From contig OZ360251.1 of the NCBI GenBank assembly GCA_977017645.1, positions 34,658,001 through 34,722,000 on the forward strand: DNA of 64,000 bases. Reading direction: 5' to 3'. Both the position numbers and the translations under genes were made by a program. This DNA is from Torpedo marmorata (Eukaryota). Within the stretch, counting starts at the first letter, position 1. Each line of letters begins with the position of its first letter. The notes under the pieces were generated by a model. It worked only from the letters and a program-made list of their open reading frames with translations, searched no databases and was not told the DNA's origin. This document shows, one piece after another, positions 1 through 64,000 of the stretch.

Positions 1-111
1 TTTGGGTGGTAATGGTTTGAAAGGCTCTACAGAAGAAGTCATAATGAAGGGTTCCAGCCTGAAACAGCGATCATTCTCAGAATCAGAATTTATTGTCATG
101 AATACATGTGG

Positions 112-365
112 GGCAGCACGGTTGGCGTAGCGGTTAGCGCAACGCTGTTACAGCGCCAGCAATCGGGACCGGGGTTCGAATCCCGTGCTGTCTGTAAGGA
201 GTTTGTACGTTCTCCCCGAGTCTGTGTGGGTTTCCTCCAGGTGCTCCGGTTTCCTCCCACTGTTCGAAACGTACCGGGAGTTGTAGGTTAATTGGGTGTA
301 ATTGGGCGGCACGGACTCGTGGGCCAGAATGGCCTGTTACCGTGCTGTATGTCTAAATTTTAAAA
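112..365 (+). mobile_element. tRNA-derived V-SINE (HE1-like)
   Basis: tRNA-like head with A/B boxes (TGGCGTAGCGG; GGTTCGAATCC), V-domain core GAGTTTGTACGTTCTCCCC...CCGGTTTCCTCCCAC, CR1-like 3' tail. Confidence 0.85.
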
Positions 366-379
366 ATTCAATTTAATTT

Positions 380-910
380 TGTCTCAGTGCTGGTCACCTC
401 GTTACAGGAGGGATGTGGAAGCTATGGAGAGGGTGCAGAGGAGATTTACCAGGATGTTGCCTGCTTTGGAAAATATGTCTTACGAGTCAAGGTTAGCAGA
501 GCTGGGACTTTTCTCTTTGGAGTGAAGAAGGATGAGAGGAGACTTAATAGTGGTCTACAAGATTTTGAGAGGCATAGAAGGGTGGACAGCCAGCGCCTTT
601 TTCCCAGGGCGGGAGTAGCAAACACCAGAGGACATCTGTACAAAGTGAAAGGAGGGAAGTTTAGGGGAGACGTCAGGGGTAGGTTTTTCATACAGAGAGT
701 TGTGGGTGCCTGGAATGCTTTGTCAGGGATGGTGGTGGAGGCTAGAACATTAGGGGCATTTAAGAGACTCTTAGACAGGCACATGGATGGAAGAAAAATA
801 GAGGGTTACAGGGTCGGAAGGGTTTAGTATTTTTTGGTATATATAGGTCAGCACAACATTGAGGGCCGAAGGGCCTGCACTGTGCTGTAATGTTCTATGT
901 TCTACGTTCT
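380..910 (+). mobile_element. CR1 LINE 3' fragment
   Basis: Degenerate ORF2 C-terminus (RLFPR..NTRGH..RFFIQRVVGAWNAL) followed by GGGCCGAAGGGCCTG and a (TGTTCTA)n tail. Confidence 0.85.
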
Positions 911-914
911 ACGA

Positions 915-1510
915 ACGTGTCATGAAACTCGTTGTTTTGCGGAAGCATTATTGTGTGTTCCAGGTGCAAACATTACTATATAAAAAATAAATAAATTAGT
1001 GCAAAAGAAGAGAAAAAAAATGAGGCAGTGTCTGTGGTTCATTGCCCGTTCAGAAATCTGACAGCAGAGGGGAAGAAGCTGTTTTTGTGCCATTGGGTTT
1101 CCGTCTTCAGGCTCCTGTACCTTCTTCCTGTGAAGAGGGCATGGCCTGGGTGGTGGGGGTCTTTGAGGATAGAGGCTGCTTTTTTAAGACACCGCCTCAT
1201 GTAGATGTCCTCGATGGAGTGAAGTTTGGTGCCTGTGATGTCACAGGCCGAGTTAACAACCTTCTGGCGTTTACTCTTGCCCTGAGAGTTGGCGCCTCCA
1301 TACCAGGCAGTGATGCAACCAGCCAGAATGCTCTCCACGGTACACCTGTAGAAGTTTACGAGAGTCTTCGGTGACAAACCGAATCTCCTCAGACTCCTAA
1401 CGAAGTATAGCCACTGGCGAGCCTTCTTCGTGATTGCATCAACATGGAGGCTCCAGGACAGATCCTCGGAGATGTTGACACCCAGGAATTTGAAGTTATT
1501 GACCCCCTCC
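915..1510 (-). mobile_element. Rex1/Babar-type LINE 3' fragment
   Basis: ORF 1039..1530(-): FLGVNISEDLSW...CTVESILAGCITAWYG...DPHHPGHALF. Confidence 0.85.
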
Positions 1511-1854
1511 ACTGGAATCTGGAGCAACACACAAAGTGTTGGAGGAACTCAATGGGTCAGGCAGCATCCGCGGGAGAAAATGGACAGCCAGGTATTTCCT
1601 AATGCCCTGAAGCCGGGTTTCAACCTGACACGTTGACCATCTCTCTCCGCAGATGCTGCCTGCCCTGTTGAGTGTTTCCAACTCTTCATTTTTTTTTGCA
1701 GTGAAACAGAGTTAATGTTTCACGTCAATATCAGGGCATTGATTGGTCTGATTTATTTAAATGATACCAGAGGTTTTTTATTCAGAAGCTTATTCATTCA
1801 TAGGACTGTCAGGGTGAACAGTTAAAGCCCATTTCTCATGGGAGATTATTCTCA

Positions 1855-2730
1855 ACTTCAAGTTCAAGTTTATTGTTATCTGATTGTACGTACAACCCGA
1901 TGAAACGGCGTTCTCTGGTCCTCGGCGCAAAAGAACACATACAAACACACATCCAGGATAACACACGTACAAACGATACAAATGCAGTACGTATATATTT
2001 TAAAATTTGTTAAATTTAAATGTTTTTTAAAATTTAAATTTAGACATACAGCACGGTAACAGGCCCTTTCGGCCCACAAGTCCGTGCCGCCCAATTACAC
2101 CCAATTAACCTACACCCCCGGTACGTTTCAAACGATGGGAGAAAACCGGAGCCCCCGGGGAAAACCCACGCAGACACGGGGAGAACGTACAAACTCCTTA
2201 CAGACAGCGCCGGATACGAACCCCGGTCCCGATCGCTGGAGTTGTAAAGGCATTGCGCTAACCGCTACGCCAACTTTGCCGCGCTATATCTATACATAGA
2301 TAAAAATAAATAAATGTTGTTTCATAAATAGTAGAGTCTCGGATGGTTAGTGTGAGCAGTTCAATCAGTTGTTCAGCATTCTCACTGCCCGTGGGAAGAA
2401 GCTGTTCCTCAGCCTGGTGGTGCTGGCTCTGATACTCCTGCATCTCTTCCCCGACGGGAGCAGCTGAAAGATGCTGTGTGCAGGGTGGAAGGGGTCCTCA
2501 ATGATTTTGCGCGCCCTCTTCAGATAACGATCCCGGTAGATCACGTCAATGCGGAGAGAGGGAGACTCCAGTGATCCTCTCTGCCGCTCTTATAGTCCTG
2601 TAGATTGAGCTCCGATCCATTTCTCTGCAGCAACCGTACCACACTGTGATGCAGCCCGCCAGGACGCTCTTGATAGAGCTCCTGTAGATAGTTGACAGGA
2701 TGGCGGCCGGTAGCCTTGCCTGCCTCAGTG
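1855..2730 (-). mobile_element. Rex1/Babar-type 3' fragment interrupted by a V-SINE
   Basis: SIKSVLAGCITVWYG motif; AATAAA plus (CTTGAA)n tail near 1855; SINE inserted at 2030-2283. Confidence 0.75.
2030..2283 (-). mobile_element. V-SINE (HE1-like)
   Basis: Reverse-complement copy of the 112..365 element. Confidence 0.85.
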
Positions 2731-3295
2731 CATGGGTACAGCGTATTGTCTTGAAACGCGCCACTTGTAAGACTATTTGAGGACGCTCTAGCAAATGACT
2801 AATTCCCGGACTCTGGAATCAAAAGATGGTTGATTTAATTTCCAACAGGGAATTATAAATTCATTGGGATTTTTGAACAGAGCCTGGTTCACGGTCACCG
2901 TGACTGATGTGTTATTTAATTTATTTAATTAACCAAATTTAAGTTCCCTTGTTGCCATGGTGATATTTGAACTCACGTGTCCAGATTCTCGGTTCAAACC
3001 GTTGGATTTCTTCCATACTGTGCGCTAGGCCAATCTGTCACTGTGCATCAACATCCTGTGTCTGGTAATCCACTTCATCTCTGGCAAGCTGTGTCTACAG
3101 TACTCCTGTCTGGCTTGCTGCAGTTCCAAACTTCCACTGTTATCACACAGTGATTTTATTTTTTATTTTTGGGAATGAGTGAACTCCAACAAACTCACAA
3201 AAAAACGCTCAACGCCATCTGTCACAAAGTAACCCTCTTGAAAGGCACACTGTTGACCACCTTAAACATTCAGTCTGTGGTGACTTACAGCACAC

Positions 3296-3985
3296 CTGGG
3301 GTACAGGTACAGAAAGCTGTGAAGAAGGCAAATGGCATGTTGGCTTTCATAAAGAGGGGATTGGACTATAGGAGCAGAGACGCCCTTCTGCAGTTGTACA
3401 GGGCCCTGGTGAGACCCCACCTGGAGTATTGCGTCCAGTTCTGGTCTCCAAATTTGAGGAAGGACATACTAGCTATAGAGGGTGTGCAGCGCAGATTTAC
3501 AAGGTTAGTTCCAGGAATGGCAGGGTTGACATATGCTGAAAGGTTAGAAAAACTGGACTTATATTCGATGGAGTTTAGGAGGATGAGGGGGGATATGATT
3601 GAGGTTTACAAAATTATCAAGGGGATAGACAGGGTGAAGTCAGATTACTTGTTCCCAATGATGGGAGAGACGAGGACTAGAGGGCATAGTTTAAGAATTC
3701 AGGGAAGGCCCTTTAGGACGGAGATGAGAAAAAATTTCTTTAGCCAGAGAAGTGTGAATCTGTGGAATGCTCTGCCACAGAGGGTGGTAGAGGCAGATTC
3801 GCTGATTATGTTCAAAAGAGAGTTAGATAAGACTCTAATGGGCAGAGGATTTAAGGGTTATGGGGATAAGGCTGGTAAGGGGTACTGATAGTAGTGATCA
3901 GCCATGATCTGTAAAATGGCGGTGCTGGCTCGACGGGCCGAAGGGCCTACTCCAGCTCCTATTGTCTATTGTCTATTGTCTAAAT
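3296..3985 (+). mobile_element. CR1 LINE 3' fragment
   Basis: VKKANGMLAFIKRG...LYRALVRPHLEYCVQFWSP...; (ATTGTCT)n tail. Confidence 0.9.
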
Positions 3986-4195
3986 AGCGTACAGCAGCTC
4001 TCTGACAAAATGTACAAGCAGAAATCCCGTACAAATCATCGACAGCTAAAACGTTGCTTCATGAGATGAGAGACATGGACGTCCGAGAGGGCTACCCACT
4101 GTAACAGATATTAGAGCTAAAGACTTACCAAGAGAAGAGAAAAAATATATTTGTAATAACTTGTAATTGTTAAATTTGCAACTGAGTAAATCATA

Positions 4196-4397
4196 TACCG
4201 TATAATAGTCAATACTGTGTAAAAGTCGACACCCCTATTTTTGGCCCCGGACACCCGCCCATCTGAGCTCCCGACGCCCCGAACGATGCAGGTACTTACT
4301 GCAGTCAAAAGTAGTATCTGTGTAATACTCGACCCCCCTAAATTTTACCCTAAAAATTGGTCCACAAAATTCAACTATTATACGCGTATAAACGGTA
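4196..4397. mobile_element. TcMar/Tigger-like MITE
   Basis: TA-CCGTAT...AAACGG-TA termini; internal AAAAGTCGAC/CCCCTATTTTTGGCCCC shared with the copies near 52.7 kb and 58.3 kb. Confidence 0.6.
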
Positions 4398-4789
4398 TAT
4401 CCATTTATTGAAATGATATATTTTTGTATATATGTGATTATTATGTAGTGTGTGTGTGTGCGCACCATGGTCCGGAGAAACACTGTTTTGGCCGGTTGTA
4501 TATGTACAGTCAGATGATAATAAATTGACCTTGAACTATTAACACCGTGATAAGACTAACCGATTAGTGTGTGCCACAATTATTATTGATTATTCATACC
4601 TTCAAGTTAAATTATGATTGGTGATTTTATTCTGATAAACTAATTGGATAATTTTGTATAATTGAATAATTTAATTGCATGTATGAAGGTAACTACTGAT
4701 GTGGAGCAGTTTGGTGAGGGAGGAGGTGCACTTCTTGTGCACGTAACCGAGGTGTGATGGGAACAGATGCTGGTTCTCAGAGTTTTGTT

Positions 4790-5520
4790 GTTTGGCCACT
4801 TACCACCAGAGGCAGCCGTGTGCACCACCAGTCTGGACTTTGCCACACAAAGTATCCTTCGTGGAAACGTTTTTCCAGATGAAGACCTTCGACCACAAGG
4901 CCATCAGGCCGTGGTCAGCACGGAACGTCCTGCAGACACTGAGAGACGAGGACTCAATGGACACGGTGGGATGGTTCCTTGAGTCGACCGTCCTGGTCAT
5001 CTGGCAGAATGCCTCATCGCCAGGGCTCACAAACAAGCACCAGGCCTGGCTGGAGGTGAGAGGAGCACTCCCAGTCAGATCCTTCCTGTACAACAGGAAC
5101 ATCAGCCACAAAGCACGTTGTCCCCGAGATGACTGCGGTGGAGTTGGAGACAGTCGCCCACCTCTTTGCTGAATGCAGGTTCGCTAAGAGTGTGTGGAGA
5201 AGGATGCAAGGGTCCTTGTCACGGTTCATCCCCAGCAGCAGCGTGACAGAGGACTCTCTGATCTACGGGCTGTTCCCGGGGACACACACAGAGTCAGACA
5301 TCCAGAACTGCTGGAAGACCGTCAACTCGGTGAAAGAGGCACTTTGGTCTGCCCGAAACCTATTGGTCTTTCAGCACAGGGAGATGTCGGTGAGGGAATG
5401 ATGTCGGTGAGGGAATGCTGCCGACTGGCACATTCCAGGCTGCAGGAGTATGTGCTGAGGGACATGCTGAGGCTTGGTGCAGCCAACGCGTGGGCTCTGT
5501 GGGGAAGGACCACAGTCTAG
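4790..5520 (+). mobile_element. Tx1-type (L1 clade) ORF2 3' fragment
   Basis: zf-RVT-like CPRDDC..ETVAHLFAEC, LWSARNLLVF, RLQEYVLRD; frameshifted. Confidence 0.7.
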
Positions 5521-6570
5521 TCATAACTCCCTGAAAGTGGCGTCACAGGTGGATAGGGTTGTAAAGAGAGCTTTTGGCATATTGACCTTCATAAATCAAA
5601 GTATTGAGTATAGGAGCTGGGATGTTATGGTAAAGTTCTATAAGACATTGGTGAGGCCAAATTTGGAGTATTGTGTGCAGTTTTGGTCACCTAACGACAG
5701 GAAAGATATCAATAAGATAGAAAGAGTGCAGAGAAGATTTACTAGGATGTTGCCCGGACTTGAGGAACTGAGTTACAGGGAAAGGTTAAACAGGTTAGGA
5801 TTTTATTCCCTGGAACGTAGAAGAATGAGGGGAGATTTGATAGAGGTATTTAAAATTATGAGGGGGATAGACAGAGTAAATGTAGATAGGCTTTTTCCAC
5901 TGAGGGTAGGTGAGATACAAACCAGAGGACATGAGTTAAGGGTGAAAGGGGAAAAGTTTAGGGGGAACATGAGGGGGAACTTCTTCACACAGAGAGTGGT
6001 GGGAGTGTGGAACGAGCTGCCAGCTGAAGTGGTGAATGCGGGGCTCGATTTTAACATTTAAGAGGAATTTGGACAGGTACGTGGATGGGAGGGGTACGGA
6101 GGGCTATGGACTGGGTGCAGGTCAGTGGGACAAGAGAGAATAGTCCGGCACAGACTAGAAGGGCTGAAGGGCCTGCTTCTGTGCTGTAATGTTCTATGGT
6201 TCTAAGAAGAAAAACCTGACCCTTTTTGTCAGAAATAGATACAGGTTCGTGTGATTCATTCTGGTTTTTGAGTCAAGGATAACCAGCAAAATCATTAGCT
6301 GAACTGAAAGCAGCTCTGGTGAAATTCTCACCATTCAGAAATGTGACCGAGCTCCATGTTAAATTCATGTTAAATTCTAACTCAGTGGTGAATGCGGGCT
6401 CAATTTTAACATTTAAGAGGAATTTGGACAGGTACGTGGATGGGAGGGGTATGGAGGGATATGGGCTGGGTGCAGGTCAGTGGGACTAGGCAAAAAAAAT
6501 GGTTCGGCACAGATTAGAAGGGCCGAAGGGGCCTGTTTCTGTGCTGTAATGTTCTATGGTTCTATGGTTC
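5521..6570 (+). mobile_element. CR1 3' fragment plus a second copy of the 3' end (6385-6570)
   Basis: QVDRVVKRAFG...LVRPNLEYCVQFWSP; two GGGCCGAAGGGCCTG...TGTTCTATGGTTCT tails. Confidence 0.85.
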
Positions 6571-6839
6571 TTGAGTCCTCCTGTCAACAGTCTGAGACCG
6601 AGGGGAAGCCACTCAACCAACAGAGGGGGGAGTAACGACAGGGCAATGATGTAAATAGAAATGAATGTAACAATGTACAGTAACGGATGGATATGAAAGT
6701 GAGGGTGGGGAGAGATTTCGAACGGTTTTCCTTTTGTAAATAATTTATTGTGAATAAAGTCTAATTTTGGTTAAATAAAATCTCCACACTGCTCAGTCTA
6801 CACCCACTGTTGTTTGCCCTATGAAGGCACACACTGGAG

Positions 6840-7250
6840 AAGAGAATAAAAGAGCCCCTTCAGAGACACTGAGGGTCTGTGGATCCCGTCACCTCCTCCG
6901 TAGCCGCCGCCTCCTACGGCCCCGTAATCCCCGTAGCCACACGGTCTCCTGTCTGGTCCAGCGGTGACCCCGAGCTCCAGACGTCTGTCTCCCTCCTCGG
7001 CCCCCGATTCCCAACCCCCGATGCGGTCAAGAGGCCGTCAGCGCCCGAGTCCCTGCTCGCCATTGGCACCCTCACGGACCCCGATCCCGATCCCTGGTTC
7101 CCACGAGCCGGTCTCCAGCACCCCATGCTGCCCCGAGCCCCTCGCTGGTCCGCTGCCGTGGTCTCCTCCCCTGTGAGGTCCTCTTCCAGGTCCCGCACAG
7201 TGGGGTGGACGGAGTTTATGGAGGAAAACAAAGCCCTTGAGTATTTTTAA
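6840..7250 (-). mobile_element. Fragment of a GC-rich non-autonomous retroelement related to 8266..9060
   Basis: Resembles the AAAAGAG(A)GTCCCC...GAGCTCCAGA...GGTCCGCTGCCGTGGTC segments of the 8.3 kb and 40.5 kb copies. Confidence 0.45.
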
Positions 7251-7309
7251 AGCAGAAGAGGGTGTTCTTGATAAGTGAGGGGTATCCTGGACCCAACACA
7301 CTAATGGCA

Positions 7310-7695
7310 TCGTGAAGAAAGCACACAGCGACATCACAGGCACCAATCTTCACTCCATCGAGGGCATCTACAAGAGGTGGTGTCTTAAGAAAGCAAACTC
7401 TATCCTCAAGGACCCCCACCACCCAGGCCATGCCCTCTTCACTCTGCTTCCATTGGGAAAAAGGTACAGGAGCCTGAAGACGAGCACTCAACGGCACAAG
7501 GACAGTTTCTTCCCCTCCGCCATCAGATTCTTGAATAATCAATGAACCACAGACACTACCTCACTTTATCCTATTTTCTTGCACTATTTATTTATTTTTG
7601 AAATGTGAATCTACAGCAATATTTGCACCTGTGATGCTGCTGCAAAACAACAAATTTAGTGACATGTTCATGACAATAAATTCTGATACTGATTC
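7310..7695 (+). mobile_element. Rex1/Babar 3' fragment
   Basis: DITGTNLHSIE...DPHHPGHALFTLLPLGKRYRSLKT; (TTCTGA)n tail. Confidence 0.85.
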
Positions 7696-7934
7696 TGCCA
7701 CTGGGGAGCGAGAGGAGGGAGAACTGACAGGGAGAGAGAGTGGCAGAGGGGACAACCTCAGGGAGACAAATTCCAGGAGTGAGTGTGTGTTTGAAGCATC
7801 ATCTGATCGCATCTGCATGGACAGTGATCAGTCCGGCCCTTGCCTCTGTTCATAACCTTCCACACTTGGAGTGGCTGAGAAATTGCTCTGTAATGCTCCA
7901 AGATAGTAAAAACACAAAGCTGGGGAAACTCAGC

Positions 7935-9610
7935 ATAGAACAGTATAGCACAGAAAACAGGCCCTTTAGCCCTTCTAGTCTGTGCCAAACTATTATTCTG
8001 CCTCGTCCCACTGACCTGCACCCAGTCCATAGCCCTCCATACCCCTCCCATCCATACCTGTCCAAATTCTTCTTAAATGTGAAAATTGAGCCCGCATTCA
8101 CCACTTCAGCTGGCAGCTCGTTCCACACTCCCACCACTTTCTGTGTGAAGAAGTTCCCCCTAAACTTTTCCCCTTTCACCCTTAACCCATGACCTCTGGT
8201 TTGTATCTCACCTACCCTCAGTGGAAAAAGCCTATCTACATTTACTCGGTCTATCTCCCTCATAATTCAAGATTCAAGATTCAATTTATTGTCATGCAAT
8301 AAAACAGTGTCATATTACACGAAATTCCTTTTGCCTGCTGTAAGGCAGACAGATTCGCCATCGGCAGAAATTGCCTGAAGCGCCTCTTACAGTCAGAGAA
8401 AGAAAAGCAAAAGAGAGTTCCCCCAGTGTCCGTAGATTCGCCTCCAGCGTTTCCGCAGCCTCACAGAGTCCAGTCCAAACCATTGGCAACCTGAGCTCCA
8501 GATCCGAACCTCCGACACAGTCAGGAACCCTTCAGCGCCTTCGGCACCCCCTCGCATCCCGGTTGTGATACCTGGTACTCCTCCAGCCAGTTCGAGCCAG
8601 TCTCCAACAGTCCGCAGCCTCCACGGGTTCCTCGCCTCGAGTCGCCAGCAGCCCGCTGCATGCATTGGTCTTTCAGCCGCAGAGCCCCCTCACTGGTCCG
8701 CCACCGTGGTCACCGTCCTGTGGGTCGTCTCCTCAGCTTCTCCTTCTCAGACGGGGGATGGTCTCCCCGTTTTCTGGTGCCCTGCGCCAGTCCTCTGCTC
8801 CCCTGGAGTCTGCAACCCCTCGTGGCTGCTGCCGATCAGAGGCGCTGCCATCTTGGGCGCAGACCCCGCGGTCGCGGGATTTTAAATAAAATTACCATCG
8901 GCTCCTTTAACGGACCGTTCAAAGCCTGTGCGGAGCTGATGGCAGTCGACCGGGCGGTTGGACCCGCGGGAGCGCTGTATCTCTGCTCCTCGCTCTCCGC
9001 GGGTCCGCACCAGCGGCAGCGCTACCGTTACAGCGGCTCCGGCAGCGCCGCCATCTTCCACATTTTAAATACCTCTATCAAATCTCCCCTCATTCTTCTA
9101 CGCTCCAGGGAATAAAGTCCGAACCTGTTTAACCTTTCCCTGTAACTCAGTTCCTGAAGTCCGGGCAACATCCTTGTAAATCTTCTCTGCACTCTTTCTA
9201 TCTTATTGATATCTTTCCTGTAGTTAGGTGTCCAAAAATGCACACAATATTCCAAATTTGGCCTCACCAATGTCTTATACAACTTTACCATAACATCCCA
9301 ACTCCTATACTCAAAGGTAAAGGTTCCATTATTGTCACGTAATACAATATTTAGAATGTAACATACATGAAATTCTTTAATTTTTGTCTACCGTAAGGCA
9401 GACAGAGGGTCGCTACTTTGTCCAGCGCCCCTCACAGAAACCTACAGCACCTGGTGTTCCTAGGCAGTCTCCCCTCCAAGTATTGACCAGTCCTGTGCCT
9501 GCTTAGCTTCCGAGATCAGACAATCCCAGTCGTATTCAGGCTCAATACTTTGCTTTATGAAGGCCAATATGCCAAAAGCTCTCTTTACAACCCTATCTAC
9601 CTGTGACGCA
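7935..9610 (-). mobile_element. CR1 3' fragment split by nested insertions
   Basis: ORF2 C-terminal pieces in ORFs 9028..9291 and 7850..8263 that rejoin across 8266-9060. Confidence 0.85.
8266..9060 (-). mobile_element. ~0.8 kb non-autonomous non-LTR element
   Basis: 5' GGAAGATGGCGGCG start; 3' AATAAA plus (TTGAATC)n tail; close copy at 40464..41294; interrupts a CR1. Confidence 0.75.
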
Positions 9611-9789
9611 CTTCAAGGGCTCAAGCCCGAAACGTTGGTTATGTATCTTTATCTTTGCTACATAAAGTACACTGTTTGACCTGCTGAGTTTCTCCATCTT
9701 TGTGTTTTGACTGCAGACTTTCGTGTTTTACTCCTGTAATGACCCTGCCTTCACAGCAGGTGGCACACAAGGGCCAGTTGTCCAATTAA

Positions 9790-10830
9790 CCTCCACCACC
9801 ATCAACTCAGCCCTCACCCGCATCTCCTCCATTTCCCGCTCATCTGCCCTGGCCCCCTCTGCCCCCAGACGCAACAAACATAGAATCCCCCTCATCCTCA
9901 CCTACCACCCCACCAGCCTCCGCATCTAACACATTATCCGCCGGAATTTCCGGCACTTACTACAGGATCCCACCACCAGACACATTTTTCCTTCTCCTCC
10001 CCTCTCGGCCTTCCGCAGGGACCGCTCCCTCCGCGATTCCCTCGTGCACTCATCTTTCCCCACCCATCGCACCCCTGGAACCTTCCCCTGTGCCCGCAGG
10101 AGGTGCAACACCTGCGCCCACACCTCCTCCATCACCACAGTCTGGAGCCCCAAACAGGCCTTCCAAGTGAAACTACACTTCACTTGTACATCCAGAGAAC
10201 TTATTTACTGCATCCGGTGCTCCCTTTGTGGCTTTCTCTACATCGGAGAGACCGGTCGTAGATTGGGAGACCGCTTTGCTGAGCACCTCCTCTCCGTCCG
10301 CACAACAGCGACCTCCCAGTAGCCAACCATTTCAATTCCGAGTCACACTCCCACACTCACATGTCTGTCCATGGCCTCATGTACTATCCCACCCAGACTA
10401 CCCGCATATTGGAGGAACAACATCTCATTTTCCGTCTGGGCACTCTCCAGCCAGATGGCATTAACGTTGACTTTTCTGCTTTCCACTAAACCTGCTTGTC
10501 GTTCCCTTCCCCTCCCCCCTCACCTGTCCTTCCTGTTTTTTTCCACCCACCCAGCCATCCCTCCTCCCCCTCTTTGCTGCTGTCCCCTCCCTCCTTTCTC
10601 CACCTATCATCTCCTGCCTTTACCACCTCCCCCCCTTCCCCCCCCCCTCACTCTTTTGTTCGGACGCCTGCCGGCATTTTCTCATACTTTGATGAAGGGC
10701 TCAAGCCCGAAACGTCAGTTATGTATTTCTACCTTTGCTACATAAAAGACACTGTTTGACCTGCTGAGTTCTCCAGCTTTTGTGTTTTTACTTCAACCAC
10801 GGTGTCTACAAGATTTTTGTGATTTACTTC
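9790..10830 (+). mobile_element. Penelope-like element 3' part (GIY-YIG endonuclease plus pseudo-LTR)
   Basis: ELIYCIRCSLCGFLYIGETGRRLGDRFAEH; near-identical to 49140..50130. Confidence 0.9.
10683..10723 (+). ncRNA. Minimal type I hammerhead ribozyme motif (PLE pLTR)
   Basis: CATACT-TTGATGAA-GGGC TCAA GCCC-GAAA-C GTC-AGTTATG. Confidence 0.65.
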
Positions 10831-11164
10831 TTTCCTCTTCTCTGGCAGACACTCGGGATCAAGGGGATACCTGCTTCCTCTTGCCCTCTGTGTTCTGAGC
10901 TGTCTGCAGAGCTGGAGATGAGACCCACATGCTCTGCTTCAGATGGGTCCAGAGGAGGCTGAATAGAGTTTAAGGAGGGGGATAGATGAGGAGCTGGTTA
11001 GATAAGATAGATAATATTGCCATATACATTGTACAATGTAAATAAGCATGAAATGCATGCTGCAGCTAAATAGCTACTTTGTTAAAATAAACAACTACAA
11101 TAGAATACGCTGTTGAATTAATAAGTGGTAATGATTAAAAAAGATCGATAGATAATAAACATTT

Positions 11165-11685
11165 AGAATCAGAATTTATTGTCATAATCATGTCATAAAA
11201 TTTGTTATTTTGCAGCGGCATCACAGTGCGAACGTTGCTATAAATTACATTTAAAAATAAATAAATTAGTGCAAAAAATTAAGACAAAGTAAGGCAGTGT
11301 CTGTGGTTCATTGATTATTCAGGAATCTGATGGCAGCGGGGAAGAAGCTGTCCTTGTGCCGTTGAGTGCTCGTCTTCAGGCTCCTGTACCTTTTCCCCGA
11401 TGGAAGCAGAGTGAAGAGGGCATGGCCTGGGTGGTGGGGGTCTTTGAGGACAGAGGCTGCTTTTTTAAGACACCGCCTCATGTAGATGTCCTCGATGGAG
11501 TGAAGTCTGGTGCCTGTGATGTCACAGGCCGAGTTAACAACCCTCTGGAGTTTACTCTTGTCCTGAGAGTTGGTGCCTCCATACCAGGCAGTGATGCAAC
11601 CAGCCAGAATGCTCTCCACGGTACATCTGTAGAAGTTTACGAGAGTCTTCAGTGACATACCAAATCTCCTCAAGCACCTCGCAAA
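11165..11685 (-). mobile_element. Rex1/Babar 3' fragment
   Basis: ORF 11308..11673(-) of the same family. Confidence 0.85.
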
Positions 11686-12134
11686 TCAATCTGCTAATCA
11701 ACTGCCTCCCTCTCCCCCTCCCCCACTGTCCTTCATCCCCTCCCTGGTTCACCCATCCCTGACTGGCCCCTGTCCAGCCCCTCCTGTCCTCCATCTGGAA
11801 TGAAGGCCTCAGCCCCAAATCGTTCACCGTTCCTTTCCTCCCACTGATGCAGCTGGGTACTTTTTTGTTACTGCAAATTCCATCATCTGCATTCTCTTGT
11901 GTGTCTCTGGGTTAAATGTTAAATGGACCACCTCCGTCAATGAGAAAGAATTTCAAATATGTGCCATGCCCTCCACTCTGATAACGCAGGAGATGCAAGA
12001 TTGTGCAATGTTCCAATTGTGTAGATAGCAATTGCCTTGCTCATAGGTAAACAATCAACGTGACCCCCATGCCGTGGTATTGAGTCACTTGTCAACCATC
12101 CCAACTTTTCCTACTGAGATCCAAAGTCAGGAAT

Positions 12135-12600
12135 TTCAAGTCAAGTCAAGTTCAAGTTTATTGTCATCCGATTGTACAAGTACAACCCGACGAAACAGCG
12201 TTCTCCGGTCCTCGGTGCAAAACACACAGACACACAACCAGACATAACACACGTACAGACAAACAATACATATGCAGGACAAGTATTCAGGATAAGTGTT
12301 CATCTATACAAATAAATATTGTTTCATGAATATGAGAGTCTCGGATGGTTAGTGTGAGCAGTTCCTCTGGTCGTTCAGCATTCTCACTGCCCGTGGGAAG
12401 AGGCTGTTCCTCAGCCTGGTGGTGCTGGCTCTGATACTCCTGTATCTCTTCCCCGATGGGAGCAGCTGAAAGATGCTGTGTGCGGGGTTGAAGGGGTCCT
12501 CAATGATTTTGCGCGCCCTCTTCAGACAACGATCCCGGTGGATCACGTTGATGGTGGGGAGGGAGGGGGGGGGGGGGGAAAGACTCCAGTGATTTCTCCT
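12135..12600 (-). mobile_element. Rex1/Babar 3' fragment (second subfamily)
   Basis: RCLKRARKIIEDPFNPAHSIFQLLPSGKRYRSI; (CTTGA)n tail. Confidence 0.8.
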
Positions 12601-12696
12601 CAGGCATGAAGAAACACAGAGGTTACAGGGAAGCAGAGGGCAGAAGCATCGGAGGAGGTGGCGGGATCCACGGGCACTCAATGTCTCTGCAGGGTC

Positions 12697-24502: not shown

Positions 24503-24899
24503 CAGTGGTTCTCAAACTTTTTCTTTCCACTCACATTCCACTTTAAGTAATCCCTTACTAATCACAGAGCATTTATGGCACCCTCTGGCATAGGTTCTCT
24601 GTGATTAGTAAGGGATTGCTTAAGGTGGTATGTGAGTGGGAAGGGAAGGTTGAGAACCACTAATCTAGACCCAATTGTTACTGAAATATTTTGCTTGAGA
24701 AAAATTGTCATTGGCCCATTTCCTTTGGAGTTATGAAACCGTGCACATAACGAGTCAATTAGGTACGATTAAAACAGTGGTTTTCAAACTTTTTCTTTCC
24801 ACTCACATACCACCTTAAGTAATCCCTTACTAATCTCAGAGCACCTAGGGATTATTTAAGGTGGTATGTGAGTGAAAATAAAAAGTTTGTAAACCACTG
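24503..24899. mobile_element. hAT (Charlie/MER5-like) MITE
   Basis: TIRs CAGTGGTTCTCAAAC / GTAAACCACTG; 8-bp TSD GTCTAATC / ATCTAATC. Confidence 0.8.
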
Positions 24900-25324
24900 A
24901 TCTAATCTATAAAGGCCTCATATTTTATACCTCCATCATTTACCTCGGTCTTCTTTGCTCCAGGGAATACAATTAAACCAAATAGTGTGCAGACACTGTG
25001 ACTGTTGTTAAAACACAACAAATGCTGTGTGTTTTTAAATTGAACCAAATGTCCCAACTTGACTTCCCAAATCTTCTCCTTAACAGCTCAAGGGACGGGG
25101 ATACGAGTGAACTTCTGCAGACTTTGAGCTCCAGGCTCGGAAAGATTCATAGGTTGAATGACTAGCCCCTGCAAATTGAGGATATGTTGTGATGACAACG
25201 ACCATCAGCTAGTCCTTGAACATCAGCACAGCTGGGGCAATGTAACCTGCAGAAAGATCGCGTTTCCACGTTCTCTTGGCATCTGCACGTTGTAATTCTG
25301 CACAGGACAGTAACTTCTCATCTC

Positions 25325-25810
25325 GCCGGCTGCATCATAGTGTGGTACGGGTTGCTGCAGAGAAATGGATCGGAGGTCAATCCAGAAGAGTGGCAGAGAG
25401 GATCACTGGAGTCTCCCTTCCCCCACCATCGACGTGATCTACCAGGATCGTTGTCTGAAGAGGGCGCGCAAAATCATTGAGGACCCCTTCCACCCCGCAC
25501 ACAGCATCTTTCAGCTGCTCCCGTCGGGGAAGAGATACAGGAGTATCAGAGCCAGCACCACCAGGCTGAGGAACAGCTTCTTCCCACGGGCAGTGAGAAT
25601 GCTGAACGACCAAAGGAACTGCTCACACTAACCATCCGAGACTCTCATTCATGAAACAATATTTATTTATATATACGAATACGAGTCCTGCCTATGTATC
25701 GTTTGTCTGTACGTGTGTTATGTCTGGTTCCGTGTTTTGCACCGAGGACGGAGAACGCTGTTTCATCGGGTTGTACTTGTACAATGAGATGACAATAAAC
25801 TTGAACCTGA
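25325..25810 (+). mobile_element. Rex1/Babar 3' fragment
   Basis: ORF 25365..25631 of the same family. Confidence 0.85.
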
Positions 25811-25879
25811 CTAACTTGCTTCGCAGAGTGAACCAGAGCCTGCACTGCGGCTGCAACCGTGCAAACTGCTGCAACTGTG

Positions 25880-26120
25880 CCTCCCTGTGCGCGCCAGAGA
25901 GTGGTGTTGCCTTTGGGCGCCGCCGCTTCCATTCATAAAATCCGGGCAAGCGGACGCTGACAGCGTGGTTGCCTTAGCAACGTTCCAAAATAGAACGCCG
26001 CCCGGCGTCAGCACGTCGCGCCGGCGGCGCAGCGTCACCAGGAGAGTTCCAATACGTCAACCTTACGCACGTAAAAACCGGGTCCCGGGGCAAACAGGAG
26101 GTTTCCAAACCTGCGGGAAA
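25880..26120. promoter_or_regulatory. CpG-rich candidate regulatory element in fosB intron 1
   Basis: Non-repetitive; X-box GTTGCCTTAGCAAC 25968-25981; several CGTCA half-CREs. Confidence 0.55.
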
Positions 26121-26384
26121 CCGCTGCAACTTATCGGCAAATCGATAACAATCGATCCAATGCAGCGGCAGGCATCCACCCCCATCCTATGCATTTGCTG
26201 CTGATATGTATTTGCGATCTATTTCGGCATACACGTTTCAACAGAACACTGCACCCACCCATAATCAAATTAGATCCTAAATTATTCTCAATGTTGTTTG
26301 CAAAATAGTCCCGGGAGGTTGCCAGAGTCTCCCCTCCTCACTGCGGACAGGTAGAACACGCAGTAAAGTTGGACAAGACTCCGG

Positions 26385-26810
26385 AGGGCTGTTAACTCGG
26401 CCAGAGACGTCTTAAGAAAGCGGCCTCTATCGTCTAGGACCCCCACCACCCAGGCCATGCCCTCTTCACTCTGCTTATCATCGGGAAAAAGGTACAGGAG
26501 CCTGAAGACGAGCACTCAATGGCACAAGGACAGCTTCTTCCCCTCCACCATCAGATTCCTGAATGATCAATGAACCACAGACACTGCCTTACTTTGTATT
26601 TTTCTTGCACTATTTTAATTTATTTTGTAAGGTGGTTTATACCTACTTTGATGAAGGGCTCAGGCTCGAAACGTCGGTTATGTATCTTTATCTTTCCTGC
26701 ACACTGAGTACACTGTTTGACCTGCTGAGTATTGTGTTTTTATATCAATGTAACGCTGCCGTAAAACAAACGATTTTCGAGACACGTTCATGACAATAAA
26801 TTCAGATTCA
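26385..26810 (+). mobile_element. Rex1 3' end with inserted PLE pLTR (hammerhead motif ~26645-26682)
   Basis: Matches to other copies; TTGATGAAGGGCTCAGGCTCGAAACGTCGGTTATG. Confidence 0.75.
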
Positions 26811-26818
26811 TGACCTAC

Positions 26819-26947
26819 CTGTGGTGTGGTAGTGGGACTGCCGATGCTCTGGCTGAAAGAATCCACGGATGAGAGGTACTGAGGCTCCGAAGGGGAAGAA
26901 CTGCAGCGGGAAGCCGAGTCAAAATCGCCGGAGAATCCCTGGTACAT
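26819..26947 (-). CDS. fosb: FosB exon 1 (coding part)
   Basis: MYQGFSGDFDSASRCSSSPSEPQYLSSVDSFSQSIGSPTTTPQ|GTAGGT, matching the FosB N-terminus. Confidence 0.96.
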
Positions 26948-27099
26948 GTCCTCCCAGTCGTTGATGAGCCACGATTTGTCTCCCCTTGAATCCAGTTTCC
27001 CGTTTGTCAATGGACCAACTATTCAAGAATGCAACAGATATCCCCGTGTTGGGTGCTGTAGTAGTAGTCTGCCGCTCCTCCTCGGTTCCGCCGCTCTCT

Positions 27100-27435
27100 T
27101 TATGAATGAACCAATTCCTCTGTGCGCCTTTTTTATACCCAGTGTATTGGTCTGACGTCAGGCTCGTTAGAACAGCAGCCGGGCAGATGGAGAAAAAGGT
27201 CCCATTCCGCACCAAACGAAATAAGCAGAGAGTCGGAAAGCAGCAGAGGCGAAGGCGACGAAGCTCAGGCTCCGAATAAACCGCTCGTTCAGCCTCCACC
27301 CTGATTTATTACCGGGAAAACGCCATGAAACCCCTCCTGCGAGGAAACTCCGCCCATCCGGGATCCCTGACGTACGTGCCCATATATGGAACTGTGTAGT
27401 TTGCTGTTTACTGGTAACCAAGCAGTGACGTCAGA
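27100..27435 (-). promoter_or_regulatory. fosb: fosB promoter: Inr, TATA, CCAAT, two CREs, CArG/SRE, SIE-like site
   Basis: TATAAAAAA 27137-27129; CCAAT 27146-27150; TGACGTCA 27153-27160 and 27426-27433; CCATATATGG 27380-27389; TTCCCGGTAA 27318-27309. Confidence 0.9.
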
Positions 27436-28442
27436 GGGAATCCCTCTCAAGGCAGCAGGGCCTTAGTTTAAAATAGCAAATCCAGTCTCCGGGAGCTTTA
27501 TTTTTACATTTGATGCCACAAACTCCATATTTAAAAAAAATATTATAACATTTAAAAAAAAACCCTCTTGTGCAGCACAATCTTGCAGCACACGCGGCTG
27601 CTGCAGAAATGGACTTCGTTTTACTTCCAAAAGGTCAAATTGTCCTTTTTTTTAAAAAAAAAGGTATGCGTTCATTGTCTCAGTGTTGTGCCTTGCTAAT
27701 ATTTCTGTTCCAATTACAGCAGTGGCTCCGCACCATTTAAGATGCCTTGTCGAGATATTACAGAATTGCGATTCCTTCTTTTAAAGGTAACCTTCAGAGT
27801 TAAATTTCGAAAGATTATCTGAGCTCTGATAGACACCCGGGGTTAAGATCAAATATTGATCTTGAGGATAAAAAAAAAACCTTGATGGTTATGTATCTTT
27901 ATCTTTGCTATATAAAGGAGACCGAGTTTCTCCAGCATTGTGTGTTTTTACTTCAACCACGGTGTCTGCAGACTTTCGTGTTTTACTTCCAAATATTTTA
28001 ATGTACTGGTTCCTCGATCAAAGACGTTGTATCGACTTGCCTGTTTGTGTCCGCCGGGGAAGGTTACTTGCAGTTCTGATACCCACCCGAGGCATTTTGG
28101 AGAGGACGGTGAGCTTCCACCGCCCCCACAACTTTTACTTTCCTCAGACAGTTTTTTTTAATTTACATTCCGACACTGAGCAATGTATCCTTGGTTGAGG
28201 AATCGGGCACTCGCGTGCGTGGGGATTCCTGTGAAAGGGCCGCACCGAGGTTAGTCCTGTTGACAACACATCCCAGCCAGCGTCTGAACTCAGTGAGAAC
28301 ACACAACTTCCCCTAGAGCCAGTGAAACTTCAGACAACGTTTAGAAAATAAGATGTGGATCCTGACATAAATACTTAATAGGAAAAAAATATTTAAACCA
28401 CGCATTTTTTTTCTCTGCAGCCAGGTTCTTCAATTAAGCAGA

Positions 28443-29040
28443 GTGAAACGCGAAAGTCTGCAGGTGCTGTGATTGTAGTAAAAACACACTGGAGCAACTC
28501 AGCCGGTCTCGCAGGAGGTAAAGATATATTAACGACGTTTCGGGCCTGAGCCCTTCTTCAAGGTATAAGCAAAGAACAGGAAGGTGTCAGAATAAAGAGA
28601 CTGAAGACTGGCCGGGGGAAGAGTCCAGACCAACAAAAGGTGTTAATTGGATGTGATAAGAGGAGAGGTGAGAATTGATTTTGGCTCTGTGAAAGGAGAC
28701 AGAGGGAAAAGGGGAGAGAGAGAGTCAGAGCTGGGGGAAAGGCAAAGGGGGACGAAGATAAGAGGGGCGGGTATAACGGAAACTGGAGAAGTCGGTGTTA
28801 ATGCCATCCGGTTGGAGGGTGCCCAGATGGCAGATGAGCGGTTGTTCCTCTAATTTGCGGGTGGTCTCAGTCTGGCAGTGCATGAGACCATGGACAGACA
28901 TGTCGGCAAGGGAAAGGGATGGGGAATTGAAATGGGTGGCCACTGGGAGATCCACGCTATTGCGGCGGACAGAGCCGAGGTGGTCAACGAAGCGATCTCC
29001 CAGTCTGCGTCCAGTCTCCCCGATGTAGAGGAGACCACAC
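28443..29040 (-). mobile_element. Penelope-like 3' fragment (second subfamily) with hammerhead motif ~28525-28567
   Basis: CGLLYIGETGRRLGDRFVDH...QPDGINTDFS; ATACC-TTGAAGAA-GGGC TCAG GCCC-GAAA-CGTC. Confidence 0.85.
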
Positions 29041-29229
29041 CTATTAAGCACTTGTTTTGGCAGAACAGGTCTGCAGAACGTGACACCAACAAGGTCGGTT
29101 GTTGATAGAGAAGTACTGACCAGTGCAGCTCTACGAGACAGGGCTTCGGGTCCATGCTCTACACTAATCCCATTTGTCCGTATTTCCCTTCCCACCTGAA
29201 AACCTGTGCCCTCGAGCTTTAGACTTCCC

Positions 29230-31070
29230 CGCCCTTAATAAAAAGATTATGGCTATCCATGTCCATCAGATGTTATAAACCTTCCATAAGGTCACCTTCA
29301 AGCCTCCTACAGTCCAATGAGAATAAACCCTGCCTATCCAATCTCTCCTTATAACTATGGCCTTTCATTCCAGGCAACACCCTGGTGAATCTCTTCTGCT
29401 CTCTCTCTATTGCTACCACATTCTTTCTGTAGTGTGGCAACCAGAACTGTACAGATATTCCAAGTGTGGTCTGACCAACGTTTTGTACACCTGCAACATG
29501 ACGTCCCAACTCTTACACCCGATGAACCAAGCGTACCAGTTGTCTTTTCCCACTATCCCATCCACTTGTGTTGTCAGCACTTTCAAGTCACTGTAATTTG
29601 CATCCCAAGGCCTCTCAGTACATCAACATCCCTCCCATTTACTTAATACATCCACTCAAAATTTGACTTCCCAAAATTCATTTGCGGAGGTTTGGTATGA
29701 CATCGGAAACCCTGGAAAATTTCTACAGATGTGTGGTGGAAAGTGTACTGACTGACTGGCTGCATTACGGACACCAATACCCCTGAGCGGAAAGGTAGTG
29801 GACACAGCCCAGGACATCGCAGGCAAAACCCTCCCCACCATCGAGGACATCTATAGGGAACGCTGCCATCGGAGAGTAGCAGCAATCATCAAGGATCCAC
29901 ACCACCCAGCACACGCTCTGTTCTCACTGCTACCATCAGGAAAGAGGTATAGGTACCACAAGACTCACACCACCAGGTTCAGGAACAGCTGCTACCCCTC
30001 CACCATCAGAATCCTCAACAACAAACTCAATCAGAGACTCATTTAAGGACTCTTACTTTTGCACTTTATTGATTTTTTCCTCTGTATTGCACAGTCAGTT
30101 TGTTTACATTTCTTTATTTGTTTACATGTGGAGAGTTTTGCCTGTGATGTCCTGGGCCATGTCCACTACCTTGTGCAGGGCTTTCTGGCTGGTTGTATCA
30201 CTGCCTGGTATGGAGGCGCCAACTCTCAGGACAAGAATAAACTCCAAAGGGTTGTTAACTCGGCCTGTGACATCACAGGCACCAGACTTCACTCCATCGA
30301 GGACATCTACATGAGGCGGTGTCTTAAAAAAGCAGCCTCTATCCTCAAAGACCCCCACCACCCAGGCCATGCCCTCTTCACTCTGCTTCCATCGGGGAAA
30401 AGGTACAGGAGCCTAAAGACGAGCACTCAACGGCACAAGGACAGCTTCTTCCCCGCTGAAATCAGACTCCTGAATAATCAATGAACCAAAGACACTATTA
30501 TTTATATTTTTTTATAGTAATGTCATAAGATGGTTATAATATGAATGTTTGCACTATGATGCTGCCGCAAAACACCAAATTTCATGACTTGTTCATTACA
30601 ATAAATTCTGATTCTGATTACAGGAAGGATGTGGAAGCTATGGAGAGGGTGCAGAGGAGATTTACCAAGATGTTGCCTGGATTGGAAAACAAGTCTTATG
30701 AGGCAAGGTTAGCAGAGCTGGGACTTTTCTCTTTAGAGCGAAGAAGGATGAGAGGAGACTAAGTAGAGGTCTACAAGATTATGAGAGGCATAGATAGGGT
30801 GGACAGCCAGCACCTGTTTCCCAGGGTAGGAATAGCAAACACCAGAGGACATGTGTACAAAGTGAAGGGAGGGAAGTTCAGGGGAGACATCAGGGGTAAG
30901 TTTTTTACGCAGAGAGTTGTGGGTGCCTGAAATGCCTTGCCAGGGGTGGTGGTGGAGGTTGGAACATTAGGGGCATTTAAGAGACTCTTAGACAGGCACA
31001 CAGGTGGAAGAAAAATAGAGGGTTAAGGGGTAGGGAGGGTAGGTACAGTATATATAGGTCGGCACAGCCT
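29230..31070. mobile_element. Cluster of CR1 (29230-29680 -, 30617-31070 +) and Rex1/Babar (29680-30615 +) fragments
   Basis: Family-typical peptides in the ORF track. Confidence 0.8.
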
Positions 31071-31944
31071 CGAGGGATGATAAGTGCTGTGGTGGTCGAT
31101 GTTCTATGAGGGTTCCAAAAAATATGTGGCTCAAATTTAAGGCAATTTAAGGTGAGAAGAAAGGTGAGGTTGGGGATCACGGGGATTTGAAACTGACTGC
31201 CAGAGTGGGGCGGGGGGGGTGATGGGAATGCGGGGACAATAGGTAACAGGAACCATTAGTGCGGAAATGGGGTCGCTCTGCAAGTCAACATCGACTCAAT
31301 GACTGGGCTCCTTCCACTTTATTCCCGGGAACACAATGTTCCTGCACGGGGTGAACTGCAGTTCGTCCAACCTTGAGATGAAGGTAAGTACACTCTTCGA
31401 AAGCACGCAATGGAAGAGGTTTCAGCAGCATAAATGCTGGGGAACGTATCACTCCTTAGCCTGCAGGCCCTGAGCTAATTAGACCTGTCTCACGATGCAG
31501 ATAGAGATGAAACACAGCTAATTCAGATCGGATAAACCACAAGCAGCAATGATCTAACAGAACAATTAAGTTGTAAGTATGTGTAATTTTGTTTGGAGCA
31601 TAAATATTGGTCAGGATACCAAATGCCATGAGAAAGTTTGGGTCCACTTGCATTCTTGGTTACTCCATTAGATGTCGGCTCCCACTGCCCTGGATCATAG
31701 TGTCAGTTGTGGCTCATCTTTGGCTCTAGACTCTGGATTCGAGTGTCACTCCAGGGCATACAATCTGGCCTGACACACCCACTGCGGGACTGAGGGAGGG
31801 TGGCACTGTCAGCGTTTCTGACCTTTAGATGTTGCGCTAAACTGACACCTTGTTTTCTCAACAGGCAGCCATGAAAGTTCTGGCTGCGGGAATCAACAGG
31901 GTCTCAGATTATTCCAACAAACATAATGTATTTTTTTCATTTCA

Positions 31945-32193
31945 TTTGGACATACATCGCAGTAACAGGCCCTTCTGGCCCACGAGCCCGTGCTGCCCAC
32001 ATACACCCATGTGACCAATTAACCTACTAACCCCGTATGTCTTTGGAATGTGGGAGGAAACCGGAGCGCCCGGAGAAAAACCACGCAGGTCACAGGGAGA
32101 ACGTGCAAACTCCTTACAGACAGCGGCAGATTTGAACCCGGGTCGCTGGAGCTGTAACAGCGTTCTGTTAATCGCTGCGCTAACCTTGCCGCC
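31945..32193 (-). mobile_element. V-SINE (diverged)
   Basis: V-domain and B-box in reverse orientation. Confidence 0.75.
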
Positions 32194-32299
32194 TCGTGTT
32201 TTGGAGTAGGATTGGGCAGGATCTGACTAATATTCAGTCTGTTTGTAGGAGGGTCAGTGCACAAATCAATTACCAGGTTTGCTACATTACAAGGCTGCA

Positions 32300-33295
32300 T
32301 AAGATTATGTGGGGCTTAGATAAGGTGGACAGCCAGCACCATTTACCTGGGGCAACAATAGAAAACACCAGAGGACATCGGTTTAAGGTGAGGGGAGGAA
32401 AGTTTAGGGGAGACATCAGAGGTAGGTTTTTTTATGCAGAGAGTGGTGGGTGCCTGGAATGCATTGCCCGGGGGTGGGGGTGGAGGCTGGTACAATAGGG
32501 ACATTCAAAAGACTCTTAGACAGGCACATGGATGTAAGAAGAATAGAGGGTTATGGGTGTGAGGTTGGGGAGGAGTAGATTAGGTTTACATATGTCAGCA
32601 CAACATTGTGGGCCAAAGGGCCTGTACTGTGCTGGGATGTTCTATGTTCTACTTCCATAGCTCAATGAAAAGCATAGATAAGATAGAGGTCGGTAAGTTG
32701 TTTCCATTGGTGGGGGAGACCAGAACTAGGGGACATAGCCTCAAGATCCAGGGTAGTAGATTTAGGACGGAGATGAGGAGGAACTGCTTTTCCCAGAGGG
32801 TGGTGAATCTATGGAATTCGCTGCTCAATGAAGCAGTGGAGGCGACCTCAGTAAATATAGTTAAGACAAGGTTGGTACAGGTGCCACAAGACTCGCACCA
32901 CCAGGTTCAGGAACAGCTGCTACCCCTCCACCATCAGACTCCTCAACAACAAACTCAATCAGGGATCAGTTAAGGGCTCTTACTTATGCACTTTATTGAT
33001 TTTTTTTAAATTCTCTCTGTATTGCACAGTTTGTTTACATTAGTACAGTTTTTTTTTGTACTACCAGTAAGTGGTAATTCTACCTCGCCCGCAGGAAAAA
33101 GAATCTCAGGGTTACCTCATGTATGACAATAATTCTGAAATCTGAATCCAGATAGATTTTTACAAAGATGGGGAATTAAGGGATATGGGGAAAAGGCAGG
33201 TAGGTGGAGATGAGCAGCCATGATCTCATTGAATGGCAGAGCAGGCTCGACAGGCCGGATGGCCGACTCCTGCTCCTATTTCTTATGTTCTTAAT
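32300..33295 (+). mobile_element. CR1 3' fragments with a nested Rex1 tail (~32875-33150)
   Basis: TRGH..RRNCFSQRVVNLWNSL; Rex1 3'UTR match. Confidence 0.75.
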
Positions 33296-33680
33296 AACAT
33301 CCGGGATAAAGTTGTCCGATAAATAGCACCCATTTTCTGCTCGGAGCATTTACTCTTTCCAACTTTGCGGCACTGAATCTATCTCAGTTGCTCAGCTAAA
33401 GCTACTCCGACATGACCTCCCCAAACCCACTATCTCTACAATCAAGAAAGACAAGGGCCGCAGGCACATCATCTGCCACGGTTTTCCTCTGAAGCAAATT
33501 GGGAATAAATATCTCACAACTCCTTCATCAGCTCTAAGCTCAGGAACTTCCTCCCCGACATCATCAAGGGAACACCTTCTCCAGAGGAACGGCATTGGTT
33601 CAAGGAGCTGATTGGGGATAGACAATTAATGCCGGTACTTGGTAGTGGCTCTTATTTCCCCTTCATGAATAGCAAATATA

Positions 33681-35775
33681 CAGTAAAATCCCTGGTATCC
33701 GGTATTCAAGCAACCGGCAAAAACATAGAGGAAAACAAATAATTTAAAAAAAAAGAATAAAATAATAGGTAAAAATACGTAAGTTTAAAATTGTAAAAGC
33801 AAATGTTCTCTGAAGTAACACATAAACCTTTGGTGAAGATGGGAGCAAATATTCAGCCAGCGGAGTGCCTTGCTTTGCTCGTAGCAGCTGTTTGAATAAA
33901 GTTGTGTGAAACAGCAATGGCATCGCCCAGGATGAAGAGCTGGTTGATGCCGCTCGCCGTTGGGGTGACTCTCTTAAAGTGTCTCCTTATCCCTGCTTAG
34001 TAAGAGTCGCCCCGGTCAGAGGCTTTATCTGTAAACTTGGGGAGGGGGGTTAATTATCTATAATGCTATTGTTTGTCTTTCGGGCGGCTCCGTGGAGGAG
34101 GAGGAACCTGCAGCTGCAGCGACGGTTAAATGTTTTCAAAGAATGTGACTGAAAATAAAGTAAAATGCTTTAAGGTTTTTATATTCATACAAGTGAAGTT
34201 TGTTCAGTGCAAGTACAGTATAGTATTTTTGTATTTTAAACTGTTTATTCTTAATCCAGGTGTATTAGATAAGCATTGTAAGTCTCAAGCAACCGGAAAA
34301 TACACTTATCCAGCATCTTTCTTTTTAAAATATTTTTATTGAGTTTCAACAATAAACATGTATACAGAGTAACAGAATTAAGAAAAACATTCAAAAAATC
34401 AACTGGTATTCATACATGTATATATTAAAAAAAACTAAGTAAATTGTCGTAACTAAATTCTGAATATAGGTTAAAACTCTAGTTCCGTATAATTATCTTA
34501 AAAAAAAAACCCAATTGAAAATAAAATAAAAAGAAAGAAAAAAAAGACAAAAAAACACTAATAACTAATCTATTCTAACCCCTCCCTCGAAGCAAGGTTA
34601 CCTTGATATTGTAAAAAAGGAAAAAAAAGGTATGGATCCTGTAGCGACCTCCAAGCATCGGACAGAGAGTCCCCGGGATAGTCAGTTTTGTTAATTCTTC
34701 CAATCATGATAGTATTCAATGAATGGCCCCCGATCTTTAAAAATTGAAATTTCTATCTTTAATATTATATCTAATTTTCTCCAAACTCAGAAAGGACATT
34801 ACATCTAGTAACCACTGTCTATGTGTTGGTGATAACTCATCTTTCCATTTCAATAAAATTGCTCGTCTGGCAATCAAAAGCTAAAACTTTTTCCTGAGAT
34901 GCAGACAAAGGTATGTTAAGTTCATGTGAAAAACCAAACAGAGCAATTATAGGACATGGTTCAATATTAATCTTAAAAATCAATGATAAAGATTTAAAAA
35001 TATCCTTCCAAAATCTCTCCAAATTGGGGCATTCCCAAAACATATGTATCAGTGAAGCATATGTATCCTTTTTACCATTTTCATTTTTTAAATTAACTCA
35101 TAACCCGTTATTGAGATATAGGTTGGGAATATGGGCACAGTTTAGAATTTTTTTAGGATTTAATAGCTTTTCTCTGGCTAGTCCTATTATAGATAATCAC
35201 CTTTTCCAGCCGTCTGTGATGGATGTAGGATTTAGGGAATGGTATAGATTGGGAATTCATAGTTTTAATGATCTTTTTATTCGAGATAGTTTTGCCACTT
35301 TCGAACAATTGGTCAATAAATTTAATCTTACTAATAGACATTTTTTTAGATATTCACAAATTAGACATTTTGTTCAGTCTAAGCTTTCAGATTTTCCTCG
35401 AATTTTAAGTTCTAATTTTCTTGATTTACTTTTTAGTATACGGTTCTTTTTCCAACGTGGATTAACATCATGTATATATAATAATTTATTGGAAATCAGA
35501 GTAGCTTCTATGACGGGGATCAAGAATGAATGGGAATGAGATTTGAACGTTACATTTTCTGTTCAAGATTGGTACAATGCTCTTGATCTAATTAACACCT
35601 CATCCTTTTGTGCAAGACACCATTTACTACAATTTAAAGTGGTACATAGAATTCATATGTCTAAACTTAAACTATCACGTTTTTACACTGACATAGATCC
35701 ATTGTGTGAGAGACGTAAAATTCTTATCCAGCATCTAACAATCCCCGTAGGTGCCGGATACCAGGGGTTTTACTG
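33681..35775. mobile_element. TcMar/Tigger-like DNA element hosting an L1
   Basis: TA-CAGTAAAATCCCTGGTATCCGG ... CCGGATACCAGGGGTTTTACTG-TA. Confidence 0.8.
34319..35722. mobile_element. 5'-truncated, 5'-inverted L1
   Basis: 14-bp TSD CTTATCCAGCATCT (34305-34318, 35723-35736); minus-strand 3' end (HMFWECP) and plus-strand upstream ORF2 (QFKVVHRIH..DPLCER). Confidence 0.85.
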
Positions 35776-36227
35776 TAGTTTGGGATATCTCAAAGGGACA
35801 TGAAGTGTGCTGTAGAAGCACAAACCTTTCTTTAAGTGAGATGATGATGGTGGTGGATGAGTTTATTGTCATATACTTAAGTACAATGCATGGAAATTCC
35901 TACTTGCTGTCGTCAAATAGGTACGTAAGATGCATCAACTGCAATGGTTTGATTACTACAATATGCCAGGATGGAAAAAGGGGTAATAAATGTAAAAAGA
36001 TTGATAAATGAATATTCACAGTTGCAGTTAATGCAAGAAAAAAAGTGATGTTTCAATAGCGCAGACAGATCTTTAGGTGGTCCTGGGGTAGTTTATGGTT
36101 AGGGTAGTTCAGAGAGGTTCAAGAGCCTGTTAGCTGTTGGGGAATTTGAACGCAGAGATGCTGGTCTTCAGGCTTCTGTACCTTCTGCACAGAGGGAGCA
36201 GTGAGAAGCGGTTGTGACCAGGGTTAT

Positions 36228-36365
36228 GGCCTTGAAGAAGGGCTCAGACCCGAAACGTCGGTAGTATATCTTTACCTCCTACGGACGCTGCGAGACCGGC
36301 TGAGTTCCTCCAGCATTTCTGTGTTTTACTACAATCACAGCGTCTGCAGACTTTCGTGTTTCACC
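36228..36365 (+). mobile_element. PLE pLTR with hammerhead-like motif
   Basis: CCTTGAAGAAGGGCTCAGACCCGAAACGTCGG. Confidence 0.7.
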
Positions 36366-37084
36366 TCTTCTGCCCTTTATGACGTGGGCTGCCTTCCTGA
36401 GGCAGTGCCTAACATCAATGTCTTCAGTGGACGGGAGGACGGAGCCTGTGATGGACTTGGCTGGGTTTGCTATTTTCTCCAGCCCTCTGCATTCCTGGGC
36501 ACTCGAATTTCCCAACTAGATTCAACCGGTCAGTATGTACTTTCCACAATACACCTGCAGAAGTTCAGTGGGACATTAAACATCTCCTCAGACGTCTTAG
36601 AAAGTCGGGCCAACCCAGTTCCACTTTGTGTGATCCCCAGACCCTCTCACTAAGAAACTACCACCGAGGTACAAGGCTGATCATGTTGCTGGATTATTGT
36701 TGTTTTAAGCAAAGTCCCTGGCCTTATCACTCCTGCTGGAGGTCATAGAGCAACTGTGCAAATACTGGGGATAGGAAGGCAGAAACCACAATGAACTCGG
36801 ATAAAGTTCAGTGCCTCTCACAGTGACACACCCACACACTGCAGTGTTGGGCTGGGGGAGTCATTGAGTGGGGAACAGCATGGGCATCTCCTGGTACATC
36901 GACAGTGAGGACGGCAGGAATGGCCTGTTGTAAGGAACAAATGTCACTGGGAGGTGAATGATCTGCTCAGTGTAAAAAAGAACATAAGAATATAAGAAGT
37001 AAGACACGAAAGTCTGCAGACACCGTGGTTGAAGTAAAAACACAATGCTGGAGAAACTCAGCAGGTCAAACAGTGTCCTATATA

Positions 37085-38010
37085 AGAACATAAGAAACAG
37101 GAGCAGGAGTCGGCCATCCGGCCCGTCGAGCCTGCTCCGCCATTCAATGTGATAACGGCTGATCTGATGATAGGCTCATCTCCACCTACCTGCCTTTTCC
37201 CCATATCTCTCAATTCCCCTACTATGTAGAAATCTATCCAACCTTGTCTTAAATATATTTACTGAGGTCGCCTCCACTGCTTCAATGGGCAGCGAATTCC
37301 ACAGATTCACCACCCTCTGGGAAAAGCAGTTCCTCCTCATCTCCGTCCTAAATCTACTACCCTGAATCTTGAGGCTATGTCCCCTAGTTCTGGTCTCCCC
37401 CACCAATGGAAACAACTTACCTACCTCTATTTTATCTATGCCTTTCATGATTTTTTTTAATGTTCCTATACGATCCCCTCTCATTCTTCTAAATTCCAGT
37501 GAGTACGGTCCCAGACGACTCAATCTCTCCTCATAGGCTAACCCCTTCACCCCTGGAATCAACCTGGTGAACCTCCTCTGCACCGCCTCCAAAGCCAGTA
37601 CATCCTTCTTCAAGTAAGGAGACCAGAACTGCACGCAGTACTCCAGATGTGGCCTCACCAGTACCTTGTACAGTTGCAGCATAACCTCCCTGCTCCTAAA
37701 TTCAATCCCTCCAGCAATGAAGACCAACATTCCATTTGCCTTCTTGATAGCCTGCTGCACCTGCAAACCAATGTTAAAAGGATCGACTGCCTGGGTTAGA
37801 GGTAATGACATGGCATGGTAGAAGGCCATTCCGACCCACGAGCCCGTGCCGCCCAATTGCACCCAATTAACCTGGAGGGTGGGAAGAAACCGGAGCCCCT
37901 GGGGAAACCCACGCAGACACTGGGAGAACGTACAAACTCCTTGCAGACAGCGCGGATTCCCTGGCACTGTAATAGAGTGGCGCTAACCGCTACGCTGACC
38001 GTGCCGGCCG
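37085..38010 (-). mobile_element. CR1 3' fragment (37085-37770) and V-SINE (37800-38010)
   Basis: ORF 37176..37967 CR1 C-terminus; SINE V-domain. Confidence 0.85.
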
Positions 38011-39064
38011 TACAACAAACTTCCCAAGATTTCACTGTGTTACAAAACAAAAGTGATCTCTCTTCAACTGAGACAAAGAATCACAGGAAAAAAGAATCTC
38101 AGGGTTGTATGTGATGTCATGTATGCTGACAATAAATCTGAACTTTGAACAAACAGCTCACATGACCTTGTGATGATCTGCTTCTATTTAAGAAACGAGT
38201 AATATTAATTCGCTCACAGATGTGGACATCGCTGGCCAGAATCGATCTCAGATCCTATCTTTAATTGGAGGATGCTTGGGATAGTTCAGTGGGCAGATGA
38301 CAGACGGGCAGGCTGTTGGGTCTGGAGTTACACACAGCCCAGATACGGATAGTTCCCCCCTGTCCCACAACAACCTCTACAGGTGCACCATCGGGAGCAT
38401 CCTAGCTGGGTGTATCCCAGTGTGGGACGGGAGCTGCTCTGCTCAAGATCGGAAGGTGGTGGATGCAGATCGAACGTCACCCAAACTCCCCTCCCCCTCC
38501 GTGGACTCCGCCTACATCTCCCGCTGCCCGGGAAAGGCAGCCGACCCACTGAAGGACCCGTCACACCGCGGACACACTCTCTTCTCCCTCCTCCCATCGC
38601 AGGGCAACAGCCAAGAGGCCACAGGTGGACAAGGATGATTGAGAAGGAGAGAAAAGCTGAGAATTGATCAGGGAGGGGGGGGGGGCAGGAAGGATGGATT
38701 TGAAAGTGGGCACGGATTTCTGAGAACCCCACCCAACCACACAGCAGAGAAACATGTAGCCCCCCCCCCCCCTCCATTCCCAATCATCATTTAACCTCCT
38801 TTAAATCCAACAAACTGAAGTCACTGTTTTTGTTACAGTGACAGGATGTTCTGCGAGATGGGACAGGAGTGATGGGCAGAACTGAGAGCTTGTTCTCATC
38901 TGAGGTTTAAAAAAACAATTGGTGGGGATCCTAGGCTTCATAAATAGGTTTTTTAAATCTCAAAGATATATTTTACTCATCCCGTAGAAAGTACTGTACA
39001 TACAATGGAGTCTGTTTTTTTATTTTCATTGTACCATCAATTCAATTGTAAGAAGGAAGTCCAC

Positions 39065-39495
39065 TGTCCACCATTGAGAACATCTACATGGAACGCTGCT
39101 GTCAGAGAGCAGCAGCAATCATCAAGGATCCACACCACCCAGCACACGCTCTGTTCTCGCTGCTGCCATCAGGAAAGAGGTGTAAATGCCACAAGTCTCG
39201 CACCACCAGGTTCAGGAACAGCTGCTACCCCTCCGCCATCAGACTCCTCAACAACAAACTCAATCAGGTACTCATTTAAGGACTCTTACTTGTGCACTTT
39301 ATTGATTTTTTATTCTCTCTGTATTGCACAGTCAGTTTATTTACATTTCTTTATTTGTTTACATGTGTACGCTGTGTACAGTTTTTTTTTGCACTACCAT
39401 TAAGTGGTAATTATGCCGCGCCCACAGAAAAAATAATCTCAGGGTTGTATGTGATGTCATGTATGTACTCTGACAATAAATCTGAAATCTGAAGT
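39065..39495 (+). mobile_element. Rex1/Babar 3' fragment
   Basis: AAAIIKDPHHPAHALFSLLPSGKR; (TCTGAAA)n tail. Confidence 0.8.
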
Positions 39496-39905
39496 CACAA
39501 TAGAACTTTACAAACTATCAGTTCAGTCCTAACCAGAGGTTAGGAGATTGGAGAAAACGATTTCAAGAGATCGAGAGATTTCAGTGATATGGAGAGATCA
39601 GAAAATCTGCGAGCGGATTTGAAATCATGAAGGTTTCAGAGTAGTTGGAGAGAGTGTTTCCATTGGCAGTGGGAATCGGGAAGTGAAAGATGAACGCTAA
39701 CTGCAAATTTCTACAGATGTGCGGTGTAAAGTGTGCTGACCGGCTGCATCACGGTCTGGTATGGGGACACCAATACCCATGAGTGTAAAGCCCTGCAAAA
39801 GGTAGCGGACACAGCCCAGGACATCACGGGTGAAACCCTCCCCACCATCGAGAACATCTATGTGGAACGCTGCCGTCGGAGAGCAGCAGCAATCATCAAA
39901 GATCC

Positions 39906-42900
39906 TGTAACATTACAAAGTTATTCTCTGATTGTTAATGAGCTTGCATTCTCCTCAGGTCACCTGACCTCTCTTCTTCCAATCAGCGTCTAGCTGCTGC
40001 CCCGCCCCTTTCTTTTAAATTCTAACTGCTGCCGTTAGAATTTGTAATGTGTTGTATGAGCTAAGTAGTTTTTATTTCTCATTTTCAACTGTAACTATAC
40101 AATTAGTAATTGAGTAAAGCTTGGAAAACAGTCACCAAGTCTTTTCATTCTCACAATTTACTCAACTTATCAAGCATGGCGACGGCGTGGAGGCCCAAGT
40201 GCTTAGACATCGACCCCAGCTCACCGACAGCTGCCAAGGAGTGGCGGCACTGGCGTACGATTTTCATGAACTACGTCGACGACTATAGGGACAAGATACC
40301 GAACAAGTACAGAACACTATTAGGCTGTGTGAGCTGCAACATTTTCGAATACATAGAAGGATGTGAAAATTTTGACTCAGCTATCTCTAAGTTGGACAGT
40401 TTATATGTGAAGACTCCCAATGAGGTTTTTGCCAGACATTTACTAGCTACCAGGCGGCAGAAGTCAAGATTCAAGATGCAATTTATTGTCATAGTAATAA
40501 GACAGTGTTATATTCCATGAAATTTCTTTTTGACTGCTGCAAGGCAGACAGATTCGCCACCAGCAGAAATTGCCTAAGCGCCTCTAACATTCCTTACAGT
40601 CAGAGAAAGAGAAGCAAAAGAGAGTCCCCCCAGAGTCACCGAGTGTCCGTAGATTTGCCTCCAGCGCTTCCGCAGCCTCCGCAGCCACACAGAATCCAGT
40701 CCAAACCATCGGCAACCCGAGCTCCAGATCCGAACCTCCGACACGGTCAGGTTGCCCTCGGCACCCCCTTGCATCCCGGTTCCGATACCTGGTACTCCTC
40801 CAGCCAGTTCGAGCAATCCTCCAGCAGTCCGTAGCCCGGCGTGAGTCCCCCGACAGCAGTCTCCAGCAGCCCACAGCCTCCGCGGGTTCCTCGCCTCGAG
40901 TCGCCAGCAGCCCGCCACATGCACTGGTCCTTCAGCCTCAGAGCCCCTCACCAGTCCGCTGCCGTGGTCACCGTCCCGTTGGTCGTCTCCTCCGCTTCTC
41001 CTTCTCAGACGGGGGTGGGGGGTGATCTTCCCGTCCTCTGGTGCCCTGCTCCAGTCCTCCGCTTCCCCGGAATCTGCAGCCCTCGTGGCTGCTGCCATCT
41101 TGGGCGCAGACCCCGTGGCCGCGGGATCTTAAATAAAACCACCGTCAGCTCCTTTAACGGGCCGTTCAAAGCCCGTGCGGAACCGACGGCAGTCGACTGC
41201 GTGGCTGGACCCCGCGGGAGCGCTGCATCTCCGCTCCCACGCTCCCCGCGGGTCTGCACCAGTGGCAGCGCTGCCGCTACAGCGGCTCCGGCAGCCAGGA
41301 GAATCATTAGATGATTTCTTCAGGGAGTTGGAAAAGTTAAAGAGAAACTGTAATTTTCGAGATCATAGTGCGGAGCAGTGTGGTAACGAGGCAATGCGTG
41401 ACGCGTTCATCGCTGGCATTGCCTCACCTGCAATACGCCAGCGTCTCTTAGAAAACAAAACACTGGACTTACAGACTGATTATAACCAAGCTTCTGCGTT
41501 AGACGTAGCTCAACGCAATAATGATGCATACGCTACCCCGGCGGCCCATACAGCTGCAGTAGTGAACCCTGAACCACCACAGGTACCGCAGGTATGTGAG
41601 AAGGATTCTTTAGCAGGGCTGCCTGATAACCTTCCAGTTGCTCTTGAGAAACCAGCTGTGGCTGCCACTTATAATACAAAACGGAAATGTTTCTTGTGGT
41701 TTCTCTTACCATTCACGGGATAACTGTCCAGCACGCGAGGCTACTTGTAATAAATGTGCCAAGAAGGGTGTGCAAATCCAAGGCCTCACCAAGCTCAGTG
41801 GCAACAGTGGTCAACTCTCATGTATTGGCTACACTTACTAATGTGCCACAAGGACTCGCTCAAGTCGCAACCTTTGTGACTGTGAATGGTAAAAGGTTAA
41901 GTGCTCTGTTGGATTCATGCAGCACTGATAGTTACATTAGAGAGAAAGTCGCGCGGGAACTAAAATTAAAGGTTCACCCATCCAGTAAAGACATTACTAT
42001 GGCTCAAAAAACTTTAAACACTAGTTCCCAAGGATATGTTGTTGTTCACCTAACTCTTAGTCTTAAAAGCCAGTCATACGCTGCCACACGATTTGGTGTA
42101 TTGAAGGCCTACGTTCTGACTTAATACTTGGCCAGGATTTCCAGCGCCAGCATCTGAGTGTGAATTTTCAATACGGAGGACCCTTGTCTGAGCGAACTGT
42201 GAATGGTGCTGATCATTACTGTGCACTGACAGCAGCAAAAATAGAAGAGCCATCCCTTTTTCTAAACTTATCACCAAGCTGTAAACCAATTGCTACCAAA
42301 TCAAGACGCTTTAGCAAAGATGATCAGGACTTCATTGCAGAGGAAATTCACCAATTACTTTCAGAAGGCATAATTGAGACGCGCATATCACCATGGCGAG
42401 CCCAGGTGGTAGTGGTGAAGGATACTACCCACCGACACAAGAAGCGAATGTGTGTGGATTATTCACAATCAATCAATACACGGAATTGAATGCTTACCCC
42501 TTGCCAAGGATTGACGAAATGGTGAACGAACTTGCAAAATATAGTGTGTTCTCTACCTTTGACCTGAAAAGTGCCTACCACCAAGTGTCACTGAAGGAGT
42601 TAGATAAGAAGTATACGGCTTTTGAAGCCAATGGACGTTTATACCAATTTTGTAGGATTCCATTTGGAGTCACAAATGGGGTAGCCACCTTCCAGCGAGC
42701 TATGGACAAGTAAGTTAGAGAAGAAAAACTGCAAGGTGCCTTCCCTTACCTTGATAATATCACTATTGCTGGACATACACAAGAGGGACATGATCAAAAT
42801 GTAAAGAAATTCCTAAAGACCATCAGTCAGAGGCACCTAACACTTAATGATTCAAAGACTGTGGAGTCTGTGAATTCCATTAATGTCCTTGGATACTGTG

Positions 42901-44890
42901 TGGGGAATGGTATAATTAAGCCAGATCCTGAGAAACTTCGCCCACTACAAGAGCTTCCTCCACCAGAAGATTTGCGATCCTTAAAAAGGGCACTCGGGAT
43001 GTTTGCTTATTATGCCAAATGGATTCATGGGTTTTCTAACAAGATTCAACCGATGGTAAATACAGAGAAATTTCCAATGGAGGAAAAGGCCCTGAACGCC
43101 TTTAACTTACTAAAGAGAGAGTTGGAGGAAGCCACCCTGCACTCGGTGGATGAAAACTTACCCTTTGAGGTAGAGTGTGATGCATCTGATGTGGCTATTT
43201 CTGCTGTCCTTAACCAAGGAGGACGGCCTGGTGCATTCATGTCAAAGACGCTACAAGGAAGTGAGCTGCACTACCACATTGTCGAGAAAGAAGTGATTGC
43301 CATCATTGAGGCAGTGTGCAAATGGAGCCACTACCTGGCACGGCGCCACTTTAGCTTGGTTACTGATCAGAGGTCAGTGGCCTTTATGTTTGACAGTAAA
43401 AAGTGTACAAAGATAACGCAAAGATTCAAGAATGGAGGCTGGAACTTGCAGCATTTAGTTACACAATAAAGAACCGTCCTGGGAAAGAGAATGTGGTCCC
43501 TGACACATTTAGTCGGGTGTACACTTGTTCAGCCTTTACTACCTCCACACTCGCTGACATTCACAACGGACTTTGTTATCCAGGAATAACTCGGCTGCTG
43601 CATTTTGTAGAGCTAAGAATCTCCCCTTTTCTACAGAAGATGTCAAGAAGACTTGTTTTTTATGCAGGGTCTGTGCTGAACTAAAGCCTCAGTTCTACCA
43701 CCCACCAGGAAGGACTCTTATCAAAGCAACAAAACCTATGGAACGGTTTAGTATTGATTTCAAGGGACCTTTTCCGACAGCTTCGTGTAACCCATGTCTA
43801 CGTACAGTAGTTGATGAATACTCGCATTTCCCCTTTGCCTTTCCATGTCCCAATATGCATACTACAACAGTGATCAGATGCCTGGATCTGCTATTTAGCC
43901 TATGCGGAATGCCAAATTACATACACTCTGATCGAGGCACCACCTGAGTGTCTGAGGATCTGAAAGATTATCTCTCCCAGAAGGGGGTTGCCACAAGTCA
44001 TACTACCCCATACAACCCAATTGGGAATGGACAGGTAGAGAGGTTCAACGGCATCATATGGGAGGCAGTCCATTTGGCCCTTAGATCACGTAACCTGCCC
44101 GAGAAGCATTGGGAACTGGTGCTTCCTGAGGTACTACACTCCCAAAGATCGCTGTTGTGTACAGCAACAAATACTACACCCATGATCGTTTTTAACATTC
44201 CAACGCCGCTCATCCCATGGAAATTCACTGCCCTCCTGGCTAGTGACCCATACTACTAAGAAGGTTTGTGAGGAGTAACAAGAACGAACCACTTGTAGAT
44301 CAAGTTGAACTCCTTGACAGTAATCCAACATATGCAAACGTCAGGTAGCCAGATGGACGGGAGTCTACTGTGTCTGTTCATGACGGCACCTTGTCCAGAA
44401 GCCTAGACAATCCCCACATCTCCTATTGTGGAACAAGATAAAAAGAAATCTGGTTGTACCAATACTAGAGGAGGAGGAAGATATGACATGCCGTAGTGTG
44501 GAGGATGATGAAACAGTAGCTCCACAAGAACTAAGGAGATCCGGTCGTGTATCAAAACCTCCCAATCGATATGGATGGGAGTAGTCCCGTAAAGTGATGC
44601 TTGATACTTCTAGTGTTTTATTTTTTAGCAGGGAAGAATGTAATATTATAAAGTTATTCTTTAATTGTCAATGAGCTTGCATTCTTCTCAGGTCACCTGA
44701 CCTCTCTTCCTCCAATCAGCTTCTAGCTGCTGCCCCGCCCCTTTCTTTTAAATTCTAACTGCTGCTGTTAGAATTTAGAATGTGTTGTATGAGCTAAGTA
44801 GTTTTTTATTTCTCATTTTCAACTGTATCTATACAATTAAGTTGAGTAAAGCTTGGAAAACAGTCACCAAGACTTTTCATTCTCACAACA
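39906..44890 (+). mobile_element. Gypsy LTR retrotransposon A (degenerate gag-pol)
   Basis: LTRs 39906-40155 and 44639-44890; 5-bp TSD GATCC inside a Rex1 fragment; gag ATG 40176, protease LLDSCS, RT FPYLDNI, RNase H ECDAS, integrase IHSDRG; PPT before 44639. Confidence 0.95.
40464..41294 (-). mobile_element. Non-autonomous element inserted in gag (same family as 8266..9060)
   Basis: Removing it restores LATRRQK|PGESLDDF. Confidence 0.8.
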
Positions 44891-44994
44891 GATCCACACC
44901 ACCCAGCACACGCTCTGTTCTCGCTGCTGCCATCAGTAAAGAGGTATAGGTGCCACAAGACTCGCACCACCAGGTTCAGGAACAGTTGCATAGC

Positions 44995-45315
44995 ATTATG
45001 TCGACTTCTCCGGTTTCTGCTAACCTACTCTCCATTCTCCTTCCCTTCCCCATCCCTCTGTCTCCTTTCCTCCAGCTCTCCACCCCCTTCCCTCTCCATT
45101 CACAGAGCCATCCCCCCTCCCCCTGTTTGCTGCTGTGCCCTCCCTCCCTTATCCACCTATTACCTCCTGCCTGTGGGATCGTGCTCCTCCCCCTGCCCCT
45201 TCCCCCCACCATTTTGTTCGGGCGCCTGCCTACATTTTGCTCAAGCCCGAAACGTTGGTTATGTATCTTTAGACTCTGTTTGACCTGCTGAGTTTCTCCA
45301 GCCTTGTGTTTTTAC
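44995..45315 (+). mobile_element. PLE 3' tail/pLTR (hammerhead core deleted)
   Basis: Pyrimidine-rich PLE 3'UTR plus TCAAGCCCGAAACGTTGGTTATG. Confidence 0.7.
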
Positions 45316-45569
45316 AACAAATCCTGATTCTGAGGTCCGCACAGACTAGAAGGGCCGAAGGGCCTGGTTCTGTGCTGTAATGTTCTGTGGTTCTAATTGA
45401 AAGGGTGGCAGATTGAAGTGCCAACATTTTTGGGCGGGTGTTTGTAACAATTTGTGTTTTGTTGCAGATTTCCTGCATGGATTTGCATTGATTTCCACGG
45501 GACACTGAGGCAATCTCCTACTAAAGTCCATGGTCTCATTGCTTTGTGCTTTTTCCCACACGCTGTCAT

Positions 45570-45900
45570 ATCCTGGGATGTGCTGGAATGTGCTGGGATG
45601 TGCTGGAATGTGCTGGACACCTTCCCTGTCAGTTCCACATTCCAGCCTGTGGCTGGCTGACCACGTGGCCGCCCGCCCTCGCCACGCTGTACACAACGCA
45701 CGTCGCCATGGCAGCGCATCCGCGACGCGCTGACGTCGGGCGCACCCGCCGCTCGCCCTTGTGTTGGTGCGGTTGCCCGCGGCAACGCTTCCGGTACAAA
45801 CCAGTGTGCGATGAGGGGGGGCGGGGCCCCAGTTGCGTCAGCGCCTGAGTGACAGCCCGGAGAGGAGCGGAACCTGGCGCTCATCCAGGAAGTGGCTGCA
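45570..45900. promoter_or_regulatory. CpG island-like enhancer or promoter
   Basis: Dense CpG; E-box 45662, X-boxes 45702 and 45772, CRE-like 45731, Ets 45787, GC box ~45820, TGCGTCA 45834, GGAATG repeats. Confidence 0.6.
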
Positions 45901-46234
45901 GCAAGGGAAGGAGAACCCTTCCGCCCATCGTGCTGGTGCTAGCCTGCTGGAAATATCCTTCCATGCAGCCCTGCTAAGATAATTCCTGAAGAATTGCTTT
46001 GAAAGATCTGCTCTTAGCACCTTAGAGCTGGTAAAAACACAATGCTGGAGAAACCTAGCAGGTCAAACTGTATATAATCAGAATTTATTGTCATGAACAT
46101 GTCACAAAATTTGTTGTTTTGCGGCAGCATCACAGTGCAAACATTTATATAAACCACCTTACAAAATGAATAAAAATGACAAAATATTATATATATTTTG
46201 TATATATATATATATATACTGTATATTATATATA

Positions 46235-47173
46235 CAGGTATACCCCGCTTAACGAATACTCGCTTTACGCAAATTCACTTTTACGAAGAAACCTGTGCTC
46301 GCTTTTAAGAAAGGATTTTCGCTTTTTTTTTGAATATTTTATTTTTAAATTTTTCACAAAAAGATTAACAATATAAACATAATCGTACAATTTCCAATTA
46401 TATACAACATTATTTTTAAATTTCCCTTCACTCTCCCCCCAACTAAACAGGAAAAACAAAACCTCAGAAGCAAAACATGCAAATAAAAGAAAAGAAAACT
46501 AAACGTACCGTCAGTGCTTACATTGCATTTCCCACCTTTTTGGAGACATCACACCGTTAATTTTTTGCACATTACATTTTGCTGCACCTTGGAGTTTGAG
46601 TTATAACTGGGCCCCAATGTTCTCCAGGTATGGTTGCCACACCTTAACAAATGTATCGTATTTATTCCTGATATTATATGAAATTTTCTCCACAGGAATA
46701 CAGCTGTGCATCTCTGTTGACCATCGAGTGATGAGAAGGGGGAGTCGGACTTCCAAGTTATTGCTGTGAATTGGATTTTTGCTTTTATGAAAAAATGTGG
46801 CGAAAGCAGCGAGTCATTATAGAGGCCGCGCGCGCACCCTGAGCAGCAACTTCCTCTCTCTCCTACATCCCAGTCTCCTGTAGCTCCCACCACCCCAACC
46901 TCCGAAGACTCAGCCTAACTACACTGTACATACATTATTTCTACTTTATAGGCTGTGTATTTATCATATCATTCCTTCTTTTAATAAATTTTAGTGTTAT
47001 TTTAGTTTTTATGTGTTATTTGGTATGATTTGGTAGGTTATTGTTTGGGTCTGGGAACGCTCAAAAAAATTTTCCCATAGAAATCAATGGTAATCGCTTC
47101 TTCGCTTTACGCCATTTCAGCTTACGAAAGGTTCTGTAGGAACGCTCTAGTTTCGTAAAGCGGGGTATACCTG
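46235..47173. mobile_element. Tigger-like DNA element in (TA)n, hosting an L1 3' fragment (46327-46772, -)
   Basis: TIRs CAGGTATACCCCGCTT / AAGCGGGGTATACCTG; L1 TSD GGATTTT(C/T)GCTTTT. Confidence 0.8.
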
Positions 47174-47429
47174 TATATATATATATATATATATATTTAA
47201 ATATTGTATAAACTACATTACAAAATAAATTAAAATAGTACTGTGATGAAATGCTTTGAAATGTTGGTCATGGCCAGAATTAACACATACCTAAGTAAAG
47301 ACCTGGACCCACTTCAATTCACTACCTTGATGAAGGGCTCAAGCCCGAAATGTTGGTTATGTATCTTTATCTTTGCTGTATGAAGTACACTATTTGACCT
47401 GTTGAGTTTCTCCAGCATTGTGTTTTTAT

Positions 47430-48490
47430 CCACTGCAATTCACCTATCGTCACAACCACTCCACAGCAGACGCAATGTCACTGGCTCTCCACTCAGCTCT
47501 GGATCATCTCGAAAACAGCAGCATACATACGGCTGCTCTTCATCGACGACAGCTCGGCCTTCAATACCATTATTCCCTCAGTGCTGGTCAACAAGCTCCA
47601 AATCCTGGGCCTCTGCACCCCCCTCTGCAACTGGATCCTTGACTTTCTCATCGGAAGACCACAGTCAGTACGAATTGGAAACAACGTCTCCTCCTCACTG
47701 ATTATCAACACAGGCGCACCCCAAGGATGCGTGCTTAGCCCACTGCTCTACTCGTTATACACTCATGACTGTGTGGCCCGGCACAATTCCAATGTTATAT
47801 ATAAATTTGCCGATGACACCACAGTTGTCGGCAGAATCACAAACGGCAATGAGGAAGCGTACAGAAGGGAGATAGATCAGCTCGTTGAGTGATGTCACAC
47901 TAACAACCTTGAACTCAACGTTAGCAAAACCAAGAGATGATTGTGGACTTCAGGAGGAAGTCAGGAGAACACGACCCAGTCCTCATCGAGGGCTCTGTAG
48001 TGGAGAGGGTCAAGAACTTCAAATTCCTGGGTGTCAACATCTCCGAGGATCTGTCCTGGAGCATCCACGTTGATGCAATCACAAAGAAGGCTCGCCAGCG
48101 GCTATACTTTGTGAGGTGTCTGAGGAGATTTAGTATATCACTGAAGACACTCGAAAACCTCTACAGGGGTACCGTGGAGAGCATTCTAGTTGTTTGCATC
48201 ACTGTGTGGTACGGAGGTGCCAACACTCAGGACAAGAAAAAACTCCAGAGGGTTGTTAACTCGGCCTGCGACAACACGGGCACCAGACTTCACTCCATCG
48301 AGGACATCTACACGAGACGGTGTCTTAAAAAAGCAGCTTCTATCCTCAAAGACCCCCACCACTCTTCACTCTGCTACCATCAGGAAAAAGGTACAGGAGC
48401 CTAAAGACGAGCACTCAACGGCTCAAGGACAGCTTCTTCCCCGCTGCCATCAGATTCCTGAATAATCAATGAACCACAGACACTACCTTA
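47430..48490 (+). mobile_element. Rex1/Babar RT fragment
   Basis: [34 protein letters not shown]; stops and frameshifts. Confidence 0.9.
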
Positions 48491-48494
48491 CTTG

Positions 48495-50130
48495 TCCAAT
48501 CCCTTTATACCTCTATCCCCCACACAGAAGGTCTGAAAGCACTTCGCTTCTTCCTGGACCAAAGACCCGACCAGTCACCCTCTACCACCACCCTCCTCCG
48601 CCTGGCAGAACTTGTCCTCACTCTCAATAACTTCTCCTTCAACTCATCCCACTTCCTCCAAATCAAAGGAGTAGCCATGGGTACCCGCATGGGTCCCAGC
48701 TACGCCTGCCTGTTTGTGGGCTTTGTGGAGCAATCCATGCTGCAAGCCTACACAGGCAAGACCCCTCATCTCTTCCTCCGTTATATCGACGACTACATCG
48801 GGGCTGCGTCATGCACCCGCAATGAGCTTGTCAACTTCATCCACTTCGCACCAACTTCCACCACGATCTCAAACTCACCTGGTCCATCTCCGTTAACACT
48901 CTCCCCTTCCTGGATCTCTCTGTCTCCATCTCGGGAGACAAGCTTTCCACCGACATTTACTACAAACCCTCCAACTCCCACAACTATCTGGACTACACTT
49001 CCTCACACCCTGTCCCCTGCAAGGACTCCATCCCCTTCTCTCAATTTCTCCGCCTCCGCCGCATCTGTTCCCAAGATGAGGTGTTCCACTCCAGATCTTC
49101 TGAAATGTCTGCCTTTTTCCACAAACGTGGCTTCCCCTCCCCCACCATCAACTCAGCCCTCACCCGCATCTCCTCCAATTCCCGCTCATCTGCCCTGGCC
49201 CCCTCTGCCCCCAGACGCAATAAACGTAGAATCCCCCTCATCCTCACCTACCACCCCACCAGCCTCTGCATCCAACACATTATCCGTCGGAATTTCCGGC
49301 ACTTACTACAGGATCCCACCACCAGACACATTTTTCCTTCTCCTCCCCTCTCGGCCTTCCGCAGGGACCGCTCCCTCCGCGATTCCCTCGTGCACTCATC
49401 CCTCCCCACCCATCGCACCCCCGGCACCTTCCCCTGTGCCCGCAGGAGGTGCAACACCTGCGTCCACACCTCCCCCCTCACCACGGTCCAGGGCCCCAAA
49501 CAGGCCTTCCAAGTGAAACTACACTTCACTTGTACATCCAGAGAACTTATTTACTGCATCCTGTGCTCCCTTTGTGGCTTTCTCTACATCGGAGAGACCG
49601 GTCGTAGATTGGGAGACCGCTTTGCTGAGCACCTCCTCTCCGTCCGCAACAACAGCGACCTCCCAGTAGCCAGCCATTTCAATTCTGGGTCACACTCCCA
49701 CACTCACATGTCTGTCCATGGCCTTATGTACTATCCCACCCAGACTACCCGCAAATTGGAGGAACAACATCTAATTTTCTGTCTCGGCACTCTCCAGCCA
49801 GATGGCATTAACATTGACTTTTCTGCTTTCCACTAAACATGCTTGTCGTTCCTTTCCCCTCCCCCCTCACCTGTCCTTCCTGTTTTTTTCCACCCACCCA
49901 GCCATCCCTCCTCCCCCTCTTTGCTGCTGTCCCCTCCCTCCTTTCTCCACCTATCATCTCCTGCCTTTGCCACCCCCCTTCCCCCCTCACTCTTTTGTTC
50001 GGACGCCTGCCGGCATTTTCTCATACTTTGATGAAGGGCTCAAGCCCGAAACGTCGGTTATGTATTTCTTCCTTTGCTACATAAAAGACACTGTTTGACC
50101 TGCTGAGTTTCTCCAACATTTGTGTTTTTT
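48495..50130 (+). mobile_element. Penelope-like element: RT C-half, GIY-YIG, pLTR
   Basis: GVAMGTRMGPSYACLFVG, RYIDD, IYCILC..LYIGETGR; frameshift ~48850. Confidence 0.92.
50022..50062 (+). ncRNA. Minimal type I hammerhead ribozyme motif
   Basis: Stem I CATACT/GGTTATG; core TTGATGA(A); stem II GGGC-TCAA-GCCC; GAAA; predicted cleavage triplet GTC 50053-50055. Confidence 0.7.
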
Positions 50131-52227
50131 ACTACCTTACTATGACTTTTTCTTGCACTATTTTTTATTTATTTTATAGGGTGGTTTATATAAACGTTTG
50201 CACTGTGATGCTGCCGCAAAACAACAAATTTTGTGACATGTTCATGACAATAAATTCTGATGCTGATTCTTAGAAAGCAAAGATATTTAGGGTAATAACG
50301 AGGTTCAGAAGGATACGGACCAAATGCAGGCTAACGGGATGAGCCCAGAATGCTAACTTGGTCAGCATGGATAAGTTGGGCTGAAGGGCCTGCTGTATGA
50401 CTCCAGAGAATTCAGATTTCTGATTTCTGATTTCAGATTTATTGTCAGAGTACATACATGACATCACATACAACCCTGAGATTCTTTCTCCTGCGGCCGC
50501 GGCAGAATTACCACTTATTGGTAGTGCAAAAAAAACTGTACACAACGTACATATGTTTAGGGAACGTATACATGTGCTGCTCTCCGACGGCAGCGTTCCC
50601 CGTAGATGTTCTCGATGGTGCGGAGGGTTTTGCCTGTGATGTCCTGGTTTGTGTCCGTTACCTTTTGCACGGCTTTCTGCTCGGGGGCATTGGTGTCCCC
50701 ATACCAAACCGTGATGCAGCCTGCTTAATCTCTCCCTGCCTGCAAACTCGCCATCCCTGGAACTGATCTGGTGAATCTTTGCTGCACTCCCTCAACCACA
50801 AATACATCCATAGATTAGAAGACAAGACCTGTACACAATGTTCTAGGTGTGGTCGCGCCACAGCCCTCTTTAGTTTCACTAAGATGTCAGCACTGCTAAC
50901 ACTCAAATTCTCTTTCAAGAAAAGCCAACATGTTGTTTGCTTTTCTCGCTGCTTGCTGCACCAACACGTTATCTCTCTCAGTGATCCCCTGCGAATCTAA
51001 GAATAGCAACTCATCAATGACTTCCCGTTTTAATTTTTAGGAGAAAGTTACAGGGACTGTAACCAGAACCTGAGGGGGTAACATTATTCCATGGAGGGTG
51101 GAGGGTTGATGGACCGGGCTGTCGGAGGAGGGGTCTGAGGCATCCACTGGGGGAGGATCTGGGAAATGGGAGTGGGATTCCCTGAGTGTGTGTGCACACA
51201 TGTGTGTAGGTGTGTATGTGTGTGTGTGCGTGTGTGCGCTGACCTCTCAGTGACCACGGTGTGCTGACCTCACACAGCTCCAATGTCCAGGCACCTCCAC
51301 ACCGCCTACCTCCACACCGCCCGCCACGCCGACATTGGGTGCGGAGCGGCAGTGCGTGCTGCCCTGAACCCCGGCCAGGATTGCAGCGAGGCTGAGCCTG
51401 GCCACAAGCCACGGAAAACAAAGCTGTCATTCAGCGGGATGCTGCTCGTTGCTCAGCAACAAATATTTGGCACATGTGCCCGTCACTGGCATGAGGCACG
51501 GCCCTCGTCCCTCCAACCCTCGCAGATGCAAATATTAAACCAGCCCGCAGCAGTTTTATCTTAACTTTGCAGCTTAATTGTGTTACGCATGACTTAATAC
51601 GTTCCCTTTGTTGTCCCCACACACACACACACACCCACAAGACCTCTTCTCAGTCATAACAACTGTGCACTCGTGGTGTTTAAAACGCAGTCTGTTCACT
51701 TTTGACATTCTTTCACGCAACTTACTAAGTCGTCCAACGTCCTCATTCCAAAGCTCCTGCTTATCTTTGGAGATTCGCATGTCACCGTCTAAACATCATT
51801 TAATTTTTCCTGTTTTGCAATTAAAAAAAAGTAAATCCCCACACTTTTCTGGAGGAAATCAGCAGGTCGAGCAGCATCAGCGGGTGAAGAAAGAACAGTC
51901 GACGATACCGGTCAAGACCCTTCGTCAAAACTCCTTATGTATTTCCCCACCATCCCCCCTCCCCCCGCCCCCTCCCCCCCACCCTCCACTCTCTCCAGTT
52001 TCTGAGCTGAAACATCTCAGATGCTGAGTTCCTCCAGCATTTTGCTTTCTTTTGCTCTGATTCCATCGTCTGGAGTCTCTCTCACGTGTCCATAACTTTA
52101 TTTCCAAACCCCTCCTTCAGTAAACTGTGACAAGGAGTCGAGGTCGCAGACACCTGGCATTTAAGAAGTTTGCAAGTGCCATGTACTGTCAGTGAGGCTC
52201 TCAGGGGAGTTTGTTTTTACATTTAAA

Positions 52228-52652
52228 AATAAAATTTAGACATACAGCGCAGTAACAGGCCATTTCGGCCCACGGGCCCGTGCCGCCCAAATACACCCAA
52301 TTAACCTACATCAAAACCCAGTACGTTTTGAGGGATGGGAGGAAACCGGAGCACCCGGAGGAGTTTGTACATTCTCTCTGTGTCTACGTGGGTTTTCCCC
52401 GGGGGCTCCGGTTTCCTCCCACCGTTCAAAACATACCAGGGGTGTAGGTTAATTGGGTGTAAATTGGGCGGCACGGACTCGTGGGCCGAAAGGGCCTGTT
52501 ACCGTGCTGTATGTCTAAATTTAAATTTAAATTTAAAATTTAAACCCACGCAGACAAAGGGAGAATGTACAAACTCCGTGCGGGATCGAACCCAGGTCCT
52601 GATCGCTGGCGTTGTAACAGTGTTGCACTAACCGCTACGCCAACCGTGCCGC
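52228..52652. mobile_element. Composite V-SINE: minus copy interrupted by a plus-strand 3' half
   Basis: Minus tail 52228-52360, plus part 52358-52540, minus head 52541-52652. Confidence 0.75.
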
Positions 52653-52809
52653 CATGAGAGACTAGTGGGTTTCTTGAGACGGGTTACCGGAAATACTCGT
52701 GTAATAGTCTAGTTTTTCAGACCTGTTTTTCAGGTCAAATTTTGGGGAGGCGGGGGGTCAACTTTTACACGGGTCATATCTTTGACCGCGGTAAGTACAT
52801 GCGTCGTTC

Positions 52810-53385
52810 TTTTCTCTTTTTTAAAAATATTTTATTTTCATTTTTAACAAACAATGAAACAAAATACTTCAAAAACAGATATCACATTATATAGTAATAC
52901 AATAAAAGTAACATATATAATAAAAAAAACCCAATGACCCCAAACCTCCCCCCAAAAGAAAAAAAAAACTAAACAAAACAAGTGGTCGACAATGTTTATA
53001 TAATTACTAATTTCAAATATATAAAAGAAAGAAAAACTCCAAGGCTTCCCGGCAACAGGGCTTATCGCGTGAAGGAACCCAAAACAAATTAATAGCAAAT
53101 CTTCTTTGATTTAATTTATCCTGACCCCAAATAATCTAAATAAGGTTGTCAAATTTTATAAAAAATAACCTGTTTGTTTTTTAATGTTATACGTAATTTT
53201 CTCCAATGGAATACAACTATTTATTTCTGAGGTCCATCTATCAATAGACAATGGGGAATCTGACTTCCAAGTCGTCATTAAACACTTTCTAGCCACAAAA
53301 AAAGCTATTCCCAAAAATATAATTTGATATCTGGTTAGGGTGTCCTTAATAGTAGTAAAATTTCCCAAAAGGCATATCTCTGGAT
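52810..53385 (-). mobile_element. L1 3' fragment
   Basis: ARKCLMTTWKS..W..IPLEKITY; A-rich 3' end. Confidence 0.75.
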
Positions 53386-53865
53386 CTGAGGGTGGTGAGA
53401 TACAAACCAGAGGACATGGGTTAAGAGTGAAAGGGGAAAAGTTTAGGGGGAACGTGAGGGGGAATTTCTTCACACAGAGAGTGGTGGGAGTGTGGAACGA
53501 GCTGCCAGCTGAGGTGGTGAATGCAGGCTCGATTTTAACATTTAAGAAGAATTTTGACAGGTACACGGATGGGAGGGGTATGGAGGGATATGGACTGGGT
53601 GCAGGTCAGTGGGACTAGGCAGAATAATAGTTCAGCGCAGACTAGAAGGGCTGAAGGGCCTGTTTCTGTGCTGCAATGTTCTATGGTTCTATCTGGCCCA
53701 TTTCCTTCTTGGCCTTTTCTATAGATGTTTCTATTTTGGATGGTTAATGGAAAGGAAGGGGTATGGTCATGGTATGGATTAGTGGGACTAGGCAGAATAA
53801 TAGTTTGGCACAGACTAGATGAACGAAGGGCCTGTTTTCTGTGCTGTAATGTTCTATGGTTCTGT
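53385..53865 (+). mobile_element. CR1 3' ends (two tails)
   Basis: IQTRGHGLRVKGEKF..NFFTQRVV; CR1 tails. Confidence 0.85.
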
Positions 53866-54221
53866 CCGGGCCTGCTTCCTCCTGGCATGGACCACCGTCT
53901 GGGTGAAAAACCCCTCTGGATCCTCTTACACCTCTCCTGCCTCACCTTGAACCTTCTCGTGCCTTTGAGTTCTATCATCGAGAAAGTTGGAAACATCCAG
54001 GCTCCTTCCTCAGTACTGCAGGCACCGGGAGATTTGCACGACACCCGACACAGGCAGGGGAGAGCGCTGTCATTCCAGACACAGCGAGATGGAAGAGAGC
54101 ACAAGAGGGGAATTAATTCAAAGGTGGAGCTGACTCCACGGCCAGATCAGCCACCATCTCATTGAATGGCGGAGCAGGCTCGATGGGCCGGATCCTGCTC
54201 CTAATTCTTGTGTTCCTATAT

Positions 54222-55160
54222 TAGAACCATAGAACATTACAGCACAGAAACAGGCCATTCGGCCCTACTAGTCTGTGCCGAACTATTATTCTACCTAGTC
54301 CCACTGATCTGCACCCCAACCATATCCGTCCATACCCCTCCCATCCATGTACCTGTCCAAATTTGTCTTAAAAATTAAAATTGAGCCCGCATTCACCACT
54401 TCAGCTGGCAGCTCGTTCCACACTCCCACCACTCTCTGTGTGAAGAAGTTCCCCCTCATGTTCCCCCTAAACATTTCCCCTTTCACTCTTAACCCATGTC
54501 CTCTGGTTTGTATCTCACCTACGCTCAGTGGAAAAAGCCTATCTACATTTACTCTGTCTATCCCCCTCATAATTTTAAATACCTCTATCAAATCTCCCCT
54601 CATTCTTCTACGCTTCAGGGAATAAATTCCTAATCTGTTTAACCTTTCCCTGTAACTCAGTTCCTGAAGTCCGGGCAACATCCTAGTAAATCTTCTCTGC
54701 ACTCTTTCAATCTTATTTATATCTTTCCTGTAGTTAGGTGACCAAAAATGCACACAATGCTCCAAATTTGGCCTCACTAATGTCTTATACAACTTTAACA
54801 TAACATCCCAACTCCTATACTCAATACTTTGATTTATGAAGGCCAATATGCCAAAAGCTCTTTTTACAACCCTATCTACCTGCGACGCCACTTTCAGGGA
54901 ATTATGTATCCGTATTCCCAGGTCCCTCTGTTCTACCGCACTCCTCAGTGCCCTACCATTTACCATGTACGTCCTTTCTTGGTTTGTCCTTCCAAAATGC
55001 AACACCTCACACTTGTCGCATTAAATTCCATCTGCCATTTTTCAGCCCATTTTTCCAGCTGGTCCAGATCCCTCTGCAAGCTTTGAAAACCTTCCTCGCT
55101 GTCCACAACGCCTCCTTTCTTTGTGTCATCTGCAAATTTGCTGATCCAATTTACCACATT
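54222..55160 (-). mobile_element. CR1 ORF2 3' ~0.9 kb
   Basis: ISKFADDTK, KWQMEFN, LVRPNLEHCVHFWSP. Confidence 0.9.
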
Positions 55161-55164
55161 AAAA

Positions 55165-55420
55165 AAAAAGTTAGAATAACTTGTCCTTACCTTGCCTCAA
55201 CTCCTGCACCTTCTCCTCAGCCGCTGCTCGCCGAAGCCCCTCGAGCCTAAGCCTCAAATTCCCACTCGTACCCTGAGCCACTCACACACTGGCCACTCCG
55301 ATTGTGCTTCCCCTCTTTTTATTGGCTGTAGCTAATTGGCCAATGGAGAGATCCAAAAGAACACTTACCTATCCCGTTGTCGATTTATCTGATTGGAACA
55401 TGCTTGCTCCGCCCCTCGCT
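55165..55420 (-). promoter_or_regulatory. Promoter-like block with splice donor (possible CR1 5'UTR)
   Basis: GC box, three CCAAT boxes, ATAAAAAG, AAG|GTAAGG donor at 55191/55190. Confidence 0.45.
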
Positions 55421-55499
55421 CACAGCTTGTTCCCACAATCCCTGGTCGAGTTCCAAGAGATGTTCCTTGGAAGGGAAAATTGCTGGAGAAACTCAGCAG

Positions 55500-56200
55500 G
55501 TCAGATCAGATTTAGATTTTTTGTCAGAGTACATATATGACATAACATACAACCCTGAGATTCTTTTTCCGGTAGGCGTGGCAGAATTACCACTTATTGG
55601 TAGTGCAAAAAAAACTGTACTCAGGACGATATGTAAACATATAAACAAATAAAGAAATGTAAACAAACTGTGCAATACAGAGAGAAAAAAATCAATAAAG
55701 TGCAAAAGTAAGAGTCCTTAAATGAGTCTCTGATTGAGTTTGTCGTTGAGGAGTCTGATGGTGGAGGGGTGGCAGCTGTTCCTGAACCTGGTGGTGCGAG
55801 TCTTGTGGCACCTATACCTCTTTCCTGATGGCAGCAGCGAGAACAGAGCGTGTGCTGGGTGGTGTGGATCCTTGATGATTGCTGCTGCTCTCCGACGGCA
55901 GTGTTCCCTGTCGATGTTCTCAATGGTGGGGAGGGTTTTGCCTGTGATGTCCTGGGCTGTGTCCACTACCTTTTGCAGGGCTTTACGCTTGGGGGTATTG
56001 GTGTCCCCATACCAGACCGTGATGCAGCCGATCAGCACACTTTCCACCACACATCTGTAGAAATTTGATAGGGTTTCCGATGTTACACCAAATCTCCGCA
56101 AACTCCTGAGGAAGTAGAGGCGCTGACGTGCTTTCTTCACGATGCCATTAGTGTGTTGGGTCTAGAAAAGATCCTCCGAGATAGTAACTCCCAAGAACTT
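55500..56200 (-). mobile_element. Rex1/Babar 3' fragment
   Basis: ORF 55718..56140(-). Confidence 0.88.
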
Positions 56201-56389
56201 AATCACGCATTGATAGGAAGTAAAAGGCAGTCAACATTTCGGTCCTGAGCCCGTGTTCAGGAGTTGCAAAAATCAGGCAGACGTCTGAATAAATATGTGG
56301 GGGTGGGGGAGAGGAGAAAGTGGCAGGAACACAGAGGTAAAGGGGAGAGAGAGGCTCAGTTACATTGGCCACTCTTCTTCTACCGCAGG

Positions 56390-57295
56390 TACACACCCAT
56401 GGCTGTGTGGCCAGTCACAATTCCAATGATATCTACAAATTTGCCGATGACACCTCGATTGTCGGCAGAATCACAAACGGATGAGGAAGCGTACAGGAGG
56501 GAGATAGATCAACTCGTTCAGTGGTGTCACACCAACAACCTTGCACGCAATGTTATTAAAACCAAGAGATGATTGTGGATTTCAGGAGGAAGTCAGGGGA
56601 ACACGACCCAGTCCTCATCGAGGGCTCAGTAGTGGAGAGGGTCAAAAACTTCAAATTCAAATTCATGGGTGTCAACATCTCCGAGGATCTGTCCTGGAGC
56701 CTCCACGTTGATGCAATCACGAAGAAGGCTTGCCAGCGGCTATACTTTGTGAGGTGTTTGAAGAACATCGGTATGTTACCGAAGACTCTCGTAAACCTCT
56801 ACAGGTGTACCGTGGAGAGCATTCTGGCTGGTTGCATCACTGTCTGGTATGGAGGTGTCAACGCTCAGGACAAGAAAAAACTCCAGAGTTATTAACTCGG
56901 CCTGCGACATCACAGGCACCAGACTTCACTCCATCGAGGACATCTACAAGAGGCGGTGTCTTAAGAAAGCAGACTCTAACCTCAAGGACCCCCACCACCC
57001 AGGCCATGCCCTCTTCACTCTGCTACCATTGGGAAAAAGGTACAGGAGCCTGAAGATGAGCACTCAACGGCACAAGGACAGCTTCTTCCCCGCTGCCAAC
57101 AGATTCCTGAATGATCAATGAAAAACAGACACTGCTTACTTTGACTTTTCTTGCACTATTTATACATATTTTTGTAAGGTGGTTTATACAAAATGTTTGC
57201 ACTATGATGCTGCCGCAAAACAACGAATTTCGTGACTTGTTCATGACAATAAATTCTGATTCTGATTCTGATTCTGATTCAGATTCTGATTCTGA
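56390..57295 (+). mobile_element. Rex1/Babar RT 3' fragment
   Basis: KFADD...; (TTCTGA)n tail. Confidence 0.88.
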
Positions 57296-57769
57296 AGTCT
57301 CGAGGCGCAGCAGCAGTTTGTTTTGCTGGGCTACCTGTTAACCATGTTGTCGAGTGCCTCTGGCGGTTGTTTGCAAAGACACCTCGCCAATGCAGCGTTG
57401 CTATCTGGCAAACCAGTCGTGTGTGCTGTTACTGTTGACATCACCACACCTGACATTACACAAGTCCCTGCTCAATGGCCAAGGGCATCTTGCGTCTGTT
57501 TACATAACACTCACTCCTGTCTCTACCTGTTCTCGTTCTTTCCCAGCTGCGGCCTCCGAGGTTCCTCTGTGCGCAAGAGAGCCAAAAGGGAGGTGATGAG
57601 ATGGATTTTAACATGTAGAGAGGTTAGAGTTTGCAGGGGAAGGGTGAAGACTCTTTCAACCTTAACGTTCAAGGGAAAAGGTCTCAGGGTGAAACACAAA
57701 AGTCTGCAGATGCTGTGATTGTAGTAAAAACACACTAAAAAGCTGGAGGAACTCTGAGGAAAGTTCATC

Positions 57770-58270
57770 TTCCACCCTCCATCCTTACTACATTCTACAG
57801 GGGATGTATTGAGAGTATTCTGAGCAATTGCATCACCGCTTGGTTTGGAAACTGTACCATCTCAGACCGTAAGACCCTGCAGAGGATAGTGGGGTCAGCG
57901 GAGAAAATTATTGGGGTCTCTCTTCCCACCATGACGGACATCTACAACACACGATGCATGCGAAAGGCAAATAACATTGTGAAGGACTTCTCACACCCCT
58001 CTTGTAAACTTTTCTCCCTTCTGCCATCTGGAAGGAGGTATCGTAGCTTTCGGGGCCACACGTCCAGATTATGCAACAGTTTTTTCCCCCAAGCCATCAG
58101 GCTCCTCAATTTTTAGAAATATATGTGTATTAACATGTAATAGTGTTTTATTGTATTATTGTATTATGCTATTTATGTAAGTTTGCTCATGGTCCTGGAG
58201 AAACGCTATCTCGTCTTTACTGTGTATATGGTATGAACGGCAAATAAAGGTGACTTGACTTGACTTGACT
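57770..58270 (+). mobile_element. Rex1/Babar 3' fragment (third subfamily)
   Basis: SAEKIIGVSLP..LLPSGRRYRS; (TGACT)n tail. Confidence 0.8.
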
Positions 58271-58608
58271 TGAGGCCCCTGTGGGAGTGGATTGGTTGGA
58301 TTATTTGTACACATGAATACTGTAGAAACTCGTGTAATCGTCGATACCATGTAAAAATCGACTCCCCTATTTTTGGCCCCGGCCGCCTGCCTGCCCATCT
58401 GAGCTCCCCAATGTGGATCCTCGCCCCGGCCACCTGCCCATCCGAGGTCCCGAAGCCCCGACCGCAGACTTACCACCTGGTCCCGGCCATCCGAGCTCCC
58501 GATGCCTGAATGACACAGGTACTTCACAAGGTCAACAGTTTGACCCGTGTAAAAGTCAACCCCCCCCGCCTTTTTTGGCCTGGAAAATGGTCCAAAAAAT
58601 TAGATGAT

Positions 58609-61600
58609 TGATATGCCTATCAATTAGCACTCAAGAGACTATGAGAGGGTTAACGAACCATAGGCTTTAATACACATAAAACAGACCAACAGTAGACCTG
58701 CAGATCTCGACCGGACTGTGGGCGGAGCAGTGGCACACAGGCCTTTATTCAGGTGAGAAAAGGGGAGGGATTACCTGGATACCCAAAGGAGGGGAGAGGA
58801 GTCGCCGGGACAGACAGCAGTACATACAATACACAAACAGTGGTTTACCACATTCACCCCTCCTTTTAAAAAGAGTCCAGCGGGGTGAAGTGGCCACAAT
58901 ACAATCGCTACAGGAATTCAAAATATTTACAGTCATAATCTACAGGTCAAGGCGATCCGGTGGTTTGGCTCGCCTTTGTGACCTGCGCAGTACCCTGGGT
59001 GCGGGTTGTGGTGTAGGGGGTACCCTGGGTGCGGGTTGTGGTGCAGGGGTAGATGGCAAGGCCGTCGCCTCCTCCTGTGGTGCTGGGTGAGATGGCAGGA
59101 TTGTGGGTTCCATCGAGGGTGCCTGGTCTGACGTTGTAGAAGAGGGAATAGGGAGGGGCCGCAGTGAGTGGTCTTGCCCGTCGAGAGGTTCCTCCGGCGC
59201 TCCCGCGGGCGCCAGGTCCCGAATTGAGACCGTGTCCTCTCTCCCATCCGGGAAGACCACGTAGGCGTACTGCGGGTTAGCGTGCGCTAACTGCACCCTC
59301 TGGACCGCGGGCTCATATTTGCTGCTCTGGAGGTGGTTGCGGAGCAGCACCGGCCCCGGAGACGTCAGCCAGGCAGGCAGGGCGGTTCCGGTGTTCGACC
59401 TCCTGGAGAAGGAGAAAAATCTCTCATGAGGCGTTACATTGGTGGCTGTGCACAGTAAGGACCGTATCGAATGGAGGGCTTCGGGGAGAACATCTTGCCA
59501 GCGGGAAACCGGCAGTCCCCTGGACTTGAGAGCCAGGAGCGCCGCCTTCCAGACAGTGGCGTTCTCCCTTTCCACCTGTCCATTACCTCGGGGGTTGTAT
59601 GCGGTGGTCCTACTAGTGGCGATGCCCCGGGTCAGCAGGAACTGGCGCAGCTCCTCACTCATAAAAGCTGATCCCCGGTCGCTATGAATGTAGTTCGGGA
59701 AGCCGAACAGCGTAAATACCTGGCGAAGAGCTTTTATGGTTGAGGCAGCCGAAGTGTCGGGGCAGGGAATGGCGAAGGGGAACCGCGAGTACTCGTCAAT
59801 AATGTTCAGAAAGTACACATTGCGGTTCGTGGAGGGAAGGGGCCCCTTGAAGTCAATGCTGAGACGTTCAAAGGGGCGAGTGGCTTTGATCAGCTGTGCC
59901 TTGTCGGGGCGGTAGAACTGGGGTTTGCACTCCGCGCAAACCCGGCAACTGCTGATCATTGTCCTGACCTCTTCCAGGGAGTATGGCAGGTTCTGTGACT
60001 TCACGAAGTGAAAGAGCCTGGTAATTCCTGGGTGGCATAGGTCGTCATGTAGGGCGTGTAATCGGTCGACCTGCGCGCTGGCGCATGATCCCCGGGATAG
60101 AGCATCGGAGGGCTCATTGAGCTTCCCGGGCCGGTACATGATGTCGTAATTGTAGGTGGAGAGCTCTATTCTCCACCTCATGATCTTGTCATTTTTGATC
60201 TTACCCCGCTGCTGATTGTTGAACATGAATGCCACAGAGCGTTGATCTGTCAGCAGGGTAAAATGCTTACCGGCGAGATAGTGCCTCCAATGCCTGATGG
60301 CCTCCACTATGGCCTGGGCTTCCTTCTCCACCGCTAAGTGCCGAATTTCGGGGCCCTGAAGGGTTCGAGAGAAAAATGCCACCGGCCTTCCCGCCTGGTT
60401 GAGGGTAGCAGCCAGCGCGAAGTCCGATGCATCACTCTCCACCTGGAAAGGTGTCTCCTCATCCACTGCGTGCATTGTTGCTCGCGCAATGTCCCCTTTT
60501 ATAAGGTCGAACGCCTTACGTGCCTCCAAAGCAAGGGGAAATGCAGTGGATTTCACAAGGGGTCGGGCCTTATCCGCATAATTTGGGACCCATTGGGCAT
60601 AATAGGAAAAGAACCCGAGGCATCGTTTAAGGGCTCTGGGATTGGTGGGGAGCGGAAGTTCCAGCAGGGGCCGCATGCGTTCGGGGTCTGGTCCAATTAC
60701 CCCGTTCTCGACCACATACCCCAAAATAGCGAGGCGAGTGGTACCAAACACGCATTTTTCTTTGTTATACGTGAGGTTTAGAGCTTTGGCCACCTGCAGG
60801 AACCTCCGGAGGTTGTTGTCATGGTCCTGACGATCATAACCACAGATGGTAATGTCGTCAAGATATGGGAAAGTGGCTTTAAGTTTGTAATGGTCCACAA
60901 TCCTGTCCATCTCCCGCTGAAAAACAGAAACACCATTAGTAACACCAAACGGAAGGCGCAGGAATTGGAACAGCTTGCCATCTGCCTCGAACGCGGTGTA
61001 TGAACGGTCCTCCCGACAGATAGGGAGCTGGTGATATGCCGATTTCAAGTCGATGGTGAAAAGAGACGGTATTGGGCAATTTGGTTCACCATCTCCGCTA
61101 TCCGTGGTAGCGGGTATGCGTCTAGTAGCGTAAACCTGTTAATGGTTTGGCTGTAGTCCACCACCATTCTGCTCTTGGCCCCTTTTACAACAACCACCTG
61201 GGCTCTCCAGGGACTATTACTCTTCTCTATAATCCCTTCCTGTAGCAGTCTCTGTACCTCCGTCTTGATAAATGCTCTGTCCTCGGCACTGTAATGCCTG
61301 CTTTTAGTTGCCACAGGCCTACAGTCCGGGGTCAGGTTCGCAAACAACGACGGAGGCGAGATCTTAAGGGTGGAGAGACCACAGGTGGTTTCGGGCGTGC
61401 TATCCAGAAACTGGTGGTTGGCTACAGTGATCGCGGGGAGAGGACCGTCATACCGCATTGTAACGCTCTGCAAATGGCTTTGAAAATCCAAACCCAGTAA
61501 CACCGGCGCACACAAACGGTTCCTGACAAACAAGGAAAATTGCCGGTACTCAGTCCCTTGTACCACAATGTTCGCCACACACGCCCCCCGGATGTCTGTT

Positions 61601-63141
61601 GTGTGGGACCCCGACGCCATGGCCACCCTCTGGCTTACCGGTACGATCGTTAGGCCACAGCGTTGAACAGTATCCGGGTGGATAAAGCTCTCAGTGCTGC
61701 CAGTGTCGAATAAACACGTTATCTTGTGTCCCTCGACCAGTATGTCCATCATGGATCTTGTCAGCTGGTGGGGAACGTTCTGGTCGAAGGTGATGGATGC
61801 CAAAGTTGGGGTGAAGTCGTCTTGGTCCAAGGTCTTTAAAAATGGCCGCTCCCGTGGGTTGCACGTGTCGCTGGAGGTCTCTGTACAAAATGGCGGCGCC
61901 GGAAGTGCAGGAAGTAACGAGGTACGGCTCTGAGATGGCGGCGCCGGAAGTGCCAGCATGAAAGATGGCCGCTTCCACTCCTCACACGCGGTCGGCGCCG
62001 GAAGTGCTAGTCTGCAAGATGGCCGCTCCCATCTCTCGCACGCGGCACTACTCGGGCCCGCGCGCGGCTTGGAGCGGCAGGCCTTCGCGAAGTGGCCTTT
62101 ATTGCCGCAGTTGGAACAAGTCGCGTCGCGGGCCGGGCAGCGTTTCCTCTTATGCTTGTCGAGCCCGCAGAAGTAGCACTTCTCGGGCTCGCGATTAACA
62201 GCTGCGGCGGTGAGAGTAGCGTCGGTAGCGGTCGGGTCGCGGGTAACGGCGGCAGCAATCGGGTCGCGGGCCACAGCGGCCACAGTTGGATCGGTGGGGC
62301 TGGGGGACGGGGCGATCCACGCATTAGCCTGGGGGTCCCGCGTCTGCATCGCGTCGGAGTTCTGCAGCGCGGACTCCAGCGTGCGAGCCATCGCCACCGC
62401 AGAACGGAGATCGAGGTCAGAGTGCTCCAGCAGTCGCTGGCGTACGTATACTGACCTCATCCCCATAATAAAGGTGTCCCTCTCCAGCAGATCAACATGT
62501 TGTTCTTCAGTCAGCGCTTTACAGGCGCACGCTCGCACTAGGGACTGGATGTCCCTGACAAAGTCCACTATTGACTCCCCGGCCCGCTGTTTTCGTAACG
62601 ATAGTCTATACCTCGCGTAGACCTCATTAACAGGGGTCACATAGATCTTTCTCAGGGCCTCCATCGCCTCGTCGTACGTCCCGCATTTCCAGATGGTTGA
62701 ATACAACCGAGGGCTTACCCTAGATACTAGGACCTCTAGTTTCTGCTCGTCGCTTTCGGCTTTGACCTCCTTTGAGAACGATCAGAGGCAGCGTAGCCAG
62801 TGTTCGAATGCATGGCCAGCATCAGGAGCTAAAGGGTCGATGTCCAGTCGGTCCGGTCGGAGGGCGCCTTCCATAATTTTTCTTATGTGTATTAAATTGA
62901 TATTCCTATCAATTAGCACTCAAGAGACTATGAGAGGGTTAACGAACCATAGGCTTTAATACACATAAAACAGACCAACAGTAGACCTGCAGATCTCGAC
63001 CGGACTGTGGGCGGAGCAGTGGCACACAGGCCTTTATTCAGGTGAGAAAAGGGGAGGGATTACCTGGACACCCAAAGGAGGGGAGAGGAGTCGCCGGGAC
63101 AGACAGCAGTACATACAATACACAAACAGTGGTTTTCCACA
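58609..63141 (-). mobile_element. Gypsy LTR retrotransposon B, near intact
   Basis: 244-bp LTRs 58609-58852 and 62898-63141 (TG..CA, about 3 differences); 5-bp TSD ATGAT; PPT AAAAGGAGGGGTGAA. Confidence 0.97.
58940..62874 (-). pseudogene. gag-pol of Gypsy B (zinc knuckles, PR, RT, RNase H, IN)
   Basis: ATG 62874; CYFCGLDKHKRKRC, CSNCGNKGHFAKAC, LFDTGS, YLDD, ESDAS, HSDRG; TGA at 62784-62782 and a frameshift ~61060. Confidence 0.92.
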
Positions 63142-63943
63142 ATGATAACACGAGTATATACAGTACTTGTCCTGCGTATGTATTGTTTGTGTGTGTGTGA
63201 TGTCTGGTTGTGTGTCTACGTGTTTTGCACCGAGGACCGGAGAACGCTGTTTCGTCGGGTTGTACTTGTGCAATCAGATGACAATAAACTTGACGTGACT
63301 CTTACAGGGAGCTAGTATAGATTAGCCAAGCTGAAGGGCCTCCTTCGTGCTGCCGATTTGGTGTCAGACCACGAACAGTCAAGGAGTCTGCGATTGGACA
63401 ACATCCCTGTGATGGAGGGAAGGGTGAATGTGTGACGCCTGCCCCTTCCCTTCTCTCAAACACTCCCCCCCCTCCATCCCGTGGAAGTGGCAGCCTTCAA
63501 TTGACACACTCACTCCCCACTGACCCCAGGCAGTGGAGGAGGGGAGAGGAGGTCAGCCAGGAACCCAACCATAGTCCCCGACCCTGGCCTTTGACCTCGG
63601 TTTCGGACCCTCGCCTCTAAACCCGACCTTTGAACTTGGCCCCTGACCCTGACCTCTGACCCACACCCAATATCTCAAGTTCTGATTCGTGCTTATCTTC
63701 ACATGACACCTGAGAAGGGTTCTTCTGCGAGTGGTCTAGCAAGTCAACTCCAACATTCATACAGGTGTACGAGTGGTAGGGCAAGAGCACAGTTACAGAT
63801 GTTACAAATTCAAACCAGCAACGACAGAAGACGCAATGCAAAAGGGGTAAAATTGAAATTTATATTTATTAAAGACAATTAAACATATAATTTCACAACA
63901 ATTAACCCCACTATAAATGTCTATAACCACTATTCTTATCTAA

Positions 63944-63945
<2 letters not shown>

Positions 63946-63984
<39 letters not shown>
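63946..63984. repeat. (GT)n microsatellite
   Basis: Directly visible. Confidence 0.95.
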
Positions 63985-63987
<3 letters not shown>

Positions 63988-64000
63988 GCCCAGACCATTA

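Follow-up and report, generated by a model that had tools for sequence, protein, structure and literature searches.

Self-priming has been established for the retrotransposon Tf1 of Schizosaccharomyces pombe (PMC7175516, PMC5341516, PMC4600332). Its first 11 bases pair with the PBS, the RNase H cleavage site lies between bases 11 and 12 (PMC7175516), and the leader is arranged as a three-duplex "pretzel" (PMC10085805). In Tf1 and Tf2, Tj1, Tosmo1-3 and the Tf1/sushi chromoviruses, the PBS is located just after the 5' LTR and is complementary to the LTR and not to a tRNA. Self-priming was also predicted for plant Tcn1 (gypsy) and TAR (copia) based on at least 10 LTR-complementary bases occurring 0-5 bases after the 5' LTR (PMC6317226). 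In HIV-1, the poly(A) signal near the RNA 5' end is structurally masked within the duplex of the polyA hairpin (PMC2645353), which is present at both RNA ends.

The DNA analyzed here is a stretch of 64,000 nucleotides of the Torpedo marmorata contig OZ360251.1, referred to as the window. It carries two elements, A and B, of a Ty3/gypsy clade in which the PBS likewise follows the 5' LTR directly and pairs with a segment of the LTR, the arm. As in Tcn1 and TAR, at least 10 complementary bases are found 0-5 bases after the 5' LTR; the hosts of those two are plants and fungi, Tcn1 being kin to Tf1/sushi and TAR a copia element, whereas the named relatives of the clade are animal. The duplex spans 11 bases in Tf1 and about 13 in the clade, and the Ty3/gypsy domain order is common to both. 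As judged from sequence, the central duplex of the clade agrees with that of Tf1 self-priming in every respect tested. It lacks two defining Tf1/sushi features, namely the chromodomain, usual at the integrase C-terminus of chromoviruses, and the side duplexes of the pretzel leader; a local RCC...GGY hairpin is present. It also differs from Tf1/sushi by an arm that ends in a poly(A)-like hexamer and apparently by its own RT-RNase H branch, which stands apart from chromovirus-like sequences. This hexamer lies in a duplex near the RNA 5' end as in HIV-1, but its partner is the PBS, which occurs only after the 5' LTR, and the masking is putative. While self-priming in Tf1 was demonstrated by experiment, in the clade it is a reading of the sequence.

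Elements A and B in the window

No tRNA genes were found in the window, which includes 100 N and, at 19380-21000, long GA-rich tandem arrays with units of 16-18 bases. The features of element A, all on the + strand, are as follows.

39906-44890, +: element A, a Gypsy element flanked by a 5-bp TSD
39901..39905 (left) and 44891-44895 (right), +: TSD GATCC
39906..40155, +: 5' LTR, 250 bp, TG...CA ends
40107..40118, +: arm, 5' LTR copy (candidate self-primer), with perfect pairing over 9 bases (40110-40118) and AGTAAA at its end
40119..40140, +: predicted hairpin directly 3' of the arm, 40119-40124 pairing with 40135-40140
40156..40156, +: spacer between the terminal CA of the LTR and the PBS, a single A
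40157..40169, +: PBS lacking TGG, the complement of a segment in the LTR of element A
40176..44585, +: gag-pol region, disrupted by frameshifts, stops and an insertion
about 40458-41295 (end approximate), +: insertion in gag
44627..44638, +: polypurine tract
44639..44890, +: 3' LTR, 252 bp
44838..44850, +: arm, 3' LTR copy, 13/13 complementary to the PBS, with AGTAAA at 44845-44850

The insertion site of element A is a copy of a dispersed repeat, and uninterrupted copies of the flanking repeat exist (families D5 and D9). The insertion in gag is an unrelated repeat of ~840 bp with a 79% identical copy at 8261-9046. The two LTRs are 93% identical, and the end of the 5' LTR (40153-40156) is 3 bases short compared to that of the 3' LTR (44885-44890); TSD placement sets the true 3' end of the element at 44890. 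Because of this shortening, the distance from the arm to the LTR end is 37 in the 5' LTR and 40 in the 3' LTR, so that the 40 nt given by the initial annotation for the AGTAAA-ending arm is true of the 3' copy.

The fold-back described in that annotation was recovered at its coordinates. The PBS at 40157-40169 and the arm at 44838-44850 are perfect reverse complements of each other, one A separates the PBS from the 5' LTR, and the gag ATG follows at 40176. The PBS/arm sequence had only 2 matches in the whole window and none in 100 shuffles, and none of 20000 shuffled versions of the 3' LTR yielded a complement of at least 13 bases. The 5' LTR copy keeps 9 bases at 40110-40118, as had been claimed, a pairing that is marginal when taken alone (reached in 12 of 200 shuffles). 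In the predicted leader fold of element A, 3 more pairs occur beyond a one-base bulge (z -1.47).

Element B is on the opposite strand, with the following features.

63141-58609, -: element B, LTRs 98.8% identical, TSD ATCAT
62898..63141, -: 5' LTR, 244 bp
62955..62968, -: arm, 14 bases with ATTAAA at its end; 3' LTR copy at 58666-58679
62883..62896, -: PBS, 14/14 complementary to the element's own arm
62874, -: gag ATG
58609-58852, -: 3' LTR

The LTR of element B also holds a second, canonical AATAAA upstream of the arm, at about 63033-63038 (-), 135 bases before the LTR end. Comparison of the two elements bore out that their LTRs are unrelated (best local match 11 bases) and that their gag starts are similar (WRPKCLDIDP and LRPDRLDIDP). 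The fold-back of A had been described as having a different sequence from that of B; 4 of 13 arm bases differ, all of them compensated, but the remaining 9 of 13 are identical. Across the families surveyed below, the near-invariant part of the arm/PBS duplex is the AAA:TTT junction. Reading frames are broken in both elements, and given this damage together with that of the 5' arm of element A, the self-priming claim concerns the ancestor of element A.

LTR-PBS pairing across the lineage

The survey started from 88 loci, with a gag start in 43 and no detectable gag start in 45. Three of the 43 were dropped for leaders under 100 bases, and the remaining 40 together with A and B formed 26 families, among which gag DNA identity was 34-75%. 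The initial annotation had proposed measuring the frequency of the complementarity in related elements and had named a lack of complementarity or canonical TGG PBSs in related families as evidence against it. Neither was found for the group as a whole. In 20 of the 26 families, at least 11 perfect base pairs join the PBS to the 5' LTR of the same element (median 13), and 25 of 26 are without TGG near the called LTR end. Non-cognate pairs of PBS and LTR reached at least 11 bases in 3 of 650 cases (median 5), and none of 100000 permutations reached the observed pairing sum. In element A and two further families (L022, L049), pairing of 13-16 bases was found with the 3' LTR copy. Reading by eye gave 11 pairs including one G-U in L080 and 9 perfect pairs only in L016. 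The single outright failure, without any partner, was L036, which is also the sole family with TGG near the called LTR end and whose junction call is doubtful. Host DNA after the 3' LTR, used as a flank control in 24 elements, paired over at most 7 bases (median 4), versus a median of 13 for the PBS. One locus, L052, was omitted from this control as its middle is inverted; in this copy of the L002 family, a 1.5-kb internal inversion (4972-6500), either real or an assembly artefact, lies between intact LTRs with a TSD. The leader of L019 carries the LTR end and PBS twice in tandem, ~57 bases apart. The fold-back is a real, lineage-wide feature, and the earlier statement that the structure is kept while the sequence varies is supported.

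The minus-strand primer of a retroelement must end just after the terminal CA of the LTR. The duplex starts 1-2 bases after this CA, with a single A as the spacer in 20 of 23 tabulated families. These 23 were chosen for at least 11 pairs, and positions 1-11 hence pair by selection; beyond them, pairing occurs at position 13 in 21/23 and at position 14 in 14/23 families, and it extends to 15-19 bases in several. All four pair types were found at position 5. In cis, the loop between arm and PBS measures 20-70 bases, the gag ATG is located 15-50 bases after the PBS start, and the arm/PBS duplex is part of the minimum-energy fold of all 20 contiguous leaders.

Matched changes on both sides of the duplex were found in two families. 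Compared to four sibling loci with 98-99% identity, two of which share one insertion site, L045 carries a transversion at pair 7 that is present in its two LTRs and answered by the complementary base in its PBS. In the family of element B, among 40 of 78 variant rows listed from contigs of 4 runs, both sides of pair 8 (places 62889 and 62962) were changed in one X4 contig, while one X1 contig showed a change of the PBS side only, a wobble intermediate. Unmatched changes also occur, namely in the PBS only (L046 and L065), in both LTRs with an unchanged PBS (L004), and as a pair-14 mismatch carried by 4 of the 7 copies that make up the L002 family. The initial annotation had read covariation as an argument for function. 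The lineage-wide conservation of pairing agrees with this, but matched changes may also result from mechanical copying of the primer into the PBS; since the plus strand is expected to make this copy, they are the predicted footprint and no independent proof of selection. Template switching between inverted repeats could mimic them as well.

The arm is directly followed by RCC in 18 of 23 families, 17 of which also have a downstream GGY. Shuffles gave a mean of 5.6 for RCC...GGY and reached the observed count in 0 of 10000, and an upstream control gave 7/17. The first four bases after the arm paired locally in 14 of 20 predicted folds of contiguous leaders, although a plain test of stem length gave a weak result for the hairpin (sum 99 versus a shuffle mean of 88 and maximum of 107). 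In element A, the sequence after the arm begins with GCTT and not with RCC, and its hairpin is, by fold prediction, a positional counterpart in other letters. A search of 20 families for the two side duplexes of the Tf1 pretzel gave nothing beyond chance, with 117 and 243 of 300 shuffles reaching the observed values, and a TATA-like box was present in just 1 of 20. An initiator-like hexamer, with at least 5/6 matches to the TCAKTY consensus (PMC3601003), was found at the arm start in 9/23 families against 74/1861 (4%) in the background, a post hoc comparison.

The initial annotation had pointed out a poly(A)-like hexamer in the arm. It is present in both A and B, but it is canonical in only about half of the families, with 12 of 23 arms ending exactly in AATAAA or ATTAAA and two more holding one shifted by a base. 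Non-canonical arm ends are AGTAAA in A and GTTAAA, GGTAAA or TCAAAA elsewhere. The fold-back is retained beside non-canonical hexamers in L020 (GACAAA), L037 (TCAAAA) and L086 (GGTAAA). Some LTRs hold a second hexamer, downstream of the arm in L007 and upstream in B, while in five LTR-paired families and in L049 the hexamer of the arm is the only canonical one in the downstream part of the LTR. As arm hexamers vary and some LTRs have a second one, a poly(A) role would not be universal; from the sequence pattern, such a role of the arm is plausible.

Identity of the clade

Assignment to Ty3/gypsy (Metaviridae) follows from gag, the Pfam domain order of protease, RT, RNase H and integrase, TG...CA LTRs, a polypurine tract and a TSD; the best match among solved structures was Ty3 Gag-Pol. 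No chromodomain was detected in element B or in any of 30 relatives that were scanned from among the 57 aligned. Among named proteins, those of rays and sharks come closest, with 67-82% identity, and more distant named relatives are from a sea anemone, nematodes and an insect. Of 45 longer proteins, 22 showed 48-78% RT-RNase H identity to B, and the remaining 23 did not exceed 35%. In the RT-RNase H tree of 35 rows, whose backbone was unresolved, the clade formed a single branch on a long stem with 100/100 support, standing apart from four chromovirus-like rows (100/99); no named Tf1 or sushi sequence was included in this tree. One nested arrangement of the clade, a grouping picked after the tree was seen, was rejected (p-AU 0.021), and a sister position was not (p-AU 0.26). 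The first tree omitted L037 and L086, which had short matches. Elements A and B fall in different sub-branches and are therefore not a sister pair.

No relatives were found in viral contigs. Eight contigs from bacterial metagenome-assembled genomes (L081-L088) carry this animal retrotransposon, likely as host contamination. Three gene models (P0127, P0142, P0044) join the element polyprotein to unrelated domains (leucine-rich-repeat receptor, LDL-receptor repeat and HECT) and are probably annotation fusions. In L008, L013, L031, L033, L037 and L081, gag is found downstream of pol, an order like that of circularly permuted assemblies with a single LTR or of LTR circles.

Both A and B, like 14 of the 24 relatives with paired LTRs, have 5-bp TSDs and TG...CA ends. 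Among named groups, Troyka has 3-bp TSDs and CG...CG ends (PMC12440569) and Saci2 a 4-bp TSD (PMC12471100), and both were rejected as candidates on TSD length. No clade name for the peptide motifs of B was found in the literature searched, including part of the supplements. The clade may be Cigr-1 of Ciona intestinalis, whose LTRs measure ~245 bp and whose single ORF has ~1210 codons, with a gag resembling that of Mag-type elements from echinoderms; these sizes fit those of the LTRs and polyprotein in the present clade. Hosts of the Cigr-1 clade are Ciona intestinalis and also molluscs and annelids. The unnamed MolGy clades (PMC6238403) are alternative identities.

Priming in this clade was not described in the available portions of PMC6238403, PMC8556966, PMC3670739, PMC12440569, PMC11673190, PMC2774666, PMC6934838 and PMC12471100, the first two of which do not mention a PBS there, and the description of Kuafuortervirus gives no PBS or TSD data. 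The literature searched, outside whose scope lay Repbase reports and most subscription papers (including those on Cigr-1 and on vertebrate Tf1/sushi), contained no description either, and prior notice is possible. The new part is the RCC...GGY hairpin directly after the arm.

Priming and its alternatives

The LTR-pairing PBS of the clade probably serves Tf1-like self-priming without a tRNA. We infer transcription start, cleavage, priming and poly(A) masking along the following lines. The transcript would begin on or close to the arm's first base, about 11-16 bases ahead of the arm's end, and its 5' terminus would fold back to pair with the PBS, located 20-70 bases further downstream beside the RCC...GGY hairpin. 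The RNase H of the element would cut after the last A, placing the primer 3' end one base from the terminal CA of the LTR. Plus-strand synthesis would then copy the primer into the new PBS, and changes in the LTR would thus be passed on to the PBS. With arms ending in AATAAA or ATTAAA, this duplex would in addition hide the poly(A) signal, though in the 5' LTR only, as no PBS follows the 3' LTR. Pairing of 15-19 bases in several families counts against self-priming, since it exceeds what a start at the initiator-like motif needs. The missing pretzel side duplexes, the rarity of a TATA-like box and the exceptions L036, L016 and L080 also count against it.

This longer complementarity could be used if the primer were LTR-derived without being the 5' end of the RNA itself, with the 3' arm copy, extended by upstream LTR sequence, or a short RNA of another or solo LTR annealing to the PBS and being cut. 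Such a primer accounts equally well for the missing TGG and the matched changes, but we consider it unlikely: a cut after the 3' arm would be expected to destroy the repeat needed for strand transfer, the short cis loop and the presence of the duplex in every minimum-energy fold of the contiguous leaders favour pairing within the leader, and precedent favours 5'-end priming.

Also unlikely is a duplex that is only regulatory, hiding the 5' poly(A) signal or modulating how accessible the gag start is, with a host RNA such as a tRNA fragment as the primer. The PBS differs among families and follows the LTR rather than a fixed host RNA, pairing is kept where the hexamer is GTTAAA, GGTAAA or TCAAAA, and the duplex begins exactly at the primer position. 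This stands against the canonical or base-shifted hexamers of many arms, their sole occurrence in the downstream LTR of some families, the masking known from HIV-1 and the short distance to the gag ATG, all of which would suit regulation.

That the inverted repeat is a functionless by-product of chance or of template switching in copying is very improbable and already largely refuted, for despite the marginal 5' copy of element A, the ready pairing of AT-rich sequence and the one family of 26 without pairing, position and length are fixed across gag DNA of low identity, the non-cognate and flank controls are low, and the element is without any other primer site.

Self-priming from the RNA 5' end is thus preferred. 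In its fullest form, the reading would be that a widespread animal Gypsy lineage evolved self-priming independently of Tf1/sushi, that one 13-base element acts as initiator, poly(A) signal and primer, that the 5' poly(A) signal is silenced once the arm is paired to the PBS, and that primer copying keeps the arms matched; taken together, these points are put forward tentatively and are rather doubtful.

Self-priming is usually seen as a mark of the Tf1/sushi chromoviruses and a few plant lineages. If true, self-priming through another RNA fold, in a clade that lacks a chromodomain and occurs in cartilaginous fish as well as many invertebrates, would broaden this picture and bear on which came first in LTR elements, tRNA or hairpin priming, a question raised in PMC3601003. 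For annotation, CA-A-TTTA paired with an upstream TAAA-RCC offers a signature of elements that tRNA-based PBS finders would miss. The clade would also supply a compact natural example in which a poly(A) signal may be inactive in just one of the two LTRs.
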